Below, one piece after another: positions 1 to 48,594 of a stretch of DNA of 48,594 nucleotides. A model generated the notes under the pieces. That model searched no databases and had not been told where the DNA came from. It saw nothing but the letters and a program-made list of their open reading frames with translations. Position 1 is the first letter of the stretch. The number at the start of each line of letters is the position of its first letter. Where the stretch lies: IMG/VR virus record IMGVR_UViG_3300010362_000026, positions 1 to 48,594 of that record. The stretch is one strand, 5' to 3'. The DNA is from a virus. Its lineage: Duplodnaviria; Caudoviricetes. The position numbers and the translations under genes were made by a program.

Positions 1-837
1 CCACTGCGGATCATAGGACGCCTGATCCGGTGTCGTCGCTGCCTGCGGTTCATTGGCCGCTGCCGGGAACCCTCCGGGCGGTCCCTCCGGACGCACATAG
101 CTGACATCAGGCAGGGTTAGATCGGTGGTTGGCTGCAGGCTGTCCGGCGTCTGCGCCGCAACCGCCTGCGCATTCGACGGCTCCGGAGTGAGCATGTCCG
201 GCCGGACGACAGGGGCATTGGCCGTCCGTGCCGGACTGACGATGCTCATCTCGTTGATGCGTGGATCGGGCTGTTCCTGCGCGGGCGACGGCTGCAGCGC
301 CTGTGTGGTGGGAAGCGGCGTCACCAGCGGCGAGGCGTTCTGTATGGGCGGAACCGCAATGGCGTTCGACGGCAGCGCCGCAAGGCTTTCGATGCCAGCT
401 GGAGCCAGCCGTGCCGCCGAAACGGCAGGCGCAACTTCGGTGACCCGACGTGGCGAGACAATGGTCATCTCGTTGATGCGCGGATCAGGTTCGTGCGAGA
501 CGCCTTCCGGCCTGACGATGCCAGCCGCTGACGGCAGCGCCGAGATGCCGGTGGCATTGGACGGAACCGGCAACAGCGTTCCCGACGGCTGCATGTTGCG
601 GACGGCATCGCGCTCGGCGATGGCCTGATCGCTGCGGCCCTGCGGCCAGAAGAAGCTGGAGAAGTCCGGTCCCGTGTACGGGCCGATCTTCAGCCACGGG
701 AAGTTGACCCACGGATCGGTCGGCTTGCGTCTCGGCCTGCCGCCCAACAGGGAATAGATGCCGCCAAGGGTGACGAAGTTGTTGGGTGTTGCCGGGGAAA
801 CATCACGTTCGTCAAGCGGGCCAATGAGCAGTCCCAT
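1..837 (-). CDS. Putative internal virion protein, Pro/Ala-rich, running off the window (not in ORF track)
   Basis: ATG at 837 overlaps the upstream stop (TGATG). Reads MGLLIGPLDERDVSPATPNNF... with no stop noticed; the peptide PDPRINEM[TS]IVSP occurs twice. Confidence 0.7.
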   Translation of the reverse strand, partial: MGLLIGPLDERDVSPATPNNFVTLGGIYSLLGGRPRRKPTDPWVNFPWLKIGPYTGPDFSSFFWPQGRSDQAIAERDAVRNMQPSGTLLPVPSNATGISALPSAAGIVRPEGVSHEPDPRINEMTIVSPRRVTEVAPAVSAARLAPAGIESLAALPSNAIAVPPIQNASPLVTPLPTTQALQPSPAQEQPDPRINEMSIVSPARTANAPVVRPDMLTPEPSNAQAVAAQTPDSLQPTTDLTLPDVSYVRPEGPPGGFPAAANEPQAATTPDQASYDPQW

Positions 838-2219
838 CAGATCAACGTCCCCCATCTCTGTTGCCGCTGCTGTAGCAGTTCCGGATAGGGCGAAACTGAA
901 AGCGGGTCTTGTTGTGGCGTCTGGTTTGGCTGTGCCGGTTGCGGTGGTGGCGGAGCCGGTCGGTTCTGCTGGCCGAACATGCCGCCGAGAAGGGCAAGCG
1001 ACATCATGTCGTCCATGTTGTCGGCCTGCGTTGGCTGTGTCGACTGCGCGGTAATTCCCGGCATGCCTGTTCCTACCGAAGCCACCTGCGCATTACTTCC
1101 CTGTGCGTTGCCATACATCTGCGCGAAATTCTTACCTTTCAGGCTGATCCATGTCGGCGACAGGACGTTGCCGACTTCGTTGATGGCATTGGTGTCGCCG
1201 GACGAAAGCGTCGTCATCAGGTCGCGGCCTGTCGCCTGCTTGTAGCGGTCGGAGGCAATCCCCCATGCCAGCGTATCCTGAGAGCCGGGGCTGAAATCGG
1301 TGATGCCCAATCCCGGCGCATACTGGTTGTAGGTGGCGTTGGTGATCTGGTAGCGCCCCGCAGCGGAACTGTCGCCGACCATGATGTTCGGATGCCGCGA
1401 GTAGTCGTTGAACAGCTGGCCCCCGGTGATGACGTTGTAGCGTCCGCCGCTTTCCGGTCCCGCAATCGCATTGAGGAAACGGCTGCGCGGATCGGCCACA
1501 TAGCTGGCATCCATCACCCCGGTATTCACATAAGACGGCAGATTGCCGCCACCCGCCATCAGGCTGTTGCGCGTATAGTACGGCTCGACATGCCAGTCCT
1601 CCCAGCTCATCGGGAACTTCAGGCCGTATTGACCGGCGCTGGCGTGCAGCGCCTCGATCTGCTCGCGCGGTAGCAGGTTGAGCCGCTGTCCGTTAAACAT
1701 GAGATCGGCGGCTTCACCCTGCGTATGCAGGCTGTTTCTTGCCACCCAATGCCCTGACCGGTCGCTGGCATTGAACAGTTCTGTCTGCCTAGCCGGACTG
1801 CGGTAGCCGCTGGATATCGCCAGACCGGGATTGGCGGCGAAGTATTGCTGCAGGGCGGAACGGAAACGCGGATCGAAACGCGGGTCGAGCGTGACGATCC
1901 CGCCACCTTGAAAACCGCGCGGTTGACTGGCAAGCGAAGCGATACCGGACTGAAGCCCCTGCGCAGTCGGCGGAGCGACACTCTGACCCTGCGGCGGCAG
2001 CTGCCCTTGGAACTGGCCGGGAGCGCCCATGTATTCCTTTGCCAGCGATTTTGGATTGTCGGCGGCACCCTCCCCGGTGCGCAGCAGCTTGCGCTCGTGC
2101 AGCTCGGAGACGATCATGTAGCCGGGGATCATCCCGGTCGGTGACTGCAATTCATTCTGCAATGCACTGTCGGGCAAACTCTTGAGATCGCTGTAGATTT
2201 GCCCAAGATCGTCAGGCAT
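837..2219 (-). CDS. Internal virion protein with two peptidoglycan hydrolase domains (M15/VanY-like peptidase and lambda-type lysozyme)
   Basis: M15 pattern SGYRS..RQ / SLH..GEAAD / EDWH, then AIAGPESGGRYN...SAAGRYQI...FSPGSQD (lysozyme-like). Confidence 0.8.
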   Translation of the reverse strand: MPDDLGQIYSDLKSLPDSALQNELQSPTGMIPGYMIVSELHERKLLRTGEGAADNPKSLAKEYMGAPGQFQGQLPPQGQSVAPPTAQGLQSGIASLASQPRGFQGGGIVTLDPRFDPRFRSALQQYFAANPGLAISSGYRSPARQTELFNASDRSGHWVARNSLHTQGEAADLMFNGQRLNLLPREQIEALHASAGQYGLKFPMSWEDWHVEPYYTRNSLMAGGGNLPSYVNTGVMDASYVADPRSRFLNAIAGPESGGRYNVITGGQLFNDYSRHPNIMVGDSSAAGRYQITNATYNQYAPGLGITDFSPGSQDTLAWGIASDRYKQATGRDLMTTLSSGDTNAINEVGNVLSPTWISLKGKNFAQMYGNAQGSNAQVASVGTGMPGITAQSTQPTQADNMDDMMSLALLGGMFGQQNRPAPPPPQPAQPNQTPQQDPLSVSPYPELLQQRQQRWGTLI

Positions 2220-3466
2220 CAGCCGAACATCCCTCGACCATTACCGAGATTGTTCATGGCGTTGTAGGCCATACCGTAGCCCAGCGCCCCGGCCAGCGGA
2301 TTGGACGGCGAGGTCTGCGTGACCGTCTGTTGCGTCGAGCCTTGGAACGGCAGGCCGCGCAGCAGCGAGCTGACCATGCTGGTGGTCTGCCACGGATAAT
2401 TCTGCTGGTTGAGGAAATCCTGATAGGCCATGTCCAGCGCCTTCTGCTGGTACTGCTCGCCGGTCTGGCCGACGCCCAGCATGGTGTTGATGCGGTCCTT
2501 GGTCATCGCATCCTGCATCTGCTGGAGATTTGCCATCTGGCCAGCCGAACTGCCAGCCAGCTGCAATCCCTGAAGACCAAGCTGCTTGCCGCTCTGCCGC
2601 AACTGCTCGGTGGTCTGCTGCGCCTGCATACCCAGCTGCGATGCCGCCTGACGCCCCTGCTCGCCCTGCTGGTAGCCGAACTGCCGCGACTGCTCCGCCA
2701 TCTGCTGGGTCTGCAGATTGCGGTTGGCGTTGTCCTGCGCCATCGACATCGCAGCGGAAAGGTTGCCCTGTTGTGCCTGCGCATTGCGGGCCTGATCGCG
2801 TTCGAACTGCTGTTGCGCATTTTCGAACGCGGCCTGCTTGCCCTGCACCTGAATGTTGGAGATGTCACGCTGCGCCTGCCCCAAGGAAATCTGGTTCTGA
2901 ACCGCAGCACGAGAGCCACCGAACGCGCCAGCCTGTGCCGCCTGCCCCTTGAGATACGCCTGCTCCTGACCAGCCGCCAACTGCCGATCCGCAACCGCTG
3001 CATTGGTGACATCCTGCATGTATGGCGACATGTACTTGTCGGCCATCGCCTGATCGAAATTCTGCGATGTCAGTTGATTGATATCGTTCGTGCCAAAGCC
3101 CGTCTGCTGGGTGCCGAACTGACCGTTCTGCCAAGCGGCCGGACCCCCGTAGGTATTCTGCACGCCACCGGCTTGGTAATTGCCCATGTCCATCGCCGCC
3201 TGCCCGACCGCATTGGTGAGCGAGGTGGCGTTCTGCATTCCCGGCATGCCGCTTTGCGCATAATTCTGCGCCATGTTGAGGCCAGCCTGCGTCTGGCCGG
3301 ACATGTCGGCAATGCGCTGGCCTTGGTAGGCCTGATACGGCTGGTTCGCGAGCGACATGCCGCGATCCATGATGGTGCGGAAGTACGGCTCCTGAAACGG
3401 CTGCAATGAGTTCTGGTAGACCGTCGAGGTCTGTTCACCGCCACCACCACCAAACAGGCCACCCAT
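2219..3466 (-). CDS. Q/A/G-rich internal virion (DNA ejection) protein
   Basis: MGGLFGGGGG N-terminus, YMSPY and GAFGGSR motifs, coiled-coil composition, position in the internal-protein module. Confidence 0.7.
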   Translation of the reverse strand: MGGLFGGGGGEQTSTVYQNSLQPFQEPYFRTIMDRGMSLANQPYQAYQGQRIADMSGQTQAGLNMAQNYAQSGMPGMQNATSLTNAVGQAAMDMGNYQAGGVQNTYGGPAAWQNGQFGTQQTGFGTNDINQLTSQNFDQAMADKYMSPYMQDVTNAAVADRQLAAGQEQAYLKGQAAQAGAFGGSRAAVQNQISLGQAQRDISNIQVQGKQAAFENAQQQFERDQARNAQAQQGNLSAAMSMAQDNANRNLQTQQMAEQSRQFGYQQGEQGRQAASQLGMQAQQTTEQLRQSGKQLGLQGLQLAGSSAGQMANLQQMQDAMTKDRINTMLGVGQTGEQYQQKALDMAYQDFLNQQNYPWQTTSMVSSLLRGLPFQGSTQQTVTQTSPSNPLAGALGYGMAYNAMNNLGNGRGMFG

Positions 3467-3467
3467 C

Positions 3468-3890
3468 TTACAAATCCATCTCGTAGTAGGTTCCGATTTC
3501 CTTCATGCCGTAGCGCTTGACGTATTCGCCGACACCCTTGCGGCACACCGTCTCGATCTTGTTGCAGCCGCGATCACGTGCGTATTCGCAGGCTTTCTCG
3601 AAGATCGCGTCGAACCATTCGTCACGGTTCTCGCCAGCCACATAGTCGATGCGCCCGACCTGCATCCCGACCGGGAAGGCATTGATGGTGAAGATCATCG
3701 AACCAATGATCTTCTTGTCCTCGTTGAAGGCAATCCACAGCGAGGCCGAACCGTCGAGCACCGAGGTCAGGATATCGACATTGTGCCAGCGCCCATGGGT
3801 GCGCTTGATGGCATTGTCGAGCATCGGCGACACCACCGGCCAGACATTGCCGACATGTTCGCGTGGCACCGCCGAGATCATCGCCGTCAT
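3468..3890 (-). CDS. GNAT-fold-like virion morphogenesis protein
   Basis: 140 aa; pattern ...LWIAF...IDYVAGE...YARDRGC.KIE..RKG resembles acetyltransferase-like podovirus proteins next to internal-protein genes. Confidence 0.5.
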   Translation of the reverse strand: MTAMISAVPREHVGNVWPVVSPMLDNAIKRTHGRWHNVDILTSVLDGSASLWIAFNEDKKIIGSMIFTINAFPVGMQVGRIDYVAGENRDEWFDAIFEKACEYARDRGCNKIETVCRKGVGEYVKRYGMKEIGTYYEMDL

Positions 3891-4336
3891 GTCACCCGTC
3901 CGCCATAGCTACCGGTGTGTGGTCCACCAAAGGTGGCGTTGCCGAAGTACCAGCCTGCCGGACTGAAGCCGGGAGGATACATGTTCTGGTTGGCATTGTT
4001 CGCTGTCGTCGCTGGCCGTGCCGTCGAAAGCGGCGGCGTGTTCTGCGCCACCGATTGCGGTTGGGGCGGAGGCTTGGCCGCAAAGGTGTTGGCGTTGATC
4101 GCGCCGAGATTGGCGTTGTAGCCAGAGAACGCGCCGCTGGCTGCAGCGGCTGGGCTCCAGCCATAGTTCCCGGCTCCGGGTCCGGGTCCGCCGCCACCAC
4201 CGAAGTAGGTGTTGGGTGTCGGTCCCGGTGCCGACGAGGCATCGTATTGACCGCCGCCAAACCACATCGTCTGTCCGGGCTGAGCATTGACGTTGTTAAC
4301 GAAAGGGCTGGTTGGGGGCACCTCCGAAGCCCCCAA
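3887..4336 (-). CDS. G/P/N-rich low-complexity protein; start uncertain, possibly a +1 frameshift extension of 4296..4850
   Basis: Stop overlaps the next start (GTGA). Only a TTG start without a clear RBS; composition continues that of the upstream ORF. Confidence 0.55.
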   Translation of the reverse strand: MGASEVPPTSPFVNNVNAQPGQTMWFGGGQYDASSAPGPTPNTYFGGGGGPGPGAGNYGWSPAAAASGAFSGYNANLGAINANTFAAKPPPQPQSVAQNTPPLSTARPATTANNANQNMYPPGFSPAGWYFGNATFGGPHTGSYGGRVT

Positions 4337-4850
4337 ACTGCGGACCCATCGGCCCCATCTGGTTCATCTGGTTCATCATGGCGTTGCGCTGGCCCATCAG
4401 CGAAGCGATCCCGCCCTGCCTGCCGTAGCCCATGCCGCCACCGCCGCCGAAGCGCGACATCATCCGGTCGAGGATCATCTGCTGATTGTCCGGTGATGTC
4501 GGGGCTGGCGTTGCCGCCGCCGCTCCCGGTGCCGAAGCCTGCGCCATGGTGGCATCCGGGCCGGTGCCGCCAGCCGTCAGCGAAGCACCTGTCGGTGAGG
4601 CCGCCTGCGGCGCACCGAAGCCCATTGCATTGGAGAAGGCCTGCCGCATGGCCATCTGGTCGGCGGGCGGCATTGCGCCCATGCCGCGTTGTCCGAACTG
4701 CATCATCGGTTTGGCTCCCGGCTGACCGGCAGCTTGGCCCATCGCCTGCATCGAATTGCCGGGATTTCCCTGAAACTGCGGCATGCCGCCGCCGCCCTTG
4801 CCGGGACCACCCTGCGGCATTGGTGTCCCACCCATGCCAAAGTTCATCAC
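4296..4850 (-). CDS. G/M/Q/P-rich low-complexity protein (internal-protein module)
   Basis: AGGAGG RBS ahead of the start; contains the GGIASL motif shared with neighbouring genes. Confidence 0.7.
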   Translation of the reverse strand: MMNFGMGGTPMPQGGPGKGGGGMPQFQGNPGNSMQAMGQAAGQPGAKPMMQFGQRGMGAMPPADQMAMRQAFSNAMGFGAPQAASPTGASLTAGGTGPDATMAQASAPGAAAATPAPTSPDNQQMILDRMMSRFGGGGGMGYGRQGGIASLMGQRNAMMNQMNQMGPMGPQFGGFGGAPNQPFR

Positions 4851-4856
4851 ATCCTC

Positions 4857-7604
4857 CTATTGCGGGAAATTGAACCCCGGCAACCTTTGTATGTCCTCAT
4901 AAGACAGACCCCGCCGCCTCGCGTCGATGGAATGAAGCGCATCCTGATAGTGCTTCATGTTCTCCACCCACTGGTCGCCATAGGCCTGACGGAATCTCGG
5001 GGTGTCGAGCGGGATGGTGTAGTCGCGATAGACCGGCTCCATGCGCGAGCGGCTTTCCAGACCACCGGCCGGGAACATGATGCTGGTCATCTCGTCGTCC
5101 GGGCGGGGCGTAGGCACCACATAGACCGTGTCCGGCAGATCGACCTCGCCACCCTTCTTCATGCCCTTAACGCGGGCCAGCCGTGCGGGCTCGGCCATCG
5201 TCGGTCTGGCCTGCACCGGATACGGCATCGGCATGGCCAGCAACCGTGCGGCACCGGAGCCACCGGTTCTCGCCCGTGCCGATTTGGTCTTCAGCGCATT
5301 CATGAGCGAAGCCAGACCGCCGACCTGTCCGCCTTTGGCGAAGTCTCGCCGGTTCGGATCGACCGCAGCATCGACGCCCATGGCATGGCCGACAGGTTCG
5401 CTGGACAGGCCAAGCGCAATCGATCCCGGTATGATTTCCGGCATGATCGGAACCGGCCTCATCATCCCGGCTTCGAACAGATCGCCCAGCCTTGGATTGG
5501 CTTCCTGCTCCAGCAGCTTCTTCAGCTTCTCGTCGCTGAGCGAAACAATGCCGCCTTCGGCATAGGTGCCGGGGATCATATGCGTGCGCTTGCTAAAGCC
5601 CCACACGTAGTTGGGATACACGTTATTCTCGTAGGTTTTCTTGGTGTCGGACTTCGGTATCTTCTGCTCCGGAAGATCAGGCACGCGCTTGCCGTTGATG
5701 AGATCGTTAAGCCAACCCAATCCCCACGGAGCTTCCTCTGGCATCACGTAGGCTTCGGGCGGTATGTTATCGCCGGTATCCAGCCGCTCCTTCGGGATAT
5801 CACCGGGGTATGGCAGCTGGCCCGGATACTTCTCAATCGCCAGATCGCCCCTGCCTGAATAATCCTGCGTATCCAGATTATAGTCCGGACCAAGCCGCAC
5901 CATGCCGCCCGCCTGATAGCCCTGAGTGCCTTGCGAAGGCGGAAGGGAAGCTACTCCCAGCCTTAGCCGTGGCGGCTGCTGAGGGCTTCCGTGGCGCGCT
6001 TTGCGAGTCGAGTCGACCATCCTGTCCAGATGACGCGCGCCCGCGTCCGTAGAGCCGTTGCCGAGGCCGGAAACCACATCCGAAGGGACGACATACTCGC
6101 CTTCGCTGAGTGCCGCTGGCTGCTGCCCGCCAATCGTTGCCGGGATGCTGTCCGACTGGCCGTCACTGGCCTGCATGGCTTGACCCTGCTGCGCCTGCGC
6201 CGTCTGCTGGACGCGGACAACCAAGTCCTGAAGGGCAGGCTCGCCGAACTGCTGGACGAACGTCATCAGGATTTGATCGGCCTGCGGCTTCGGCACCTGA
6301 CCCTTGATCGCCATCACCGCTTCTTGGATCAGCTGATGCTCGGCATCGGACGGCATCTGCTGCTGTGGCTGGCTCTGGAGGCCCTGCCCCTGCGATGCCG
6401 GTGCCTCGCCGATCTGGCTGGTGGGAAGATCGCTGGTCGGGATTTGCGTGGGATCATTGCCCTGATCCACGCCTTGCATCGGGAAGGTCATGTCCTGCGG
6501 CATCTGTTGCTGCGGATCGACCGGCCCACCGTTTGCCAGAGAGACGATACCGCCATTGGCATAGCCGCGTACCAGACCGCCATTGTCCATCCAGCGGAAG
6601 TTCGGGAAGTAATTATGCTCGACGCCGATTGGACTGATCGATGACGGGTAACTTGCCGTGCGAGCGCCGGACGGTAGCTGCATGGAGCCGGTGAATGCCT
6701 TGGCTTCCTTCTGTTTCTCTTCCTCGCTCTTGCCGTCGCCGGACTTCTTGTTGAACAGCGGGCTCAACAGCTGCGATGCCAGATACATCGGCATCATGTA
6801 TTTCGGGCTGAGCAGATCGCTGATGCCGAAGCCGGAAGTGGTGTCAGCGTTGACACCGCCTGCTATGGGTGCCGCTGCGGTCTTGCCCGCTGCGGGGGAT
6901 ACCGCTGGCGCGACAGCTGTCGTTTCGCCGGGATGGAGAGTGGTTAGTCCTATCTTTGGAGTAATGCCAGAGATCGTCGTTGTGGCGTTGGCGGCTGGAG
7001 ATACGGCCGTAGCCGGGGCGATATGGGTAACCCCTTCCGGTACTGCGCCGAAAGGTGCGGTGATACCGGAGATCGTTGACGTTGCGGCAGACGGAGTGGT
7101 GATTGCCGCCGTTGTCGGGGCGACCGAACCAGTTGTCACCATATCGACGGCAGCTGGAGCCGAAGCCGCTTCGATGGCTGCGGCCTGCGCGGGCGCGGAT
7201 GCAAGAGCCGCCGCTGGAGCCGCTGCCGCTGGTGTGGCCCCGAACAGCGAACCAATGCCGCTGCCGAGAGCCGAAAGGCCGGAACCGATACTGCCGAGAA
7301 GTCCGGTACCCGCCGCCGCTGGAGCCAACGCGGCAGCGGTGCCAGCCGTTCCTGCAGCTGCCGGTAAAGCTGCTGCCGCAGTGCCAGCCGCAGCCGCTGG
7401 TGAAGCCGCCCCGAACAGGCTTGCCAGAAACGGCAGGAAGAAGAACGCTTCCGGCAAACCGGTTTCCGGATTGATGGTCAGCTGGCCACCGGGAACAAGA
7501 GAGGCGATGCCAGCCAGTTCTGCCGGATGGACGTGAACCAGCATGGTGTCGCCGAACCGTCCCTTGCTCGCCAGATAGGCGGCATGTCCTCTCAGGTCTT
7601 CCAT
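4857..7604 (-). CDS. Large internal virion protein
   Basis: Start moved to ATG 7604 (GGGAG RBS, just after the upstream stop). Motifs GRFGDTMLVHV..E, LTINPETGLPE, DGQSDSIPA...LSEGEYVVPSDVVSGLGNGSTDAGA and repeated xxxGGxV. Confidence 0.75.
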   Translation of the reverse strand: MEDLRGHAAYLASKGRFGDTMLVHVHPAELAGIASLVPGGQLTINPETGLPEAFFFLPFLASLFGAASPAAAAGTAAAALPAAAGTAGTAAALAPAAAGTGLLGSIGSGLSALGSGIGSLFGATPAAAAPAAALASAPAQAAAIEAASAPAAVDMVTTGSVAPTTAAITTPSAATSTISGITAPFGAVPEGVTHIAPATAVSPAANATTTISGITPKIGLTTLHPGETTAVAPAVSPAAGKTAAAPIAGGVNADTTSGFGISDLLSPKYMMPMYLASQLLSPLFNKKSGDGKSEEEKQKEAKAFTGSMQLPSGARTASYPSSISPIGVEHNYFPNFRWMDNGGLVRGYANGGIVSLANGGPVDPQQQMPQDMTFPMQGVDQGNDPTQIPTSDLPTSQIGEAPASQGQGLQSQPQQQMPSDAEHQLIQEAVMAIKGQVPKPQADQILMTFVQQFGEPALQDLVVRVQQTAQAQQGQAMQASDGQSDSIPATIGGQQPAALSEGEYVVPSDVVSGLGNGSTDAGARHLDRMVDSTRKARHGSPQQPPRLRLGVASLPPSQGTQGYQAGGMVRLGPDYNLDTQDYSGRGDLAIEKYPGQLPYPGDIPKERLDTGDNIPPEAYVMPEEAPWGLGWLNDLINGKRVPDLPEQKIPKSDTKKTYENNVYPNYVWGFSKRTHMIPGTYAEGGIVSLSDEKLKKLLEQEANPRLGDLFEAGMMRPVPIMPEIIPGSIALGLSSEPVGHAMGVDAAVDPNRRDFAKGGQVGGLASLMNALKTKSARARTGGSGAARLLAMPMPYPVQARPTMAEPARLARVKGMKKGGEVDLPDTVYVVPTPRPDDEMTSIMFPAGGLESRSRMEPVYRDYTIPLDTPRFRQAYGDQWVENMKHYQDALHSIDARRRGLSYEDIQRLPGFNFPQ

Positions 7605-7608
7605 TGGC

Positions 7609-7905
7609 TCATTTCTCCCTTCCTGCCATCCTGTCGGCTGGAGGAATTTCATGTATCTGCACCGTTGGCTTCGGCTCGGAATGATGCGGCTCCGCTACCG
7701 GATGCGGGTCTTGCTTCGGGTAGACGCGCGGCTCCGGAGGCGGCGGCTGATCCGGTGGCGGCGGGATCACGTAATCGTCAGGATGCGGATCGGCTCGCGG
7801 CGACGGCGGCGGATCGGAATTGATCTCCGCATCCTTGATGTGATCCTTTCCGGCTGCATCGGGCAGCGCGAATGGTCCCGGTCTATTCTCCGGTCGGTCC
7901 TGCAT
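7609..7905 (-). CDS. Pro-rich hypothetical protein
   Basis: GGAGG RBS upstream of the ATG; fills the gap in the operon. Confidence 0.55.
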   Translation of the reverse strand: MQDRPENRPGPFALPDAAGKDHIKDAEINSDPPPSPRADPHPDDYVIPPPPDQPPPPEPRVYPKQDPHPVAEPHHSEPKPTVQIHEIPPADRMAGREK

Positions 7906-8182
7906 CGGTACCTCCTGTCATGGCTTTCAGTTGCGCTTCCCTTAGCTCTGCCATCTCGGCGGCTCTGATCGAACGATGATCGGCAACGGACTGGATGATC
8001 CGCTGCACAAGCTCGTCTTCCTGCGTGATGTCTTCCTGATCGGCATCGACCACATGGCGCTGGTACATGCGGCTGATCTCGGCACCGTCACGATAGACGA
8101 CGGTCGCCCAGCGCACTTCGGTCGAGCCGAACTCCGGGCGGTAGCAGATCATGTCCACAAAGGTTTTCTCTTCAAGCGACAT
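7883..8182 (-). CDS. Small tail-fibre-associated (chaperone-like) protein
   Basis: Start moved to MSLEEKTFVD at 8182. EVRWATVVYRDGAEISRMYQRHVV resembles the small proteins that typically follow DDYEEGT fibre genes. Confidence 0.6.
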   Translation of the reverse strand: MSLEEKTFVDMICYRPEFGSTEVRWATVVYRDGAEISRMYQRHVVDADQEDITQEDELVQRIIQSVADHRSIRAAEMAELREAQLKAMTGGTDAGPTGE

Positions 8183-9077
8183 CGAAGTGACCCGCCAACA
8201 TGAAGGTTGAGGTGTTCGTGAAGTGGGTGTCCATCCAAGCCGCATGAGCACCGGTTGTGTTCGCGACAAGTCCCACGACATAACTCCCGGAAGCCTGCAC
8301 ATATCCAGAAGGAAAGCAGGCAACCGGAAGCGCCATGTTTGCATAATAGGAACCACTACAGGAACTATAACAACTAGACGCAGCCGTAAAAGGAAGGTTA
8401 ATCCTAACCTGTCCAGTCGAGGTTCCCTTGGCTGTCAACGTAAGATAAATATTGAAAAAACAGCGCTTGCCAATTTTAACGTATTGGCCAATTTGGTTAC
8501 TGTAGGTGATACCGACCGCTGCCCCAGCGAAGCTGATCGTCGCCGTGAACGTCCCCTCTTCGTAATCATCAAGGACGTTGACCCCGGCATGAGCAACCTG
8601 TGCTGCCGGGAAATTTATTCCGCCACCCGTTACGGTCAGATCGTTGCCGACGGTCCAGTTACCGGTCGTGCTTCCGCTGGCTGCTGTGAGAACGCCACCA
8701 ACGCTCCAATCGCTGGTGACACCACCACTCGCACCATTCAGCACCCCTCCCGCTGTCCAGTCACCGGTCGTTGAACCGCTCTGCGCGGTAAGCGCGGTAC
8801 CGACATCCCACGCTCCGGTGACACCACCACTTGCCGCATTCATGGTGCCGGTAACCGTTGCGTTACCGTTAACGGTCAGGCCATCTGTCTGCAGGGCGTC
8901 GATGGCCGCAGTGCCGATGGTCGCGGTGTCGGCATCGATACTGGAAACCCTGATCGGCCCCCGCGACAACAGGCTGGTGCGCCACTGCTCGATCTTGCGA
9001 TAGGTCTGCCAGAAGAAACTCTTGTCGTATTCGTCGGGAGCCTGACCGAGATTGTCGGAGCCGATGTCGTCCCTCAT
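8172..9077 (-). CDS. Tail fibre/spike protein
   Basis: Four ~17-aa repeats (ASGGVTGAWDVGTALTA-like), LDDYEEGTFT motif and YVKIG; AT-rich C-terminal region. Confidence 0.7.
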   Translation of the reverse strand: MRDDIGSDNLGQAPDEYDKSFFWQTYRKIEQWRTSLLSRGPIRVSSIDADTATIGTAAIDALQTDGLTVNGNATVTGTMNAASGGVTGAWDVGTALTAQSGSTTGDWTAGGVLNGASGGVTSDWSVGGVLTAASGSTTGNWTVGNDLTVTGGGINFPAAQVAHAGVNVLDDYEEGTFTATISFAGAAVGITYSNQIGQYVKIGKRCFFNIYLTLTAKGTSTGQVRINLPFTAASSCYSSCSGSYYANMALPVACFPSGYVQASGSYVVGLVANTTGAHAAWMDTHFTNTSTFMLAGHFDVA

Positions 9078-9086
9078 CCCGCCATC

Positions 9087-11000
9087 CTACCGTTGCCCGT
9101 CCGTTCTGGCATCGATGCGGTTGACGCCGGATCGCCATTCGGAACCCAGCGTGTTGCTCTCCAGCCTGATCGTCAGCGAACGGCCACGCAGCCGGACATG
9201 GCACTCCTCAGTGAACTGCTCGACCGGGATCACCACCGAACGCTGCACCGGACTGGCCGTCTCTTCGATGAACCCGCCTCCCGGCTTGTCGCGCATCTTC
9301 AGCGTGATGTTCATGGTCGGTGCCGTCGAGGAGGTGGTGCGCTGCCGCCAAGTGATGTCGGGCAGGATGTGGCGGATGAACATGAACTTGTCGCCCTTGT
9401 CGTAGCTGCCTTCCGATGACAGTTCGATGGGACCGCTTTCGATGAAGGCGTTGATCGGCGTCGGCGGATTGGTCGAGCCGTCGTCACCGGCACCGTTGTC
9501 ATGTTCGTAGATGCGACTGTCCGGAGGCGGCGTTGCCGCGATCACGGGGTTCATGGCGTCGAGGTCGAGCCACGCCGTGCGTGTCAGCGAGCCGAACGTC
9601 CATGATCCGTCCGTCACATTGACCGCCACATAGCTGTCGATCTCGGTGTTGCCGCTGGCATTGGAGACGTAATACCAGATCACCTCGTTGTAGTTCTGGT
9701 TCGATCCGGCAACAGTCTTGCCAAACTGCTCGCGGTTAATCCTTGAGCCGATATAGTCCCACACCGGACACTGCATCTTGTCGGTGCGTCCGCTGTAGGC
9801 GTAGAAGCCGCCACGCCCCATCCAGTAGACGACGCCGTTGAAGGACGTGCAGGCCTTCATGCCAGCAATGTCAGACCACCTGTCCAGAAGTTCCGCCGTG
9901 TAGATGTAGGGCGGGCCGACATACTGGATCGAATAGAGCGCCTGATCGGTCCATGCCAGTATCTCGCGCGCCGTCGCCAGACCGGCGATGAACCTCGACC
10001 CGTTCGACAGCGGCAACGATCCGGCCGTGCCGATCAGGCTCGCTTCGTTCCAGTTGTAGATGTTCTCCTGATCGCACCAGCGGAACGTCAGCGGCTCGAC
10101 AATGACATCGGCGAAAACGGTGCAGCCGAACGCCAGCAGATGCCGGTCGCGGTGCGAGATGATGATGAACTGCGATTGCGCTGGCGCATTGCCATCGGCG
10201 GTGCCGCCCACGGTAAGGTCGAGGATGTTGACCATCCTGTCGGTCGGATTGGTCGCATCCCAGTAGAAGATCGGTCCATTCAGGGCACAGGCGGCGAGGT
10301 CTTCACCCCAGTTGTCTTGCGACCACATGCCGATCTGATCGCCCAATCCGGCCGTAGCGGAACCGCCCCACACGTCTTCAGACCATGCCAGCGAGCCCCA
10401 GCCGCCACCCGTGATGAAGTCCGTCGTCCCAGCGGTGAACAGGTAGGTCGCCTGCACGGCAGCTCCGCCGAAATTCGTTGTCGCCGTGGCGGGCGTAGTG
10501 GCGACATCGAACGTATAGTGATCGCCATCCACCCATGTCGCGACGATCTGCTGCGTGTTGATCTCGCCGACCGGAATGCCGGATGTGCCAGCCGTCGCCC
10601 CTGAGAACTTGACGATGTCGCCAGCCTCATGGCCATGACCGGGATGCGTCACCGTCACGGTCTTCGAGCCGGTGGTCGAGGCAAAGGGATCGGTCGTGGT
10701 CAGCGTGACCGCATGATCCCAAGGCGTCACGTCATTCTGCGCATCGCCGGTCAGCATGTAGAAACGCTTCGACGTTCCGGCGCTCACCCATATCTTGCCA
10801 GCCAGATCGCCATGCCGGTGCAGCGACCGGCACACCCCGGTCATGACGAAACCGGGATACTCGTCCTCCCAACCCGACCAGCGTTCCGGCTGGCCATCGC
10901 GGAAGCGGACCATGGAACAGTCGTACCAAGTCCCTGCCGTGGCGTAACGGGTGGTGTTCCTGACGACGCCGGGGGCAATTCTAAGGCTTGTCCAAGGCAA
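9087..11000 (-). CDS. Tail tubular/nozzle protein (P22 gp10 / T7 gp12-like DNA stabilisation protein)
   Basis: 637 aa beta-rich; WSQDNWGEDL, RWCDQEN and VYWMG motifs; insert KTVTVTHPGHGHEAGDIV. Confidence 0.7.
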   Translation of the reverse strand: MPWTSLRIAPGVVRNTTRYATAGTWYDCSMVRFRDGQPERWSGWEDEYPGFVMTGVCRSLHRHGDLAGKIWVSAGTSKRFYMLTGDAQNDVTPWDHAVTLTTTDPFASTTGSKTVTVTHPGHGHEAGDIVKFSGATAGTSGIPVGEINTQQIVATWVDGDHYTFDVATTPATATTNFGGAAVQATYLFTAGTTDFITGGGWGSLAWSEDVWGGSATAGLGDQIGMWSQDNWGEDLAACALNGPIFYWDATNPTDRMVNILDLTVGGTADGNAPAQSQFIIISHRDRHLLAFGCTVFADVIVEPLTFRWCDQENIYNWNEASLIGTAGSLPLSNGSRFIAGLATAREILAWTDQALYSIQYVGPPYIYTAELLDRWSDIAGMKACTSFNGVVYWMGRGGFYAYSGRTDKMQCPVWDYIGSRINREQFGKTVAGSNQNYNEVIWYYVSNASGNTEIDSYVAVNVTDGSWTFGSLTRTAWLDLDAMNPVIAATPPPDSRIYEHDNGAGDDGSTNPPTPINAFIESGPIELSSEGSYDKGDKFMFIRHILPDITWRQRTTSSTAPTMNITLKMRDKPGGGFIEETASPVQRSVVIPVEQFTEECHVRLRGRSLTIRLESNTLGSEWRSGVNRIDARTDGQR

Positions 11001-11298
11001 TGGATTTTCTCTGGCTCTGTTCGTTCTGCGTGATCATCGTCTGGATCAGGACTTCCGCATTGGTCTTGTTGGCCTTGACCATCTCGTTGCGGAAGCTCTC
11101 CACCGCTGCGCCGGTCTGGCGCTGCTGGCCTGAATTCTCGATCAGGAGGATGGGGAGCCACGCGATGGCGCACGCCCACTCATCCTGTTCCTTGCCGGTA
11201 TTGCTGTCGGTGCCGCGCACCTGAATGAACCACATGCACATATTCTGGATGCAGTCCTTCTTGAGTAACGGGCAGTAGGTTCCGGGTTGCAGCTTCAT
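10981..11298 (-). CDS. Conserved Cys-containing phage protein adjacent to the tail fibre
   Basis: CPL...C...C.WF...CAIAWLP.LLIENS.QQRQTGAAVESFRNEMV. Confidence 0.65.
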   Translation of the reverse strand: MKLQPGTYCPLLKKDCIQNMCMWFIQVRGTDSNTGKEQDEWACAIAWLPILLIENSGQQRQTGAAVESFRNEMVKANKTNAEVLIQTMITQNEQSQRKSIALDKP

Positions 11299-11300
11299 CT

Positions 11301-12584
11301 TCAGTTCTTTGTTGCGATGATCATATCGACATAGGCCACGTCGAAGTTCATGCCGTTGCCGCTGAAGGTATGGGCGTGTGTCTGGCCAGAACCGGCGTTC
11401 TGCGTGTTGAAGTTCAGCTGATGATAGTGGTTGGCCGAGATGCCGCCAGTATTGCCGTTGACATTGTGGACGTGATCGCGGTCATCGTAATTGGTGTTGG
11501 CTTCGTTCGAAAAACCGCCACCGCTCGTACCCTGACCACCGCCACCGCCTACCAAGACAACGAAGTTGTAGCCGCTGATCGACCTTGCATGAGTGTGGGC
11601 AGTGTTTCGACCGGCAGTGTTGACATTGAGATTGTGCGAGTGATCCGAACTCACATAACCAGAATTGCCAAAGACGAGGTGGTCGTGAGGAGGCAGCTGC
11701 GCCTCGCTCAGTGCCGAACCATTGACGGTGCCGGATGGTACTCGTGCCGAGGTGAAGACCGCCGAGAACGATGTCGAACCGCCCGATGTCACGGTACCGG
11801 AGACGACCCGCAAGGCCTTGTCGTTCTGCGAAGTGACCTTCGTCCAGCCGGTGGGCGCGGCCGATTGCCAGAACAGCATCGACGTTCCGGAAGCGAACAT
11901 GATGTCGGTGGCATGGAGGCCATCGACCAGATCGGCATCCATGCCTGATCCGGTGCCGTCGTTGCTGGCGGTCCAGACCTTGCCACCCGCCTGACCCTGT
12001 GGCGCAATGTAGAGATCGCTTGCCGAGCCGCCCGTCTCCAGTCTGACAGCCCAGTTGCTGCCATCGACATTGCTGTTGTGGAAATCGATGTAGCGGCCGA
12101 CTTCCATGACGCCGGTATTGTCGACATAGCCGACCAAGCTCCAGCGCTGCGCGGGATTGGACGGTGTGACGATGTAATCGTTCGAATAAACGTCCGCGCC
12201 ATCAGTGAAGACGACCTTCCACTGCACTCCCGGCGAACCGCCCGGAGGAATGGCAATCGTCGCGCCGCCGTTGGCAATCACCACATTGAACCCACCAATC
12301 GTGGTGTTGCGCATGAAGTAGAACTTGGAGACGTTGGGGATCGTCACCGTCCTGTCGGCGGTCAGGGTGCCGGTGAAGATGATGAAGCAGGGTCGCGCCT
12401 GATCGGTGGCTCCGTTGACGGCGGTCAGCGTCAGGTTGGCGTCGGCGATGTTGACGGTGGTGAGGTGAGAAATCGCCTCTTCCAAAAGCGTGTAGCCGGT
12501 ATTGGCGACGGCACCCCATGACGACCGGTGATCGCCGGTTCCCTGAAGCTCTATCCTGAGATTGGTTGAGTAGCTGCTAGCCAT
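11301..12584 (-). CDS. Tail fibre protein with collar-like domain
   Basis: MASSYSTNLRIEL anchor, GSGMDADLVDG, SAAPTGWTK...DKALRVV, and HxH repeats. Confidence 0.8.
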   Translation of the reverse strand: MASSYSTNLRIELQGTGDHRSSWGAVANTGYTLLEEAISHLTTVNIADANLTLTAVNGATDQARPCFIIFTGTLTADRTVTIPNVSKFYFMRNTTIGGFNVVIANGGATIAIPPGGSPGVQWKVVFTDGADVYSNDYIVTPSNPAQRWSLVGYVDNTGVMEVGRYIDFHNSNVDGSNWAVRLETGGSASDLYIAPQGQAGGKVWTASNDGTGSGMDADLVDGLHATDIMFASGTSMLFWQSAAPTGWTKVTSQNDKALRVVSGTVTSGGSTSFSAVFTSARVPSGTVNGSALSEAQLPPHDHLVFGNSGYVSSDHSHNLNVNTAGRNTAHTHARSISGYNFVVLVGGGGGQGTSGGGFSNEANTNYDDRDHVHNVNGNTGGISANHYHQLNFNTQNAGSGQTHAHTFSGNGMNFDVAYVDMIIATKN

Positions 12585-13379
12585 TTATCTGACCGGTATC
12601 CATTTGTCTGTCTTGTCCTGCCGGACTGCGATCCATTCTTCGCTGACCATTCCGGGTTTGTACGGCGTCCAGCCTTCCTCGACTTGCGTCTCGCTGCTTG
12701 GCTCCCACGCTTCGGCGACGACACTCCCGACACTCACCTTGGCTTGGCAACCGGTAAGCGCAAGTTCGTAATCATATTCGGTATCCACGACACCGGCATC
12801 GGCGACCAATTCAAATCCATCGACCGTCTGATCTATGCCGTAATGAACGATGACCGTACCCTCGCCCACCGTCATCTCCAGCCCGGAAACGGAAGCCGTC
12901 GCGGCAACGCTTACGGAAGCATCCCCCAGCAAAAGGCTGAGAGACTGGCCGCTGACGAAGACTGTCTGCGGACAGGTTATCGCAATGTCCCCGACAAAGA
13001 CGGTCATAACGTTGCCAGTGACCGGAATCATCAGCCTCGAAACCAGAGTGATGCTGACGGTGCCGACAGAAGCAGTCATTTGCTGACCAGCGGCACCCAT
13101 CGAAACACTGCCGCCTGCCGTAACGGAAACCGAACCCTTCGACACGACAAGCTGCTGGCCGGTGACGGTGGCGCTGGCCTTGCCGCTGACCGTCTCGTTG
13201 CCAACCGCAGCGGTGACGCTCTGGCCGGTCACCGATACCCTGTCGGATGCTGCAACCGAAACACTTCCGACCGAAACAAAAACCACCTGACCAGTCACCG
13301 ATAGCGTAACCGGTCCTGCATCCCATATCGTCGTATCAGTATCCCATGTGCCGACAGCCTCATCCCATGTGTCGGCCAT
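12585..13379 (-). CDS. Structural protein with V/T/G-rich beta repeats
   Basis: Repeated (V)SVTGQxxTxxVGxV units. Confidence 0.65.
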   Translation of the reverse strand: MADTWDEAVGTWDTDTTIWDAGPVTLSVTGQVVFVSVGSVSVAASDRVSVTGQSVTAAVGNETVSGKASATVTGQQLVVSKGSVSVTAGGSVSMGAAGQQMTASVGTVSITLVSRLMIPVTGNVMTVFVGDIAITCPQTVFVSGQSLSLLLGDASVSVAATASVSGLEMTVGEGTVIVHYGIDQTVDGFELVADAGVVDTEYDYELALTGCQAKVSVGSVVAEAWEPSSETQVEEGWTPYKPGMVSEEWIAVRQDKTDKWIPVR

Positions 13380-13382
13380 CGA

Positions 13383-14513
13383 TCATCTCGCGTTAACCGG
13401 CAAATAAAATGAAGCGCCTCCCGAGACTAGATTAACTCCCCGATTAGCTACCAATGTCGAACTGGTGGTAGTATTCCAATCTGCCATCGCCGTGTTGTGA
13501 TATGCATTAGCGATAGTGCTGATAACCCTCGTCGTCGTTCCATCAATTACACTTGCTCCGTTTGCACTCATCGCAGCAACAGGATTGGCAATACGCATGG
13601 GAACTGGGTTTATATTTCCTATACGATTTTGAGTGGTTGTAGTTGCAGCCATCCCACTGCCAGCTTGGAATTTGTACCAGTAACGCTGCGACTGCATTAT
13701 CGCAGTCTGTTCATTGTCCGGTATCCAATCAGGTGCACGACCGGTGTAATTCGGATCGACATATAGGCCAGTGTCAAACAGTTCAAACGTGTTCAATGCA
13801 GCGGCACCGTTCGACTGCGACGGCGAAGCAATTGGCGTGCCAGACGCATTCCATGCATTGGCCGTACCTGTATTGAAAGTCGTTCCAGCCGCCAGCGTAA
13901 TCCAGACGGTGTGCATGGTGTTGTCAAAAGCCCACGTCCCACCACCATCAGGAGATATAATGACCGTCTGTTCGGTATCGGTGTTAGCCTGCCCAGCACT
14001 GATCGTAAACGGCGCAGGATATGATCTGCTAGCAGTTCTATATGTTGCGTGATAAGTGCCAGCCGGTCCTTTGAAACCAAAACGTAATATAGATTGCACT
14101 GCATACGAAGATGCGTATGCAAGATCAGCGACAAAATTACCTTCGATTTGTATTACAAACCCTAAATAAGAACCAACTGCCAATGAAGCGTTAGCAGTGG
14201 TGATCGTAATGCGAATCCGATCACGCGATCCCCGTGGCGTTAATGATTGTACACGTTGTGCACTAACTGCGCCGGGAGAGATGGACACAGCCATGTCAAA
14301 TTGGTCCGCAGGATAATAAACACTCGTTGTACCAGCTGTGTTGCCGTTCTCCTGACTGGAGATCATGGACGGATTGACAATGCGATTTTTCGGTAATGCT
14401 GTTGGCGCTAGACTGGTATCCCAACGGTTTTTAGAGGATGACCATTCAAATAAGTTACTGCCGACAGTCACTTTCTGCCCATTGGTTGGGGCATTGGGAA
14501 AGTTGGTCGCCAC
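13383..14513 (-). CDS. Receptor-binding/fibre protein, paralogue A
   Basis: FPxxPTxGQ N-terminus; N.IVNP...SQENG...YYPADQ, IEG..VADL, DP..TG..P and QRYWYK blocks. Confidence 0.75.
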   Translation of the reverse strand: MATNFPNAPTNGQKVTVGSNLFEWSSSKNRWDTSLAPTALPKNRIVNPSMISSQENGNTAGTTSVYYPADQFDMAVSISPGAVSAQRVQSLTPRGSRDRIRITITTANASLAVGSYLGFVIQIEGNFVADLAYASSYAVQSILRFGFKGPAGTYHATYRTASRSYPAPFTISAGQANTDTEQTVIISPDGGGTWAFDNTMHTVWITLAAGTTFNTGTANAWNASGTPIASPSQSNGAAALNTFELFDTGLYVDPNYTGRAPDWIPDNEQTAIMQSQRYWYKFQAGSGMAATTTTQNRIGNINPVPMRIANPVAAMSANGASVIDGTTTRVISTIANAYHNTAMADWNTTTSSTLVANRGVNLVSGGASFYLPVNAR

Positions 14514-15622
14514 TACATCCTCGCGCTCATCGCAATGTAGTCCGCAAGACCCTGCTCATACTGAACTCCCGGCCTACCAGCGGTCATTCCGCCAGCTGAA
14601 CAGGTCACGTCGAACTCTGCAGCATAGCTGTTGCACGCCGAGGAAATTGAAGTGATGGCCGGGGTTACGGCTCCGTCATACATCTTTGGGGCACCAACGA
14701 TGGTTCCTGTCGGAGTAGCACGCATCGGCACCGGATGGACCATTGAAGCGCGACCAACAGTCGTTGTGCCTGTTACGACACCGCGCAACGCTACCTGCTT
14801 GTACCAATAACGCTGACAACGACGCAGTTCTGCATCGTATATCGGCGGGTCGAATGGCGGCGCAATGCCAGTATTATATGGGTCAGCATAAAAACCGGTG
14901 TTGCTGAACAAAAAGATGCTACCAGTGTTGGCACCATTCGTATTTCCAGCGATCTGCACCTTATTGCCAGCCTGCCAACCTGCTACACCTCCGCCATAAG
15001 TCGTGCCAGATGCAAGCCCCAATCCTACTTGAATTCCAGCACTATTGCCTGTTGGCCATGTCCCAGTTGTATCCCCCGGAACGACAACGCTAAAAGTGCT
15101 CCACGAATTAGCCGGTATGGTGAACGGTGCGAGGAAGGTGCGATCACCTGCATTATTCTTAACCTGCACTGAATAAGTCCCGGCTAAAACCGAATACAGG
15201 CTAAATTGGAATACGGCCTGTCTCGCATCGGCAGTTCCCCATCGAAGATCGGCGACTCGCTGCCCTTCGATCTTCTGGAAGAATTGCATATAAGCACCAG
15301 CAGAGGGGGTCGTCATCGCCGTGGCAACGGTCATGGAAATGCAATCGCTGCCAGCAGGCGCAACCCGAGTTCGCCCGCTATTGATGGTGCCGGGTGAAAG
15401 CCCCCAACTAGCCACCCATTGATCGGCGGGATAATAATTTCCGGTGGCAGTCGATGCGCTCGATACGTCGCCGTTCTCCTGCGATATCTTCATGACCGAG
15501 TTCAGCAGGTAATTTTTCGGCAGCGCGGTCTTGGCTTTCGGCCGCTGCCATTCACCACTACGGTAAACAAACCCGTTGGCTGTCTGGCCTTCCGTCGGTG
15601 AGGATGGAAAATCATATGCCAT
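14513..15622 (-). CDS. Receptor-binding/fibre protein, paralogue B
   Basis: Same conserved blocks as paralogue A, plus HPVPMRA. Confidence 0.75.
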   Translation of the reverse strand: MAYDFPSSPTEGQTANGFVYRSGEWQRPKAKTALPKNYLLNSVMKISQENGDVSSASTATGNYYPADQWVASWGLSPGTINSGRTRVAPAGSDCISMTVATAMTTPSAGAYMQFFQKIEGQRVADLRWGTADARQAVFQFSLYSVLAGTYSVQVKNNAGDRTFLAPFTIPANSWSTFSVVVPGDTTGTWPTGNSAGIQVGLGLASGTTYGGGVAGWQAGNKVQIAGNTNGANTGSIFLFSNTGFYADPYNTGIAPPFDPPIYDAELRRCQRYWYKQVALRGVVTGTTTVGRASMVHPVPMRATPTGTIVGAPKMYDGAVTPAITSISSACNSYAAEFDVTCSAGGMTAGRPGVQYEQGLADYIAMSARM

Positions 15623-17326
15623 TCAACGTGAACTCACCGCTATGTAATTAGTTTCTTGCCCATCGACCAAAGAACTGCCGGGACGCCCAATAGTAAAACC
15701 GCCAGCGCTAGCAGTTAAATTAATATCTAAATACTGTAATGTAGCTTGTTGGCTAGGTATACCAGTCATATTAGGAGCAACACCACCATCATACAAACGA
15801 AGAGCGGTGCCAACCAATGTAACCGTGAAACCAGTTGCCCTCAGCGGTACAGGATGATTAGCTTGTGCCCGTGTAATTTGGAGGGCTCCAAGCACTGGGC
15901 CGTGAAGAGCAAATGCCTTGTACCAATAACGTAAGCAGTCAGTGAAATCGTCCTCGTAATTGTTCTGCTGAAACTCTGGCGGCACGCCGGTCATGTTTGG
16001 ATCGGCGTAAAAACCAACATCACCAACATTGATCAACCCTGAAACAGGAGGGATAATATTTATCTTAGAAGTTCCGTAAAAACTCCCAGATACCCACGCA
16101 CCAGTGGTTGATGTAACGAAAGTCGACCCAGAAATATATGCAAAGCGAATACTTAGGACATAACTGCTATCAGTGGCCCACGCTCCAATTGTACATGGCG
16201 GTATGACATAAACATACTCCTTCGGCGTTGTCGAATCGACAACGCAATCAAATACAATGCATGCCGTGCCAGCAATATTACGAATAGAAACACACATGTT
16301 TTTAGGCACAGTGGGAGCTGATGCACAAAAACGCAATATAGCGTATTTAGCATTAGCCGTTCCGTATTGAAGGTCTGCTACTCGATAACCTTCAATGTAC
16401 TGTGATATTAGAGTGTAATCACCAGCAGCCGGGACAACCATCGCTTACGGCCCATTGTTCGAATTCTGAAAGATCATGTAAGGCGATCTTCTTGAGGAGG
16501 GCGATGCAGTCCGTCCAACTCCCCTGTTGGTTGTCGTGCCGATGTAGATGAACTGCCACTGATCGGCTGCGTAGAAGCCAGAGGTTGTACCAGTATTGCT
16601 GCCGTTTTCCTGACTGACCTGAAAAGTCGGATTGACGACCTTGTTGAATGTGCTCGCAGTCCCCTTTGCCCGTGTCCACGCGCCCTTGGCCGAACTGTAA
16701 ATCCAGATCGGTCCACTCGGCGGATAAAACACCTGCCCATCGGTCGGGCTGGCCGGGAAATCAAATCCGGCACCGTTGAAGGGCAAATATCCGGTCGGTA
16801 CCGCACCTGAAAATGCCGAAGCCCCGAAATTCACCGTCGTCACATAGCCAGCATCACCGCTGACAATCGCGTAATTGTCCGTGCTGCCGGAATATCCGGC
16901 AACGGAAAAACCGCCAATGCCGGTAGATGGATTGTTCGATGAGCTGCCATTCCACACCCCGGCACTCATCGTCCTGAACCAGACCAGCTTGGCATTCAGG
17001 TCGAAAGCGACACAGACAATATCGCTATTGCCATAGGTAACACCGACACTCGTGAATACGTTGCCGAGCGCCACCGTGCCATTCGAGAACAGCCCGAACG
17101 AATTGTTGTCAAACCCCGGAAACGTCATCGCGCCAAGGCGCGAGAAACCGACGACGCTGTTGGCAATCAGCGTGGAAGTGAATTCAAAATATACCTTGCC
17201 GGTGCGCGGCGCTGTGGACCGCACCCACTGGTTCGACGCCATGTCCATGCCCTGTGCGGTGAGGTTGCCGTTGGACAGGTCAACGAGCGTGTTCTTGCGG
17301 TCGCTGGGATTGAGTGTCGCAGCCAT
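15623..17326 (-). pseudogene. Receptor-binding protein paralogue C with N-terminal SPRY/B30.2-like domain, interrupted by an in-frame TAA at 16445-16447 (ORFs 16445..17326 and 15623..16441)
   Basis: Start MAATLNPSD at 17326. ...GGG CCG TAA GCG ATG GTT... is in frame, and the two halves together align with full-length paralogues A and B. Confidence 0.6.
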
Positions 17327-18090
17327 CAGTTCAGCTGCACCCATTGCGAGGACGTGCCGTCGTTGTAGTAGATGAACAGCCCTCCCGTTGAACTGTCCCA
17401 CCAAAGCGATCCCTGCGAAGGACTGCCCGGAGCGGTATCGGAAATGGTCGCGCCTCCACCGACACCGGCCAGCGCCGTCGTCACGAAAGCCGTTGTCGCC
17501 AGCTGCGTGGTGTTCGTGCCTGCTGTCGCGGTCGGTGCCGTAGGAATGCCGGTCAGTGGTGGCGAAGCCAGATCGGCCTTCAGGTTCAGCGCTGTCTGCT
17601 GGGCCGTCGAGACGGGCTTGTTGACATCGCTGGTATTGTCCACATTGGTCAGCCCGACTGCGATCTTGTCGAGCGTCTGCCACGTCTTGTCGCCACGCCG
17701 GTACTGGCTCGTCGTACCAACCGAGATCGGCGGCTCCTTGTTGTTGAACGTCGTCCAATCGGTGGAAGCCAGATAGCCGTTCGCCGATGCGGTCGCCACA
17801 GCCATGCTGATGGCTGGAGTGCTTCCACCGGACGAAACGACTGGAGCCGTTCCAGTGACCGAAGTCACGGTGCCGACAGCCGCACCATTGATGGTGAGGG
17901 CACCGGAGTTGTTGAACGAATAGGTCGCGGCACCCTTGGTGATGACGAATGTCGAAGAGGTGTCGCTGAACGTGCCCTGCAAGACCGTCTTGACGAGACG
18001 GATATGGTCATCGCCTTCAAGGCGACCATCAGTACCTTGTGGCCACGCAGCATTAAGCTGCGAAAAGAGCGTGGCGCTTTCGACAGTCAT
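17326..18090 (-). CDS. Tail fibre/adaptor protein
   Basis: EGDDHIRLVK, VGLTNVDNTSDVNKPVSTAQQTAL, PTAPTA..GTNTTQLATTAFV and LWWDS...SSQWV fibre motifs. Confidence 0.75.
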   Translation of the reverse strand: MTVESATLFSQLNAAWPQGTDGRLEGDDHIRLVKTVLQGTFSDTSSTFVITKGAATYSFNNSGALTINGAAVGTVTSVTGTAPVVSSGGSTPAISMAVATASANGYLASTDWTTFNNKEPPISVGTTSQYRRGDKTWQTLDKIAVGLTNVDNTSDVNKPVSTAQQTALNLKADLASPPLTGIPTAPTATAGTNTTQLATTAFVTTALAGVGGGATISDTAPGSPSQGSLWWDSSTGGLFIYYNDGTSSQWVQLN

Positions 18091-18518
18091 CAGGCAATCC
18101 GGATGATCGCGTTGGTGGCGTCCGGTGTCGGGAAGACGATGGTGAAATCACCGGCCGAAGACGCCTTGTCCGAACCGAAATCGAGCACCACGCACGCCCT
18201 GTTGGCATTGGTCGAATTGTAGATCAGGGCACCGCGCGCGGTGACGGTCGATGTTGCCCAAGTGGTGTCGTTGAAATCCGTGTAAGCGGTGGTGCCGGAT
18301 ACGACCGGGGTGACGTTGGTCAGCGTGTTGCCGCCCGCTGTGTAAGCCGTCCCTGACGCTTCATTGGTTGCCGCGTAGGCGGTCGTGCTCGCGCCCAAGG
18401 TCGCCGCGCTGGTGTACATGGCGATCTTGAAAACATTGCCGGTCGAGGTGGTGAAGTTATGCAATGCCTGCATCAGTTCCTGCTTGAAGGACGTGCATAC
18501 CGCCTGTGTGATCGCCAT
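18090..18518 (-). CDS. Conserved virion structural protein
   Basis: Start moved to MAITQAVCTSFKQELM; ARGALIYN...VLDFGSDK...FTI.FP...AIIRIA. Confidence 0.75.
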   Translation of the reverse strand: MAITQAVCTSFKQELMQALHNFTTSTGNVFKIAMYTSAATLGASTTAYAATNEASGTAYTAGGNTLTNVTPVVSGTTAYTDFNDTTWATSTVTARGALIYNSTNANRACVVLDFGSDKASSAGDFTIVFPTPDATNAIIRIA

Positions 18519-18520
18519 TA

Positions 18521-18811
18521 CTATCTCTCCATGTTGGTGACGAGCGCTGCCGCTTCGTCCAGTCCAGCCTTCCTCAAAGCGCCTATGACGGTGGTGCGGT
18601 CGGACGCGATGGCCTGCTTGAGCCCATGCAGGATGATCGCATGGACGCGATCCCTGTAAGCCAGCGCCTGATCGCGGATCGGTGGCGGCGCATCGTTCGA
18701 AACATAGACCAGCCGGTCGAGCATCCTGCCTGCATAGAATTCCGGATCGTGGCCGCGCCCCTGCGTGGTCACCACCTCGAATTTGCCGACTGCCATCTCG
18801 GCGGCATTCAT
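18521..18811 (-). CDS. Conserved hypothetical phage protein
   Basis: ATGA overlap with the upstream stop; GRGH..E...APPPIRDQA.A.R motif. Confidence 0.7.
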   Translation of the reverse strand: MNAAEMAVGKFEVVTTQGRGHDPEFYAGRMLDRLVYVSNDAPPPIRDQALAYRDRVHAIILHGLKQAIASDRTTVIGALRKAGLDEAAALVTNMER

Positions 18812-19455
18812 GTCGGTATCCTCTGGTCGGGAGCGCGATAGGTATCCTTGCGCTGACGCCCCTCGGCAATCTGCTTCAGCATGGCCACAGCTTCATCGAA
18901 CTTGCCCTTGTAGGACTGGATCACGTCCTGATCGCCCTTCTCGAAAATGTAGCCATGCAGGATCGTCCCGAATATCAAGGCCATCTCGCCATTCTCCGAA
19001 AGCCAAGTGACGTTGTTGTCCGGATCGGCCATGCCTTCAGGCGGGACGGTGATGCTGGGCGGCGTCTTGAAGTAGGAAAGTTCCATGAGATAGGAAATGT
19101 CCGGGGTCGGCGCGATGATGAAAGTCTGGTCATCGTGGATCGCGTAGTAGCGCGGCTTGCCCAAGAATGTTTCATCCGGATACGCCTCCCGCAGGAAAGC
19201 ATTATCCTTCGGCAGGAGGAAATCGTCGCCGACGATCTGCAGTGAATAGGCCGACAGGAAATCCAGCGGCTGCGTCACGAAGCGGTCATTCGGGGCAATG
19301 CTGGACCGTGATACCTCGCGCGTCACCGGCAGCTGCACCATCCGGTGAATGTCTTCCTCGGCCAGCCGCGCATAGAGCGGCAGGTTGTTGACGAAGATCG
19401 GCGTGCCTGCTTCCAGATATTGCTGTACTGCGGTCTTCAGTTCACCCCAGTTCAA
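18808..19455 (-). CDS. Putative head-tail adaptor protein
   Basis: ELKTAVQQY...FLREAYP...G.PRYYA...APTPD..Y...TWLS pattern; position in the operon. Confidence 0.6.
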   Translation of the reverse strand: MNWGELKTAVQQYLEAGTPIFVNNLPLYARLAEEDIHRMVQLPVTREVSRSSIAPNDRFVTQPLDFLSAYSLQIVGDDFLLPKDNAFLREAYPDETFLGKPRYYAIHDDQTFIIAPTPDISYLMELSYFKTPPSITVPPEGMADPDNNVTWLSENGEMALIFGTILHGYIFEKGDQDVIQSYKGKFDEAVAMLKQIAEGRQRKDTYRAPDQRIPT

Positions 19456-19750
19456 CCTTCACCCTCCCTACCTGTACGTAAACGGTGGATGTCGTCTCGT
19501 GGCCGACACAGGGCCAGAAGCCGAACAACTTGCGCTCATCCGCCAGTTCGCTTTGATCGGAACGGGCATTCGGCACGCTCTGCCGGTCGTTGGTCTTGAC
19601 ATGCCGCGTGTCGAGTTGCGGGTGACTTTCGTCATAGCAGTAGCGGCAGACCAGCCGTCCGGTCCCGCGCCCCAGCACATACTCTTCCCTGAGATCATGA
19701 AGTGCATAACGGAGTGAGCATCTATCGCACAGCCCCGGTACCGGCTTCAT
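19442..19750 (-). CDS. Small Zn-binding hypothetical protein
   Basis: CDRC...VCRYC.D..HPQL. Confidence 0.65.
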   Translation of the reverse strand: MKPVPGLCDRCSLRYALHDLREEYVLGRGTGRLVCRYCYDESHPQLDTRHVKTNDRQSVPNARSDQSELADERKLFGFWPCVGHETTSTVYVQVGRVKVELG

Positions 19751-20430
19751 CGGCTATAGCTCGACAGATCGGGGACCATGAAGAACGAGGCGCGATCCCG
19801 ATCTTCCTCGGCCGCCAGCATGAACTGCCGCTCGTATTCCTGCTGCAGGAGCGGAATGCGCTCAGCTGCCGCAGGCGACTTCAGCGCCAGATGGTAGGCC
19901 AGACCGGAAACCAGCGCCGGAAGAAACCGGTTGGGAACGTCGAGCGTGTTCGTGTAAGCGCCGACATCCTCCATGATGCGTAGTCCCCATCCACCGAAAG
20001 TCCCGTCTTCGCTGGGGACCGGCCACAGATAGCAGACGGGGTTCGGCTGCAGGCGGTTGATGTAGAACTGCGAAGGCGAGCCCTGCATGTTCTTGTTGGT
20101 CACCTGTGCCCACTGGCTGACCGAATAGCGCGACAGGCCAATGTCCTGCTGTGCCGTACCCTCGCCAGTACGCCAGAACACGTCGAGCAGATCGATGACC
20201 TTGAACGGCAGCGTCACGGAAGAGGCATTGGCAGGCCACGGCACCGTGAACTCGTTGAGGGTCCACATGTTGAGGCCACGGTTTCCCCATTCGCGCATCA
20301 AAAGATTGAGGGAACGCCGCGCCGACCTGAGATCGTAGCCGCCGCGCACCTCCATCCCGACCATCTCATAGGCTTCCTCAACAAGGTCGAGGGTGTCGAG
20401 ATCGAAGGTGAACGCGCCGGATGTCGTCAT
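19747..20430 (-). CDS. Putative tail tubular protein A / head-tail connector
   Basis: MTTSG..F.LD...VEEAYE..G...GYDLRSARRSLNLL..EW.NRGLN.W...RFLP.LV.GLAY...A.EEDR. Confidence 0.65.
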   Translation of the reverse strand: MTTSGAFTFDLDTLDLVEEAYEMVGMEVRGGYDLRSARRSLNLLMREWGNRGLNMWTLNEFTVPWPANASSVTLPFKVIDLLDVFWRTGEGTAQQDIGLSRYSVSQWAQVTNKNMQGSPSQFYINRLQPNPVCYLWPVPSEDGTFGGWGLRIMEDVGAYTNTLDVPNRFLPALVSGLAYHLALKSPAAAERIPLLQQEYERQFMLAAEEDRDRASFFMVPDLSSYSR

Positions 20431-20675
20431 ATGATCCGCTTCCGCCTGCCGATACCGCCAGCGTGCGGCCCCATCCCCTTGGGCATGGCCGCCCTTGGCG
20501 GTGCCTGCGTCCCGAAATTGCCGAACGGCGTGGACATCGGATCGCCGAGCAGGCTTTCCTTCTTGATGTGACCACGCCCCGGAGGACCGGCATTGGTCAT
20601 TTCGGCGCTTTCTTCGGCAGGATTATCCGAAGGTTCGGATATCTCCTCCATGTCCATGCGCTTCGGCCGTTTCAT
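20427..20675 (-). CDS. Hypothetical protein
   Basis: GGAGG RBS; ATGA overlaps at both ends. Confidence 0.6.
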   Translation of the reverse strand: MKRPKRMDMEEISEPSDNPAEESAEMTNAGPPGRGHIKKESLLGDPMSTPFGNFGTQAPPRAAMPKGMGPHAGGIGRRKRII

Positions 20676-20809
20676 TTCTTGCCTCCCTTGGCCACACCCT
20701 TGATGGTGCCCTTGTTCTCGGATGCGTAGAAGACGCTCTTGCCCTTCTTCGCACCGTACTCCTTGATCATCGCGGTCTTGATCTTCTGGCCCTTCTTGGT
20801 CAGGGGCAT
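20672..20809 (-). CDS. Small Lys-rich protein, 45 aa (not in ORF track)
   Basis: AGGAGG RBS; MPLTKKGQKIKTAMIKEYGAKKGKSVFYASENKGTIKGVAKGGKK. Confidence 0.75.
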   Translation of the reverse strand: MPLTKKGQKIKTAMIKEYGAKKGKSVFYASENKGTIKGVAKGGKK

Positions 20810-20818
20810 GTCATCCTC

Positions 20819-22039
20819 CTAACTGGTTCTGGTGATCGCCGGACAGGTGCCGACTTCGGCAGCATCGCCATTGGTGGTCGATCCCAGCACCAGACCGAAA
20901 TAGACGATGCCGCCAACAGGAGCCGTGAAGTTGCATGTCACCGTGCCACTGGTGGTGGTCGTCGTCTCCGCATAGTCACCACTTGTCAGGTTGGCGTCGG
21001 CGCTGACACGGTAAGTGCCGGTCAGACCACCGGTCCCGACATAGTGGAAAAAGTCGATGCGATAGGTGCCGCCAGCAACGAGACTGGCCATCTTGCGCGC
21101 GATGCGCGGATTGCCCGCACCGTTGCGCGTGCAGCTGTATCTGGCTCCGCCGCTCGTCACAGCCATCGTGGTGTTAGTGCCAGCAACCCAGTCATCGATC
21201 AACGGCGCGACACCGGCAGTGATGAGCCCAGCCTCGTAATCATCGAAGGCAGGGTTCTGGTTTACGAAACCAGTCATGAAACCCTGTCTGGTCGAAGTCA
21301 GGCTGGCATCGTTGATCTGGCCGTAGACGGTGAGATTGCCGTTCCTATAGGTCCGGTAATTGCCGCCCTCCACCTCCGTCCGCATGATGTCGCTGAGCGC
21401 CATCGCAGAAGCACCTTGGTTGAGGTTGGTGTAAGAACCGCCAACATTGCGCCAGACTTCCAGTCCACCGGTTCCGGTATTGACGATGGTGCCGACGAAA
21501 TGGGCGTGATCGGTAAGACGGTTGCAGACAAACATGCCGGGGGATGCCGACAGGCTTTGCACGGAAACTTGGACGTAGTTGTTGGCCGAACCGAGATCAG
21601 GGCTCTGATAGGCGCACTGTTGAGATGTGGCCACGGCACCCAGCATGTTCGAACTGACGATGGCTGAACCAGCGGTGCCTGAAGTCTCGACCTGTGTCCA
21701 GTTGGCACTGGCTTCCAAGTTCTGATCGGCGCGGTTGAAATTGTCTTGGAAGACGACCGCACCGGTCGTGACCGTTACCGTGCCAGCGGAGACTGTCACC
21801 GCCTGACCGGTGACGCTGACGGAAGTGACGATACGGGCATTGACGGTCACGGTGCCAACCGCAGCCGTCATGGTGTTCCCGGTGACCGGCTGGCTGATGA
21901 AGGCGATTGCCGTGACGGTGACGCTGCCGACGCTCGCCACCAAGCCAAGACCTGACACGCCAACGAACTGCAGGCCGGATGCCCCGGCTTTCGGACTTCC
22001 GAAGGTGACCCCGGTACCGATGCCGAGGGCCAGAGGCAT
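20819..22039 (-). CDS. Putative head fibre with lectin-like domain
   Basis: N-terminal LALGIG, SVTGQ repeats and a FQDNFNRAD beta-sandwich; directly follows the spike-base-like gene. Confidence 0.55.
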   Translation of the reverse strand: MPLALGIGTGVTFGSPKAGASGLQFVGVSGLGLVASVGSVTVTAIAFISQPVTGNTMTAAVGTVTVNARIVTSVSVTGQAVTVSAGTVTVTTGAVVFQDNFNRADQNLEASANWTQVETSGTAGSAIVSSNMLGAVATSQQCAYQSPDLGSANNYVQVSVQSLSASPGMFVCNRLTDHAHFVGTIVNTGTGGLEVWRNVGGSYTNLNQGASAMALSDIMRTEVEGGNYRTYRNGNLTVYGQINDASLTSTRQGFMTGFVNQNPAFDDYEAGLITAGVAPLIDDWVAGTNTTMAVTSGGARYSCTRNGAGNPRIARKMASLVAGGTYRIDFFHYVGTGGLTGTYRVSADANLTSGDYAETTTTTSGTVTCNFTAPVGGIVYFGLVLGSTTNGDAAEVGTCPAITRTS

Positions 22040-22290
22040 CAGAACACCGCGACCATCAGTGTGGCTGTGGTGTTGGTGGCGTTGATGCGTTTCGGGCCTA
22101 TCGGCAGGAACGTGCCGCCCGCAACGCCAGTGAACGTCACCACGACATTGTCATCGCCGACAGCCGCGATGTTGCCGCTGCCACCGACGAAAAGACCCCG
22201 GCAACCAGCCGGGAGGTTCACGGTGTCTGATGTGGTGACCGCCTTCCACGAAAACGCGGGAGCGGCCTGATCCGCCGAATGGATGGGCAT
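22039..22290 (-). CDS. Head spike base protein (RcGTA Rcc01079-like)
   Basis: 83 aa; AVT.SD...RGLFVG.SGNI...VTF..V..GT.LPI...RI.AT.TTAT.MVA pattern. Confidence 0.65.
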   Translation of the reverse strand: MPIHSADQAAPAFSWKAVTTSDTVNLPAGCRGLFVGGSGNIAAVGDDNVVVTFTGVAGGTFLPIGPKRINATNTTATLMVAVF

Positions 22291-22299
22291 GATCGCTCC

Positions 22300-22560
22300 T
22301 TACGTCGCAGTCGTGACAGCCGTCCAACCGGTCGTGCCGTTGGTGTTGATGAAGGCACGGGTGGAGGAGGAGGAACCGGTGGTGTTGAGATAGAGCGAGC
22401 CCTGCGGCGCGGAAATGGTCGGCGTACCGGAGCCGAAATAGATGCCTATCCCGGTGCCGGAAAGCAGCGCGGTGGTGGAACCGCCAGCAACCGCTGTGCC
22501 GGTGGCTGTCTGGAAGCCCGCAGCCGACACGACGGGGCCTGAGAAATTGGTCGTACCCAT
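22300..22560 (-). CDS. Small capsid-associated protein
   Basis: MGTTNFSGPVVS N-terminus; GSGTPT.SAPQGSLYL. Confidence 0.7.
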   Translation of the reverse strand: MGTTNFSGPVVSAAGFQTATGTAVAGGSTTALLSGTGIGIYFGSGTPTISAPQGSLYLNTTGSSSSTRAFINTNGTTGWTAVTTAT

Positions 22561-22572
22561 GGGGGATCACCT

Positions 22573-22640
22573 TTCCATAGAAGGATTTGCCGCGCCGTCT
22601 CTATGGCGTCTGCCCAGCGCAGTCTGCGCGGCTTGGGATG
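22573..22640 (-). ncRNA. Structured element downstream of the gpT-like capsid gene; candidate Mu-gpT-DE RNA motif
   Basis: Stem GCCGCGC/GCGCGGC encloses GACUG..GCAGAC..GAGAC; CCAUAGA/UCUAUGG could form a pseudoknot. Location fits the motif's name; identity recalled, not searched. Confidence 0.5.
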
Positions 22641-22701
22641 CTGGGATAACTCCTGCCGTCTCTCCAAAAACAACAGGAGCCAAGGCATCACCTCCTTTGA
22701 C

Positions 22702-22741
22702 AAAAGAAAAGGGGCGGGCATTCGGGAGGTGGTCCCGCCCC
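22702..22741 (-). terminator. Intrinsic terminator after the major capsid gene
   Basis: GGGGCGGG-loop-CCCGCCCC followed by UUUUCUUUU. Confidence 0.75.
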
Positions 22742-22751
22742 CTCCAGCCTC

Positions 22752-23660
22752 TCACGCTCCGGGTGAGCCGTAGATTGCGAGAGGATCGGACCAGCCGAAC
22801 GAATAACGTTCCCTCGACTTGTAGCGATAGTTGCCGGTGTCAAAGTCGGTATCCATGCCGGTCTTGAGCGGCGCTCTCACAAAATGCTTGAGGCCGTTCG
22901 GGATGTCCGTGGTCAGAAACCAAGCGTCGGGGTCCGTCAGATAATGCATCACGCCGTAGCCTTCGGGGATCGCCCCGTTGGTGCGCAGCGCATTGATGTC
23001 ATTGTTGGCGGTATCGACGCGCAGTTCAGTCTGCAGGATGCGGGTCGCGATGAACTGATTGAAAGGCGCGATGATCAGTTTTCGCGGACGGGCCGCAATC
23101 AGCAGGCCACGCTCATCGGTCCACGCCGCGATATCGATGACGGCATTCTCCAGCGCGGTTTCGTTGATGTCGGTGGCGACAGCAGCGATGTTGGAGTTGA
23201 CGCCGCCCGATACGAGCGGATGGTTGTTGGCCAGCAGGGAGACGCCGTCGCCACCGGCAAACGTGCCGGTGAAGCCGTTGTTGAGAACGGCAGCGGCCTT
23301 GACCTGCTTGGTGTAGGCCATGCTTCTGGCCAGCGCCTTGGTGTACCGCGCCGAAAGCTGGTCATAGAGGTTATCCTCAATGGCCTCTTCAGTTATGGCA
23401 AAACCCATGGCGATGGTTTCGTGGGTGTACCGCGCCGTCCATGCTTCCTGCGCGGTGTCGTAGTTGATGCCTGCACCTTCAGTCTTGACCGGTGCGGCAC
23501 CGAACCCGCTGAGCTTCTGCTCTTCTTCGAAGGAGCGATCCGAATTCTCGACCGAGAACACCATGGTGTGCTCGTTCTCGTACTTGGCGTACTCCAAACC
23601 AAAGAGCTTGTTCAATCCGGGCAGCAACTCCTTGAAGAGTTGGGCTCTAGAGATAGCCAT
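22752..23660 (-). CDS. Major capsid protein (Mu gpT-like family)
   Basis: MAISRAQL.KELLPGLN.LFGLEY...SDRSFEEE.KLSGF...ARYTHETIA...DFDTGN.RYK.RERYSFG.SDP. Confidence 0.9.
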   Translation of the reverse strand: MAISRAQLFKELLPGLNKLFGLEYAKYENEHTMVFSVENSDRSFEEEQKLSGFGAAPVKTEGAGINYDTAQEAWTARYTHETIAMGFAITEEAIEDNLYDQLSARYTKALARSMAYTKQVKAAAVLNNGFTGTFAGGDGVSLLANNHPLVSGGVNSNIAAVATDINETALENAVIDIAAWTDERGLLIAARPRKLIIAPFNQFIATRILQTELRVDTANNDINALRTNGAIPEGYGVMHYLTDPDAWFLTTDIPNGLKHFVRAPLKTGMDTDFDTGNYRYKSRERYSFGWSDPLAIYGSPGA

Positions 23661-23675
23661 ATCTCAACTCCTCTC

Positions 23676-24260
23676 TTATGCCGCGCCGGTCGCAGAACGA
23701 TTCAGGTGCGTGTTCAGCCGGACGATCACGTCGGTGAAGGCATCACCAACGGCTGATCCGGGCCGACGCACGAAATCGATAATGCGCAGCGGGAAGGTTG
23801 CAGTATTGGCAACACCAGTGATGTTGAGGGCATTCTTGGAATTGCCGGTGGCGGTTGACCCAGCCGTCTGAACGATGTTGGCGTTCAGCTGCAGGGCCGT
23901 CTGTGCCAATGTGCCGGATGCCTGCATTTCGAACAGGATATCCGGGTCATCGATCACATACGCCCATGCCGTCGTGCCGGTCTTGATGACCGTCGAAGCG
24001 GGCCAGTACTGACGCTGGAACAGGCCAAGAGACGGGTCTTGGTATTCGCAGCCGACGAAAACCCCTACGGGACTGATGCCGGTTGTTCCAGTTTCCTTTT
24101 CACAGGTGCCGGTCGCAGCGACGATCTTCACCAAATCTCCGTTGAAGATCGAAGTCGCGTAGGCGGTCGTGATCGGATACTGCCTGATGCCGTGGCTGTC
24201 ATACCGCGAACCAAGCATCTGGACCGGACGCAGCCCGAAGGGAGCAGCAACTGCTGACAT
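23676..24260 (-). CDS. Putative capsid decoration/minor head protein
   Basis: APFGLRPV...YATSIFNGD.V...GVF.GC.Y...A.V.DDP; sits between scaffold and capsid genes. Confidence 0.65.
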   Translation of the reverse strand: MSAVAAPFGLRPVQMLGSRYDSHGIRQYPITTAYATSIFNGDLVKIVAATGTCEKETGTTGISPVGVFVGCEYQDPSLGLFQRQYWPASTVIKTGTTAWAYVIDDPDILFEMQASGTLAQTALQLNANIVQTAGSTATGNSKNALNITGVANTATFPLRIIDFVRRPGSAVGDAFTDVIVRLNTHLNRSATGAA

Positions 24261-24294
24261 CTCTACCTCCGAGTTGTGTGTTGATTAAGCCAAG

Positions 24295-24768
24295 CTATTC
24301 GCTGGGCTTGCCGGAACCAAAGGTCGTGCGCGTGCGCCGCTCTGGACGACTGAGTGGCATACGGGGATCGTTCTCGCGGAGGAAATTGTTGTCCACCGAA
24401 TTCATCTGGTCTGCGGCACGCCTTTCGTAATACTTGGTGCGGGCGGTCACATTTTCAGTTGCGGTCTTGCAGAGCAGAAGCCCGCCAACTTCCACGTTGC
24501 CGGGGAAGGTGGAGTTCCGATCTGAGATGATCTGTAGTTCTGGATGGTCTTCCGCCTTGACGGGCTCCCACCCCTCGCGGATGCGCGACGACACATTCTT
24601 GTTGTCGGGCGTTCCGAATACCGACGATCTGATCCATCGGAAGCTGTATCCCGGCTGCGGAATTGGTTGCGGCAGCAGGGACGTGGGTATGTAGCTGTCC
24701 GACTTGCGCTTGTCAGCCTCGCGGTTCTCGCCGTTCCTAGGTGTGCGTGAAGCTGTTTCGCTGGCCAT
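24295..24768 (-). CDS. Conserved head-module protein
   Basis: LP.P..GY.FRWIR...D..NVS.R.REGWEPV...VGGLLLCK...DNNF.RE.DPRMP. Confidence 0.75.
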   Translation of the reverse strand: MASETASRTPRNGENREADKRKSDSYIPTSLLPQPIPQPGYSFRWIRSSVFGTPDNKNVSSRIREGWEPVKAEDHPELQIISDRNSTFPGNVEVGGLLLCKTATENVTARTKYYERRAADQMNSVDNNFLRENDPRMPLSRPERRTRTTFGSGKPSE

Positions 24769-25777
24769 CTCGTTGATCCTGTTCTGCTACGACTTGCTGT
24801 GCGTACTGTTCGACGGTCAGCCCGAGACGCTTGGCGAGACGCGCCTGACTTTCCGTCAGCCTTACAGTACGGGGCTGAGCACTACCGGTGCGCTGCACTG
24901 CCCCTACCGGGGAGACAGATCGACGCTCCGGGCCGGATGCTGCGCCGCGAAAGCGATCCGGAAACCGCTTGCGCATTTCAGCGTTGAGCCGGGAGTAATA
25001 TTCCGGATTGTCCGGTAGCACCCCTTCGCGCTCGACCAGCTGCTTGTGGTAGCCAAGTGCGTAGCCTGTCATCGCGTCATCGCGACCGAACCATGAGTTC
25101 TTCTTCTGCCATGCCACCGCCTCCGGGTCCGGCTCGGCCTGCTGCGGCTGCGCCTGCGGCGGTGGCTGATTGAAGATGCGCTCGTCCTCGCGCGGCAAAT
25201 TCATCGGGCGATAGGACTGCGCCCGCTCCAGCTTGGCGACAGCGGAAGCGATCTGCTCCTGCGCGGCAATCATTGCCGTGGTGTCGCCAGCGTCGTGAGC
25301 GTCCTTGTAGGCCTGCTTGGCCTGTGCCAGCTGCGACTGCAGGCGACCGTTGTGCTCGCCCATGAGCACCTTCTCGCCGTTCTCGATGAACGCCTTCATC
25401 TGATTGTTCTCAGACATCAGGCGTCTGGCGAGGTTCACGGCCTCGTTACCCATGCGGTTGAGTTCGTCGGCACGCCGTCGCTCCGCATGGATGCGGGCGG
25501 TCATCTGGCCAATGCGCTTCTGCGCGCCCTTGGCGTAGCCTCTCACCTCGTCTTCGTTGGGAAGATCAGGCTCGCCATCGCGTTCATCGTCGGCAACCCA
25601 CTTGCCGCGATCCTCTTCCGGAGTGTCGTCGCCGATCTCGACGGAGAGGGTTTCATCCTTCTTCGGAGGGTTCACCTCCTGCGGCTCTGGCGGTTGCCAG
25701 CGCTCATGCTCCTTACCCTCGGCACCAGCCTCATCGTCTTCGATGAAGTCGTTGTCGAGCATACTGTTCTTCGCCAT
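24737..25777 (-). CDS. Capsid scaffolding protein
   Basis: Acidic N-terminus, coiled coil, W..KN.WFG.D..MT..A, C-terminal V.LT.SQ..LAKRLG...EQYA. Confidence 0.7.
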   Translation of the reverse strand: MAKNSMLDNDFIEDDEAGAEGKEHERWQPPEPQEVNPPKKDETLSVEIGDDTPEEDRGKWVADDERDGEPDLPNEDEVRGYAKGAQKRIGQMTARIHAERRRADELNRMGNEAVNLARRLMSENNQMKAFIENGEKVLMGEHNGRLQSQLAQAKQAYKDAHDAGDTTAMIAAQEQIASAVAKLERAQSYRPMNLPREDERIFNQPPPQAQPQQAEPDPEAVAWQKKNSWFGRDDAMTGYALGYHKQLVEREGVLPDNPEYYSRLNAEMRKRFPDRFRGAASGPERRSVSPVGAVQRTGSAQPRTVRLTESQARLAKRLGLTVEQYAQQVVAEQDQRDGQRNSFTHT

Positions 25778-26145
25778 CAGATGGCCCTTTCGATCTTGCG
25801 CGGATCATCCACGACAGCCTCGACGCTATCGTCATTGATCAAGCGGAATTCCTGATCCTCGATTTTGAGACGGGTGCCGGAATAGCTGCGGAAGATCACC
25901 CAGTCTCCGGACTTGCACCACGCGCCAGTCGGAAACTTGTTCTTGTCGGCATAGGCATCTGGACCCAAGCTGACAACAAAACCAAAGATACTTGCGACCT
26001 CTTCAAGCTTGCGAAGGCTGTCCGGCCGGATGATACCGCCTTCGGTTTTTTCCTCGACTGTCGGGATTGCGACGAGGATTTTATAGCCCTTCGGATCGGG
26101 TATGCACGAAGGGTCTTTCACTTCCTTGATTTCAGAAGCGTACAT
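25777..26145 (-). CDS. groES: Phage co-chaperonin GroES
   Basis: P.GYKILV...EEKTEGGII...V..LGPDAY...GDWV.F..YSGT...RLINDD.V.AV. Confidence 0.85.
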   Translation of the reverse strand: MYASEIKEVKDPSCIPDPKGYKILVAIPTVEEKTEGGIIRPDSLRKLEEVASIFGFVVSLGPDAYADKNKFPTGAWCKSGDWVIFRSYSGTRLKIEDQEFRLINDDSVEAVVDDPRKIERAI

Positions 26146-26162
26146 GCGCGTGGCACTCCACG

Positions 26163-26200
26163 AAAAAACCCCGCGCCGAAAATGGTGATTTCGGGCGGGG
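26163..26200 (-). terminator. Terminator-like hairpin in the groES leader
   Basis: CCCCGCCCGAAA...UUUCGGCGCGGGG followed by U6, about 17 nt before the ATG. Confidence 0.6.
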
Positions 26201-26247
26201 CCAGATAGGAGAAACTATCACAACACGGTGACAAGCCGTGTGAGCTT

Positions 26248-26277
26248 AAGATAAGCCAGTACTTGCAAACTCGTCAA
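26248..26277 (-). promoter_or_regulatory. Sigma70-like promoter upstream of groES
   Basis: TTGACG-18 nt-TATCTT, similar to the terL promoter including CAAGT in the spacer. Confidence 0.55.
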
Positions 26278-26459
26278 CCTTGCTCGTCCTGCTCATCATC
26301 CTCGAAAGCTCTTTTGGCCAAGTCGATGGCATGTTGATAGGCAGTCAACAACGCGACCTGTTCACGGTAAGATGTATAATCGGGACACTGGCCCTTGCCG
26401 ATTGCGTTTCGAATGGAGGCCATTTCCCGTTCGATCATGGTGATGAGATGGTCGAGCAC
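26274..26459 (-). CDS. Small conserved protein after portal
   Basis: 61 aa helical; G...DY..YRE.V motif. Confidence 0.7.
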   Translation of the reverse strand: MLDHLITMIEREMASIRNAIGKGQCPDYTSYREQVALLTAYQHAIDLAKRAFEDDEQDEQG

Positions 26460-29060
26460 TTAAGCCGATCCTCCCGGCTTCGGCTTCGGCCGCATCGCCT
26501 CTATGGTCCGCTCATGGGCATGCTGCTGATCTTGCATGCCGCGCTCATGCGCAAGCTTGTCCTGCTGCATGCCGCGCTCATGCGCCTGCTGCGATAGCGC
26601 GTCTGAGCTTTCCTGTGCCGCCTGCTGCATGTTGCCGATCTCCTCGCGGATTTTGCCAGCCACCTCGACACCAAGCTCGACGCCCTGCTGGCGCGTATCG
26701 GCGTCCAGTTGAGCACCGAAGGTGACCAGATCGGCACCGACCTTGGCGGCGGTCTGCGCTTCCTGCGAATGCAGCTTGGCATAATCCAGACGCTCTTGGC
26801 TCCCCTGCTTGGCGATGTCGAGCATGGTCCCGAACTGGTCGGACTGTTCCTTGTGTGCCTGCGCACGCTCCTTGATAGCGACTTCGCGTGACCGCAGCTG
26901 GTAGACCGGATCGGACGCAATCGCCTCCGCCTGCTTCTGCTGAGCCTGCTGATCGTGCATCTGGCGGAGTCTGACCGAAGCGTCGGCCAGTGCCCGTGAG
27001 ATCATGCCCTCGACCTGTGGCGGAAGCTGTTGACCGAGAGGCGGCAGCTGTGTCCCCATCATCTGTTCGATCTCGCCACGGTACTGATAGGCGAGATGTT
27101 CGGAGAGATGGCTCTCCACCGTCCCCTGTATCTGTGCCGCCTGCGGCGATGCCTTCAGCATCTCCAGTATCTTCGGATCGGTGGCAAACGACAGATGGAC
27201 TTGGATATGTGCCGAATGATCCTGCTCCGGGTAGACCTTGGTCGGTTGGCCGGTGAGGAACGCCATGTTCTCGGTAACGGGGTCTTGCATCGGCGGCGGC
27301 TGATCGACCGGCAGAATGCGCTCGTCATTCTTCACGCCAATCGCCTGCAACGAAACGCGGTGCAGTTCCTTCATGTTGTAGAGGTTCGGTGCCGTCGCAG
27401 CCAAGGCCTGCACAGCCTGCATCTGGATGATGCGCTGTGCCTGCGTGGAGGCATTCGGATCGGAGACGGGCAGGATATCGACACGTCCGTCGAAATCCTG
27501 CGAGCGGTTGAACTGCCCCTGATCGTCCCAGTCGTAATGGCCATCCATGTACTGGGAGATCACGCTGGAGATCAGCTTGAACTCGCGCCGCAGCGAAGCA
27601 TGCAGGCGGGCGTGTACCGCCGTCATCACCTTCAGCGAACGCTCCAGTAGGGCCAGCGTGGTGCCGACCGGCTGGTTCTGTTGCTGGCTGGTGATGTCGG
27701 TGTCGGCAATCGATCCCACTCTGCGGCCCTCATCGATCAGCGACTGCAGCAGCTGGGCCAGAACCGCAGACGGTTCCTTGTAGGGCATCGGGAAAATGTT
27801 TTGCTGGATGGTGCCAGCCGGAACATCCACGTCCCGCCACTCACCGGGGGCGATGGGAGTATCGTCACCCTTGGTGCGCAGCCCTCTCGTCTTCAGTCCA
27901 CCGGGGAGGTTGTTGAGAGTTCCCGCGTCGATCAGCTGCCGCAGGATGGACGTGGACGCCTTGGCAATCGAGCCTATGAGGTGAATGAGCCCGATGCCGT
28001 AGAAACCCAGTCCGGGCATGTATTGATAGTGGACGAAGTACTGCTCCATATCGCGCTGGTCATCGTCCTGCTTCCAGTTCCGGTAGATGGATAGAACGAT
28101 CTGCGACTGCTTCTCGATAGTGATGATGTACGGGTCGGCAATGTCATCAGGATCGGAAAAGGCTCCGGGTAGATTGTAGTAAACGTGAACCTCGTAGAGG
28201 ATGTGCCGGTTGTCCACAGTCGGGGATTGTTCAATGCCGGTGATCTCATCTTCCTTCTCCCGGCCTTCCTTCGGCGGTTCGACGGGCGGCTTCGGCAGCT
28301 TGACGTTGCGATAGAAGTTGACGCGCTGCAGCTTCTTGATCTGGTTCGGCGAGCGCCTGAGAACATGCGTGTAGCGCTCCGAATTCTCCAGATCGCTGCA
28401 GCCGTAATCCACGATGAAGTCCTCGGCCGGGACCATGCAGGCTGACGGGCGTTTTTTCAGCGGATCGTAATAGACCTTGCGGAATACTGAGCCGGCTAAC
28501 GGTAATCTGAAAAGCAGCTGCTCGGTTTCGTTGCGGTACTCCGCCATCTTCTCCGTCAGCTGGTAGTTCAGCTCTTCCTTGACGCGCTTCGACTGATTGA
28601 TCTTGTCGGTCGTTTCGTCGCCCATGATCTTGGTCAGGACCGGCCCTGCGGCCGGGAAAATCTCCATGATCGCATTGGACTGGAAACGGACGACTGCCTC
28701 TGTCAGGACCGGATGGTAGACACCGCATGAACCCTTGAACGGCTCCGATCTTTCATCACCCTTAAAGCCGAGATAGTCGAGCCCGCTGGTATAGCTTTCG
28801 ATCCACTCCGAACGGGTCTGCTCGTCGGCATCGACCATTTCGATCAGATCGGTGGCAATGCCGCGCAATTCCTCGTCGGAAAGGAATTCCGCCAGATTGG
28901 TCTGGAAGCTTTCCGCCCCCGGCTGGCCGCCTTCGCCATAGGCCTGATCAGGCTCCGGAAGCATCGGCTGGTTCTGGTTGTCGGGCATGATTTGAACGTC
29001 GAGCGGCTGTCCGCCGCCGACCTGATCCTGTCCCGGTGTCATTGCTGGAGAGATTGCCAT
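26460..29060 (-). CDS. Portal protein (P22-like, long C-terminal barrel)
   Basis: HPVL.EAV.RFQ, LPLAGS.F.KVYYD, PG.GFYG.GLIH, LRQLIDAGTL.NLPGG, PVGTTLALLER and PVSDPN. Confidence 0.9.
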   Translation of the reverse strand: MAISPAMTPGQDQVGGGQPLDVQIMPDNQNQPMLPEPDQAYGEGGQPGAESFQTNLAEFLSDEELRGIATDLIEMVDADEQTRSEWIESYTSGLDYLGFKGDERSEPFKGSCGVYHPVLTEAVVRFQSNAIMEIFPAAGPVLTKIMGDETTDKINQSKRVKEELNYQLTEKMAEYRNETEQLLFRLPLAGSVFRKVYYDPLKKRPSACMVPAEDFIVDYGCSDLENSERYTHVLRRSPNQIKKLQRVNFYRNVKLPKPPVEPPKEGREKEDEITGIEQSPTVDNRHILYEVHVYYNLPGAFSDPDDIADPYIITIEKQSQIVLSIYRNWKQDDDQRDMEQYFVHYQYMPGLGFYGIGLIHLIGSIAKASTSILRQLIDAGTLNNLPGGLKTRGLRTKGDDTPIAPGEWRDVDVPAGTIQQNIFPMPYKEPSAVLAQLLQSLIDEGRRVGSIADTDITSQQQNQPVGTTLALLERSLKVMTAVHARLHASLRREFKLISSVISQYMDGHYDWDDQGQFNRSQDFDGRVDILPVSDPNASTQAQRIIQMQAVQALAATAPNLYNMKELHRVSLQAIGVKNDERILPVDQPPPMQDPVTENMAFLTGQPTKVYPEQDHSAHIQVHLSFATDPKILEMLKASPQAAQIQGTVESHLSEHLAYQYRGEIEQMMGTQLPPLGQQLPPQVEGMISRALADASVRLRQMHDQQAQQKQAEAIASDPVYQLRSREVAIKERAQAHKEQSDQFGTMLDIAKQGSQERLDYAKLHSQEAQTAAKVGADLVTFGAQLDADTRQQGVELGVEVAGKIREEIGNMQQAAQESSDALSQQAHERGMQQDKLAHERGMQDQQHAHERTIEAMRPKPKPGGSA

Positions 29061-29079
29061 CCAAGGGTTCCTTAGTCGG

Positions 29080-30606
29080 CTAATAGTAGCTTATCGGACG
29101 ACGTGCTCTTTTGTCCTTGTCTTCGTCGTCATCGTTCGCCGTACCGATCCAGCCACCCAGCCGGAAACGCTGCAGGGCCATCGCCACGGTGTCCACGAAA
29201 TCGTCATGCTCGCCTGCCGGAAAAGCGGCGCATTCCTCGATTACCTCCTGCGCCCAAGACTTCAGCTTGGGTGCGTAGACCATCTTGGAGGCGAAGATGT
29301 CGGTGATGGAATTTACCCGGCTAATCTTGTCGTTCGGGTTGGCGACCGTGCCGCGTCCGACACCGACATCCTGCACCGGGATATTCATCTGCCGCATCTC
29401 GAAAATCAGCGGATGACCGGCCGCCCGCGCCTCAATCAGGCATATGTTCGGTTCCCACTCGTCGTAATGCTGCTTGGCCTTCTTCTTGAGTTCGGGGAAG
29501 GTCCACTTGCCCTTGATGGCATCAAGCAGGATAACTCGGTTCATGCGGTCGTCGGGCGCTTCCTCGTCCACAAAAATCCCCCACGTTGTGCACGCCGAGT
29601 AATCGGCGCGGGTGGTCTTGGTGAACGCCGTATCCCAGCTCTGGATGATCGCAGTGCACTTGGGCGGCTTGGGCTTGTCCCAATCCACCCAGTGCTCCCG
29701 CTTGATCAGCGCCCCCTCTTCAGCGGTCGGCTGCTGCTGATACTGGGCGTTCCACTTGTGAAGCGGTATCGACGCCTTTGTCCGAAGCAGTTCCTCGACC
29801 GACCAGTACTCGGGCCAGATCGGGGTGCCGGAAGGCAGGATCGCCGGTAATTCGATGATCTCCCACTGGTCCGCCGCGCTGTCCGCGATCTGCTTCTTGA
29901 CCAGCTGGCCGGTCAGGTCGCGCAACGACCATCTGGTCATGACGATGATGATCGCGCCTCCGGGCTGCAGGCGCTGGCGCGGCCCGCCCTCGTACCACGA
30001 CATCACCTTGTCGTAGACTTCCGGATTGCTCTCGGCGATTACCGCATCCTGTTCGGAATGCGGATCATCTATAATGAGCAGGTCAGCGCCCTTGCCGGTG
30101 ACCGCACCCTCGGTGCCGATGGCGAAATACTCGCCGCCCATGCTGGTCGCCCAGCGGCCTGCCGCCTTGCTTTCCGCAGCAAGCATGACGCCGGGAAACA
30201 GGTCGTGGAACTCACCGGAGTTGATGATGCCACGCACCTTGCGGCCGAAATCGACAGCCAGTTCGGCGGTATGCGAGGACTGGATGACCTTCTTGGTCGG
30301 GTATCTTCCCAAGAAATAGGACGGCAGGTAGACCGACGCGAACAGGCTCTTGGTGTGGCGCGGTGCCATATTAATAATGACACGCTTGAGATTACCCTCG
30401 ACCACGTCATCGAAGACTTCGGCAATCACCCTGTGGTGGGAGCCTTCGACAAAGTCACGCCACATCGTCTTGACGAAAGGCAGGAAGCTCTCGCGCGCCC
30501 TGAGTTTGGTGCGCGAGGTCTGAAGTTCTTCAAGAAGGTCGAGGATTTCGCGTTGATTATCGACCGGCAACCGGCCGATTTCACGAAGGATGTCGTCGTG
30601 ATCCAT
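29080..30606 (-). CDS. terL: Terminase large subunit
   Basis: INMAPRHTKS (Walker A variant), LLIIDDPH, MTRW, SWDTA and HDD.VD; start moved to MDHDD. Confidence 0.92.
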   Translation of the reverse strand: MDHDDILREIGRLPVDNQREILDLLEELQTSRTKLRARESFLPFVKTMWRDFVEGSHHRVIAEVFDDVVEGNLKRVIINMAPRHTKSLFASVYLPSYFLGRYPTKKVIQSSHTAELAVDFGRKVRGIINSGEFHDLFPGVMLAAESKAAGRWATSMGGEYFAIGTEGAVTGKGADLLIIDDPHSEQDAVIAESNPEVYDKVMSWYEGGPRQRLQPGGAIIIVMTRWSLRDLTGQLVKKQIADSAADQWEIIELPAILPSGTPIWPEYWSVEELLRTKASIPLHKWNAQYQQQPTAEEGALIKREHWVDWDKPKPPKCTAIIQSWDTAFTKTTRADYSACTTWGIFVDEEAPDDRMNRVILLDAIKGKWTFPELKKKAKQHYDEWEPNICLIEARAAGHPLIFEMRQMNIPVQDVGVGRGTVANPNDKISRVNSITDIFASKMVYAPKLKSWAQEVIEECAAFPAGEHDDFVDTVAMALQRFRLGGWIGTANDDDEDKDKRARRPISYY

Positions 30607-30607
30607 G

Positions 30608-30637
30608 AAAAAAGAAGGCCGCAACGAGGATGCGGCC
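30608..30637 (-). terminator. Terminator-like hairpin directly upstream of the terL ATG
   Basis: GGCCGCA-UCCUCGU-UGCGGCC-UUCUUUUUU-C-AUG. Confidence 0.6.
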
Positions 30638-30660
30638 CAGCAATCGAGGGGGTATACTAG

Positions 30661-30690
30661 ACCATAACAGCCACTTGACAGTTTCGTCAA
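30661..30690 (-). promoter_or_regulatory. Sigma70-like promoter upstream of terL
   Basis: TTGACG-18 nt-TATGGT; includes the inverted repeat TTGAC-N6-GTCAA. Confidence 0.55.
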
Positions 30691-30713
30691 CAACGGGCGC
30701 GAGGTCGCACCAA

Positions 30714-31421
30714 ATGACACAACGTCTTGATTTCATAGACGTTTCGCATCATCAGGGGGTCATCGACTTCAACAAGGTCAGGTCGGCTGGCGTGATCGGC
30801 GTGATCATGAAAGCTACGGAGGGATCGACTTACGTCGATGACATGTATCTTTCCAATCGCGACAATGCCCTTCTGGCCGGACTGAAAATCGCCACCTACC
30901 ACTACCTGCACCATGGCGATACCGACAACCAGATGCAGCATTACCTCGACACCGTGATGCCGGAAGCTGGCGAGCGGCTGGTCATCGACTACGAGGAAAA
31001 CGACTGCAACATCGATGATCTGGTCGCCTCGGTGCGCTGGCTGAAGGTCAATGCCAATTTCTGCGAACTCACGGTCTATGGCAGCGCCAAGCTGACCGAA
31101 GATGTCGAGAACGCCGAGCATGTGCAGCTGCTCAAGCCGACCAGCCTGTGGATCGCCCGCTATTCGTCGTCGCAGCCGGAAATCGCCAGCAATGTCTGGA
31201 AGACGTGGACGGCATGGCAGTACTCGCAGACCGGCACGGTGCCGGGGGTCAACGGCAGCGTCGATACCAACTCCTTCAACGGAAGCCGGGAGAACTGTGA
31301 AAAATGGTTCGGGCCGGTTTCCCAGCCCGAACCCTCGCCCCAAACGGCCGTCGAGATTTCAATCAATACCCACGGTCAGCCCGTGGTGGTCAGCATCGAC
31401 GGCAACATCGTCACATCCTAG
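30714..31421 (+). CDS. GH25 muramidase (endolysin)
   Basis: IDVSHHQG, KATEG, YHY, DYE, LWIARY, WQYS.TG.VPG and VD.N; start moved to MTQRLDF. Confidence 0.88.
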   Translation: MTQRLDFIDVSHHQGVIDFNKVRSAGVIGVIMKATEGSTYVDDMYLSNRDNALLAGLKIATYHYLHHGDTDNQMQHYLDTVMPEAGERLVIDYEENDCNIDDLVASVRWLKVNANFCELTVYGSAKLTEDVENAEHVQLLKPTSLWIARYSSSQPEIASNVWKTWTAWQYSQTGTVPGVNGSVDTNSFNGSRENCEKWFGPVSQPEPSPQTAVEISINTHGQPVVVSIDGNIVTS

Positions 31422-31879
31422 GCTGCGGTGAATTCGAACTGCAGCTGTTCGGTATTCTCGGTGCCGGTCTGCACGAACACCGGGACGGAACCGGGACCGG
31501 CCTGCGCCATCGGCGAAACCGTGGTGGTCAGTTCGGTGTCGGAGACGAAAGCGGTCGGCACTTCCGAGCCGTTGAAGATGATCTTCGATCCATCGGTGAA
31601 ACCGGTGCCGATGCAGGACAATTGCAAATCTGCATCATCGACGCTGGCGGTTGCCGGATTGAGCGACGTCAGGGTGGTGGCTGGCGGTTCCGGCTCTGGT
31701 GGGATGGGATAATCGACGCCTTGGATGGCGGCGGTCACCTGTGTCCAGAACTGCCAAGAAAGAAGCATCATACGGGACGAGATGTTGTTCTGGTCGAATT
31801 GCGCGGCGGTCCCCGCTATTGCCCGCCCGATTTCTTCAGGGTCACGTTCGATCCCTGTCTTCGCCGCCTCTGCCATCAC
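31418..31879 (-). CDS. IPT/TIG Ig-like domain protein
   Basis: LTSLNP......L...GTGFT.GS.I.FNG...T.FVSDTELT. Confidence 0.7.
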   Translation of the reverse strand: MMAEAAKTGIERDPEEIGRAIAGTAAQFDQNNISSRMMLLSWQFWTQVTAAIQGVDYPIPPEPEPPATTLTSLNPATASVDDADLQLSCIGTGFTDGSKIIFNGSEVPTAFVSDTELTTTVSPMAQAGPGSVPVFVQTGTENTEQLQFEFTAA

Positions 31880-32127
31880 TTCCTCCTTCCGCGTTTCTTT
31901 GGCGTTGCCTTGGCCTTGAGTTCATCAAGGTCCACATAGTCATCCTCCTCGGCTTCAGCTGCCGGGACTTCTTCAGCTTCCGCCTTGGGTGTGACGGCTT
32001 CAAGAATAGCTTCTGCGACGGCTTTCCAGAAGCCCTCATCAACAAACATCGATCTGGCATTGCGGTCGGGGGTGTTGACGGTCTGCGCCGCCTTGGCGAG
32101 CTTTCCTGCGAGTTGTTTTGCGTCCAT
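31876..32127 (-). CDS. Hypothetical protein with acidic then basic C-terminus
   Basis: GGAGGAGG RBS before MDAKQLAG. Confidence 0.7.
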   Translation of the reverse strand: MDAKQLAGKLAKAAQTVNTPDRNARSMFVDEGFWKAVAEAILEAVTPKAEAEEVPAAEAEEDDYVDLDELKAKATPKKRGRRK

Positions 32128-32141
32128 GAACCTCCTCCACG

Positions 32142-32216
32142 AAAAAAGGGCAGGGACCAAGCGAGGAGCCACCCCGAACCTGATCCCTGCCCCGTGCAAT
32201 CCACCCAAAGGGGGAT
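32142..32216 (-). ncRNA. Candidate small RNA/leader with terminator whose loop carries GUGGCUCCUC
   Basis: Upstream TTGATT-17-TAGTGT (32251-32223); GGGCAGGGAUCAG...UUGGUCCCUGCCC followed by U6. Confidence 0.5.
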
Positions 32217-32373
32217 GCATCGACACTATCGCGGCGCTGGACAAAAATCAACCGGAGAGGAAGGGAGCATAGTAGCAAGCAAAACCGGTTTGAATGCGAC
32301 CGGAACTGCTCCCTTCCCCATCCCCTGATCTGATATAACGGCTTCAAATCAGGAGATTTATCAAAAAGATAAC

Positions 32374-32592
32374 CTATGTGCCGATCTTCGGCAAGTTCAG
32401 GCCAGCGCCAAGACCCAGCAATTGCAGCAGAAGCGCGATGACGACCAGCGCAATGATCACCACCAGCACGATCTTGATGATCCGGTTGGGCGGGTCCGGT
32501 ATCGGGATGGCATCTATCACATAAATGACCAGCCAGTAGAGGATACCCAAGATCAGCAGATAGACGATCAGGTTAATCAGAAGCCCTATCAT
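32374..32592 (-). CDS. Small two-TM membrane protein (possible holin-like)
   Basis: Two hydrophobic helices flanking IPIPDPPNRIIK. Confidence 0.7.
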   Translation of the reverse strand: MIGLLINLIVYLLILGILYWLVIYVIDAIPIPDPPNRIIKIVLVVIIALVVIALLLQLLGLGAGLNLPKIGT

Positions 32593-33164
32593 TTCTTTCC
32601 ACCTTTGCCGTTATTGCCTTGCCCGTGATTGCCGTTGTCCGAGTGGCCCCTGCCGTTATTCCCGCCACCACCACCACCGCCATTGCCAGAACCGCCATCA
32701 CCACCAGAACCCACGCCACCACCATTGGCCCCACCAGAACCACCGCCGCCAGCAGACCCGCTCCCGCCAGTGCCGCCACCACCAGCATTCGCCACAGAGG
32801 TTCCTGATCCTGTATCCCTAGAACCAGCGGCAGACCCGCCGCCACCCCCGCCAGCAACAGCAGAAGCATTATCGCTATTGCCACCCTTGGTCCCCTTTCC
32901 CGGCTTCTCAACAGCCAGCCCGCCGCGTTCCAGCGTCTCGATTGCCTGATACACTTTCACGCAATTTTCCCTGACGGCAGCGTATGTGCGGTCAACAAAA
33001 GTGACGATGCATTGCACGCCATTCGTCATCTGCCTGCCGCTATGCCCTTCCGGCAGCGGCTCCCTGACCTGTGTGATTTGCTCCGGGTTGACAAGCGCCA
33101 GACGGCCATCGACCGTATGCAGTGCAATCAGGCTTAGAAGAAGCCACCTACCGTTTGCTGTCAC
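32589..33164 (-). CDS. Hypothetical protein with Gly-rich tail
   Basis: LH..DGR...VNP.QI...VRE.C domain followed by a G/S/N low-complexity tail. Confidence 0.6.
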   Translation of the reverse strand: MTANGRWLLLSLIALHTVDGRLALVNPEQITQVREPLPEGHSGRQMTNGVQCIVTFVDRTYAAVRENCVKVYQAIETLERGGLAVEKPGKGTKGGNSDNASAVAGGGGGGSAAGSRDTGSGTSVANAGGGGTGGSGSAGGGGSGGANGGGVGSGGDGGSGNGGGGGGGNNGRGHSDNGNHGQGNNGKGGKK

Positions 33165-33366
33165 GTACCGTCAGGCCACGCGCGGTCCCCGGTTCCTTGA
33201 TGACCGCCCCTTTCTCCACAAGCAGATCGATCATAGCAGAAACGGTACCCTTGGAGGTGACATTCATCGCCAGAGCGATTTCCCTGTAGGTGGGGCTCCT
33301 GCCATATTTCTTGTCGTAGCAGCGCAGGAAGGCGAGGAATTCCTCCTGCCGCTCGGAAAGGTTCAT
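33148..33366 (-). CDS. LexA-type N-terminal winged-HTH protein (no peptidase domain)
   Basis: LSERQ.E.L.FL......G.SPTYREIA......SKGTV......L.EKG.......ARG. Confidence 0.8.
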   Translation of the reverse strand: MNLSERQEEFLAFLRCYDKKYGRSPTYREIALAMNVTSKGTVSAMIDLLVEKGAVIKEPGTARGLTVRDSKR

Positions 33367-33369
33367 CGA

Positions 33370-33576
33370 TCACACCTCCCGTGTCGCCAGCTGGCCTTCT
33401 CTATAAATGTGGTAAAATTCACCCTGACCGCCGTCGATGCGGTGCATCACCACGTAGCGCCAGTGATGGTCGAGGCCTTCGAACACAGTCACGACGATGC
33501 CGGGGCCGGAATAACCGGTTCCCGTCTTGGTGACGAATTCCCCGGTCCTGAATTTCGGATTGGGAGAAGGGTTCAT
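33370..33576 (-). CDS. Hypothetical protein
   Basis: KF..GE.V.K.G.GY..PG.V...RYVV...HIY.E.QL; overlapping operon arrangement. Confidence 0.65.
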   Translation of the reverse strand: MNPSPNPKFRTGEFVTKTGTGYSGPGIVVTVFEGLDHHWRYVVMHRIDGGQGEFYHIYREGQLATREV

Positions 33577-33698
33577 GGCTTCACTACGATGAAAATCAGG
33601 ACGGCGACAATCAGGACGGCGATGATTGCCACCAGCAAATCCTCCGCATGGACTTCCTCATCCAACCATGAGCGCAGGCGGTCTGGGAATTTCCACAT
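33573..33698 (-). CDS. Small single-TM protein
   Basis: MWKFPDRL...LLVAIIAVLIVAVLIFIVVKP. Confidence 0.45.
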   Translation of the reverse strand: MWKFPDRLRSWLDEEVHAEDLLVAIIAVLIVAVLIFIVVKP

Positions 33699-34032
33699 TG
33701 TGCGGCCTCCACAGATGCAGGCAATTCGGATGGACGTTGATGTGATCGGACAAGGGGACGTGAAGTTGCATCGCAGTCTCGTCGTCGTTGAAGAACAGTC
33801 CCTTGACATAAGCCATCTCCGTCCAGTTCGGCGGTCGCTTCGCTCTCGATACCGAGACGTGATCCCAGTCCTCCCCGGACGAGGCGATCACCCTCATGGC
33901 CGCGTGATCGACAGGGGACGGGATCAGGAACGCTCCACATGTCTCGTCGCCGGAAGAACCGTAGTAGGTGATGACATCCCGGCCGGTGTCACGGTACATA
34001 TCGAGCAGATGGAGGTTCCGCATTTGTTCCAC
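33658..34032 (-). CDS. Conserved phage protein of unknown function
   Basis: WDHVSVS....P.W.EM..VK.LFF...MQLH.P....IN.HPNCLHLWRP. Confidence 0.8.
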   Translation of the reverse strand: MEQMRNLHLLDMYRDTGRDVITYYGSSGDETCGAFLIPSPVDHAAMRVIASSGEDWDHVSVSRAKRPPNWTEMAYVKGLFFNDDETAMQLHVPLSDHINVHPNCLHLWRPHNVEIPRPPALMVG

Positions 34033-34052
34033 TCATTATATATATGGGCTAT

Positions 34053-34415
34053 CTACAGGCTCATCCGCTCCCTCAGCAGATACGCCTCCAGCTTCCACAT
34101 CTGGCGGATGCAGTCCTCATAGGCAAACCTCATGCCGAGATCGGCATCGAAATTTTGAGGGTCTGCAGGGGTGGAGGTGCCGACCACCATGAAACCGTTT
34201 TCGAGAAGGCACACGCAGATGGTCATGTGCGGGGCGAACTTGGGAGACAGGTATTCGATCTCCCTGACCTTCTCGACAAGGCTTTCCAAGGTCACCCGAT
34301 GCGGGGTCTTTTGCACTGCAGCGCTTTCCTGATCGGTGATCGCCACGCTGGACAATCCGGTCCTGACGGCACGGGCATAATCGCTCTCATTCTGCTTTTC
34401 GTCCTCAGACATCAT
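34053..34415 (-). CDS. Gp49-family protein (N4 gp49/Sf6 gp66-like); candidate nucleotide-sponge anti-defence protein
   Basis: RVT......TIC...L.NGF.V.G.S..ADP.NFD..LG...A......W.LE.YLL. Confidence 0.75.
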   Translation of the reverse strand: MMSEDEKQNESDYARAVRTGLSSVAITDQESAAVQKTPHRVTLESLVEKVREIEYLSPKFAPHMTICVCLLENGFMVVGTSTPADPQNFDADLGMRFAYEDCIRQMWKLEAYLLRERMSL

Positions 34416-34657
34416 TCGCTCCTTATATGATCGAGAATTTTACGCACGGCACTGCCAACCCACAGGGACATCCCGATCTCGAAGAATTCCCGCTCGCTGC
34501 GGATGTCCTTTTTACCCCTGTCCCTGCACCATTCCTGAAAAAGGCACTCCATGAAGATCGCGCCCTTCACGGCTTCCCAGCCATTTTCGGGCTGGTGGAA
34601 GAAACACCAGCTTTGAATGCGCTGCCTGACCGAGGTGAAATGAACGATGTTACTCAT
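34412..34657 (-). CDS. Hypothetical protein
   Basis: Overlapping start/stop with both neighbours. Confidence 0.6.
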   Translation of the reverse strand: MSNIVHFTSVRQRIQSWCFFHQPENGWEAVKGAIFMECLFQEWCRDRGKKDIRSEREFFEIGMSLWVGSAVRKILDHIRSE

Positions 34658-34790
34658 CCCATTTCCTCAATTCGGAACGGTGATCCTTGATGAACGGACC
34701 AATGAGCAGCATGTAGCAGCATGTCACGAGCCATGCGCCAATGGCGAGTTCGATGATCCCGCAGGCGATGTAGTAGATGGTTCCAATCAT
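34650..34790 (-). CDS. Small membrane protein
   Basis: RBS AAGGAGTGAGCCAC-ATG; hydrophobic MIGTIYYIACGIIELAIGAWL.... Confidence 0.6.
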   Translation of the reverse strand: MIGTIYYIACGIIELAIGAWLVTCCYMLLIGPFIKDHRSELRKWDE

Positions 34791-34840
34791 GTGGCTCACT
34801 CCTTGAGAAAGGCCCTCCCCCTTGAGGGAGGGCCACAGGC

Positions 34841-34972
34841 TTAATAGCAATAGGTGTTGCAGGTCCGGTAATCACCGGAACCGTAACAGGTGGTGCGGCA
34901 GTTCGATGCCGATGCCGAATGGGCAAAGGCAGAGAGGACAAGGACAACGAAGGCAGAGACAACGAACTTCAT
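34841..34972 (-). CDS. Secreted Cys-rich micropeptide, 43 aa (not in ORF track)
   Basis: GAGGAG RBS; MKFVVSAFVVLVLSAFAHSASA-SNCRTTCYGSGDYRTCNTYCY. Confidence 0.7.
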   Translation of the reverse strand: MKFVVSAFVVLVLSAFAHSASASNCRTTCYGSGDYRTCNTYCY

Positions 34973-35115
34973 GGAGGTGACTCCTCTGTTTCACATACGT
35001 CCGCTTTCAGCGGACTTCTGGGTTGATATCCGGACGATTTTCCACGTCCGACAAAAACCTAATCCCTGCGCCGTGGATTTGCAACCCGACCCCTTTACAT
35101 CCACCCGTTTCTCAG

Positions 35116-35352
35116 TTAAAACCGCGCTCGCGGTTTATCGTCTATCTTTACTCGGCGATAGACGTAGGGCCGTGTTTCCTGCCAGTCCCCTCTCATTCTG
35201 CTGTAATGCCTTCCGTGCGGCTTTTTCAGTTCGGCGATCTCTTCATTTAATGCAGTGATCTCCTTCTCCAGCCGACTGCTGTAGTCGAACATGGTCTGAA
35301 GATCGCCTCGTAGCCGCTCAATTTCCTGCCAAAGTTCTGATTTTGGTATCAT
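35116..35352 (-). CDS. Coiled-coil hypothetical protein
   Basis: ATGA overlap with the BrnA stop; heptad pattern. Confidence 0.6.
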   Translation of the reverse strand: MIPKSELWQEIERLRGDLQTMFDYSSRLEKEITALNEEIAELKKPHGRHYSRMRGDWQETRPYVYRRVKIDDKPRARF

Positions 35353-35582
35353 TTCTGCCTCTGCACATAGTCAGTCAGTACCTTGTTGATGCGGCCCTGC
35401 CAGTCCCTGCCGGTGCCTTTGAACCAGTCGACCACTTCCGGAGACAGCCGAATGGAAACATGCTCCTTGGCCTTCCGCCCTTCCACCGCGTCATTCTCAA
35501 TTGTTGCTATGTCGGGCTTTTCTGAAGTCGCCACCTTCCGTTTTGCCGCCCCCTTCTCTCCGAACTGACGTGAGATGCTCAT
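35349..35582 (-). CDS. BrnA-family antitoxin (RHH), orphan
   Basis: K..VSIRLSPEVVDWFK.TG..WQ.RIN..L; GAGGAG RBS before ATG 35582. Confidence 0.85.
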   Translation of the reverse strand: MSISRQFGEKGAAKRKVATSEKPDIATIENDAVEGRKAKEHVSIRLSPEVVDWFKGTGRDWQGRINKVLTDYVQRQK

Positions 35583-35612
35583 CTCGTCTCCTCTATCCAA
35601 TTTTCTGAAAGT

Positions 35613-35639
35613 GTAGCACAGATCGTGCTACTGTAGCAC
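35613..35639. promoter_or_regulatory. Operator-like GTAGCAC triple half-site upstream of brnA
   Basis: GTAGCAC-agatc-GTGCTAC-t-GTAGCAC. Confidence 0.55.
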
Positions 35640-36114
35640 AATTTTCCCACCAATTTTGCGCAGAATTTTTGCGAAACCCGGCTTTTCCGAACCCTGAAAA
35701 CCCCGGATTTGTGGTGGGTGGTTGTGTGGGTTAGTTATATTTATGCGCATGCCCACGCGCACACGAATGCTCCCCCCGCCCGTGGGTGCACCCACCCATA
35801 CCTAGCATTCATGCTAGGTCTAGGCCTACCTCAACCCATTGAAATCGTTGGGTTTTCTGCCCTCAGACACATTGTCCTGCCCTGCCAAGATCGTTCGAAA
35901 CGAACGATCTTCATGCGAGCGAGAGCTTGGCATCATGCAATCCCAAACTCAGAGCAAGCTCTGCTCCAACCATCGCAATAGATGGTCACCATATCCTATG
36001 ACCCTCAACCCCTTTGGGGTTAGTGCCGATAGTGTATTGGTTCTTGGTTGTCGGGGGAACGCCGCTGCTATCGCGCTACTCGCTTCGGCATTGCGCAGGG
36101 AGCTTGCTCCCTGC

Positions 36115-36654
36115 TTAATGCCTTGCTCCGTTGCTCTTTGCCGGATCGAACAGCAAAGCAAGCTTTGCCCTCAGCTCCATCTCGATCTCGTTCGGGCTTC
36201 TGTCCTCATTGCCTTCCTGTTTCGTTACTTCACGAAACATTCCGACAATGTCCATCTTGCCTAACGCAATCAGCGCCGAAATCCGCTCGGAAGGCTTCGC
36301 CTCCGGATTTCTCGACTCCGCCATCAACCCATTGAAGACATGCCTTCTGATGGCTATGCCATCCCTCAGCATCGAAGCTTGGATCGCCTTGAGCAGTTGC
36401 TCAATCCTTGCCGCAACCTTCGGCACCTTGGCAAGCTTGCTTGCCGCCCGATTGACCGTCGTCGCCGTCCCATTTGTCGCAAAAGCCCCGCGATAGGCAT
36501 CGCTCAGCTTTTCGCCGTTCGAAACAAGCTGGGCAAATGCTTCCTGCTTCGCCGTCAACCCGTTCAGATCGTAGCGGTTCACCCGATTGGCCTGCACCAA
36601 ACCGCTGAGGAATCTGCCCTTTGCCGATTGTCCAGCCATCAGACCTATTGCCAA
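36115..36654 (-). CDS. terS: Terminase small subunit
   Basis: LTAKQEAFAQ....G...SDAYR.AF......ASKL...PKV.ARI..L HTH; RISAL..LGK..GMF. Confidence 0.75.
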   Translation of the reverse strand: MAIGLMAGQSAKGRFLSGLVQANRVNRYDLNGLTAKQEAFAQLVSNGEKLSDAYRGAFATNGTATTVNRAASKLAKVPKVAARIEQLLKAIQASMLRDGIAIRRHVFNGLMAESRNPEAKPSERISALIALGKMDIVGMFREVTKQEGNEDRSPNEIEMELRAKLALLFDPAKSNGARH

Positions 36655-36802
36655 CCTACTTCGTAGCCCGACAATAGCATTTTCCCGACAAAACCGGAAT
36701 TCTCATGCGCCAGCATGATGCGCCTCATGACGCGCCCTTTCTTCACGCCTGTTTCCACGCGCGGCCTTCGGCTCCCGCGCCGAAATCGCGCACCGAAAGA
36801 GG

Positions 36803-36830
36803 TTGACAAAAATCGTTCGATGGGGAAAAT
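36803..36830 (+). promoter_or_regulatory. Sigma70-like early promoter
   Basis: Perfect TTGACA, 16-nt spacer, GAAAAT; sits at the strand switch. Confidence 0.55.
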
Positions 36831-36834
36831 GGTT

Positions 36835-37175
36835 GTCAGGTTGCCGTTGTGAAACGCCAGCCAAAACGGAAAGCCGGATGGCTCCCGTAGGAACCGAGAG
36901 AAAACTCGGTGCCGCTTCGAAAGCTGTGAAGCTCCGAAGGAGAAGGCGAAAAAACCGGACGGGGAGTTTCCCTGATCATGCTCGGTGCCGCAGAACTCCG
37001 CAGTGATTGCGCTGGTTCTGGATCGATGGCGGGGTTCAAATGATCGGCGAGGTTTCTGCGGTCGTTGCTGAAAGCAATCGGAAGGTGATGTTCAGCGCTG
37101 GTATTCCTCACTGGATTGTAGCGTGGAAATACGTGTCAAGCTGAAAGCTGCCGTGTTTCCATTGTGCAATCCATC
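36835..37175 (+). ncRNA. Large multi-domain structured leader RNA (candidate novel ncRNA)
   Basis: No credible ORF; many stems with GAAA/GNRA-type loops and long-range pairings. Confidence 0.55.
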
Positions 37176-37192
37176 AACAGGAGAACTTAGCT

Positions 37193-37774
37193 ATGGCTAA
37201 GAACGTGAAGAATACCTCGACCAAGACCGAAGAAACTGCCGAGGACAAGCTTGCGCATTTCAAGGAAAACCTTGAAATGCACACTGTCGAGGTGATCGGC
37301 GGCAAAAAGTTCGAAGTCGGCCTTAAGGCCGATTGCACCAAGGTGATCTTCTCACCCAAGTATCGTCGGATTTTCGCCGTGCTGTCTTTCCCCAACGGGG
37401 AAAACGCAACGATCTCTCCGGAACATCTGAAGGCCGTCAAGGCCTTGAGCCCGGCGACCAAGGCCACCGTGGAGGCTCGCAACGAGGATGAACAGAGTAA
37501 TACTCTGTACATCCCCGGCAAGATCGTCGGCAAGGAAGGCGAGAAATCGTTCTTCTTTCGCTATGGCGAAAAGTTCACGGCGGATCGACTGCCGAAATCG
37601 CTCGCCGAGATCGTCCATGAGAACGATGATGGCTCTGTCATCATCGCTCTGACGACGTGGAAGGCTCGGCAGCTCTGCAATAATGCAGAGATGTTCGCCA
37701 GATTGGTCGAGAAACAGGCGGTTTACGACAAGATCGTAAATCCGCCGAAGCAGACCGCAAAAAAGACCAAGTAA
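37193..37774 (+). CDS. Early hypothetical protein
   Basis: CAGGAG RBS; 193 aa, Lys/Glu-rich. Confidence 0.8.
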   Translation: MAKNVKNTSTKTEETAEDKLAHFKENLEMHTVEVIGGKKFEVGLKADCTKVIFSPKYRRIFAVLSFPNGENATISPEHLKAVKALSPATKATVEARNEDEQSNTLYIPGKIVGKEGEKSFFFRYGEKFTADRLPKSLAEIVHENDDGSVIIALTTWKARQLCNNAEMFARLVEKQAVYDKIVNPPKQTAKKTK

Positions 37775-37783
37775 TTGGTCTTT

Positions 37784-37854
37784 GGAGCGGGGAGAAATCC
37801 CCGCTCCTTTGCGATCTACAGTCAATCAGTGACTGTAGATTTCAGAGGAGCCAC
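37784..37854 (+). repeat. Early intergenic double-hairpin element, copy 1
   Basis: GGAGCGGGGA-GAAA-TCCCCGCTCC; 11-bp stem ATCTACAGTCA/TGACTGTAGAT; ends GAGGAGCCAC. Confidence 0.85.
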
Positions 37855-37860
37855 CTTGAA

Positions 37861-38055
37861 ATGTCGCTAGAAACTCTTGAAAGCGTACTCGAAACCTTGG
37901 TTTCGGAACGTCTTTTCTACATGAGAGAAGCGAAACGCTATCCAGAGCTTAAGCTCTGGAATGTCGTGAGTGATCGAAACCGCCGCATCAAACTCTGCAA
38001 AGAGCAGATTTTGAGAACACGGTTTCGGCAGAACAACGCAATGGCTGCCGAATAG
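37861..38055 (+). CDS. Early hypothetical protein
   Basis: Follows the RBS of element 1. Confidence 0.7.
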   Translation: MSLETLESVLETLVSERLFYMREAKRYPELKLWNVVSDRNRRIKLCKEQILRTRFRQNNAMAAE

Positions 38056-38060
38056 CAGCC

Positions 38061-38134
38061 ATGGGGAGGAGAAATCCTCCCCATTCGCTCTTGCGAGAAG
38101 TACTAGATAGGCTAGTACTTCTTTGAGGAGCCAC
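38061..38134 (+). repeat. Early intergenic double-hairpin element, copy 2
   Basis: ATGGGGAGGA-GAAA-TCCTCCCCAT; 11-bp stem AGAAGTACTAG/CTAGTACTTCT; ends GAGGAGCCAC. Confidence 0.85.
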
Positions 38135-38138
38135 GAAA

Positions 38139-38450
38139 ATGCTCAATATCGGAACCATTTCTCACGGTACCATGCGCACTCAGGATTTGCTGGTCAGCTT
38201 CGCAGAAGCTTACAAGCAATACTGCAGCGGGCCGAGTTTCGACGGGCTGCTTTGGGCTGAAGCCCAAGGTTATGCGAGCCTTCTGAAGCATGAGAATGTT
38301 TCGGATGATTGCTGGTACAGAGCCCATGGCGTTCTGGATGATCTGTTTGATCGTCTGGACGAATTGGCTGGCCGCTATGACTGCTACTTCGGTACTACCG
38401 AGGGCGACGGATCGGATTTCGGCTTCTGGCCGATAGCGGATGACGAATAG
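38139..38450 (+). CDS. Early hypothetical protein (acidic)
   Basis: GTISHGT.R.QDL...LFD.L......YFG..EGDGSDFGFW. Confidence 0.8.
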   Translation: MLNIGTISHGTMRTQDLLVSFAEAYKQYCSGPSFDGLLWAEAQGYASLLKHENVSDDCWYRAHGVLDDLFDRLDELAGRYDCYFGTTEGDGSDFGFWPIADDE

Positions 38451-38457
38451 TCATCCT

Positions 38458-38531
38458 AGAGCGGGGAGAAATCCCCGCTCTCTCTTGCGAGCTACAGCAA
38501 ATCGTTGCTGTAGCTTTGAGGAGAGAGCCAC
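38458..38531 (+). repeat. Early intergenic double-hairpin element, copy 3
   Basis: AGAGCGGGGA-GAAA-TCCCCGCTCT; 11-bp stem AGCTACAGCAA/TTGCTGTAGCT; ends GAGGAGAGAGCCAC. Confidence 0.85.
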
Positions 38532-38532
38532 A

Positions 38533-38787
38533 ATGATGGTTACCACCAAAGCTCAACGCAAAGCGTTGAAACGGGTTTTTGATCGCTGTCCTTTGTTCAT
38601 TCTTTGGAATGGACAAACTTGGATGCCGACCAATGCCGAGGGTTGGAACGCTCATAAGCGTTCCACTCAGCCGGATATGACCTACCGGCAATTCCGCAAG
38701 CTGGCCATAGCAAGCTATGGCTGCATCATGGTTCCATGGTGCGGAATGTGGCTCGGCATTGAGCCGGACGGCTACACACACAGCTGA
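38533..38787 (+). CDS. Early hypothetical protein
   Basis: Start moved to 38533; TYRQFR...MV.W.GMWLGIEPDGYTHS. Confidence 0.8.
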   Translation: MMVTTKAQRKALKRVFDRCPLFILWNGQTWMPTNAEGWNAHKRSTQPDMTYRQFRKLAIASYGCIMVPWCGMWLGIEPDGYTHS

Positions 38788-38792
38788 GAACT

Positions 38793-38869
38793 GGCGGGGC
38801 GAAAGCCCCGCCTATTCACTCTTGTTTCAAGTAATGGATAGGCCATTACTTGATTGAGGAGTGAGCCAC
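38793..38869 (+). repeat. Early intergenic double-hairpin element, copy 4
   Basis: GGCGGGGC-GAAA-GCCCCGCC; 11-bp stem TCAAGTAATGG/CCATTACTTGA; ends GAGGAGTGAGCCAC. Confidence 0.85.
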
Positions 38870-39043
38870 ATGAAAACATGTCCTTGCGGATCGGGCAAAT
38901 ATCGTGAAGAACTTCACGATGCTCGCGGCATCTTCTGCTGCTTCTACTGCGAAGATTGCGAGAAGGAAAAGCGCTCGCGCTATCGTCAAGACGTTCTTGA
39001 CGATCCGAACTACTGGCATGACGAGCCGATAGACGAGGAATAA
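38870..39043 (+). CDS. Small Zn-binding early protein (SEC-C-like CPCGSG)
   Basis: MKTCPCGSGK....DARGI.C..C..C. Confidence 0.75.
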   Translation: MKTCPCGSGKYREELHDARGIFCCFYCEDCEKEKRSRYRQDVLDDPNYWHDEPIDEE

Positions 39044-39054
39044 CCAGCGAAATC

Positions 39055-39087
39055 AAGGGGTTGCGCGCAAGCGCAGCCCCTTTTTTT
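39055..39087 (+). terminator. Intrinsic terminator ending the early cluster
   Basis: GGGGTTGCGC-GCAA-GCGCAGCCCC followed by T7. Confidence 0.85.
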
Positions 39088-39120
39088 GTGCTTTCGCGCG
39101 CGGGAGGGCCAGCGCCTTCT

Positions 39121-39166
39121 GAAATCACAGCTTACGCTTTCCGGAAATCACAGCCTACGCTTTGCG
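39121..39166 (+). repeat. Tandem 23-bp direct repeat, two copies
   Basis: GAAATCACAGCTTACGCTTTCCG / GAAATCACAGCCTACGCTTTGCG. Confidence 0.8.
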
Positions 39167-39254
39167 GTGGACATTCAGGTGATCCCACCCCATGATAAAA
39201 ATCGACCGATTTGGAGACAATGCAATGAGGGAAATATCCGAAGGACAATACATT

Positions 39255-39800
39255 ATGGGGCGAATACCCGATGACCGTCCCAAACGCCAATGTGGCGACT
39301 GCCAGCTATGCTGCAAGCTGGTGCCGGTGAAGCCCTTGGACAAGGGAGCGAACCAGCGCTGTCGGCATCAGAAAGCCCATAAGGGCTGCATGATCTATGC
39401 TGAACGGCCAATTGAGTGCCGGTTGTGGTCCTGTGCGTGGCTGACCGGCCCGGACACGGAGAACTTGAGCCGCCCGGACCGCTCGCATTACTGCATCGAT
39501 CCGATGCCGGATTTCGTCAGCGTCACCTCCGGGGACAGGCAATGGAACCAGAAGGTCATCCAAGTATGGTGCGATCCCAGATACCCCGATGCATGGCGTG
39601 ATCCAGCATTGCTGAAATTCATCGAACTCTACGGCAAAGGCGGCTTCGGTGCCATCGTCAGGTTCAGCAATCACGACGCCGTAATAGCTTTCCCGCCGAC
39701 ACTCACCGGCTACCCGGACTGGGTGTTCCACTCCGACAGCATGGCTGACCACGAGCATAGCGTCGAGGAAGTCTTGTCGGTACTTGGGTTGACTGGATAA
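39255..39800 (+). CDS. YkgJ-like CxxCxxCC cysteine-cluster protein
   Basis: RQCGDCQLCCK...C.H...GC.IYA.RP..C..W.C.WL; start uncertain (39192-39255). Confidence 0.75.
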   Translation: MGRIPDDRPKRQCGDCQLCCKLVPVKPLDKGANQRCRHQKAHKGCMIYAERPIECRLWSCAWLTGPDTENLSRPDRSHYCIDPMPDFVSVTSGDRQWNQKVIQVWCDPRYPDAWRDPALLKFIELYGKGGFGAIVRFSNHDAVIAFPPTLTGYPDWVFHSDSMADHEHSVEEVLSVLGLTG

Positions 39801-39892
39801 TAGTCATATGCGATAACACTGGCGGCTGGCACCGACGTGCCTGAACAACACGTCACCCCCAAGCCCCCCCGCTTCAGGTGTCAGCTAACACG

Positions 39893-39927
39893 GAACCCCA
39901 CGGTTAACCCGCCGTGGGGTTCTTTTT
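39893..39927 (+). terminator. Intrinsic terminator upstream of the primase-helicase
   Basis: GAACCCCACGG/CCGTGGGGTTC followed by T5. Confidence 0.75.
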
Positions 39928-40036
39928 ATGTTCCATACTTCGAACGACTTTTATCCTTTGCCGGTTGATTGGTTCAGCGGCCGGGGAGTACAATGAAACC
40001 TCTCATTTGTTAATCCGAGAACGAGGGGTTCCCGAC

Positions 40037-41881
40037 ATGGAATTTGCAGCGGAACACAAGGAGCAATTGCGTCTTTGGGCACGCAGCCAAGGCTCTGGAA
40101 CCTTCAGGATACGCTGCTTCCAGTGCGCCGACGACCGCAAGCGGGCCAACCAGAAAGTCAGAACGCTCAACGTCACGGTGGATCAAGAGCACGCGGTTTA
40201 CCGTTGCTGGCATTGCGAAGCACAAGGTGCCGTGCGCTTGGTCGATCTTGACAAACCGTTTGTCCCGGCAAAGCCGAAGCCGAAAATCGGCGTGGTCAGG
40301 CATCTCGACACCAGACTGGATGCACTGGCGCTGGCCTTCCTCAAAGGCAGGGCGATCTCGCCCGAGACTGCCAAACGCTATGGCTGCGTCTCGGCGCTGG
40401 CCTATTTCCCCGACAAACGCCGCGAAATGTCGGGCATAGCCGTTCCCTACGTCATAGACGCCCGCCTGATGGGCAACAAGATCAGGGCGGTGGAAGACAA
40501 GGCTCTGGTCTGCGATGCCTCCCTGACAGCGCTCTGTGGCCTGCAGAACGTCGATATGGATGCCAGCGCCGATTTCATCATCTGCGAGGGCGAACTCGAC
40601 ATGCTCTCATGCGCCGAAGCTGGCATTGCCAATCCGACATCCGTGCCCAACGGTGCCTCAAGCTTTGTCCGCGACGACAAGACCGACGACAGGTCGACAA
40701 TGGCCTTCCTGTGGACGGCCAAGGCCAAGATCGACAAGGCCAAGAGAGTGATCCTCGCCACCGATGCCGACGATCCCGGCGAGAAGCTGGCCGAAGAACT
40801 GGCACGGCGGATCGGCAAGCACAAATGCTGGAAGGTCAGCTATCCCGACGATTGCAAGGACGCCAACGATGTCTTGGTCAAGCACGGCAAACAGGCCCTT
40901 GTCGACATGATCGCCAAGGTCGAGCCGTGGCCAATCGAAGGACTTTACGAGGCCACGCTCTATGTCCCGGCGATGATGGAGCTTTACGAGAATGGTCCCG
41001 GCGAACGTATCCTGCCCGGATTGGGGCCGGTCGATGACCTGTATTCGGTGGCACCGGGGCTTTTGACCGTGATCACCGGTATCCCCGGTCACGGCAAATC
41101 GACGTTCACCGATCAGCTGATGGTCAATCTCGCCCGCAAATACGATCACGCTTTCGCCATCTGCTCATTCGAAAACCCCATCCACGTCCATCTCGCCAAG
41201 ATCGCGGAGATGCTTCTGCAAAAGCATTTCTTCGAGGACGAGGTCGGCGAGAAGATGAGCCGCACCGAGTTGGAAAGTGTGTTGCCGTTCATAACTGATC
41301 ATTTCAAGTTCCTCAATCAGGACGATGGAAAAAAGGCAACGCTGGACAGCATCATAGAACGCATCAAGACTGCCGTTTTTCGCTGGGGCATTCATGGTGC
41401 CGTGGTCGATCCTTACAATTACATTGCCCGCCCCAAAAACATGGACCGCGAAACCGAATGGATTGATGACATGCTGACGCAGTTGCGGCTGCTCGCACAG
41501 TTCCACGGCATTCATCTATGGCTGGTCGCGCACCCGACCAAGCTGCCGATGCTGGAGGATGGCACCTACAAGCCGCCGCGCGGCTATTCGATATCCGGAT
41601 CAAATGCTTGGTATGCCAAGGCCGATTTCGGATTGACCGTGCACAAGGACGCGGAGCGCGCCGGTCTGGTCCACCTGATCAACTGGAAAACGCGGTTCGA
41701 CTGGCTGGGCCGCGAAGGCGATTGCAGCATTCTCTACGACACCCAGTCAAATACCTACTTGACGAGCGGTATCAACGACATGCATCCCTATGCTCCGGAC
41801 AACGTGACCAGCTTTCCCGGTGGCAAGGTGCCGACCTACCGTCGCGCAAAGGGCAGATATGCGGAGGAAGACGAGGAGTGA
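40037..41881 (+). CDS. DNA primase-helicase (T7 gp4/Twinkle-like)
   Basis: Zn finger CFQC...CWHC; TOPRIM ICEGELD / ATDAD; Walker A GIPGHGKST; VVDPYN and VAHPTK. Confidence 0.92.
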   Translation: MEFAAEHKEQLRLWARSQGSGTFRIRCFQCADDRKRANQKVRTLNVTVDQEHAVYRCWHCEAQGAVRLVDLDKPFVPAKPKPKIGVVRHLDTRLDALALAFLKGRAISPETAKRYGCVSALAYFPDKRREMSGIAVPYVIDARLMGNKIRAVEDKALVCDASLTALCGLQNVDMDASADFIICEGELDMLSCAEAGIANPTSVPNGASSFVRDDKTDDRSTMAFLWTAKAKIDKAKRVILATDADDPGEKLAEELARRIGKHKCWKVSYPDDCKDANDVLVKHGKQALVDMIAKVEPWPIEGLYEATLYVPAMMELYENGPGERILPGLGPVDDLYSVAPGLLTVITGIPGHGKSTFTDQLMVNLARKYDHAFAICSFENPIHVHLAKIAEMLLQKHFFEDEVGEKMSRTELESVLPFITDHFKFLNQDDGKKATLDSIIERIKTAVFRWGIHGAVVDPYNYIARPKNMDRETEWIDDMLTQLRLLAQFHGIHLWLVAHPTKLPMLEDGTYKPPRGYSISGSNAWYAKADFGLTVHKDAERAGLVHLINWKTRFDWLGREGDCSILYDTQSNTYLTSGINDMHPYAPDNVTSFPGGKVPTYRRAKGRYAEEDEE

Positions 41882-42392
41882 AGCCAAAGATTTCGGAACT
41901 GCCGAGATCGCCAGACGCTTCACGGTCGTTCCCCGCTACTCAGGAAGCGGTTTCACGGCAAAGGTGGTCGATGATACCGAGCTGGATCAACTACTCTATC
42001 ACGACACCATCACCTCGCTGGAACATTCGATCCTGATCGCCCTGCTGAAGCGCCTGCAGCGCGCCGAATTCTTCGGCGTGAAATCGGTCGATCTGCAGCG
42101 CGAAACGGTCGGCGATCCAACCCGCGCCGCCGATAGAAAGGTCCAGTCGGTCATCGGCTGCTGCAAGCTGATCGCGGCAATGGACAGGACCATGGGCCGC
42201 GCCCAGCGCATGGCGCTGATCGATCTGCTGATCTTGGATCGTCAATGGCCGTTCGCCCCGGCCTCACTTCACGACGCTATAGCTACCCTCCAGCGTCTCT
42301 TCAGCGACTGGCAACGGCCACTCGGCCGCACGCAATCTGTCGAGCAGACGGTCGCGCTCCGGATGGATGGGCACCGCTTGGTTGGCGCGTAG
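41859..42392 (+). CDS. Hypothetical protein
   Basis: Overlaps the helicase end; MRRKTRSEAKDFGT.E; start uncertain. Confidence 0.6.
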   Translation: MRRKTRSEAKDFGTAEIARRFTVVPRYSGSGFTAKVVDDTELDQLLYHDTITSLEHSILIALLKRLQRAEFFGVKSVDLQRETVGDPTRAADRKVQSVIGCCKLIAAMDRTMGRAQRMALIDLLILDRQWPFAPASLHDAIATLQRLFSDWQRPLGRTQSVEQTVALRMDGHRLVGA

Positions 42393-42554
42393 ATTGCTCG
42401 AAAACGAAACCACCGCGCCGGGAAGCACGGTGGCCATATGCAGTTCAGCAAGTATTTGCACGGCTTGGGCACGTGGAAAGTATCCGGTCTTTATTAGCGC
42501 CGTTCTTTCTTTTCCCTGTTCGATGATGACCGCAAACCGCATGCCCCTAGCATA

Positions 42555-42938
42555 TCACGGCAGCGGCCAGACCTGACAACCAGCCAGCCTGCCCCTTTGC
42601 TCGGCGGTGCCGATATCCTGCCCGCGCTCCAGCCACAAATCCGAACAGATTTCCTCGACCGAACGCAGATCGTAGCTGGCGCTCGGGTCTTGCCTGACAA
42701 ACATCGACGTGAGCAGTGACATCGAAGTGAGCGAGACGATGATGTGAACCTCGCCCGCATAGGCATGGTCGTATTGCGGAGGCGGCACCAGAACCGAAGC
42801 GAACGGCTGGTGCCTCCAGCCATTGCAATGGGCGATCTCGTGCCTGAGAACGGCCGGATCACCATTGGTGACGACGATGCATTGCGTGGGATAACTGTAG
42901 CCTGTGAGCGTTATTGCCAATACAGCGAGACTGATCAT
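42555..42938 (-). CDS. Hypothetical secreted protein with HExxH motif
   Basis: Hydrophobic N-terminus; VLRHEIAHCNGW. Confidence 0.6.
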   Translation of the reverse strand: MISLAVLAITLTGYSYPTQCIVVTNGDPAVLRHEIAHCNGWRHQPFASVLVPPPQYDHAYAGEVHIIVSLTSMSLLTSMFVRQDPSASYDLRSVEEICSDLWLERGQDIGTAEQRGRLAGCQVWPLP

Positions 42939-43141
42939 TTAATCGGCTCCGCCACTTTTAACAGCAACGATGCAATGTATAAGACATCAGCCGGATCGAT
43001 GATCATCATATGATCTCTGTTGTCCATGTGAAATATTATCTGTATTTTGCCATCAGGTCTTGCATCGACGGTTCGCGTTTTCGATGCCAACCTGTATTTC
43101 TCGCCTCTATGGTCACGCTTGTATATCTCAATGTTGGTCAT
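42935..43141 (-). CDS. Hypothetical protein
   Basis: ATGA overlap with the downstream gene; GGAGG upstream. Confidence 0.55.
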   Translation of the reverse strand: MTNIEIYKRDHRGEKYRLASKTRTVDARPDGKIQIIFHMDNRDHMMIIDPADVLYIASLLLKVAEPIK

Positions 43142-43252
43142 TTCAGTAACGCCTCCACATATGGACCGAGATAGCCAGCCGCCACGAGAATGGCGAGGGC
43201 TATCGCGACATGTCTCAGGATCAGATCGTAGTGTGTCATTTGATCCCCTCTT

Positions 43253-43486
43253 TCAGTGCTTCCTCGCTGGATTGCGATGCGGACCATTGTGGGCGACGTT
43301 GGGATCGTCGGGATCGCTCCTCGCGCGAAGACCCTCTATTCTGGCCGGAATGACCTTGATCTGATTGCAGAGATCGCAGCAGCGCTCTTCGTAAGGTCTG
43401 AGCGGTTCCGGATTGTTGCCGTAACCAAGCGTCAGCTCGCCGCATAGCGAGCACACGAAAGGCAGGTTCGGGTCTTTCAGTGTCAT
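43253..43486 (-). CDS. Small Zn-finger phage protein
   Basis: CSLCG....GYGNNPEP....RCCDLCN...VIPAR. Confidence 0.75.
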   Translation of the reverse strand: MTLKDPNLPFVCSLCGELTLGYGNNPEPLRPYEERCCDLCNQIKVIPARIEGLRARSDPDDPNVAHNGPHRNPARKH

Positions 43487-43487
43487 G

Positions 43488-44597
43488 CTAGTCTCCTTCT
43501 TCGTTGTTGTTTCCCGGTTGCCATAAAACGTTCGACTTTACCATTGAGCCATGTTCGTCGTCCAGTCCGGCATCATGCTTGGAGGCGATCACGTCATAGT
43601 GCTTCTGCACCTTGCCCTTGCTCTCGTCGCCGCGCTCGAACTCCGCCTTGCGGGTGCGCCTGCCACCGCAGAGAGAGCAGACATAGCGCGGCAGGAGGAA
43701 GCCATGGACTTCCATGTCACGCTTCTCGGCTTCCTCAGAATGATAGGGCACCCACCTGTGCTGGCACTGGCTTGAGCAATCGTAATGCACCCAATGCGCA
43801 GCAACATCATGCAACCGTGCCGTCGCGCGGGACTGTGAACTGAATGTATGGCTGTAATACTGCTGATCGGCATCAAGATCGATCTTGACGATGTTATGCT
43901 GAGCCACCGGATAGACTTTCCCAGCAACCAGTTTCCGTGAAGCCGCCACGCCTTCTATTCTTGTTCTCTTACGCTCGTTGAGAAGCAGCAGCGCCGCCAG
44001 TCCCCAGCGCAGGCATCCGGCGAACTCAGATGCGATCCTGCTGAAGGCAGTGCTCTGTTCCTCGGTCGGCAGTCCCGGCGTGATGATCCCCAAGTTCCAC
44101 TGGTCTGTCATCGGACGGACCAGATTGACGAACTCCCCGCTGGCCTCCGGGCGCAGCCCCGCAGAGATGTAGCGGCTCAATTTCCTGTAGTTCTCGTTGT
44201 CCTGAACGAAATTCATCGTCGTGAAGAACAGCGGCTGCACCGTGTAGTGCCAGAACGCATAGGGCGAGAACGCCGCATCCTTCTCGTTGCCGCAACACAC
44301 GAAGAAACATCCGTTCATGAACAGATAGCCGACGGTTTCGATGCCACTGATGTCGCGGTCGACGGCGATCACGTTCGGGAATTCAATATAGGTGACCGGG
44401 AAGGGCGGCAGCGCCATGTGCGAATTGGCATAGACGATATGGTCCCAGTCGACTGCCAGTTCCCTCAGCTTGGCCGCAGCGCTGCGCGCAAAGACGAAGC
44501 GCTTCAGTCCGTAAAGCTCCGCACGGATCGCCTTGCGCAAATCCCCGTGCATAAGCACGCTGTTTGAAGCGTGCTTCATTGCCGTGTCGATGATCAT
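43488..44597 (-). CDS. Hypothetical protein with C-terminal Cys/His cluster
   Basis: LPPFP.T.IE; RLH.V.AHW...C.H.W...C..CG...RGD.SKG.V.K.Y.V; start moved to MIIDTAMK. Confidence 0.75.
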   Translation of the reverse strand: MIIDTAMKHASNSVLMHGDLRKAIRAELYGLKRFVFARSAAAKLRELAVDWDHIVYANSHMALPPFPVTYIEFPNVIAVDRDISGIETVGYLFMNGCFFVCCGNEKDAAFSPYAFWHYTVQPLFFTTMNFVQDNENYRKLSRYISAGLRPEASGEFVNLVRPMTDQWNLGIITPGLPTEEQSTAFSRIASEFAGCLRWGLAALLLLNERKRTRIEGVAASRKLVAGKVYPVAQHNIVKIDLDADQQYYSHTFSSQSRATARLHDVAAHWVHYDCSSQCQHRWVPYHSEEAEKRDMEVHGFLLPRYVCSLCGGRRTRKAEFERGDESKGKVQKHYDVIASKHDAGLDDEHGSMVKSNVLWQPGNNNEEGD

Positions 44598-44608
44598 GAT
44601 AACCCTCG

Positions 44609-44640
44609 AAAAAATGGGGCCGGTTGATCCGGCCCCGTTT
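44609..44640 (-). terminator. Terminator-like hairpin
   Basis: GGGGCCGG-AUCAA-CCGGCCCC-AUUUUUU. Confidence 0.6.
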
Positions 44641-44644
44641 CTGA

Positions 44645-45808
44645 TTACTTGCCCTGCGCCTTGGTGAGATTGTCCCAACCCTGCACTTCCTTGGCATCGC
44701 GGCGCATGTCCAGCTTGCGGACGTTGCCGTTATGGTACTGATTGATCAACGCCATCACCTGCGGGCCGATCTCGCCGCGAGCCACCTGAGTACTCGACAG
44801 TTCGGTCCCTGCTTTCGGGCCGATCACATGACCCTTGGTGCCGAGCAGGACGAAGGTATGGCAGACCTTCGTATACGCCGCATCGTACATGGTCTTGGTG
44901 CCGTAGAAGACGAAGCTGGCTTCGTAGCTGAGCCCCCAGCGTTCCAGAAGCTGCAGCCCCATCGGCAGATACTCGTCCGGCACGATCACGTAGGCGATGC
45001 ATTCCTTGCCCATGGTCGGCTTCGCCACCGATCCGACTGCATTGGCGATTTCGAAGTCGGGCTGGACAAGGATCACGTTGTAGTCGATGCCGCGCGCCTT
45101 GACGGTTTCCGCCACCTTCTTGGCCTGCACCTTCTTCTTCTTCTGCTCCTCCTTGTAGCTGTCGATCTTGTCGAGCGCCTTCGCCGCCTGCGTGGTGTTC
45201 TGAGCGATGGTGCCGACCGCCGCCATCTCCTCGCCGGTATATTCCGGCTTGTTCGACAACTGCTTGGCCTTGGCCATCTTGCCGCGCGCCTTCTCCAGAA
45301 GATCGATGCCCGCTGCCTGCTTTGCCGCAGTACGGACGGCAGTAGGCGTCACGTCGAACTCCTTGGCGATGTTGTCGGCAGTCGAGCCCTTGCCCTTGGC
45401 CGGTGCCTTGCCACCGCCCGTCATCGCGGTGACCTTCTGCTCGTTGTAGAGCTTGCCGATGAAGTAGGTGAAGCGGGCCGGGGTCAGGTTCCTCCGCGCC
45501 AGCTGGTTGCGGATGATCCACTGCTTCACCTCCTCCTCGTCCTTGAACGACTTGTAGACGATGGGCACGTTGATCTTCAGTTCCTTGCCGATCTGGTAAC
45601 GGGTATGACCGTCGGCGATCTGGTTCTTCTCCTTCCACACCACGATAGGATCGCGCACGCCCTCCTTTTCGAGCATGGTCTTAAGTTCCTTCAGGCTCTC
45701 TTCGGTCTGGATATCCAGTAAAGCCTGAAAATCGGGGTTGATGGTCGGCTCCGGAGCGGTCTGCTCCAGCTTCTCACCGCCTTCAATTGCTTCCTTGATG
45801 CTAGCCAT
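44645..45808 (-). CDS. ParB-like N-terminal domain fused to a degenerate MT-A70-like methyltransferase domain
   Basis: EGVRDPI.VW....ADGHTRY...NQL.RRNL; C-terminal YNVILVQPDF, LLERWG..Y...FV, HTFVLLGTKG and QGWD. Confidence 0.7.
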   Translation of the reverse strand: MASIKEAIEGGEKLEQTAPEPTINPDFQALLDIQTEESLKELKTMLEKEGVRDPIVVWKEKNQIADGHTRYQIGKELKINVPIVYKSFKDEEEVKQWIIRNQLARRNLTPARFTYFIGKLYNEQKVTAMTGGGKAPAKGKGSTADNIAKEFDVTPTAVRTAAKQAAGIDLLEKARGKMAKAKQLSNKPEYTGEEMAAVGTIAQNTTQAAKALDKIDSYKEEQKKKKVQAKKVAETVKARGIDYNVILVQPDFEIANAVGSVAKPTMGKECIAYVIVPDEYLPMGLQLLERWGLSYEASFVFYGTKTMYDAAYTKVCHTFVLLGTKGHVIGPKAGTELSSTQVARGEIGPQVMALINQYHNGNVRKLDMRRDAKEVQGWDNLTKAQGK

Positions 45809-46478
45809 TGTCAGTTTCTCCTGTTGTCGTGTTCAGCTTCTTCGATATCTCAATCGAACCCAGCTGCCGTGCAGCGTTGATTGCCTGTTCTCTGGTCTTT
45901 CGAAGAGCGCAACGCTGCTCGCCGATCTTCGATTGTCCAACCCATCCGGTGACCTTTTCCCGCTTGTCGAGCGAGTATGCCATCACCGAATAGAGCCTGA
46001 TGTTCTTGACATTGAGGCGGTATTCGTCCGCACTCAGTATGATATGTCTGTCGATTAACCCATTGCGGTGAAGCTTATCATAAACCTTGCGCCGCCACAT
46101 AGCCCTGACCCGCATGGTGATTGCGTATCTTTGCTTTCTAGTACTGCGCTCCCGTCCATTGAGCATGAAGAAAGCATTGGGTTGGGCATCGATATAGATG
46201 CTCTCCAAACTCCAGTATGGTTCCGTATCAAGCAGTTTACGGATTAGCCATGGCAGTTCCTTTGCCTCTTCCTCCTTGATCCACGCCGGTTGCCATTGCT
46301 TGTTCCAAACCAGCGCCTTGCGATGCTCTGCAAGCGTGGTCTTCATCTTGAGGATAAGGTTGCCCATATCGGTCGAAGTCTTCTGCAACCGCAATGGCTC
46401 AACCACACGCAGCATCTTCCTGAGAGTGACGATCTCGCGCCAAAGCTCGTCCTGTATCTGGCGATACCCCTTATCCAT
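45801..46478 (-). CDS. Hypothetical protein
   Basis: Start moved to MDKGYRQ, which overlaps the upstream stop. Confidence 0.7.
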   Translation of the reverse strand: MDKGYRQIQDELWREIVTLRKMLRVVEPLRLQKTSTDMGNLILKMKTTLAEHRKALVWNKQWQPAWIKEEEAKELPWLIRKLLDTEPYWSLESIYIDAQPNAFFMLNGRERSTRKQRYAITMRVRAMWRRKVYDKLHRNGLIDRHIILSADEYRLNVKNIRLYSVMAYSLDKREKVTGWVGQSKIGEQRCALRKTREQAINAARQLGSIEISKKLNTTTGETDNG

Positions 46479-47664
46479 GATGACGGTCCATCGGATGCAG
46501 CAGATTGATGTAGGTGCCGAACGGAGCGACATCCTTGCCGGTCGCCGCCCACAGAACCGGCCAGTCCGGAGCTTCATGCGCCTTGGGGAAATCATGGATT
46601 TCCATGTCGGTGAAACAGATTTGCCAGTCGATTGGCTCATCCATCTTCTTCACCAGATCGAACACCGGCCGGATGTTGGTACCGCCGCGCCCCTTGATCG
46701 CCAGCTCGTTGAACTCCATGCCGCTCTCCCACTCATCGATTTTCTGAATGCGGCTATCATGCTGGATGATGGTCAGCCTGTCGGGCTTCAGCTGTTCGAT
46801 GATGCCGACGATGTTGGTGACGTATTTCCGCAGTTCCTTGTCGCTCACCGATCCTGAATTATCGATTGAGAGAACGCCGTTGCCGCAGCCCCTCATGTCG
46901 AATGAAGGCGCATAGGCTCCATAGATGCCCATGATCCGCTTGTTGGGCCGCCGCCACGAATAGTCGTCCGGCACCGAACCCTTCACCCAGTGCTGGATGT
47001 ACTCGTGATAGTCGATGACCGGCTCTTGGCAGGCCTTGATGATGAACTGCAGACTGCCGGGAAGCTTGCCAACCGCCTTGGCCGTCTCGGCCGCTGAAAG
47101 CACGGAGATTTTGATATCCTCTTCCAGTTCCTTGGCTTCGCTGTCCGACATCGGCGAGCCGTTGTCGTTGCGCGGGTCCAGAACCATGCCCCACGGCAAC
47201 CTGCCACCGAACTGCTTCTTCAGTTCCTCGGCCTGCTGGATGAGATCGTCATAGACCCGATCCACCAGCCAGTTCTCGTACTTCGGATTGAACAGACCGT
47301 TTGCTGGCAGCTTGGCCCCGGCCTTGAGCACCGTCTGGTTGATCTGAAAGTCGCAGGCAATGTTCCAGATCAGCGGAATGCGGTTTCCGCGCCGAGCGAA
47401 GTGCAGAAGAATGACGTGCAGCATCTCGTGGATGAGGACGCCGATCACCTCCTCCTGAGTAATGCTTTCGACAAAGTCCTCATTCCACCAGACATGAGCG
47501 CCATCGGTGGCCATGGTATCGATGAATTCCATGCCGTCTTCACGGGCATTCCTGAACTTCAGGCGGGTGGCGACCAGCCCGAAAAACATAAAGCGAATAA
47601 GCAGCTGTGTCTTCGCTTGGGTAATTCGCAGCTCACCCTTCTTCAGTAATTCCAGTCGTGTCAT
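46471..47664 (-). CDS. Metallopeptidase-like plus VWA domain protein (DUF2201-like)
   Basis: TMATDG, HEMLH...H, WNIACD..IN, MIDAS IDNSGS, GRGGT and FTD. Confidence 0.85.
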   Translation of the reverse strand: MTRLELLKKGELRITQAKTQLLIRFMFFGLVATRLKFRNAREDGMEFIDTMATDGAHVWWNEDFVESITQEEVIGVLIHEMLHVILLHFARRGNRIPLIWNIACDFQINQTVLKAGAKLPANGLFNPKYENWLVDRVYDDLIQQAEELKKQFGGRLPWGMVLDPRNDNGSPMSDSEAKELEEDIKISVLSAAETAKAVGKLPGSLQFIIKACQEPVIDYHEYIQHWVKGSVPDDYSWRRPNKRIMGIYGAYAPSFDMRGCGNGVLSIDNSGSVSDKELRKYVTNIVGIIEQLKPDRLTIIQHDSRIQKIDEWESGMEFNELAIKGRGGTNIRPVFDLVKKMDEPIDWQICFTDMEIHDFPKAHEAPDWPVLWAATGKDVAPFGTYINLLHPMDRHHG

Positions 47665-47759
47665 GTGATTGTTCTCCTGTAGGGAAACGATTTTTATCGT
47701 CCGAGTTTATCCCAACCGGTTGGGCCGGTCAATGGGGGATCAACCGGCCCTTGAGGATG

Positions 47760-47978
47760 CTATTGTTCTATCGGATAGAGCGGCAGTTCCCAGTCTTTCG
47801 TCCAGCGCGGCTCGCATTCGAAGTGATGGACCATGCCGTCACCACAGACATGCAGCCTGAGATACCGAGCGCCGTCCAGAGACAGGTATTTCTCCCTCGG
47901 CACCCGCGTTTTAGCTGCCTCTTCGGCCTTCACGCGCTGCCATTTGGCATTGATAAGCCGCAGTGCCTCGGTGATCAT
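47760..47978 (-). CDS. Hypothetical protein
   Basis: TGATG overlap with the upstream gene. Confidence 0.55.
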   Translation of the reverse strand: MITEALRLINAKWQRVKAEEAAKTRVPREKYLSLDGARYLRLHVCGDGMVHHFECEPRWTKDWELPLYPIEQ

Positions 47979-48304
47979 CAGTCAACCCTCGCTATCTCGA
48001 TGGAACCGTCCTTTTGGATGATTGCCAGCCAGCTGCCTTCGTAGAACTTCAGCGTTTCCGTGCGCAGATGAGCGAAGGCAAGCAGCTTCATCGGTGGATC
48101 ACCGGGATACTTTAATTGATTTTTCTTACGCATGAAGCCGGGGAAGGGATGCCAGCCACCGATATAATGTCTGTTGATCTGTTCAGCCGCTGGCGCAGGA
48201 TCATTGGCATCAAAGAATAGCGGCAAATAGCCGGTGATCTGCGTCTCCGGATCGCAGTGCGGCATGTTGATGGGCAATCCGTTCGGATAATAGAACATGA
48301 TCAT
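47978..48304 (-). CDS. Conserved hypothetical phage protein
   Basis: RBS GAGGAGTGAGCCAC; G.LP.F....DP.PA.EQ....Y.GGW....YPGDP...AI.Q.DG..E.AR.D. Confidence 0.75.
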   Translation of the reverse strand: MIMFYYPNGLPINMPHCDPETQITGYLPLFFDANDPAPAAEQINRHYIGGWHPFPGFMRKKNQLKYPGDPPMKLLAFAHLRTETLKFYEGSWLAIIQKDGSIEIARVD

Positions 48305-48519
48305 CGTGGCTCACTCCTCTTGTTTTCAAGCGTTCTCAGCAGCCAGATACGCCCCCATTTGGAGGCATACGCAGCCAAACGCTGATGGTCGATGGCGAGA
48401 TCGAGATCGCCGCGTTCGCGGCAATCCATGGCGGTCTTGTAGTGATAGGCGGCCTGCCGCTGGAACCCCGCGACGTTCTGCGCGGGGTTCTTGAAGTTCA
48501 TCTTGCGGGTCATGTTCAT
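48301..48519 (-). CDS. Hypothetical protein
   Basis: ATGA overlap with the downstream gene. Confidence 0.55.
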   Translation of the reverse strand: MNMTRKMNFKNPAQNVAGFQRQAAYHYKTAMDCRERGDLDLAIDHQRLAAYASKWGRIWLLRTLENKRSEPR

Positions 48520-48521
48520 GA

Positions 48522-48594
48522 TCAGGCCGCCTTGCTGTTCTTCGCCATCATCTTGGCGAGAACCCGCTTGGCATCCTTGGCGATGTCGAGCCGC
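48522..48594 (-). CDS. 3' end of a gene entering from beyond the window
   Basis: ...RLDIAKDAKRVLAKMMAKNSKAA-stop. Confidence 0.5.
   Translation of the reverse strand, partial: RLDIAKDAKRVLAKMMAKNSKAA

Follow-up and report, generated by a model that had tools for sequence, protein, structure and literature searches.

The early operon of the phage studied here opens with a real, conserved and uncatalogued RNA core of about 200 nt, followed by an ordinary processing stem. We tentatively favor a model in which the whole leader is a processed, trans-acting decoy or scaffold RNA that RNase III would free from the early transcript; that the leader acts in trans on a protein at all seems to us roughly an even bet. 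The first-pass annotation of this DNA had read one novel, multi-domain non-coding RNA of about 340 nt. What stands of that reading is an uncatalogued, conserved stretch, some 200 nt long, that comes straight after the early promoter, while a single 340-nt RNA is unsupported, because the 3' 140 nt are unalignable in a homolog and the long stem that ends the leader is one of five look-alike processing stems. As for the functions that the annotation had offered, a decoy fits best, an antiterminator is possible, and a ribozyme is without support. What ribozymes and long non-coding RNAs do in the early operons of phages is a wider question, on which this leader bears: if the decoy model is true, an uncatalogued RNA joins the short list of phage RNAs that act on host proteins, and if the leader is only protective, the operon has an ordinary T7-style processing layout.

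The early leader and its probable processing stems

The window, by which we mean the whole 48,594-nt stretch of DNA that was analyzed, is one whole linear virus contig, estimated to be 80% complete, and its DNA is best represented in a soil metagenome run; no RNA run was listed among its holders, a result that is neutral as to expression. The portal protein resembles those of Pelagibacter phages HTVC023P and HTVC027P, Roseobacter phages CRP-901 and CRP-902 and Caulobacter RW-group phages (33-42%), and the source is an HTVC023P-like soil podophage. The minus strand carries the terminase, head, ejection and tail-fibre genes and the plus strand a primase/helicase; no DNA polymerase turned up in the 47 ORFs that were scanned, as would fit an incomplete genome. 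The leader occupies the divergent gap between the terminase small subunit-like gene and the first early gene, gene 1:

36115..36654, minus strand: terminase small subunit-like gene (PHROG 51, E 3.5e-10), heading the divergent (late) side
36803..36830, plus strand: sigma-70-type promoter-like site, TTGACA-16-GAAAAT, 10/12 consensus matches
37179..37195, plus strand: Shine-Dalgarno AGGAG and gene 1 start codon (37193)
37193..37774, plus strand: gene 1, 193 aa, two small beta domains (model pLDDT 85.7), the N-domain an SH3/KOW-type barrel
39055..39092, plus strand: first site resembling an intrinsic terminator, with a long run of T; it lies between the small early genes and a promoter-like site at 39168

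Ten promoter-like sites were found, against 4.4 expected in shuffles, and transcription very probably starts near 36836. The leader contains no plus-strand ORF with a ribosome-binding site. The strong plus-strand terminators of the early region lie at 39055 and 39892, with promoter-like sites behind them at 39168 and 39965; just upstream of the former of these two sites, 39121-39166 holds a tandem 23-nt repeat (91% alike) that is a possible operator.

The position of the leader also invites a reading at the level of DNA, as a single-stranded structure for genome entry, replication or packaging. It adjoins the terminase-like gene and the stretch 35600-36100, which is non-coding, has a strong GC skew and several palindromes, is perhaps a genome end or packaging site, and is where contigs of the source run break (35698-35725). 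We consider this reading very improbable: the leader begins at the likely transcription start, its plus strand folds better than the reverse (z -3.7 versus -2.2), it has GNRA loops and G-U pairs, and the equivalent places in relatives hold RNA enzymes.

Long stems of one design precede each of the first five spacer-separated early genes:

37112..37173, plus strand: long stem (9 bp, GC/UG loop, 11 bp; z -7.3) just before the gene 1 ribosome-binding site, a likely RNase III site
37785..37851, plus strand: spacer 1, a GAAA hairpin plus a long stem, with the next ribosome-binding site in the 3' arm of the stem
38061..38131, plus strand: spacer 2, designed as spacer 1, GC/UG loop
38459..38528, plus strand: spacer 3, designed as spacer 1, GC/UG loop
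38794..38864, plus strand: spacer 4, designed as spacer 1, GUU/UUG loop

The four spacer stems (6-10 plus 11-12 bp) have z-scores of -7.4 to -8.5. The leader stem shares a GC/UG loop under an arm of 11-12 bp with spacers 2 and 3, and spacers 1 and 4 come close to this form. T7 early RNase III sites are stems with an internal loop, and the T7-early form, a stem of about two turns with an internal loop between early genes, recurs at the leader and all four spacers. We predict that the last stem and the spacer stems are T7-style RNase III-type sites, an ordinary feature, and RNase III is probably the enzyme that cuts them. Modeled cutting raises the accessibility of the ribosome-binding sites at spacer 2 (0.16 to 0.35), spacer 3 (0.02 to 0.19) and spacer 4 (0.18 to 0.28), and lowers it at spacer 1 (0.39 to 0.35) and gene 1 (0.86 to 0.54); the gene 1 site is covered only in short transcripts in the model. 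An anti-Shine-Dalgarno stem at gene 1 (p 0.94) was discarded, as it is lost when more coding sequence is folded along.

PMC5371410 describes RNase III as cutting T7 and lambda RNAs and opening occluded binding sites, and real RNase III sites as often poor matches to the box consensus. The window is like T7 early RNA and the lambda N leader and cIII in having a host-promoter early transcript with long imperfect stems before successive small genes, and in having stems that overlap or abut ribosome-binding sites. Unlike T7 and lambda, it carries a conserved 200-nt folded core with a repeated module before the first stem; cutting here is predicted, and the modeled opening of binding sites is inconsistent.

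Conservation and fold of the core

The 341 nt from 36835 to 37175 fold at -136.2 kcal/mol, better than shuffled controls (z -4.12; 0 of 100 shuffles as good), and they do so mostly through the last stem: z is -7.3 for 37110-37175, -3.2 for 36835-36980 and -0.6 for 36980-37110, and the leader without its last stem (36835-37110) has a z of -1.3, hardly beyond shuffles. When the whole genome was scanned in 110-nt windows (882 of them; mean z -0.71, 67 with z below -3), those in the leader, five in number, gave z-scores of -2.9, -0.9, -0.2, -0.5 and -3.3. They fold more weakly than most early coding windows in 37181-38885 on the plus strand, where the coding DNA of the small early genes pairs strongly with itself and z lies between -3 and -12.7 in most windows; a 14-bp hairpin lies within gene 1, at 37252-37283. 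Since the leader is unremarkable among the 882 windows and its z-scores differ so by part, energy alone backs only the last stem and the 5' hairpins.

Conservation marks out a different part of the leader. A soil run from another study (X3) yielded one 432-nt contig (depth 3.8), whose alignment to 36841-37042 contains 24 substitutions and 18 gap letters; 156 unlike letters then replace 140 of the window, 37183-37216, at the start of gene 1, is identical, and the alignment is lost after gene 1 codon 8. The substitutions listed individually (15 of the 24) all lie from 36934 on, and the other 9 are near the ends. Among those listed, none falls within the 62 nt of 36872-36933, loops included, where X3 has 5 extra letters at a single site. 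In the same run, 47 of 257 aligned nt differ in the terminase-like gene (18%), and against this gene the conservation of the 62 nt has a P of about 4e-6 if sites are independent, the comparison being one between separate contigs that possibly come from different phages. On this sequence comparison, 36841-37042 is conserved, and 36872-36933 within it is conserved above the coding background, in two known copies that are close kin. A further run, X2, contains a near-identical strain (151 nt without a difference) and adds no covariation.

We find that 36841-37042 is best modeled as a chain of hairpins with a duplicated two-hairpin module, leading into a less settled middle domain:

36839..36862, plus strand: H1 hairpin with a GUGA tetraloop; pair probabilities 0.97-0.98
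36866..36913, plus strand: module A, H2 plus one base plus H3 (p 0.96-0.97); ends in the first GTGCCGC; the most conserved part
36915..36991, plus strand: module B, H4 plus H5 (p 0.70 and 0.48, and module alignment); ends in the second GTGCCGC
36993..37096, plus strand: middle domain; three alternative folds within 5 kcal/mol; conserved to 37042, unalignable beyond

In this model H2 (36866-88) consists of ACGG/CCGT, an AA/C loop and AGCC/GGCT, and H4 (36915-39; p 0.70) of CTTCG/CGAAG, an AA/C loop and AGCT/AGCT; H3 (36890-913) pairs ACCGAG with CTCGGT, and H5 (p 0.48) is ACCG/CGGT enclosing a variable hairpin. Because H2 and H4 are built alike (a stem, the AA/C loop, an AGC/GCT stem and a loop of four bases), and H3 and H5 each finish with CTCGGTGCCGC, the 5' half would be a duplicated two-hairpin module. 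An exact 11-nt repeat arises in 40 of 2000 shuffles. The hairpins H1 to H3 are likely to form as drawn, and the remaining ones less so.

The X3 homolog bears on these helices in part. Its sole clean compensatory pair, C36956-G36984 to T-A in H5, is weak, since 36956 sits in a stretch where most bases changed. Insertions in module B suit H4 and, equally, a longer form of the CTCC-GAA-GGAG hairpin that the first-pass annotation had proposed, so that they do not decide between the two; they also abolish the AA/C loop of H4, and the module duplication is thus only partly kept. No conserved pseudoknot was found in the leader among helices of at least 6 pairs.

All the motifs named in the first-pass annotation are present where it had put them, including the two occurrences of CTCGGTGCCGC, at 36905 and 36981, and several of its helices hold: CGTT/AACG (p 0.97), ACCGAG/CTCGGT (p 0.96) and the last stem (p 0.99-1.00). 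The multibranch layout into which it had arranged them mostly does not. Its first domain, in which TCAGG/CCTGA would close CTCCCGT/ACGGGGAG, costs 12 kcal/mol when forced (-124.1) and is disfavored by the homolog too: the CTCCCGT arm has no listed change in X3, yet 3 of the 7 proposed CTCCCGT/ACGGGGAG pairs break and one base is inserted, as read by hand. The second domain is possible by itself, at a cost of 3 kcal/mol (-133.1), and forcing both domains together costs 20 (-116.4); the chain H1-H5 costs 2 (-134.1). Over 36993-37066, the annotation's CCGCAGAA/TTCTGCGG pairing is among the three folds that lie within 5 kcal/mol of one another, and the end of the X3 alignment at 37042 favors a local helix, 36993-37001/37029-37037, without proving it.

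Searches for a known counterpart agree with the annotation, which could not match the leader to tRNA, tmRNA, RNase P or hammerhead RNAs. Rfam 15 gave 0 matches at the gathering cut-off over the whole window and, at E<=10 within 36600-37300, only two chance-level matches, and ARAGORN found 0 tRNA or tmRNA genes. A search by blastn of 50,697 phage records for leader homologs returned nothing real (5 short chance matches). Exact patterns hit 6, 20 and 119 loci in viral contigs, none similar outside the pattern, and two loci in metagenome contigs, of which one (L110) is the window itself and the other (L111) a chance match inside a long ORF. Six leader motifs of 11-12 letters were not found in 6 supplementary files of PMC10690425, and the open-access literature yielded no paper on this leader RNA. 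A TwoAYGGAY assignment was dropped, the loop being CCGGAT and Rfam giving no match.

The motifs GGAAAG, GTGC(C/A)(A/G)CAGA and TGAAA occur in the leader in the order of E. coli rnpB, as they might if the leader were an RNase P RNA that was captured and has decayed, or imitated the tRNA-binding half of one. Such an origin is barely credible. RF00010 has no match at E<=10, in a search whose control matched in 11 of 14 genomes; the local alignment score is reached by 37 of 300 shuffles; a profile of 10 rnpB genes gives no match, and when gaps are made cheap, 60 to 107 of 150 shuffles score as well; and the listed helices include no partner strand for P4. The leader is like type A RNase P RNA (RF00010) in a few short motifs in similar order and in similar length, and unlike it in that four tests give no significant score and P4 cannot form. 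As a separate observation, Microcystis phage MaAM05 carries, without annotation, a gene resembling RNase P RNA in which both conserved end motifs are present (L240; MW495066.1, 115073-115768).

Other leaders and hammerheads in the same slot

We collected relatives through the terminase small subunit-like gene and kept 80 loci; 17 of 83 loci also match the window's large terminase (50-59%). Leaders were compared in 10 loci and then in 18 upstream regions, several of them near-duplicates, of which 11 were folded with ends set by eye. Most loci of the group have a promoter-like site and a non-coding folded leader of roughly 270-620 nt, and a promoter was found in the L012 upstream region; the terminase-like loci L024 and L025 have almost no leader. 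The window leader has no similarity to any of the 18 upstream regions of relatives.

Several relatives carry hammerheads where the window has long stems. Above the Rfam cut-off there are 8, in early spacers of L011, L012 and L016 (3 of 16 loci), whose minus-strand early regions have type II and III hammerheads arrayed between the small early genes; at E<=0.05 but below the cut-off there are 4 in L012 and L016 and one more in L009. A hammerhead core also stands just before the first ribosome-binding site in 5 of the 18 upstream regions (L008, L009, L011, L012, L016). Two of these five leader-end hammerheads were scored singly, and both are under the Rfam cut-off (L009, 29.4 of 48.5 bits, E 1.7e-4; L012, 20.6 bits, E 0.069). 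In the leaders of L001/L007, L014/L015 and L017/L018, no hammerhead core was found. Hammerheads flank phage and prophage genes, and one lies upstream of the first early ORF in HF1/HF2, according to PMC3088659, which calls the purpose of a triple hammerhead arrangement unknown. Relative to those hammerheads and to Rfam RF00008 and RF02276, the relatives' copies occupy the same places and would do the same job of splitting the early transcript and severing the leader; unlike the relatives, the window has no hammerhead core in its leader or spacers and would use long stems instead.

The leaders themselves fall into unrelated sets. A common motif followed by a hammerhead core is found on the minus strand at L008:639-890, L009:819-1065, L012:4570-4790 and L016:4534-4765. 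This motif (ACCGCT...AGYGCGA plus further hairpins) has 10 of 36 predicted pairs changed on both sides and belongs to no Rfam family, and a profile of it recovered only its four members at E<0.3, with the window absent to E 20. The minus-strand early leaders L001:4172-4580 and L007:1484-1895 fold with a module repeated in tandem (GAC-TAAG-GCGCC...GTGAGC-GTC), comparable to the duplicated module of the window leader, and end in a long hairpin ahead of the ribosome-binding site; 16 of their 110 pairs are changed on both sides, and they have no Rfam match. A twister-like reading of their repeats was set aside as lacking Rfam support. Other long multi-hairpin leaders, unrelated to the rest, lie about 225-725 nt upstream of the terminase-like gene in L068 and L077, at about 220-840 in L017/L018 and at about 205-565 in L014/L015. 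L081-L083, which are close by the helicase, differ in gene order.

Severing the leader from the message would thus recur in this group by two means, with the leader sequence swapped: hammerhead cores in relatives and the long stem here. The presence of long stems where relatives have hammerheads suggests that selection acts on the cut as such, irrespective of what performs it.

The hammerheads in this operon of relatives, together with a core conserved in sequence, might point to a self-cleaving or other ribozyme of an undescribed class that replaces them in the window. We regard this as improbable. No Rfam ribozyme matches at E<=10, the leader is without a CTGANGA or CGAAAC core, and helices of at least 6 pairs form no conserved pseudoknot; moreover, the long stem already fills the cutting slot, and the relatives have their folded leader and their hammerhead as distinct elements.

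The diversity of these leaders also fits a passive, protective role, in which hairpins would protect the 5' end and bar Rho from a long stretch without translation, next to an ordinary RNase III site and with no specific ligand. The whole early region is strongly folded, coding DNA included, the relatives' leaders differ in sequence, and the middle part of the window leader folds no better than shuffles. We think such a role unlikely, since it leaves unexplained the unchanged loops and linkers over 62 nt in the homolog and the exact 11-nt repeat (40/2000 shuffles), and since relatives keep 270-620 nt although L024 and L025 have almost none.

A broader and more speculative proposal, which we hold to be doubtful as it stands, is that the early operon in podophages of this group starts with a slot for an RNA gene whose content can be exchanged. 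A different folded RNA would occupy it in each lineage and be freed by a hammerhead or an RNase III stem as an instant counter-defense; here the two-module RNA would work with the SH3/WYL-like protein of the adjoining gene, or against the host counterpart of that protein.

Candidate partners and mode of action

In the model that we favor, host polymerase would start near 36836 and the RNA would fold during synthesis; RNase III would then cut the stem at 37112-37173 and the four spacer stems, so that each message would carry one gene and a leader of about 330 nt would be set free. The repeated loops of the freed leader would bind a protein early in infection, as a decoy or scaffold, and candidate partners are the SH3/WYL-like protein that gene 1 encodes and, on the host side, an RNA-binding or defense protein. 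Cutting on the 3' side of the leader RNA is compatible with a role in cis too. Two precedents are rAcrVIA1 (PMC12948488), a phage RNA that neutralizes host defense by mimicry, and ToxIN antitoxin RNA mimicry (cited in PMC8829019); the leader is like both in being a non-coding phage RNA with a repeated unit that would be available ahead of the phage proteins. The Rfam comparison gave no link of the leader to crRNA or ToxI.

Gene 1 follows the leader RNA in both known copies, which are close kin. Its family comprises about 29 unnamed relatives at E<=0.001; in the alignment (A3), a 1294-aa repeat protein was left out and the query added. None of 30 members has a Pfam match over the cut-off, and gene 1 has no PHROG family; searches for it or its relatives in viral contigs, genome contigs (one 18-residue match) and phage records gave nothing real. 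The N-domain is an SH3-type barrel with matches of Z 7.5-6.0 over 50-66 residues (rmsd 1.7-3.0 in the top rows), tied between PsaE (Z 7.5), NusG and Spt5 (7.1-6.9) and ribosomal S4e, none of which reaches Z 8. The best Foldseek rows are to the WYL regulator DriD (E 6e-4, TM 0.29-0.36, rmsd 10-11), and the Atlas lists WYL clusters below its naming bar, at TM 0.45. Overall, the protein is weakly alike in structure to WYL/WCX regulators and lacks their DNA-binding domain. On these structural models, the gene 1 protein may bind nucleic acid.

The same protein could serve an RNA acting in cis. As an antiterminator or anti-pausing RNA, either HK022 put-like or lambda nut-like with gene 1 as an N/NusG-like partner, the leader's nascent modules would bind RNA polymerase and carry it through the folded early region. 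The leader lies directly behind the promoter, and module A is predicted to be two stem-loops joined by one base (H2 + A36889 + H3, p 0.96). HK022 put is a 73-nt V-shaped stem-loop pair (PMC9378689), and the likeness lies in the promoter-proximal position and in two stem-loops joined by a single base. In addition, the first domain of gene 1 matches NusG/Spt5 KOW barrels (Z 7.1-6.9), and G+C-rich GAAA hairpins with short T runs after each early gene might pause polymerase. We nevertheless judge this mode of action rather unlikely. The AGACG/CGUCU helix of put is missing, with neither 5-mer in 36835-37192, and the linker base is A, not G as in put. Promoter-like sites follow both strong plus-strand terminators (39055, 39892), so that there would be little to read through. 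The barrel domain matches unrelated SH3 folds, PsaE for one, equally well, with none at Z 8, and the relatives' leaders are unrelated. Also unlike HK022 put, the window has two tandem modules within a 340-nt leader and no lambdoid context.

Elsewhere on the minus strand of the window, we note an antitoxin-like gene at 35349-35600 (phrog_4692) and a GroES co-chaperonin gene at 25777-26145 (phrog_3188).

Follow-up and report, generated by a model that had tools for sequence, protein, structure and literature searches.

The window analysed here, a stretch of 48,594 nt of viral DNA, carries five small ORFs in a row on its plus strand, and each gap between them is occupied by a double hairpin. This raises the question of what a structure repeated in this way does between genes. 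The original prediction, made from the letters of the DNA, held that these modules are processing sites at which RNase III frees the next RBS, and named attC-like recombination sites as the alternative.

Genomic setting of the early operon

The window is the whole of virus record G000, which is 80% complete. The large terminase it encodes shares about 50% identity with its counterparts in the Pelagibacter phages HTVC027P and HTVC023P. We only infer that the host of this phage is an alphaproteobacterium. A soil metagenome run was found to contain the phage, and the same run is possibly its source.

On one side of the five ORFs lies a small terminase gene in divergent orientation and on the other a primase-helicase gene; family searches assigned no known function to the ORF products. 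The genes are called early because of the operon layout, which opens with a promoter-like site (36803) and closes with a terminator-like one (39055; Table 1). A similar −35 box was found in L088, L253, and L255 at the position equivalent to that of the window promoter. The region between 36840 and 37110 is a long structured leader (z −4.0 when taken together with the gene-1 leader) and has no match in Rfam. Motifs of this leader, such as AAAGCTGTGAAG and GTGAT, recur in L085, L088, L253, L257, and L259. A 9-bp hairpin spans the stop codon of gene 1 (37762–37783), just 5′ of module 1, and a similar stop-spanning hairpin is present in L259.

Elsewhere on the minus strand, a BrnA antitoxin-like gene stands alone at 35349–35600 (PF14384, E 9e-15), and genes for a DUF2201 metallopeptidase/VWA-like protein and a ParB-N protein lie toward the end of the window (46471–47664 and 44645–45808, respectively).

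Among isolated phages, only one 68-bp coding match to the window was found, and among viral contigs there were no close primase relatives. The gene-1 alignment against bacterial genomes matched in none of 103 candidate stretches, so neither a prophage nor a host was found. Relatives with the same layout were reached via gene-1 and small-terminase homologues.

Table 1. Coordinates of the operon parts, modules, and candidate small RNA in the window.
Feature	Position	Strand	Basis
Sigma70-like early promoter, TTGACA-16-GAAAAT	36803..36830	+	promoter scan
Fifth core copy with branched top, in gene-1 leader; 3′ arm 37164–37173 is a 10-nt match to small-RNA hairpin A	37113..37172	+	folding
Early gene 1, 193 aa, no family, 21 homologues	37193..37774	+	ORF list, homologue search
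Module 1: hairpin 1 37784–37807, long hairpin 37803–37851; predicted cuts after 37814 and before 37842	37784..37851	+	folding
Early gene 2, 64 aa	37861..38055	+	weak homologues, in second position, in G001, G002, G003, L253
Module 2: hairpin 1 38061–38084, long hairpin 38087–38131; predicted cuts after 38096 and before 38124	38061..38131	+	folding
Early gene 3, 103 aa, phrog_29605 (unknown function)	38139..38450	+	family search
Module 3: hairpin 1 38458–38481, long hairpin 38477–38528; predicted cuts after 38490 and before 38517	38458..38528	+	folding
Early gene 4, 84 aa, no family; common in viral contigs	38533..38787	+	homologue search
Module 4: hairpin 1 38793–38812, long hairpin 38815–38865; predicted cuts after 38827 and before 38855	38793..38865	+	folding
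Early gene 5, 57 aa, Cys-rich	38870..39043	+	ORF list
Intrinsic terminator-like hairpin and U-tract, end of operon	39055..39088	+	terminator scan
Candidate two-hairpin small RNA with U-tail; the hairpin B seed is complementary to the module RBS tag, hairpin A to the gene-1 leader	32142..32222	−	folding, complementarity
Promoter-like TTGATT-17-TAGTGT, directly upstream of candidate RNA	32223..32251	−	read from sequence, outside promoter scan

Structure and conservation of the intergenic modules

The four modules lie where they had been placed, one in each gap among the five ORFs, and the strong folding claimed for their double hairpins was borne out, with z scores of −6.60, −7.45, −7.08, and −8.38 for modules 1–4. 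Each was more stable than all 200 of its dinucleotide shuffles. The window contains seven perfect hairpins of at least 11 bp, compared with 0–1 in each of 15 Markov simulations, and four of the seven are the upper stems of the modules. The lower-stem pairings quoted in the original prediction agree with our folds, as does the overlap of hairpin 1 in copies 1 and 3. The number of copies was right for the gaps, but a fifth, branched copy was found in the leader of gene 1. Across the whole window nothing matched Rfam at the gathering threshold; mir-26 and BjrC68 appeared as sub-threshold hairpin matches only and were rejected.

The modules might serve merely as stabilisers, pause sites, or leaky terminators by which expression is graded through the operon. 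Each stop codon is followed by the GC-rich hairpin 1, the first gap of G002 contains a hairpin with a six-U tail, and in L088 and L257 the first gap retains hairpin 1 alone. However, none of the four window modules was called as an intrinsic terminator (a GC stem followed by at least five U) in the terminator scan, yet the hairpin at 39055 was. Such a role also leaves the hairpin that pairs with the SD unaccounted for, and we consider it very unlikely to be the whole function.

Three copies each of the window's module were found in L253/L254 and in G002 (L259), ahead of largely different genes. Across these 10 copies from three genomes, 97.4% of 190 cells were paired and 14 of 19 pairs were altered on both sides, although the copies share ancestry and these counts are not independent. 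None of 500 shuffles reached the covariation score, which for the same reason does not amount to a probability, and slid controls paired at 43–52%. The covariance model search that had been proposed, run over 100 of about 310 sources, returned one outside match (E 1e-6) and its neighbour (E 0.07), both in L180 (G004). This diverged pair is located upstream of the small terminase and follows the same two-hairpin plan. Module patterns gave no match in viral contigs or in bacterial genomes. Another module pattern scan gave 47 matches at 45 loci, only three of which pair at 10/11 or more, all in G002, and descriptor scans of the loci of gene-3 and gene-4 homologues found no copy with both hairpins ahead of a gene.

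In the 10 anchored copies, upper-stem positions 2–11 are Watson-Crick in 100/100 cells. Position 0 is G.U in 9/10, position −1 is a pyrimidine mismatch in 10/10, and U-A at −3 and Y-G at −4 are each present in 10/10. The upper helix has 11 bp plus the G.U, and the core is a G.U/C.U centre. That structure and not sequence is conserved is correct for the variable upper stems but not for this core (YYU-GCG / UUN-AG), which is conserved in sequence; the leaders of gene 1 carry it too, with C.U at −1 and G.U at 0 in 6/6 examined. The GAAA loop of hairpin 1 is present in the modules as described, but it is dispensable, as relatives carry UUCG, GCGA, or a 7-nt loop. In all 10 copies the SD is paired within the long hairpin, and the arms are symmetric without extrahelical bases. 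The wobbles (G.U at 1, 0, and −2; U.G at −4) would be A.C on the opposite strand, which indicates that it is the sense strand that folds. The module is real, conserved, and uncatalogued; its pairing pattern, covariation, position, and sense-strand G.U bias can be read directly from the copies.

This anatomy bears on the idea that the modules are attC-like ssDNA recombination sites of an integron-type cassette array. Like attC sites as described in PMC5027507, they provide one hairpin per gene whose structure is conserved over variable sequence. However, only one GTTRRRY was found in 3049 bases, against 3.9 expected, and it lies inside gene 4; there is no R box. The extrahelical bases and unpaired central spacer that belong to the attC definition in PMC5027507 are missing from the symmetric arms. 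No phage integrase domain is present in the window (an 80% complete record), and the XerC/D-like recombinase of G001 falls below the cut-off on models specific for integron integrases. Moreover, every module carries the SD of the next gene. This alternative fails on the R box, the extrahelical bases and spacer, and the integron integrase, and we regard it as extremely improbable.

Fit of the modules to RNase III substrates

In PMC1540722, the minimal helix for RNase III is given as 11 bp, and the proximal box as G-C at position 1 and A-U/U-A at position 2. The same paper describes G-C beside the cut as a catalytic antideterminant in E. coli which can permit binding without cleavage. All 10 module copies form a helix of about two turns, with an 11-bp upper stem, a 3-pair centre, and a lower stem of at least five pairs. 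The A-U and G-Y pairs of the modules are spaced as the two proximal boxes of RNase III. Taking the symmetric mates of the proximal-box pairs to be 7 and 9 pairs apart, we scored the registers on 60 criteria, and one register alone fitted the boxes on both sides (42/60 versus 31 for the next). In this register, the upper half has A-U/U-A in 9/10 copies and G-Y in 6/10, while the lower half has both in 10/10 (G-U counted). The permutation P for the upper half was 0.0008, as the best of 8 registers. The lower-box pairs overlap the SD in six copies, yet they stay in the four copies whose SD is shifted by 2 nt. Among six leader copies, only one has A-U as the upper key pair, and the fit is confined to the lower side. 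Both L180 copies, which had not been used for training, retain A-U at the two key positions.

The distal box of E. coli (U-G, U-A) was found in only 3/10 and 1/10 copies, respectively. The distal box is ignored by Aquifex RNase III (PMC3074117). The pair beside the 5′-arm cut is G-C/C-G in 8/10 copies, and since G-C at this place suppresses cutting in E. coli, this may mean a single nick in the modules. The two central pairs are mostly wobbles or A-U, not G-C.

We also re-implemented the in vivo cleavage matrix of E. coli from Table S4 of PMC6212723, dropping gap columns. The chosen register had the best mean over 12 copies (−26.2), but was the best singly in only 6/12. Five of the 12 copies scored −25.5 or higher and all 12 scored above −33.8, with per-copy P values of 0.02–0.47 in the threaded null. 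The same geometry places the cut of T7 R1.1 at 5887/5888, which matches the published site. On T7 stems, the upper-half score picked the known register in 3/5 and was one step off in two.

Our folding showed that the predicted cut in the 3′ arm lowers the opening energy of the SD in 10/10 copies, from 2.7–8.9 to 1.1–5.3 kcal/mol, and that the upstream pieces terminate in hairpins after the cut. The gain is only 0.3 kcal/mol in copy 1, in which hairpin 1 is already a competitor. The claim that cutting releases the RBS is thus supported by prediction in every copy but is slight in copy 1. Similarly, the claim of RNase III processing finds support in the geometry and base-pair pattern, which allow cut sites to be predicted, but not in the distal box of E. 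coli. Neither an RNase III domain nor gene was found in five phage records, one of them at least 90% complete, and the enzyme would accordingly be that of the host.

The long hairpin could instead be a mask over the RBS that is opened without cleavage by ribosomes finishing the upstream gene, by refolding of hairpin 1, or by a dsRNA-binding protein, including RNase III that does not cut. The pairing of the SD in every copy would suit this, as would, for copies 1 and 3 of the window, the overlap of hairpin 1 with the anti-SD strand, and the binding alone that a G-C beside the cut can permit. But a mask of this kind explains neither why the upper stem is fixed at 11 bp and otherwise free in sequence, nor why pairs like those of the proximal box occur on both sides. 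We consider it unlikely, though the most credible of the alternatives weighed here. The modules are probably processing signals for host RNase III on an early polycistronic mRNA, and the cut would likely free each RBS.

Processing by RNase III might proceed as follows. Transcription would begin from the promoter-like site (36803) and stop at the terminator (39055), presumably early in infection. RNase III would bind in the single register and cut the 3′ arm two bases before the AG of the lower stem, 14–19 nt before the ATG, and perhaps the 5′ arm too. The downstream piece would then begin with a free SD, and in some copies hairpin 1 would capture the anti-SD strand. The upstream piece would close with hairpin 1, joined by the 11-bp hairpin if only one nick is made, and its 3′ decay would be slower.

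Gene exchange at the module boundaries

The gene order after gene 2 is different in all five records compared. The window has genes 3, 4, and 5 in this order; G001 has genes 4 and 3 followed by two others; G003 has gene 3, another gene, and gene 4; and L253 and G002 have unrelated genes. A check for gain, loss, or reordering of genes at these elements was positive, in that relatives differ in their genes at the module boundaries, but any intergenic repeat would permit this. Gene exchange at the boundaries is real and is best read as a by-product.

If exchange of small genes by homologous or site-specific recombination were the main role, the modules would be joints in the DNA. It is true that genes 1–2 are fixed while later genes are swapped or replaced at the boundaries in five records, and that G001 has a tyrosine recombinase about 24 kb away. 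However, the upper stems have no sequence in common, the wobbles favour the sense strand, and homologues of genes 3 and 4 follow a different repeat family in G001 and G003, all of which makes this role quite improbable. The tyrosine recombinase (G001:49259–50104; L341:1177–2022) hints that some relatives are temperate.

The different repeat in the equivalent gaps of G001 and G003 (L085:3350–4690, L088:3927–4565) has an 8-bp lower stem and an upper hairpin that varies; GGGC/GCCC makes an alternative hairpin, which could form at a new 5′ end, and GAGGAGCCAA follows. All seven copies read retain one U-A pair. The predicted cut frees the SD in only 3/6 copies examined. ORFs resembling HNH endonucleases by eye follow the early operon at L088:4846–5283 and L085:5217–5564. 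A more distant phage has an equivalent operon (L195:3100–5600, minus strand), in which a short hairpin, CCCTTT, and TCAGGAGAA are repeated before each gene.

No RNA sequencing run among those listed contains phage sequence. Contigs from two DNA runs gave no joints, and these runs show presence only.

Candidate small RNA

The original prediction also suggested that a small RNA at 32142 may later silence the early genes. Our analysis points to a candidate without a match in Rfam (Table 1), and a similar element was found in G001 and G003 on the same strand, about 4–5 kb from gene 1. A small-RNA model run over 98 sources found only its three training copies; G002 and L253 stop short of the locus. 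Immediately upstream of the candidate on the minus strand there is a long hairpin with a pyrimidine-rich arm (32250–32330).

The seed of hairpin B complements the tag of the modules, and its tenth base tracks the targets (CCAC in the window, CCAA in G001 and G003). Hairpin A has a 10-nt complement of the gene-1 leader in the window, G001, and G003; in the window its register differs. As expected of c4-like antisense RNA, the relatives retain complementarity to the RBS of the targets. Exact matches of at least 10 nt were found at 3/5, 6/6, and 4/5 early starts of G000, G001, and G003, compared with 0/101, 0/135, and 5/35 other SD-bearing starts; the counts at early starts are partly circular, because the hairpin B seed served to find the copies of the relatives. 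This circularity does not touch the hairpin A match or the shared position. Window modules 3 and 4 match the seed over 7 nt only.

Within the seed only 4–8 nt are unpaired, and opening costs 5–7 kcal/mol. Once opening costs are counted, the four module sites of the window are placed 1, 1 (tie), 9, and 1 relative to 78 background starts, the G001 sites rank 1–3 against 95, and the three module sites of G003 come first against 22. The cognate seed is the best at 3/4 window sites, whereas the G003 seed beats G001's own at 4/5 G001 sites. An RBS identical to that of module 4 (GAGGAGTGAGCCAC), without a hairpin, precedes a 108-aa ORF at 48306–48319 on the minus strand, and it is second among the background starts for the seed. 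Equilibrium co-folding, which cannot model kissing loops, favours gene 1 alone (−10.5 kcal/mol, rank 1 versus 77) and gives about −1 kcal/mol and middle ranks at the module sites. When the whole 45-nt hairpin B was run in RNAduplex, the early genes did not stand out. The small RNA is therefore backed by its position in two relatives and its covariation with putative targets, but co-folding disfavours the module sites. A host-type promoter alone would not make it late.

As a less certain last step of the mechanism, this RNA may pair with the GAGGAGCCA tag and the gene-1 leader, and so damp the whole set. A two-step circuit is then conceivable, in which early genes would be born silent, switched on by the RNase III cut, and switched off by one phage small RNA whose one hairpin addresses the gene-1 leader and the other the shared tag. 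We put this forward tentatively and hold it to be less probable than its opposite. Were it true, any gene landing behind a module would inherit both controls, and the early operon would be a plug-in array. If the small RNA acts as predicted, the phage could silence its own early genes jointly via RNA pairing. This reading predicts that G002-type phages have a hairpin B whose seed is complementary to AGGAGCCAUC.

Comparison with known systems

Processing of phage early mRNA at intercistronic stems has long been known. A literature search, largely without subscription texts, found no description of the module, of its combination with an RNA, or of an alphaproteobacterial consensus for RNase III. 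The modules offer exact predicted positions for RNase III cleavage and, at about 70 nt each, a portable unit through which processing would be coupled to translation, probably in a non-model host.

The early mRNA of T7 has five RNase III signals, R1.1 among them (PMC3867540 and PMC8708148). The modules are built like these signals and likely work like them. Both are intercistronic stem-loops on an early polycistronic mRNA (presumed for the window) behind a host-type promoter, and both have an upper helix of about 11 bp and an irregular centre. At the proximal box both have A-U then G-C, with A-U or C-G one step closer to the cut. Membership of the modules in this type is only probable, because one E. 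coli feature fails and cleavage is predicted only. T7 signals have an asymmetric loop, whereas the modules have a symmetric wobble/mismatch centre. Unlike in T7, the lower stem uses the SD as its 3′ strand, a further hairpin upstream is able to capture the anti-SD strand, and a shared RBS tag is matched by a complementary RNA. The upper-stem sequence is also freer than the AGG-containing stems of T7, and the distal box is unmatched. The early RNase III sites of Bacillus phages SP82 and SPO1 are stem-loops between small early genes that are cut a few bases 5′ of the RBS. Their host enzyme differs, and the likeness is one of general description.

The candidate small RNA resembles the c4 antisense RNA of P1/P7, which targets the antirepressor mRNA and thereby acts in immunity (PMC12197685). 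Both are phage RNAs whose coding site lies apart from the target, with complementarity near an RBS; in c4 this is carried by loops, while in the candidate only part of the seed is unpaired. Unlike c4, the candidate would address a whole early operon via a shared tag, and it has no Rfam match.

The modules also recall the start-associated sequences of Cluster K mycobacteriophages, in which an extended SD-containing tag, conserved beyond 16S pairing, stands ahead of non-structural genes. PMC3203893 judges their inverted repeats not to form RNA hairpins and proposes the tag as the site for an unknown RNA or protein. In contrast, the hairpins of the modules covary, and the small RNA is a candidate partner for them. 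Should this RNA act as predicted, it would be a candidate for the kind of partner postulated for the start-associated sequences.
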